Below are positions 1-15,545 of a DNA stretch of 15,545 nucleotides, piece after piece. The notes beneath the pieces were generated by a model. It was not told the DNA's origin and made no database searches. It saw only the letters and a program-made list of their open reading frames with translations. A program made the translations under genes and the position numbers. Origin of the DNA: Chamaesiphon polymorphus CCALA 037 (GTDB taxonomy: Bacteria > Cyanobacteriota > Cyanobacteriia > Cyanobacteriales > Chamaesiphonaceae); the NCBI RefSeq assembly GCF_003003845.1, contig NZ_PVWO01000088.1, positions 1-15,545 on the forward strand, in the 5' to 3' direction. Position 1 is the first letter of the stretch. Each line of letters opens with the position of its first letter.

Positions 1-14
1 ATGGTGAAACCCCC

Positions 15-584
15 GTGAATAAAAATCAAGCTACCAATATCTCGACACTCAAAGCCGAAGTCGCTCGGTTTCGGGAAGAACTCAATACCCGCGACAAACT
101 CGTCCACCAACTCTCTCAAGAGCTGTTTAGACTAGTCAAAGATAACACTCCCTATGCACCCAGACCAGAAGTAGCTGGAGATTATCGTGCGGAAGTACGG
201 TTGCTGCGCGAACAATTGCAAGGCGTCGAACAGCAAGTGCATTTTTATCAAGAACAGCTTCAGCGTAGGGATCTAGAGATCCAGCAACTGCGTCAAACGA
301 TCCGCGAACTAACAGAACGCGGACAAATGTTGGAGCAAGTAATTCGGGAGCTACCCAAGGTTTATACGCGCAAATTTGCCGAGCGGTTAGCACCGATTAA
401 GAACAAGATTATGTCATTGCAGATCGAAAATCGCCAGCTTCAAGCGGAGTTAGTCGCCGTCACAGATCGCATCGCTGCTAGAGGGATAAATCTCGAATCA
501 TCGTTACCCGATCTGAAGTTGGATTTACCCAATATCGCACTCCAGCAGTCTCATCCGCCATTGACAGTCCTCAGTCATGCCTAA
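15..584 (+). CDS. coiled-coil protein of unknown function (start may lie upstream of the window)
   Basis: ORF-track ORF with GTG at 15. The same frame stays open back to nt 3, so the true start may be outside the window. The translation is Glu/Gln/Leu/Arg-rich with heptad-like spacing (LKAEVARFREELNTRDKLVHQLSQELFRLV; LREQLQGVEQQVHFYQEQLQRRDLEIQQLRQTIRELTERGQMLEQVIREL), typical of a coiled coil. The TAA stop (582-584) overlaps the ATG of the next ORF. No family recognised. Confidence 0.6.
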   Translation: MNKNQATNISTLKAEVARFREELNTRDKLVHQLSQELFRLVKDNTPYAPRPEVAGDYRAEVRLLREQLQGVEQQVHFYQEQLQRRDLEIQQLRQTIRELTERGQMLEQVIRELPKVYTRKFAERLAPIKNKIMSLQIENRQLQAELVAVTDRIAARGINLESSLPDLKLDLPNIALQQSHPPLTVLSHA

Positions 585-1143
585 AACTGTGGTGATTCTG
601 GATGAGACTCCAGATAGTCAAAGGTTGGGTGTGGCGATGTTGGGAGCCATCGGCGAACTAGTTGATTCGGTGCAGTTTTTAGCTGTAGCGGAATTACCAG
701 CAGTTGCCGATCCCAAGGCGATTTATTGCCCGTTGACATTAGATGTCCCGCCAACTTTTGAATTTTGGGGTCGATCGATCGGTAGATCTTGCCAAGAAAT
801 CGATCGACTCCGCGACCTAGCCGCCATCACAACCGATGTCAAAGTCGGCGATGGTGGAAACTTGTGGTTGCCTGTAATTTGGACGGCTAAAGACCCAATT
901 TATGGGGAGGTTATCGGTGGGATGGCAGCGAATCGGGATCGGCAACCGCTGTATCGGTTTGGCGAGCGACTGCTGACAGAACTAAGCGCGCCACCCGCCA
1001 CTTATTTAGTGCAATTGAGTCAGGATCGAGCGGGGATAATATTCGATCGATTATTTCCCTTTCCAGCAATACCCGTACTAGGCAGTGTTAAACAGCCACT
1101 AGATCTATTCGATTGTCATTGGCGATGTATCACTAACCAATAG
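577..1143 (+). CDS. hypothetical protein, translationally coupled to the upstream coiled-coil ORF
   Basis: 188-codon ORF. Its ATG (577) lies inside ATGCCTAA, giving an 8-nt overlap with the upstream stop. No motif I can name. Composition and CGATCG content match the neighbouring genes. Confidence 0.6.
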   Translation: MPKTVVILDETPDSQRLGVAMLGAIGELVDSVQFLAVAELPAVADPKAIYCPLTLDVPPTFEFWGRSIGRSCQEIDRLRDLAAITTDVKVGDGGNLWLPVIWTAKDPIYGEVIGGMAANRDRQPLYRFGERLLTELSAPPATYLVQLSQDRAGIIFDRLFPFPAIPVLGSVKQPLDLFDCHWRCITNQ

Positions 1144-1273
1144 TTGGGAGTTGGGGGTTAGGAGTTGGGAGCGCACAGTGGGGAGTTGGGATAAGAATGT
1201 ATCAGAACTAGAGGACTGTACCTTAATCCAGCAACTATCAACTCCCAACTCCCAACTATCAACTATCAACGAT
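1144..1273. repeat. STRR-like heptanucleotide arrays in inverted orientation (long imperfect hairpin)
   Basis: Seven heptads at 1144-1192: TTGGGAG TTGGGGG TTAGGAG TTGGGAG CGCACAG TGGGGAG TTGGGAT. A 39-nt spacer follows. Six heptads at 1232-1273: CAACTAT CAACTCC CAACTCC CAACTAT CAACTAT CAACGAT. CAACTCC is the reverse complement of GGAGTTG, which is the same repeat in another phase, so the two blocks can pair. Confidence 0.85.
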
Positions 1274-1408
1274 CGATTAATTTAACTTCTCGATCGTGCT
1301 AGCAAATCTGTCAAATGTGGGCAAGATAACTGAGTGACTTGTCAGTCGAGCGTGTTGAGACTGACGACTATTCAGATCTTATCTCACCGTTGGGGGCTGC
1401 TGGCAACT

Positions 1409-2410
1409 ATGAAGAAAGCATTAATTACCGGATTAACTGGACAAGATGGTTCGTATCTAGCCGAACTGTTACTGGGTAAAGGATATCAAGTATTTGGCTT
1501 AGTCAGACGTTCTAGCGGTAGCAATCTCGATCGAATCGGTCATTTGGGCGATCGAATTCAGGTAATATCTGGAGATTTGCTAGATCAAACATCCCTGATG
1601 GATGCGATCGCGATTTCGCAACCCGATGAAGTCTATAATCTTGCCTCGCAAAGCTACATTCCCACGTCCTGGACGCAACCATCGCTCACGGCTGAGTATA
1701 CAGCATTAGGTGTATCTCGCCTGCTCGAAGCAATCCGTCGCTGTCATCCCGATGCACGTTTTTATCAAGCTTCTAGTAGTGAAGTATTCGGGCAACCAGA
1801 TGTATCTCCGCAAAACGAGCGTACCGCTTTTCGCCCCCGCAATCCTTACGGCGCAGCCAAAGCCTACGCTCATTGGATGACGACTAACTACCGCCAGCAA
1901 TACAATCTTTATGCGTGCTGCGGGATTACTTATACCCACGAATCCCCCCGCCGTGGCGCGGAATTCGTCTTTCGGAAAATCACCCGCACGGCGGCAATGA
2001 TTAAACTGGGTTTAGCGTCAGAACTCCGACTCGGCAATCTCGATGCGCAACGCGATTGGTGCTATGCCAAAGATGCCGTCAAAGCCATGTGGTTGATGTT
2101 GCAGCAGGAGCAGCCAGATGATTATATTATTGCCAGTGGCGAAACTCATTCGGTCAAAGAGTTAGTGCAATGTGCCTTTAATTATGTCGGTTTAAATTGG
2201 CAAGATTATGTCGTCATCGATCCGAGTTTTTACCGTCCCGACGAACCTATTCAATTAGTTGGAAATATCGCCAAGACTAAAGCTAAGTTACGCTGGACAC
2301 CAGACTATTCTTTCGAGCAATTAGTAGAATTAATGCTCGAAAGCGATCTGCAACAATTAAGTCAAGAAGCTATTCAGCCGAAGGTTCAGCTCGTCTCACA
2401 GTTGAATTAA
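1409..2410 (+). CDS. gmd: GDP-mannose 4,6-dehydratase
   Basis: The ORF-track ORF 1334..2410 contains MKKALITGLTGQDGSYLAELLL (Rossmann GxxGxxG) from ATG 1409, which I take as the real start. It also has SSSEVFG, the PYGAAKAYAHW catalytic YxxxK, HESPRRG and LGNLDAQRDW, all hallmarks of the Gmd short-chain dehydratase family. Confidence 0.93.
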   Translation: MKKALITGLTGQDGSYLAELLLGKGYQVFGLVRRSSGSNLDRIGHLGDRIQVISGDLLDQTSLMDAIAISQPDEVYNLASQSYIPTSWTQPSLTAEYTALGVSRLLEAIRRCHPDARFYQASSSEVFGQPDVSPQNERTAFRPRNPYGAAKAYAHWMTTNYRQQYNLYACCGITYTHESPRRGAEFVFRKITRTAAMIKLGLASELRLGNLDAQRDWCYAKDAVKAMWLMLQQEQPDDYIIASGETHSVKELVQCAFNYVGLNWQDYVVIDPSFYRPDEPIQLVGNIAKTKAKLRWTPDYSFEQLVELMLESDLQQLSQEAIQPKVQLVSQLN

Positions 2411-2450
2411 ATACTGTGGATTCGGTACAAACCTCAGCCCTCACCCCCAG

Positions 2451-2476
2451 CCCCTCTCCCCAAATTTGGAGAGGGG
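2451..2476. terminator. GC-rich hairpin (9-bp stem CCCCTCTCC/GGAGAGGGG, 8-nt loop) in the gmd/lnt convergent spacer
   Basis: 2451-2459 pairs perfectly with 2468-2476. Flanking CCCTC...GAGGG can extend the stem imperfectly to about 2438-2487. There is no clear U-tract, so it may be a REP/MITE-like palindrome rather than a terminator. Confidence 0.4.
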
Positions 2477-2522
2477 AGCGGGAGGGTTTCGATGGATTTG
2501 GTATAAAATTATCCTGAAATTT

Positions 2523-2566
2523 AGGGTAGGGGCAATTCATGAATTGCCCCTACCCTCATTTTTATC
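2523..2566. terminator. intrinsic-terminator-like perfect hairpin, potentially bidirectional
   Basis: AGGGTAGGGGCAATTC-AT-GAATTGCCCCTACCCT (2523-2556) is a perfect 16-bp inverted repeat. On the + strand it is followed by CATTTTTAT. On the - strand it begins 13 nt after the lnt stop codon (2569-2571). Confidence 0.65.
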
Positions 2567-2568
2567 TG

Positions 2569-4170
2569 TCAATTATTTGTATTTTTTAGCGATGGTGTAG
2601 ATTTAAAGAATAAGATTAACCCGATCGCGAATAATAGTGGTGTCAACCAGTTACCATAACTAACGTATAAAGTTTGGGTATTTTGACGATAAACTAAATG
2701 TGCGTGTGCGGCAAATTCATTGAGTTTAGAGATCCATTGCGTGCGTCCGTGCGGATCGATAACTGCTGAATAACCAGTATTGCTAGCGCGTAACATCCAG
2801 CGATCGGTTTCGATCGCTCGCATCAAATCTAGAGCGTGATGTTGTGCTGGCATTGCCGCACCATAATGAGCGTCATTAGAAGCAGTAATAATTAATTCTC
2901 CCGTCTGTGCTTGACGGCGAAAGTGCTCTGGATAGGCCGAATCATAACAGATGCCAAAAATAAAATTACCGAGTGGTGTATTGACGATCGGGGCAAATTT
3001 GCCAGCTAATAAATGCGCTTCTAAAGGTGAAATTGTATCGATAAGTTTGCCTAAATATTGCTCGAACGGAATATATTCGCCTAATGGTACTAATTTCCAC
3101 TTATCATAACGACTGACGATCTGTCCCGTACTATCGATCGTCAAGATACTATTAGTAATTTTGTTACCCACTTCGCCAAATCCACCGAGAAAGGCCATAA
3201 CTTTTTTATCTAAAATCGTTCGATAAAAAGGTGTATTTTTAATATCACTTTCGCGATAGGGAAATGCTGTTTCTGGCGTCATTACTGCCGCTACTCCTTG
3301 CTGCGCTAAGTCTACATAACCTTTAGTATAATTTTCCATGGCCAGATCGTATCCAGAGCGATAATGTCTGACTTCGTTGCCAACATTACCCTGAATGATG
3401 CCGATCTCGATCGCAGATTCAGCTTGTTGTAATAATGGACGATTTGCTAAATTAAACCCGATCGCATGTAAGATAATTATGGATGCGATCGCCGTACCAA
3501 AATAAGGCCATGCCGAGCGACTTTTTCGCTCCGATCGAGTGCGATGCTCGTGCCCAGCGGCTCCGCCAAGGATGGCTAAACAACCTTCAGCAATTAAACC
3601 ATTAATAAACACGATCGCGCCAGTAACAGTTGTCGGCCCCGATAATTGTCCCAGATGCAGAATGGCTAAATTATGCGGACTTTGAGTCATTGCCAATGAC
3701 GACCACCACAAATCTGTCAGACTATATAATTCTTCCAATCCACACCATAAAACCGTCCCTAAAATTACGCGACCAAAGGGATTAATTTGAGGTGTTGAGG
3801 TATAAATAAACCGCAAACCTAACGACCATAAAGTTGCTAAACTCGCACCCCATAAAGTGATAAAAGTCAAGCAAAAAGTAGCAATTCCCAAGCTAGCCAA
3901 ATAAGGAACGCCCATCCAAGTCATGGGATGGATGCCAAAGATCCAACTCAATGCCAAGCCGTAGCAACCAATGCCCCAACAACAGCCATAAACTAGCGCA
4001 CGAGCATCGCGTTGACACAGTAAGTACCACAATGGTGCGATCGCTACCCAAGCCAAATACCAAGCTTCAACGGGTGCAACTGTCATCCCCATCAAGACAC
4101 CACTACCTAGTGCGATGCCGATCTTGAATAGCTTGTGCCGATCGATTCGATCGCGAAAGGGTAGTAGCAT
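2569..4170 (-). CDS. lnt: apolipoprotein N-acyltransferase
   Basis: 533 aa. The N-terminal half is polytopic and hydrophobic. The C-terminal half is a CN-hydrolase domain with the Lnt-type E-K-C signature: VMTPETAFPY, YDKWKLVPLGEYIPF, FGICYDSAYPE. Confidence 0.9.
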   Translation of the reverse strand: MLLPFRDRIDRHKLFKIGIALGSGVLMGMTVAPVEAWYLAWVAIAPLWYLLCQRDARALVYGCCWGIGCYGLALSWIFGIHPMTWMGVPYLASLGIATFCLTFITLWGASLATLWSLGLRFIYTSTPQINPFGRVILGTVLWCGLEELYSLTDLWWSSLAMTQSPHNLAILHLGQLSGPTTVTGAIVFINGLIAEGCLAILGGAAGHEHRTRSERKSRSAWPYFGTAIASIIILHAIGFNLANRPLLQQAESAIEIGIIQGNVGNEVRHYRSGYDLAMENYTKGYVDLAQQGVAAVMTPETAFPYRESDIKNTPFYRTILDKKVMAFLGGFGEVGNKITNSILTIDSTGQIVSRYDKWKLVPLGEYIPFEQYLGKLIDTISPLEAHLLAGKFAPIVNTPLGNFIFGICYDSAYPEHFRRQAQTGELIITASNDAHYGAAMPAQHHALDLMRAIETDRWMLRASNTGYSAVIDPHGRTQWISKLNEFAAHAHLVYRQNTQTLYVSYGNWLTPLLFAIGLILFFKSTPSLKNTNN

Positions 4171-4171
4171 T

Positions 4172-4220
4172 GAGTTGGGAGTTGGGAGTTGGGAGTTGGG
4201 AGTTGGGAGCGGGGAGTGGG
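4172..4220. repeat. tandem heptanucleotide (STRR-like) array abutting the lnt start codon
   Basis: GAGTTGG x5 perfect (4172-4206), then GAGCGGG and GAGTGGG. On the lnt (-) strand this reads (CCAACTC)n and ends one nucleotide before the ATG (4170-4168). It is the same repeat family as 1144-1273. Confidence 0.9.
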
Positions 4221-4284
4221 GACATAGATTGGCACCGAATCACCGAATCCTGTAAATCCTTCAATCCTGATAAAGCTTTAGATT

Positions 4285-4304
4285 TCGATCGCAATTGCGA
4301 TCGA
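4285..4304. repeat. 20-bp perfect palindrome TCGATCGCAATTGCGATCGA
   Basis: Read directly from the sequence. It is two HIP1-like half sites in inverted orientation, in the divergent spacer between lnt (-) and the membrane-protein gene (+). Confidence 0.7.
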
Positions 4305-4461
4305 GCTGCTTAAATTGTGAATGTTTCTATAGATATTTTCCTACCGATCGCGGCTCTGTGTCACAAAAATTAATGCCTCGGGGAGTCACCTCTCATAATC
4401 AGATCGGGGATTCGATCGGGCGAATACGTGCCAAAATCGAGGCCGGACATGGTTTGGTGCC

Positions 4462-4490
4462 TTGATTCACGACTCGATCGCTCATATAAT
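4462..4490 (+). promoter_or_regulatory. sigma-70-type promoter candidate for the 4535 gene
   Basis: TTGATT (4462-4467), an exactly 17-nt spacer, then TATAAT (4485-4490). It ends 45 nt upstream of the TTG start at 4535. Confidence 0.5.
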
Positions 4491-4534
4491 GACTTTATAT
4501 AAATAAACATTAAGTCAACACTTTCGTTAATATT

Positions 4535-5224
4535 TTGCTTAACTCCAGTTATAACTCCGGTGAGAAGAAAGGTACGTGGCGATGGCAACTTCAGGGAACT
4601 TGGAGCGTATTCGCAGCAGCAGCATTTTTGGTCTCCATTCCCGTCTTTGTCGAAGCTCCGCTAGTGCGGCACTACCCAGTTCTGAGCGTTGTTCTCACCA
4701 TCCCGTGGGTTTGTCTGGGTGCGATCTTGTACCAACGTCCCAAAAGCCAAATTTGGGGGGATTTGCTACTCGGATTTAGTTGGAGTTGGCTAGCTGGAGC
4801 GATCTATTGGGGATGGTTTAGGTGGGAGCCAGCCATTCATTTACCGATCGAAGCGATTGGCGTACCGTTTGCAATTTGGGGATTGTCGCGAGGGTTTAAT
4901 AAAATTGGCATCTTATTCTACCTCGGTTCTTTACTCGGCACCGCAATTACCGATTTATATTTTTATCAAGTCGGCTTGCTCGACTATTGGCGACAACTAA
5001 TGCAAGTCGAGCCGAGCCTAGCCATGCCGATCTTACAGCAAGCGATCGCCCAAGTTCGCACGCCTTGGGGTACTGCCTGGGCCGTCGTACTCGTGAATTT
5101 ATTATTAGGTGTGGGTATAATACCTTTAGGAACAAAACAGTGGCATTGGTACGCTTTCAGTGGCGCAGTTTTAACCACCATCGTCGTTGATAGTTTGTTT
5201 CTGTGGATTGCCAGCTATGCCTAG
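4535..5224 (+). CDS. polytopic membrane protein (resembles, from memory, the cyanobacterial DUF3120 family)
   Basis: 229-codon ORF with about 6 hydrophobic, Trp/Gly-rich segments (FAAAAFLVSIPVFVEAPL, VLSVVLTIPWVCLGAILY, LLLGFSWSWLAGAIYWGWF, IGVPFAIWGL, ILFYLGSLLGTAITDLYFY, WAVVLVNLLLGVGIIPL, AVLTTIVVDSLFLWIA). TTG at 4535 is the only plausible start, because there is no in-frame ATG until deep inside the ORF. The family assignment is recall only. Confidence 0.7.
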   Translation: MLNSSYNSGEKKGTWRWQLQGTWSVFAAAAFLVSIPVFVEAPLVRHYPVLSVVLTIPWVCLGAILYQRPKSQIWGDLLLGFSWSWLAGAIYWGWFRWEPAIHLPIEAIGVPFAIWGLSRGFNKIGILFYLGSLLGTAITDLYFYQVGLLDYWRQLMQVEPSLAMPILQQAIAQVRTPWGTAWAVVLVNLLLGVGIIPLGTKQWHWYAFSGAVLTTIVVDSLFLWIASYA

Positions 5225-5306
5225 ACGATCGCCACGATCGATTTAGTGCAGCCCGCAGTTCCTCAACCATCAATCCACTAGTTCACCGTCATATCTATAC
5301 CCAACC

Positions 5307-6347
5307 GTGAACCAGGGCATCTCACCTTATCTGATCCTTAACACTGACAACGGTCAACGCCAGCTATCATTAACTGATGGCAACTGCTGGACTGTCGGTC
5401 GGGGGGATGACAATCAATTTGTAGTCAAAGATCGTTGTATTTCTCGCAACCATGCGATGATCCAATACACTGATGCGGGCGATCACTACCTGATCGATTT
5501 GGGTAGTAGTAATGGCACCTTTGTCAATGGTCGCAGAGTGAGTATTCCCGTCACCATCCACGATGGGGACACGATTACGTTCGGTCAAACTGAATTTGAA
5601 TTTCACTATCCTAAAGCGGATGGTACGCTGGGATTGGATGCCGAAGGGACTCTCGATGGCACTGTCACGTCTATTTTACATCTGCGGAAGCTGATGTCTG
5701 TGATGGTGGTCGATATGCGCAACTTTACGATCCTTACCCGCCAAACCAACGAAAACTTATTATCGGAAGTGATGAGTGCTTGGTTCCGCAATGCTGGCGC
5801 GATCATTCGCAATCGCGGGAGCTGGGTAGATAAATATATCGGCGATGCTTTGATGGCGTTGTGGTTTCACAATGGGGAAACTGTCACCAAACAAGAGATG
5901 ATGAATATTCTCTTGGCACTAGACGACCTCAATCAGATGACTAGAGATTTAAGCCAGCAATATCCATTACCCTTTGAGTTAAAAATTGGTGCGGGTATCA
6001 ATACTGGTCATGCCATGATTGGCAATGCTGGTAGTGGCGACCAACCGGATTATACTGCGTTGGGCGATACCGTCAATGCGGCATTTCGGCTCGAAGCGAT
6101 TACCAAAGAACTTAATGCCGAAATTGCCATCGGGGCTTCTACCTATCGTTACTTAGCACCGTTATTGGGCAAACATCGAGTATTTAAAGAGTGTTCGGTA
6201 GATCTCAAAGGGTACGATGTTCCCGCGATCGTTCATGCTACCAATTTTGGCCCGCTCAATGCCTTTTTGCAATTGGCTAATACTGGCGGAGCTACTACCC
6301 AACTCGTACAGCCGCCACAGCAAACTAATATAATGCAGAAAAATTAG
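5307..6347 (+). CDS. FHA-domain class III adenylate (nucleotidyl) cyclase
   Basis: The N-terminal FHA signature is WTVGRGDDNQFVVKDRCISRNHAMIQ...YLIDLGSSNGTFVNGRRV. The C-terminal class III cyclase catalytic motifs are VMVVDMRNFT, YIGDALMALW, GINTGHAMIGNAG and DYTALGDTVNAAFRLE. The start is assigned to GTG 5307, since there is no in-frame ATG before the FHA domain. The architecture recalls Synechocystis Cya1. Confidence 0.9.
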   Translation: MNQGISPYLILNTDNGQRQLSLTDGNCWTVGRGDDNQFVVKDRCISRNHAMIQYTDAGDHYLIDLGSSNGTFVNGRRVSIPVTIHDGDTITFGQTEFEFHYPKADGTLGLDAEGTLDGTVTSILHLRKLMSVMVVDMRNFTILTRQTNENLLSEVMSAWFRNAGAIIRNRGSWVDKYIGDALMALWFHNGETVTKQEMMNILLALDDLNQMTRDLSQQYPLPFELKIGAGINTGHAMIGNAGSGDQPDYTALGDTVNAAFRLEAITKELNAEIAIGASTYRYLAPLLGKHRVFKECSVDLKGYDVPAIVHATNFGPLNAFLQLANTGGATTQLVQPPQQTNIMQKN

Positions 6348-6431
6348 TACCGATCGCTTTATAGATTAGATGAAAATATAATTGCAATTTAGATTTAGCT
6401 AATAACGCGATCGACACATTTAGCACCGCTA

Positions 6432-6581
6432 CTATACTGATTCTATCCAACGGCAAACTAGTTTGCCATCTGCATCAGTATACCAGCGACCGATCGGACG
6501 GGATGGTTCGGGCTGTTTATCGATCGGTTTAACTGGATTAGCTGGTTGTGGGTGGTTTGATTGGGTAATGGTAAGTGTCAT
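6432..6581 (-). CDS. small peptide, copy A (49 aa), not in the ORF track
   Basis: Hand translation of the - strand gives MTLTITQSNHPQPANPVKPIDKQPEPSRPIGRWYTDADGKLVCRWIESV followed by TAG TAG. GGAG lies 9 nt upstream of the ATG. It is paralogous to 6812..6961 (33/49 identical), with synonymous differences in the conserved C-terminal part. Confidence 0.6.
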   Translation of the reverse strand: MTLTITQSNHPQPANPVKPIDKQPEPSRPIGRWYTDADGKLVCRWIESV

Positions 6582-6703
6582 GATGCTGCGCTCCGAGATT
6601 AATGAATTGTAAAGACATTGAGTATTTGTGAGTTGTTTCTAGACGCGACGAAAGAACAAAAACAGTTTCGATCGATTTTATTTGCTAGTTATATTGACTT
6701 CAA
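6582..6703 (-). promoter_or_regulatory. conserved leader/promoter region of peptide gene A
   Basis: 6582-6641 matches 6962-7021 at 52/60 positions without gaps, which is better conserved than the middle of the ORFs. On the - strand it contains the SD GGAG, a TACAAT box (6611-6606), and further upstream TTGAAG (6703-6698)-N17-TAAAAT (6680-6675). The actual promoter is unresolved. Confidence 0.4.
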
Positions 6704-6753
6704 ATATTAAAACGATGATTCCAGAAACCCGATAATTTTCACAAAAAGTAATA

Positions 6754-6804
6754 TTAGGAATTAGTTTTGACTACTCGATCGGCTAAATAAATTTGGCTCC
6801 AAGC
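6754..6804 (-). pseudogene. relic of the last 16 codons plus stop of the HetZ-like gene (duplication scar)
   Basis: 39/51 nt are identical to 7223-7273. The - strand translates to AWSQIYLADRVVKTNS*, versus AWSQVYLVAQSLRTNS* at the true gene end. There is no upstream coding continuation. Confidence 0.6.
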
Positions 6805-6811
6805 ACCGAGA

Positions 6812-6961
6812 CTAGACCGATTCCATCCAGCCGCAAACTAGTTTGCCATTGGCATCGGTATACCAGCGACCCAGCGGCGGAACTGGCTTGGTTTGTTTAG
6901 CGATCGATTTAACTGGGTGAGCGAGTTGTGAGCCGATTGGTTGAGTAATGGTAAGTGTCAT
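6812..6961 (-). CDS. small peptide, copy B (49 aa), not in the ORF track
   Basis: Hand translation gives MTLTITQPIGSQLAHPVKSIAKQTKPVPPLGRWYTDANGKLVCGWMESV followed by TAG. GGAG lies 9 nt upstream of the ATG. The start sits exactly 380 nt from that of copy A. Confidence 0.6.
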   Translation of the reverse strand: MTLTITQPIGSQLAHPVKSIAKQTKPVPPLGRWYTDANGKLVCGWMESV

Positions 6962-7083
6962 GATGATGCGCTCCAAGCTTAATGATATGTAAAGATATTG
7001 AGTATTTACGAGTTGTTTCTAAGCATCAGAAAATAACTAACAGAGTTTCGATTGACTTTCTTTACTTGTAAGATTGACTTCAA
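6962..7083 (-). promoter_or_regulatory. conserved leader/promoter region of peptide gene B
   Basis: Counterpart of 6582-6703 at a constant 380-nt offset. The SD GGAG and the block AGAAACAACTC..AAATACTCAAT.TCTTTACA are conserved. The TTGAAG box is conserved (7083-7078), but the hexamer 17 nt downstream is only GAAAGT. Confidence 0.35.
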
Positions 7084-7171
7084 ATATTCAAACTCGGATT
7101 TCAGACACCTTCAGAATTTTTACAAAAAGTAATAAAAGAGCGCGAGCTAAAACAAATGTCCCGAAACAGAC

Positions 7172-7204
7172 AAAGACCCGACTTTTTAAAAAAGTTGGGT
7201 CTTT
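7172..7204 (-). terminator. hairpin downstream of the HetZ-like gene
   Basis: AAAGACCCGAC (7172-7182) and GTTGGGTCTTT (7194-7204) flank a TTTTTAAAAAA loop. On the - strand RNA this gives an 8-bp GC-containing stem plus 2 bp after one mismatch, beginning 19 nt after the stop at 7223 and followed by GTCTGTTTC. It is absent from repeat unit A. Confidence 0.5.
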
Positions 7205-7222
7205 AGCAGGGTTTGGATGCAA

Positions 7223-8401
7223 TTAGGAATTAGTTCTAAGCGATTGGGCGACTAAATAAACTTGACTCCAAGCTTTGAAGACTTCGTTAGTGCGCATGTG
7301 CAGCAATCGGGCGATTTGCTCGATCGAACTACCAGCTTTAATACTAGTTAAAATCTGGAGTTGCAGGGGAGCCAAACTCCCGCACAAGTTATCCCACTGA
7401 CTGGCAGTCAGCCCAAAATTATGTTCGGTAAGAGAGATCTGCAACCATTGAGCTACTAATTCCGATCGATCTTTCATCCCAAAAACTTTAGCGGCTTGAT
7501 ATTTGATATTTTCGCGCAGGCGATAGATGTGTTGGATTGGCAGCCCCATCGCTTGGGCGATGGCTTCGGGAGTTTGTCCTTGAAGGTAAAGATCGAGCCA
7601 GACACCAGCTTCGGTACCAAGTTTGGCAACTAGATGGTCTCGCAGTTCCGCTTTGACGTTCTCACGGAGGACTTGGATTTCTTCCCCGGCTTGCTGTTGC
7701 AGGTATTCCTCCTGAGATCGATCGTCGAGCAAACTCCAGGTCGAGTCATCATTGGCAATGACTTCATCGGATACTAATTTGACTAGCTCTCCTTTTGCGA
7801 TACTGGTCACGCCCCCACTTTGGGAACGGCGAAGATAGTTGACAAAGCGATAAGCAATCAGCGGGCGATTGCGGATCGGGCGCAGACAATATTCTTCAAC
7901 ACTGGCAAATAGTAAGGCATCGCGCAACCGAGGATTTTGGGTACATTTGCCAATCCAAGCGAGTTGCTGCTGAATGTAGCGATCGCTCTGCAACAGTTCT
8001 TGAATAATTTCTTGCAAGACATCGACGACAGTCCGCTGACAATCGCTGCTTTGGGCGATCCAGGCGCGGATTTGTTCGCCGAGGACTGCCACCCCACCCA
8101 AGCGTTGCATTAAGTGCTTGTAAGCCCGTGTGGGTGGCAATCCGAGATATCTTTGGCTGAGGATGCGCCATTGATAATCCATTGCCTGCCGAGCGATCTG
8201 CAACTCCCGTGGCTCTAAGGTTTCCAATCGTTGGCGATCTTCGCCTAGCAGCCAATTGACAATACTCGCTTGGCTAGCTTCAGTTTGCTGGGCACATTCT
8301 GCGGCTACGCGGGTTTGCCACTGGCGATCGATCTCGTCTGCTACTGTAGTTGTCAAAGCAGGCCGAGCGGTTAAGTTAGGGATTAATGTGGCAGTCATCA
8401 T
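7223..8401 (-). CDS. putative transcription regulator with two C-terminal sigma-70 region-4/LuxR-like HTH segments (possibly HetZ-related family)
   Basis: 392-codon ORF starting at ATG 8401. The C-terminal third has two HTH-like stretches: LYLQGQTPEAIAQAMGLPIQHIYRLRENIKYQAAKVF and LQILTSIKAGSSIEQIARLLHMRTNEVFKAWSQVYLVAQ. Size and layout remind me of cyanobacterial HetZ/HetZ-related proteins. That assignment is recall only and needs an HMM search. Confidence 0.8.
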   Translation of the reverse strand: MMTATLIPNLTARPALTTTVADEIDRQWQTRVAAECAQQTEASQASIVNWLLGEDRQRLETLEPRELQIARQAMDYQWRILSQRYLGLPPTRAYKHLMQRLGGVAVLGEQIRAWIAQSSDCQRTVVDVLQEIIQELLQSDRYIQQQLAWIGKCTQNPRLRDALLFASVEEYCLRPIRNRPLIAYRFVNYLRRSQSGGVTSIAKGELVKLVSDEVIANDDSTWSLLDDRSQEEYLQQQAGEEIQVLRENVKAELRDHLVAKLGTEAGVWLDLYLQGQTPEAIAQAMGLPIQHIYRLRENIKYQAAKVFGMKDRSELVAQWLQISLTEHNFGLTASQWDNLCGSLAPLQLQILTSIKAGSSIEQIARLLHMRTNEVFKAWSQVYLVAQSLRTNS

Positions 8402-8660
8402 TCAGGCTCCTTGTCAGCTAGTTATTCGTCAGAGAATTACCGATTGACTGGGATCTCGTCCTGCATCATCAATGCGCTGTATTTCTCTTTCGTGTCCCTA
8501 GTATCCACCCAGACCGCGACTGGAACCAGAGGAGATAGATCGAGATAAGCAAGCACTTAAGCAATGCCAAGATCTGTAAAAGAAGTTCCACTAGTGGGGA
8601 TCTCACTAATCTGCACGATCGCCAGCCGTTGGCTGTTGTGGTAATTGGGGCGGTCGTCGG

Positions 8661-8680
8661 CTTAAGTCAAACTTAAGTCA
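8661..8680. repeat. direct repeat CTTAAGTCA-AA-CTTAAGTCA (11-nt period), possible operator
   Basis: Read directly at 8661-8669 and 8672-8680. Each copy contains the palindrome CTTAAG. It lies in the 380-nt divergent spacer, about 100 nt upstream of ATG 8782 and about 260 nt upstream of the HetZ-like start. Confidence 0.6.
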
Positions 8681-8781
8681 GTAAATTAAGGTAACAGCCG
8701 ATCGCGATCGTTAGATTCTTTACAATAAAATGATTCGATACTGTTGTATCTATACAGCCATTCGTAACTCTGTCAACTGCA

Positions 8782-9165
8782 ATGAACGCCAAAAAGAGTC
8801 GCCGCCGAGGAGTCGTACTCTCGTCAACCGGACAACAAAAACTCGAAACTGCCCGACGACAGTTTGAGAAAGCGGGTAATAACGGCGATAGATTCACCTT
8901 AGAAGAACTCAGCGAACGCACGCAGCTAGCAGTCAGTACGATTACCCGCGTGTTGGAATCCCAAATTGGGGTTGACAAATTAACCATCGACCAGTTTTTT
9001 GCGGCCTTCGATCTACTGTTGGAACGCAAAGATTATCACAGTCCAGAGCAGCTCGCAGCGGAGCAAAGTACTCCCGATCGGCCCGCGCCCACAGCGGCAG
9101 AGTCTGCGCTGGGGCCGATCGAGTCAAACAAACAAATCGTCGATTGGGGTGAAGCGATTCTCTGA
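8782..9165 (+). CDS. fragment 1: N-terminal HTH domain of the NB-ARC/WD40 protein
   Basis: ATG 8782. RGVVLSSTGQQKLETARRQFEKAGNNGDRFTLEELSERTQLAVSTITRVLESQIGVDKLTIDQFFAAFDL is an XRE-type HTH, as seen at the N-terminus of many cyanobacterial NB-ARC/WD40 proteins. It ends DWGEAIL* where relatives continue DWGEA.DVS.FYGR. Confidence 0.7.
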   Translation: MNAKKSRRRGVVLSSTGQQKLETARRQFEKAGNNGDRFTLEELSERTQLAVSTITRVLESQIGVDKLTIDQFFAAFDLLLERKDYHSPEQLAAEQSTPDRPAPTAAESALGPIESNKQIVDWGEAIL

Positions 9166-9275
9166 CGAGAGGCTTCGCCAACGATGTCTCGACTTTCTAC
9201 GGCAGAGATCCCGAAATTTCGACGCTAGCAACTTGGATTGCTGCCGATGGCTGTCGGCTAGTTGGCATTCTGGGT

Positions 9276-11486
9276 ATGGGTGGAATTGGCAAAACTGCCC
9301 TATCGGTCAAACTCGCCCAGCAACTACTTCAGAGCGACACGTCATTTGAATTTATTATCTGGCGCACCCTGCGTAACGCGCCACCATTGGAGTTATTACT
9401 CACCGATCTGATTCAAATCCTCTCTTGCCAGCGTGAAAGCTTGCCTGCATTGCCGATTTCATCACTTTTGAATCGCTTGATTCATTACCTCCGCCAGCAT
9501 CGGTGTCTGTTGATTTTAGATAATGGCGAAACAATTCTCCAGGGCGGACAGTTTACCGGACTGTATCGCCCAGATTATGAAGCCTATGGCGAACTATTAC
9601 GTCAAGTGGGAGAAATCGCGCACCAGAGTTGTGTGGTGCTAACCAGTCGGGAGAAACCGGAAACGATCGCCAATCTCGAAGGTGATAATTTACCCGTGCG
9701 CTCGTTTGCCTTAGCGGGATTGCCAGAGGATGATAGCGATCGATTGTTCGATGCGATCGGATTATTGCCATCGCCAATTGGCAGACGCAAACTGATTGAA
9801 GTTTATAGTGGCAATCCCTTGGCTCTGAAGATTGTCGCGACCTCAATTCGAGAACTATTCGATGGCAATGTCGATGCTTTTGTCAGCGAAGAAACGACAA
9901 TTTTTAATGGTATTCGGCGGTTGCTCGATCGGCAATTCAATCGATTGATGCCGCTGGAACGACAAGTGATGAATTGGTTATCGATCGAGCGGGAGTGGGT
10001 AACGATCGCCAAATTACAGACAGATATCGTCCCCTCTGTGCCCAAACAACGGCTGATGGAAACATTAGAATCTCTATCGCGGCGCAGTTTAATCGAGCAA
10101 AAAAATGGTCGGTTTACTCAACAACCTGTCGTCATGGAATACACGACCGAACGGTTAATCGATCGTATCTGTGAGGAAATTCAGACGGTCGATCCCGATC
10201 TTTTGACATTTAATTCCTATGCTTTAATTCAAGCTACGGCCAGAGATTACGTGCGCGAAAGTCAAGTGCGAACGATCTTACAACCGATCGCCGATCGCGT
10301 GTGGCAACAGTTTCGCTCGGCGGCAATATTCGATCGACACATGCGGCAAATTTTAACAACAATTAAAAACTCAGAAATTGCATCTGTCAGCTATGGAGCG
10401 GGGAATCTGATTAACTTAATGCACCAACTCCAGCTCGATTTAACTGGTTACGATTTTACCGAGCTGGCAATCCGGCAGGCTTGCTTGCAAACTGTCCCGC
10501 TGCATCGAGTTAATTTGAGCGGTGCCCAGATAATTGATTGTCAGTTTGCCGAAACGATCGGGCCTACCTATTCGTTGGCAATTAATACAGATATCGATCG
10601 GCTGGCGATCGGTGGTGAAGATGGTACGATCCACATCTGGCAAGCATCAACAGGGCAACCCTTACTGACGATCGAGGCACATACTACCTTTATTTTTGCA
10701 CTTACCTTCAGTCAAGATGGCCGAACTTTAGTCAGCGGTGGTATCGACTCGCTGCTGCGGTTTTGGGATGTTACTACGGGCACTTGCTTAGAGACGAGAA
10801 AGTTAGATGGTTCGATGTGGGGATTGGCGCTGAGTCCAGATGGTAAACTCCTCGCAGGAAGCACATCTAGCGAACATCGCGCCCTCTACGTTTGGGATGG
10901 CAGCAGTGGGGAATGCCTGAACACCTTGACCGGACACGACGCGCAATCTAGAGAAATGAAGTTTATTCCCTCGCCGCTGGCTGAGACTGGCTGGTTGCTA
11001 GTCAGTGGCTCTCATGACTGTACCCTCAAAAGTTGGGATCTCGAACGGGGTGATTGTCTGCGCACTCTGACCGGACATACCAGCATCGTGTTTACAATTG
11101 GCGTACGCCCCCAAGCAGATCTCATCGCTAGTGGCAGCTTCGACTCTACGATTAAACTCTGGAACTGGCAAACGGGCGAATGCGTGCGAACTTTAGTCGG
11201 GCATACCGCCGAGGTGACGAGTATCAGTTTTAGCCCCGATCGGCAACTGCTAGCGAGTGGCAGTAACGATCTGACGATTCGGATTTGGGAGGTGGAGACG
11301 GGAGAATGCCTCCAAGTATTGCAGGGACATCAAGACCAAATTTGGAAAATAGCATTTACTATCGCTCCCCAGCAAGATGGCAGCAAACAACTCATCCTCA
11401 TCAGCATCGGCTTCGATCGCACCATGCGATTTTGGCATATTTGCACTCTAGCGGCAACGCCACCACTGCCACTCGATTGCGTTTGA
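9276..11486 (+). CDS. fragment 2: NB-ARC ATPase, winged helix, pentapeptide-like linker and about 7 WD40 blades
   Basis: Walker A GMGGIGKT (9273-9296), Walker B CLLILDNGE, NB-ARC GxP motif SGNPLALKIVA. The linker is LTGYDFTELAIRQACLQTVPLHRVNLSGAQIIDCQFAE. WD40 units follow, such as GHTSIVFTIGVRPQADLIASGSFDSTIKLWNWQTGEC and GHTAEVTSISFSPDRQLLASGSNDLTIRIWEVETGEC. Confidence 0.8.
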   Translation: MGGIGKTALSVKLAQQLLQSDTSFEFIIWRTLRNAPPLELLLTDLIQILSCQRESLPALPISSLLNRLIHYLRQHRCLLILDNGETILQGGQFTGLYRPDYEAYGELLRQVGEIAHQSCVVLTSREKPETIANLEGDNLPVRSFALAGLPEDDSDRLFDAIGLLPSPIGRRKLIEVYSGNPLALKIVATSIRELFDGNVDAFVSEETTIFNGIRRLLDRQFNRLMPLERQVMNWLSIEREWVTIAKLQTDIVPSVPKQRLMETLESLSRRSLIEQKNGRFTQQPVVMEYTTERLIDRICEEIQTVDPDLLTFNSYALIQATARDYVRESQVRTILQPIADRVWQQFRSAAIFDRHMRQILTTIKNSEIASVSYGAGNLINLMHQLQLDLTGYDFTELAIRQACLQTVPLHRVNLSGAQIIDCQFAETIGPTYSLAINTDIDRLAIGGEDGTIHIWQASTGQPLLTIEAHTTFIFALTFSQDGRTLVSGGIDSLLRFWDVTTGTCLETRKLDGSMWGLALSPDGKLLAGSTSSEHRALYVWDGSSGECLNTLTGHDAQSREMKFIPSPLAETGWLLVSGSHDCTLKSWDLERGDCLRTLTGHTSIVFTIGVRPQADLIASGSFDSTIKLWNWQTGECVRTLVGHTAEVTSISFSPDRQLLASGSNDLTIRIWEVETGECLQVLQGHQDQIWKIAFTIAPQQDGSKQLILISIGFDRTMRFWHICTLAATPPLPLDCV

Positions 11487-11502
11487 CCCCCAAGGGCATC
11501 TC

Positions 11503-11955
11503 TTGGCTACTGTCGGTCACGATAGTTCCGTCAAGCTGTGGAATGCCGATTCCGGGGAGTGTTACCAGACATTATGCGGCCATACGGGGATTCTCGGTGC
11601 GGTTGCCTTTAGTCCCGACGGCAAGATCCTCGCCAGCGGTCGGAGCGATCTCACGATTAGACTGTGGGATGTCTCTACTGAAGAGTGTTTTCATGTCCTC
11701 ACAGGTCATACCAGCGGCGTGACATCGGTATGCTTCCTCCCTGTAGATCCAGCTCGACCGATCGAGACACAACCCCAAATTCTCGTCAGTGGCTCTCATG
11801 ACGAAACCATTCGCTTGTGGGATATCAAAACAGGTGAATGTGTGAGGATGTTCCGACCCGATCGACTGTATGAGGGGATGAATATTATAGGGATAACTGG
11901 ACTGACCGAGGGATCGATCGCGACGCTGAAGAGTTTGGGGGCTGTGGAGCAATAA
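11503..11955 (+). CDS. fragment 3: C-terminal WD40 blades and tail
   Basis: The frame is open from 11452 (RQRHHCHSIAFDPQGHLLATVGHDSSVKLWNADSGEC...). It has 3 further WD units and ends RPDRLYEGMNIIGITGLTEGSIATLKSLGAVEQ*, the usual C-terminal tail of cyanobacterial WD40 STAND proteins. Confidence 0.75.
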   Translation: MATVGHDSSVKLWNADSGECYQTLCGHTGILGAVAFSPDGKILASGRSDLTIRLWDVSTEECFHVLTGHTSGVTSVCFLPVDPARPIETQPQILVSGSHDETIRLWDIKTGECVRMFRPDRLYEGMNIIGITGLTEGSIATLKSLGAVEQ

Positions 11956-12036
11956 CAAGCAGAATTTGACGATATTACCAGATTTAATTTTCCTTGATAC
12001 TTCCCTTTTAGGACTGCATCTGGTTTCTGGCAAGCA

Positions 12037-12324
12037 TTACCCTTCCCGATATACCAACTCTTGGAATCGCTCATTATCACGAATACGATCGAAATCTGGG
12101 TTATGTTTTGCTTCCCTTCTGCAAAGACGCGGTTTAATATCGATCGCTTTTTGTAAGTTCTCGATTGCCAGATCTACCTCATCTTGCAAGGCATGATAGC
12201 AAGCTTTAGCATAATAGCCAATCTCATGATTAGGAGCTTGTTCAATTACTCGATCGCACTCGATAAGAGCTTCAGTGTATCGACTAGCTCTTGCCAAAAT
12301 AATGCCACGATTAGCCCTGAGCAA
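12037..12324 (-). CDS. TPR C-terminal cap fragment (probably the displaced end of the 12339..15545 gene)
   Basis: LLRANRGIILARASRYTEALIECDRVIEQAPNHEIGYYAKACYHALQDEVDLAIENLQKAIDIKP makes two TPRs. The following ...EAKHNPDFDRIRDNERFQELV is the typical end-of-array capping motif. There is only a TTG start and no SD. Its frame is open upstream to about 12370, overlapping the end of the large ORF. Confidence 0.6.
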   Translation of the reverse strand: MLRANRGIILARASRYTEALIECDRVIEQAPNHEIGYYAKACYHALQDEVDLAIENLQKAIDIKPRLCRREAKHNPDFDRIRDNERFQELVYREG

Positions 12325-12338
12325 AACTTTTTTTGATT

Positions 12339-15300
12339 CTAATCTAATCGATCTATGGCAGTAATAGCTTCCTCAAATTTTTTGAGAAGACTTAACGTTA
12401 GCGATTGAGTGTTCAGGGTATCGAAATTAATGCCATCGATTTCAAAAGCACGATCGCACGCAACAAGAGATTCTTGATAACGCCCTAAAGCAAGTAATAC
12501 AACGCCTCGACGGTTCCACGCACTAGCACATTGAGGATCGATATCGATCGCTTTTTGATGACTTTCCAATGCTTTCTCATATTGCTCTAACTCAGATAAA
12601 GCAACCCCTCGCTCTATCCAAGCATCAATAGATTCAGGATCGAGATCGATTGCCATCTGAGAACTTTTTAATTGCTCCTCATATCGTTCTAGCTCATATA
12701 GTGCATATCCTTGATTTATCCAAGCCTTAACAGATTTAGGATCGAGTTCAGTTGCTTTATGGTAACTTTTTAGAGCATCTTCGTATCTTTCTAGTCTTGA
12801 TAGTACAAGTCCTTTATTTATCCAAGCATTAGAAGATTTAGGGTTGATATCGACCACTTTTTGATAACTTTTCAATGCTTCCTCATATCGTTCTATCCCA
12901 AGTAGGGTATAGCCTTGGCGATTAAAAGCATCAAGGGATTTAGGACTTAGTTTTATTGCTTGACCATAGCTTTCCAGTGCCTCTTCATATCGAGATAATT
13001 TGACAAGAGCAATTCCTATGTTTATCCAGTCTTTAATAGATTTAGGTCTAATTTCAATTGCTTTTTGACAATGTTCTAATGCCTCTTCATGTCGTCCTAA
13101 CCTAATAAGTGCCGTAGCTCTATTTACCCAAGCATCGATAGATTCAGAATCGACATTAATTGCTTTTTGATAGCTTTCTAGTGATTCATCATGTTGTCCT
13201 AGATTAAGAAGAGCAGTTCCTCTATTTATCCAAGCATTAACATATTCAGGAACTAGGCTAATTGCCTGCTGAGAAGTTTCTAATGCCTCATCCTGTTGAT
13301 TTAAATTAATTAGAGTAGCTCCTCTATTTGTCAATGCATCCACAGAATTAGGATCTAGGTTAATTGCTTGCTGATAACTTTCTAATGCCTTCTCATATTC
13401 CTCTAATCCAAATAAGGCAGACCCTTGAATATTCCAAGCATTTACAGATTTAGGATTGATTTCGATTGCTTTTTGTGATTTTACTAATGCTTCTTCATAT
13501 CTTTCTAAATTAATAAGTGCATTTCCTAGACTTAGCCAAGCATTAATAAAATTGGAATCTAGATCGGTTGCTTTTTGTAAATTTATAATTGCTTTTTCAT
13601 CTTGGTTGAGATTTAAAAATGTAACTCCTAGATTGGTCAAAGCTTCTACAGATGTAGGGTCGATTTCAATCGCTTTCTGAAAACTTTCCAACGCCTCCTC
13701 ATATCGCTTCAGATTTAAGAATGCAAAACCTTGACCAATAAAGATGGTTGTATTTTCTCTATCCAGCTCCACCATTATTTGATAGCAATTCAGAGAATCT
13801 TTATAAGACTTTTCATCCATAAGTAAATTGCAAATATTTGAAGCTATGCTTATTATTATTCGATTGGGACAGCGATCGCGTAATTTATCTAACTGTTTTT
13901 TTGATTCTTTTAGCGTATCGATTTTTTCAATTGATTCGTTGTCTCGTAAAGACTTATAAATCAATCCAACACATTTGCCTAAGCCATGTCTGAGATCGCC
14001 AATATGTCCTAACAAATGCTGAATAGATATCTCTATTTGTCGTGAAATTTCTTCATTTCTCCGCTCCGAAAACGGTTTTTTATCTTCAGAATTGAACTCG
14101 TAATTTATTGGATAAACATGTAGAGCATGTGAAGCAAAAATAATACCCATTGATGAGTCATTGAAAAATTTGGTCGTTGCATTGTGTAGTAAATCTTTAT
14201 TCTCGTCATTCATCTCTGCCTGAATGAAAGCAAAAGGAATACTAAATACATCTGGATAACGCAGATAAACTGCTGCAAACACATGTTCGATATATTGTAT
14301 TAATCCTTCTTTTCCCTTGCCAAAAAGACCATAATAGAGAAATTCTATAATCGCTCCTCGCCAGTCCTCATCTTCATATGACTCTGGTAAAAGACATTGA
14401 ACATCGAAAAGTTCATCCGCTTGTTGCTTAAAGTAGTCAGCAAGCAGAGCATTAGTTTTACGAAACTTAGTTCGATCGTCCTGAAAGTATGACTGCCTAA
14501 AGACATCCCTCGCCACATCATCTAAACAGTAGCGACCTTTTGTATGCTCCACAAAATCAGATTGTTTCAGCCATTCAAAATAAATTTCTGCGTTGTTAGC
14601 ATCTTGTTGCAATCCGAAGACATCACTCTCTATCAAATGTCGAATCATAGATCGGTCAAACCACCGACAACAAGCAACTACTTGTAAAACTTTCTGTTGG
14701 GGAGTATCTAGTCCCTGTAGAAGCAGTTCGGCAATCGCTTGATTCCCTTGGAAAAAGTCAGGTTCTAAGCCTTTTTCTTTTCGATCTCGTACCCAGTTCA
14801 AATAATAGGGCAGACCTTTTGTTGCCTTATAAATTTTGGCTTGTGTACCACCATGTTCGATCCCAATTTGCTTGAGATATTCCTCTGTATCTTTCTTACT
14901 AAATTTAGTCAGATGTGTCTCATGAAGCAACTTCCGATCTTGATGGAGCTTGCGCCAATTCTCATCAGATTGTAGAGATCTCCGCCCTACAACGACAAGT
15001 CTCACAGACCCAGAAGACAGGGAAGTATCTTCGACTAAAGATTGCCACAGCCATCGATCTAGGTAAGATTGTGCTTTCTCATAAGTATCCAAAACTAGCA
15101 CCAGAGATCTTCCTCTAGTCTGTGCGATCTGCATCATACTATTTGCAAATGCCTGCGTTAGCTTAGAGACAGGTTCCAACATCAAATCCTTTAGATCCGA
15201 TCGATCCTTTGTTGCTGGGTGATTTCGCACTCGCTGCTGAATCCATTCTTGCAAACCTTCTGCATCCTCTCCTATCGCCGCTGATGCCAAAAAACTTGCA

Positions 15301-15545
15301 CCTGAAACATCAAAGGTAATCGGCTTACTCGTTGTGGCTGTCAAACCGATTACCCCCGACCAAATCGATCGTTCAAACCAGCTTGTAATCTTCTTTGCTT
15401 CTTCGCTGCTACTTGCCGTGCCATCGATCGATTTTTGGCTCAACTCAAATAAAGTTTCCTCAAACTGCCGCTCCTGCTCTGTAAACCGATCGGAGATCGC
15501 TTGGCTACCCAAAAGATCGATCGCCTGCTGATGTAGCTTCCGCAT
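12339..15545 (-). CDS. STAND-type P-loop NTPase with a 14-unit TPR array (5' end beyond the window)
   Basis: The 1068-codon ORF runs to the last base of the window. A Walker-B-like RSLVLVLDTYEK and a helical NTPase/arm region (GLPYYLNWV, VLQVVACCRWFDRSMIRHL) are present, but no Walker A is visible, so the N-terminus is missing. The C-terminal 476 aa are 14 regular 34-aa TPRs (AW.N.G.AL..LERYEEAL.SYQKAI.IDPKS). Confidence 0.85.
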   Translation of the reverse strand: MRKLHQQAIDLLGSQAISDRFTEQERQFEETLFELSQKSIDGTASSSEEAKKITSWFERSIWSGVIGLTATTSKPITFDVSGASFLASAAIGEDAEGLQEWIQQRVRNHPATKDRSDLKDLMLEPVSKLTQAFANSMMQIAQTRGRSLVLVLDTYEKAQSYLDRWLWQSLVEDTSLSSGSVRLVVVGRRSLQSDENWRKLHQDRKLLHETHLTKFSKKDTEEYLKQIGIEHGGTQAKIYKATKGLPYYLNWVRDRKEKGLEPDFFQGNQAIAELLLQGLDTPQQKVLQVVACCRWFDRSMIRHLIESDVFGLQQDANNAEIYFEWLKQSDFVEHTKGRYCLDDVARDVFRQSYFQDDRTKFRKTNALLADYFKQQADELFDVQCLLPESYEDEDWRGAIIEFLYYGLFGKGKEGLIQYIEHVFAAVYLRYPDVFSIPFAFIQAEMNDENKDLLHNATTKFFNDSSMGIIFASHALHVYPINYEFNSEDKKPFSERRNEEISRQIEISIQHLLGHIGDLRHGLGKCVGLIYKSLRDNESIEKIDTLKESKKQLDKLRDRCPNRIIISIASNICNLLMDEKSYKDSLNCYQIMVELDRENTTIFIGQGFAFLNLKRYEEALESFQKAIEIDPTSVEALTNLGVTFLNLNQDEKAIINLQKATDLDSNFINAWLSLGNALINLERYEEALVKSQKAIEINPKSVNAWNIQGSALFGLEEYEKALESYQQAINLDPNSVDALTNRGATLINLNQQDEALETSQQAISLVPEYVNAWINRGTALLNLGQHDESLESYQKAINVDSESIDAWVNRATALIRLGRHEEALEHCQKAIEIRPKSIKDWINIGIALVKLSRYEEALESYGQAIKLSPKSLDAFNRQGYTLLGIERYEEALKSYQKVVDINPKSSNAWINKGLVLSRLERYEDALKSYHKATELDPKSVKAWINQGYALYELERYEEQLKSSQMAIDLDPESIDAWIERGVALSELEQYEKALESHQKAIDIDPQCASAWNRRGVVLLALGRYQESLVACDRAFEIDGINFDTLNTQSLTLSLLKKFEEAITAIDRLD
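12342..13755 (-). repeat. 102-bp periodic coding repeats (TPR array)
   Basis: 14 consecutive 34-codon units with recurring DNA strings such as CTCTTCATATCG/CTCATATCGTTC and GATTTAGG on the + strand. This is coding periodicity, not a CRISPR array or satellite. Confidence 0.8.

Follow-up and report, generated by a model that had tools for sequence, protein, structure and literature searches.

Two small-protein genes stand in tandem on the minus strand of the window, as we call the whole 15,545-nucleotide stretch of Chamaesiphon polymorphus CCALA 037 DNA that was analysed. Copy A occupies 6432..6581 and copy B 6812..6961, and each encodes 49 amino acids (MTLTITQSNHPQPANPVKPIDKQPEPSRPIGRWYTDADGKLVCRWIESV for A and MTLTITQPIGSQLAHPVKSIAKQTKPVPPLGRWYTDANGKLVCGWMESV for B). 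The ORF listing and re-translation returned the same coordinates, strand and translations as a first-pass annotation made from the sequence, and its finer observations also hold: A and B are identical at 33 of 49 aligned residues (67%), their ATGs are spaced by 380 nt, a GGAG lies 9 nt 5' of each ATG (6591-6594 in A and 6971-6974 in B), and of the last 19 codons, re-read from the sequence, seven differ between the copies, four of the seven synonymously. Copy B has an additional TTG upstream, at 6976. The pair had been put forward as genes below the cutoff of the ORF track; they are real, but both are already RefSeq entries (WP_181243782.1 for A and WP_181243783.1 for B, by exact look-up), listed under Chamaesiphon polymorphus CCALA 037 as hypothetical proteins. 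A literature search found no paper that mentions their sequences or accessions. The similarity between A and B is far above chance, yet it extends beyond the ORFs. An antisense ORF at 6463-6612 was considered and rejected, as its frame has stops in most homologues.

Upstream of copy B lies the gene for a HetZ-related protein 2 (NF037965; 7223..8401, minus strand), of 392 residues as listed and 391 in the database protein C7B77_09260; its product is 100% identical to the C. polymorphus CCALA 037 protein. It had been called HetZ-like, and it does belong to the HetZ-related family, but the NCBIfam scores make it HetZ-related protein 2 and not HetZ: it reaches 515.7 bits on NF037965 (cutoff 400), with residues 26-390 matching positions 2-367 of the 367 in the model, versus 59.2 bits on the HetZ model NF037963 (cutoff 550). 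We treat this gene as context; it is not shown to be part of the peptide module. The species has a second HetZ-related-2 paralogue, P0101. Just past its stop codon a stem-loop of 14 bp is followed by a U-rich tract (7172..7204, minus strand), a probable intrinsic terminator for which RNA folding gives a minimum free energy of -19.8 kcal/mol over a 73-nt stretch (z = -3.2); the terminator-like sequence is conserved in a related locus, L004. On the other side of the pair, and convergent with it, a gene on the plus strand (5307..6347) encodes an FHA domain and a class III nucleotidyl cyclase, and marks the orthologous position of a single-copy module in another related locus, L055.

Judged by comparison of the homologues, A and B are well supported as genuine protein-coding genes selected as proteins. 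The first-pass annotation had let its case depend on preservation of the reading frame, and frame +0 is the only stop-free frame in all nine distinct homologue sequences, every other frame having stops in most of them. The single indel within the ORF is of 3 nt and stays in frame; in the leader each pair shows 1-6 gapped positions. A purine-rich SD sequence keeps its position 9 nt upstream while its letters vary between GGAG, GAGG and AGGA, and the G-K-L-x-C residues are kept where the nucleotide palindrome underlying them is not. A codon-level dN/dS analysis, proposed at the outset as a check, finds synonymous change in excess of non-synonymous change at both conserved ends. By NG86, pN/pS is 0/0.20 for the N-terminal 7 codons, 0.07/0.39 for the C-terminal 19 codons and 0.30/0.37, or about 1, for the linker, with a whole-ORF dN/dS of 0.39-0.68. 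The modular purifying selection suspected from the two copies is borne out by these values, with the N-terminal heptapeptide and the last 19 residues constrained and the linker drifting. That the ORFs are untranslated, and the unit a noncoding regulatory or RNA element that stays open by chance, is extremely unlikely in view of the open frame, the in-frame indel, the fixed SD position and the excess of synonymous change. Conservation of the leader is about equal to that of the ORF, as such an element would have it, and one leader helix contains a compensatory base pair, which hints that the leader may be transcribed; on the other side, Rfam matched nothing in the window region or in the L056, L059 and L062 units, and the consensus RNA fold of the leader is negligible (-3.9 and -2.4 kcal/mol by RNAalifold), and we claim no RNA structure.

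At the protein level the family consists of an invariant N-terminal heptapeptide, MTL(T/I)ITQ, a Pro/Lys/Gln-rich linker of fixed length which drifts freely, and a conserved, Trp-flanked C-terminal motif, W-Y-T-x-A-[DN]-G-K-L-x-C-x-W-[IM]-[ED]. The beta-hairpin suspected in this motif is also predicted by AF2, with strands at 30-35 and 41-46 and a mean pLDDT of 86 over residues 31-40, and it is the only predicted structure in the model. The nine family sequences are hydrophilic (GRAVY -0.12 to -0.77), without a hydrophobic stretch or membrane helix. From this shape, and by analogy, we infer that the product may be a cytosolic binding microprotein.

None of the collections searched places the peptides in a known family, and the first-pass annotation had recognised none: Pfam, NCBIfam, PADLOC and PHROGs give nothing meaningful, and with both peptides as queries Pfam returns DUF4222 only (E = 0.17) at E <= 1. 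The RGSGR or RG(S/T)GR motif is absent from all nine family sequences, in agreement with the earlier exclusion of PatS/PatX. Foldseek against the PDB gave nothing at E <= 0.001, which is no surprise for a model of 49 residues and pLDDT 66; a PDB sequence search hit 'RWYTSALGKL' in psilocybin synthase (E = 0.016), which is a chance match. HMMER, run exhaustively over 1.84 billion representatives, found 2 clusters only, and a word-indexed search of 5.8 billion proteins yielded 4; among viral contigs and plasmids no relatives were found. The metagenome peptide-profile scan returned L058 alone, a false positive in which a GWYTDADGK motif sits inside a 624-aa repeat protein. The peptides do share a short aromatic-x-x-D-x-x-G-K hairpin motif with the Listeria-Bacteroides (Flg_new) and choline-binding repeats of the GWYTDxxG type, but the L058 match spans ~10 residues inside a large secreted protein and no Pfam repeat model is matched; homology to these repeats was set aside and the likeness treated as convergence or chance. 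On these searches the family is tiny and is seen only in Chamaesiphon polymorphus and near relatives; it is also fast-evolving.

A short conserved N-terminal motif and a conserved C-terminus containing Cys, Trp, Thr and Lys, occurring in multiple paralogous copies, might also suggest RiPP precursors whose maturation enzymes are encoded elsewhere, and in one context (L060-L063) the peptide gene adjoins an Asn-synthase-like gene, a 78-aa ORF, a 187-aa ORF and a GNAT gene, a loosely lasso-like set. We regard precursors of this kind as very unlikely, since a maturase is absent from the window and from four of the five contexts, the L060 cluster and the peptide gene are transcribed towards each other, and the Asn synthase of that cluster scores 152 bits on the lasso-cyclase model (cutoff 525), generic models scoring better. 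A variable middle with a conserved C-terminus is, moreover, the opposite of the pattern of variation in most RiPP families, and the family does not follow the lasso rules: Thr is missing at -2, and the L055 and L056 types have no Asp/Glu at core positions 7-9. A lasso precursor was likewise considered and rejected, position -2 being Pro, with no cyclase in the window and the L060 Asn synthase under the model cutoff. The G31...D38 arrangement is found in the window copies only, the L055, L056 and L059 types having C or N there and no acidic residue.

Both ORFs are preceded on the same strand by a conserved upstream (leader/promoter) region, of ~172 nt at 6582..6753 for copy A and at 6962..7134 for copy B. 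A candidate -10 element, TACAAT, lies at 6606-6611 in the former and a -10-like TACATA at 6986-6991 in the latter; the assignment as a promoter is weak, as TACAAT has a poor -35 and copy B has TACATA instead. The leader travels with the ORF in every genomic context, with 55-79% identity in the alignments, and in the same comparisons nothing can be aligned once the unit is left. A comparison of the window with L055 gives 66% identity for the leader, against a pS of 0.49 in the flanking gene, and the intergenic DNA past the unit cannot be aligned. The module is made up of ~170-180 nt of conserved upstream DNA, an ORF of 48/49 codons and a conserved stretch of a few tens of nt past the stop. Its upstream DNA probably represents its own promoter/regulatory region, with a short 5'UTR that carries the purine-rich ribosome-binding site.

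The similarity that runs past the ORFs takes the form of two repeats. One, of 300 nt, pairs 6422-6721 with 6802-7101 (79% identity, spacing 380, by repeat search), and the other, of 52 nt (D4), pairs 6753-6804 with 7222-7273 (77% identity) and duplicates the 3' end of the HetZ-related-2 gene. From the likeness of A and B together with these two repeats it follows that the true unit is a tandem segmental duplication of leader, ORF and gene fragment, in which ~172 nt of upstream DNA were also copied. Unit 1 (6802..7270, minus strand, 469 nt) contains the HetZ-related-2 3' end, the terminator, leader B and ORF B, while unit 2 (6422..6801, minus strand, 380 nt) contains the remnant of the gene fragment, leader A and ORF A; it is without 88 nt present at 7135-7222 in unit 1, and the stem-loop is found in unit 1 only. 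D4 and the alignment identify 6754..6804 (minus strand) as a dead duplicate of the final ~50 nt of the HetZ-related-2 gene, with the TAA included. This dead fragment marks the start of unit 2, with GGTGCT joined to TGGAG at the junction and a GCT microhomology, and the same structure is found in L003. Both copies are intact in a related strain (L003-L005), where A' is 98% and B' 88% identical, and dS between copies A and B is ~0.48. By this history, a 469-nt segment comprising the last ~50 nt of the HetZ-related-2 gene, the terminator, the upstream region and the ORF was duplicated in tandem, the second copy afterwards lost 88 nt including the terminator, and both copies have been kept intact since.

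Beyond the window, peptide homologues occur in at least four other contexts among near relatives, in each case as modules of upstream region plus ORF and without a HetZ-related gene. At L055, which represents the nearest relative with the orthologous FHA-cyclase locus, the peptide is present with a DUF1838 gene instead of the regulator, and three further contexts are without any HetZ-like gene. The contexts L056, L060 and L064 are 92-95% identical to one another from -170/-173 to +294/+359 relative to the ATG, and beyond these limits nothing is common to them. By this comparison the module is independent of its genomic context. The relatives themselves are Chamaesiphon, because the FHA-cyclase of L055 matches that of the window at 93% (92.8% protein identity; dS 0.81, dN 0.035) and the acyl-CoA dehydrogenase encoded next to the L064 copy shares a 90% cluster with the C. 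polymorphus CCALA 037 protein.

Such an arrangement raises the question of mobility. Type I toxin-antitoxin loci (hok/sok, ldr/rdl, ibs/sib, zor/orz) are units of ~0.4-0.6 kb with a small ORF and conserved noncoding flanks, often tandemly duplicated, scattered between genes and restricted to a lineage. The peptide module resembles them in being compact and tandemly duplicated and/or dispersed, and the ~0.4-0.5-kb unit could be a selfish or mobile cassette, possibly of the type I kind with a regulatory RNA in its flanks, that spreads by duplication and relocation. It has sharp homology edges and is found as a discrete module in at least five unrelated contexts in close relatives, three of them 92-95% identical; it is duplicated in tandem in the window, keeps noncoding 5' sequence in all copies (joined in the L056 group by 150-210 nt of conserved DNA on the 3' side that contains a hairpin and no conserved ORF), evolves rapidly within a very narrow taxonomic range and, at L062, has another insertion exactly at its 3' edge. 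However, the peptide is hydrophilic and has no transmembrane helix, unlike the classical type I toxins, the unit ends show no convincing terminal inverted repeats or target-site duplications, the 5' edges varying by ~10 nt between copies, and no transposase or recombinase accompanies the unit. Nor is there a match in PADLOC, PHROGs, plasmids or viral contigs; candidate antisense promoters, read from the alignment, are not consistently conserved, and more than one copy per genome is shown for the tandem pair only. L068, considered as an empty site for the L064 context, is a rearranged locus and offers no clean empty site. On balance a mobile cassette is unlikely, and we give equally little credence to its more specific form, an autonomous, self-propagating Chamaesiphon cassette of a new TA-like or selfish nature that would encode a hydrophilic beta-hairpin peptide, multiply through tandem duplication and relocation, and lack a recognisable transposase.

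What then is the role of the neighbouring regulator? The first-pass annotation had put forward the hypothesis that the peptides are a partner or signal module of this regulator, and had likened the arrangement to the patU5 and patU3 genes behind hetZ. There the three genes are cotranscribed, and PatU3 is a protein that inhibits the sigma factor HetZ, encoded upstream of it (PMC13342950). By analogy, the peptides could be dedicated partners of HetZ-related protein 2, for instance a lineage-specific inhibitor or anti-sigma-like factor comparable to PatU3 acting on an ECF-type HetZ; here too, the small genes lie immediately 3' of a HetZ-family gene on the same strand. A further point in favour comes from the closest HetZ-related-2 orthologue (L001/L002; 71% identical), where a remnant of the 5' end of the module, 36-45 nt long, survives at the equivalent place, ~55 nt 3' of the gene. 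It follows that the adjacency is ancestral to the two lineages and older than the duplication, and such an old adjacency could reflect a functional tie in this sub-lineage. The same remnant implies, however, that the regulator persists without the peptide, since L001 retained the regulator and lost the peptide.

Most of the evidence points away from such a partnership. A search of genome contigs with an alignment yielded 45 HetZ-related-2 loci, where a single protein as query had yielded none, and in none of the 51 other HetZ-related-2 loci (46-71% identity) was a peptide homologue found within 3-4 kb by tblastn or six-frame hmmsearch. An M61 peptidase gene is downstream of HetZ-related-2 in 26 of the 51. 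The synteny check that had been proposed thus goes against conservation of the peptide beside this gene. The stem-loop between the HetZ-related-2 stop and leader B argues against co-transcription, no motif (and no TCCGGA) is common to the conserved noncoding blocks upstream of the regulator and the peptide leaders, and the peptides have no match in Pfam or NCBIfam (E <= 0.1-1). Together with the four regulator-free contexts, of which L055 has its DUF1838 gene in the regulator's place, the terminator and the missing synteny tell against the partner or signal module as first conceived. Neither does the likeness to patU5/patU3 survive: those genes follow hetZ in filamentous cyanobacteria and are cotranscribed with it, whereas here the neighbour is HetZ-related protein 2 in a unicellular Chamaesiphon host, a hairpin and U-rich tract intervene, and the order of genes is kept in none of the other loci. 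Copies A and B are therefore probably not a dedicated partner of the adjacent protein, to judge from gene order and sequence, and the PatU3-like reading is distinctly unlikely. 'HetZ-related' proteins are mentioned in no paper found by our literature search.

The explanation that we favour, and hold to be probable though by no means certain, is that A and B are genuine small-protein genes, paired in tandem, that belong to a tiny, fast-evolving family of self-contained modules. Each gene forms a module of its own, composed of an ORF and the probable regulatory region upstream of it, and the protein would bind a larger partner through its two conserved ends. Regulatory microproteins of cyanobacteria such as AtpTheta, NblD, AcnSP and the glutamine-synthetase inactivating factor IF7 have their own stress-regulated promoters, and the peptides may likewise be expressed from a regulated promoter of their own. 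They would share with these proteins a length below 70 aa, a cytosolic and free-standing nature, an upstream regulatory region of their own and presumed binding to a larger protein; in contrast, the A/B family resembles none of them in sequence, is much narrower in its taxa, evolves faster and is dispersed or duplicated. On the favoured reading the genes would have come to lie beside the regulator through an accident of rearrangement in the genome's past, with no functional coupling.

To our knowledge, neither a partner nor a function has been described for the HetZ-related proteins of non-heterocystous cyanobacteria, and the importance of the locus would be higher if the peptides modulate this HetZ-related, sigma-like protein, or if the module is a selfish cassette. 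The analysis does away with a connection to the HetZ/PatU developmental circuit that was tempting but had no support. In its place stands a locus which combines modular selection, a tandem duplication that can be dated by its dS and a fossil gene fragment at the junction. If the favoured reading is right, the pair would represent one more lineage-restricted cyanobacterial microprotein, and a clean example of a real gene of fewer than 50 codons.

The two 49-codon ORFs, copy A (6432-6581) and copy B (6812-6961), both start with ATG on the minus strand. Their translations agree with those of the first-pass annotation: 33 of 49 residues are common (67%), the ATGs are 380 nt apart, GGAG is found 9 nt 5' of each ATG and, as read from the sequence, seven of the last 19 codons differ, four of the seven synonymously. 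Both already have RefSeq entries (WP_181243782.1 and WP_181243783.1), as hypothetical proteins of Chamaesiphon polymorphus. A repeat search of the window revealed that the similarity extends beyond the ORFs: a 300-nt repeat (6422-6721 / 6802-7101, 79% identity) covers the ORFs and most of each upstream region, and a separate 52-nt repeat (6753-6804 / 7222-7273, 77% identity) is a copy of the 3' end and stop codon of the upstream gene (7223-8401, minus strand), which encodes a HetZ-related protein 2 (the regulator). Together, the 300-nt repeat and the copied 3' end of the regulator gene identify the locus as a tandem segmental duplication. Sequence and repeat comparison place unit 1 at 7270-6802 (469 nt) and unit 2 at 6801-6422 (380 nt), both on the minus strand, with a junction (GGTGCT/TGGAG) that shows GCT microhomology. 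The 88 nt at 7135-7222 of unit 1, which hold a strong hairpin and then a U-rich tract, are missing from unit 2. In copy A, G-K-L-V-C is encoded by a perfect 16-nt palindrome, GGCAAACTAGTTTGCC (6452-6467), which copy B matches at 15/16 positions; the homologues conserve the residues but not the palindrome, which is therefore probably incidental.

Homologues proved elusive: 5.8 billion proteins searched through a word index yielded one near-identical protein, 1.84 billion cluster representatives scanned exhaustively with HMMER yielded two peptide clusters, and a profile search added one further family member. The contigs of the homologues gave nine distinct DNA sequences of the gene: A and B, their counterparts A' and B' from the same two-copy locus of a closely related strain (L003-L005), and single copies at L055, L056/L057, L059, L060-L063 and L064-L067. 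The sole metagenome "relative" was rejected as a false positive, as its GWYTDADGK motif lies inside a 624-residue repeat protein (L058). The reading frame is kept throughout, the proposed frame being the only one without stop codons in 9/9 sequences, and the sole indel within the ORF is of 3 nt, with 1–6 gapped positions per pair in the upstream region. By Nei-Gojobori counts, non-synonymous change is almost nil in the first seven codons, and between A and B pN/pS is 0.07/0.39 in the last 19. The protein-level purifying selection suggested earlier is thus borne out by a synonymous excess at both ends, but it does not extend to the 23-codon linker, where pN ~ pS; taken over the whole gene, dN/dS is 0.39-0.68. 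A purine-rich Shine-Dalgarno element is fixed 9 nt upstream while its sequence varies. These comparative patterns argue, with high confidence, for A and B being protein-coding genes; that they belong to a non-coding element is scarcely credible.

The family consists of hydrophilic peptides of 48–49 residues (GRAVY -0.1 to -0.8), with invariant or near-invariant positions M1-T-L-(T/I)-I-T-Q7 at the N-terminus and W33-Y-T-x-A-[DN]-G-K-L-x-C-x-W-[IM]-[ED] at the C-terminus. From a five-sequence alignment AlphaFold2 predicts only a C-terminal beta-hairpin (strands 30-35 and 41-46), as had been guessed from the sequence, with a mean pLDDT of 86 for residues 31-40 and 66 overall, the remaining chain being disordered. 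The peptides matched nothing in Pfam, NCBIfam, PADLOC or PHROGs, a Foldseek structure search and a PDB sequence search returned nothing meaningful, and the literature search found nothing on the family and no characterised relatives. A RiPP precursor would be another reading of such short peptides, and we consider it highly improbable. Between the window and the orthologous L055 locus, peptide dN is 0.28 versus 0.035 for the flanking FHA-cyclase gene, at similar dS (0.63 and 0.81), which marks the peptide genes as fast-evolving. Copies A and B differ by dS ~0.48 and the neighbouring genes across the split from the two-copy relative by ~0.2; on these distances the A/B duplication predates the strain split and is of the same order of age as the L055 split, or somewhat younger.

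The homologous unit exceeds the ORF and has sharp edges. Between -170/-173 and +294/+359, counted from the ATG, the DNA of L056, L060 and L064 is 92–95% identical; beyond these limits it is unrelated. The window copies and L055 align with these contexts from -174/-182 to ~+190, at 70–78%. The ~175-nt upstream region (the leader) shows roughly the same degree of conservation as the ORF, 55–79% between subfamilies. Since the window and L055 leaders are 66% identical at a neighbouring gene pS of 0.49, and the intergenic DNA just past the unit is unalignable, the estimated conservation of this region is above neutral expectation. Rfam gave no match to it and its consensus RNA fold is negligible. 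One helix of 6–7 bp, AU-rich and joining two conserved leader blocks, shows a single compensatory exchange (alignment columns 57/141, G-C in five sequences and A-U in four), too little for a claim of RNA structure. The most promoter-like sequence, TACAAT, lies 24 nt 5' of the copy A ATG and has a poor -35; further upstream the alignment shows GTCAAT/GTCGAT as direct repeats with a spacing of ~22 nt, as well as an inverted repeat, TTAC-N5-GTAA. We read the region as the gene's own putative promoter and regulatory region, which may also serve as a long 5'UTR. The L056 subfamily has an extra 150–210 nt of conserved noncoding sequence past the stop codon (L056 1064-1276; L060 and L064 8148-8360; L059 1020-1165), in which there is a hairpin, ATGAAGC...GCTTCAT, but no conserved ORF; this block is absent from L055 and from the window copies.

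The unit sits in diverse settings. L055 carries a single module in the same place as in the window, next to orthologous genes (DUF3120 and FHA-cyclase, 88% and 93% protein identity), with a divergent DUF1838 gene taking the regulator's position. In L056/57 the copy is flanked by the rplJ leader on one side and a tRNA/SpoU methylase on the other; in L056 the flanking features are a ribosomal L10 leader (405-568), which at 43.4 bits falls slightly short of the gathering score (44), and a tRNA gene (1426-1509). In L060-63 it follows lysA and faces a GNAT/Asn-synthase-like cluster, and in L064-67 it separates an acyl-CoA dehydrogenase from a GH3 glycosidase, the dehydrogenase next to the L064 copy belonging to a ≥90% cluster with the C. 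polymorphus CCALA 037 protein. The organisms with these other contexts are, by sequence, close relatives of C. polymorphus, which points to either dispersal as paralogues or repeated relocation within a narrow clade. Viewing the unit as an autonomous dispersed small-gene cassette seems unlikely to us, and we give a selfish, TA-like cassette just as little credence.

Several further features were observed. The cluster facing the module (L060 8344-11507, minus strand; also L061 and L062) comprises a GNAT gene, 78-aa and 187-aa ORFs and an Asn-synthase-like gene that scores 152 bits against the lasso-cyclase model (cutoff 525); this lasso-like cluster is convergent with the module and confined to the L060-L063 context. 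Compared with L060, L062 carries 308 nt of inserted DNA (~1648-1955) exactly at the module 3' edge (+295); the insertion has an ORF call of 110 aa, on the opposite strand, and in part recurs at the end of L063. In the window, the gene convergent with copy A (5307-6347; FHA and class III nucleotidyl cyclase) matches PADLOC Pycsar-cyclase (PycC) models (E = 7e-20), probably through generic cyclase homology and not as a defence system. Three plus-strand ORFs in different frames, an HTH-like N-terminal ORF with a weak Pfam match only (8782-9165), a 736-aa ORF ending in WD40 repeats (9276-11486) and a WD40 fragment (11503-11955), look like one large frameshift-broken WD40-repeat gene. Intergenic arrays of the heptamer AGTTGGG occur in both orientations (1142-1191 and 4159-4222; inverted copies 1232-1270).

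What is then the relation to the regulator, for which the peptides had been proposed as a partner or signal module? The neighbour is a full-length NCBIfam "HetZ-related protein 2" (515.7 bits, cutoff 400) and not HetZ (59 bits, cutoff 550), and C. polymorphus has a second, more typical protein of this family (P0101, 61% identity). The analogy with patU5/patU3 downstream of hetZ is biologically sensible, since recent work has established HetZ as an ECF-type sigma factor whose inhibitor, PatU3, is encoded downstream in the same transcript (PMC13342950). In addition, 36–45 nt of the module 5' end persist downstream of the closest regulator orthologue (71% identity; L001 4214-4249 and L002 3367-3402, 36 nt at 92% identity), ~55 nt past the regulator stop codon. 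The spacing is about as in the window and no peptide ORF follows, which marks the stretch as the remnant of a lost module and the adjacency as older than the split of the two lineages. However, that lineage retained the regulator after losing the peptide, L055 has the module with a DUF1838 gene in the regulator's place, and the other family members live in unrelated settings. Across 45 genome and 6 metagenome HetZ-related-2 loci (46–71% identity), tblastn and six-frame profile searches found a peptide homologue within 3–4 kb in 0/51, and 26 of the 51 carry an M61 peptidase gene downstream on the same strand. Just 3' of the regulator stop codon there is also a terminator-like stem-loop and then a U-rich tract (MFE -19.8 kcal/mol over 73 nt, z = -3.2). 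No motif is common to the peptide leaders and the noncoding blocks, themselves strongly conserved, that precede the regulator, and the HetZ -35 motif TCCGGA is absent. A link to a HetZ/PatU circuit is therefore not supported, and we regard dedicated partnership with the adjacent protein as quite improbable.

As to the regulator genes themselves, the M61 gene, which also encodes a PDZ domain, lies 3' on the same strand in L006-L018 and others (e.g. L006 5163-6884), 34–67 nt away in the inspected loci (L006-L009), and forms a conserved, apparently previously undiscussed pairing with HetZ-related-2 in most Chamaesiphon loci. Two blocks 5' of the 7223-8401 gene (minus strand), 8654-8690 (37 nt, 97%, with repeated palindromic motifs GACTTAAG) and 8479-8538 (60 nt, 90%), are conserved relative to the region 5' of the L001 orthologue despite only 71% identity of the proteins, and may be its regulatory sites.

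We consider it probable, leaving mode of action aside, that the locus holds a small-protein gene, self-contained and restricted to one lineage, whose tandem duplication also took in a fragment of its neighbour, and that selection on the two protein ends has kept both copies. The product would act in the cytosol as a microprotein, binding a larger partner via its strand-like N-terminal heptapeptide and C-terminal hairpin, with the linker as a spacer constrained in length but free in sequence. In kind, it is one of the many orphan small-protein genes.
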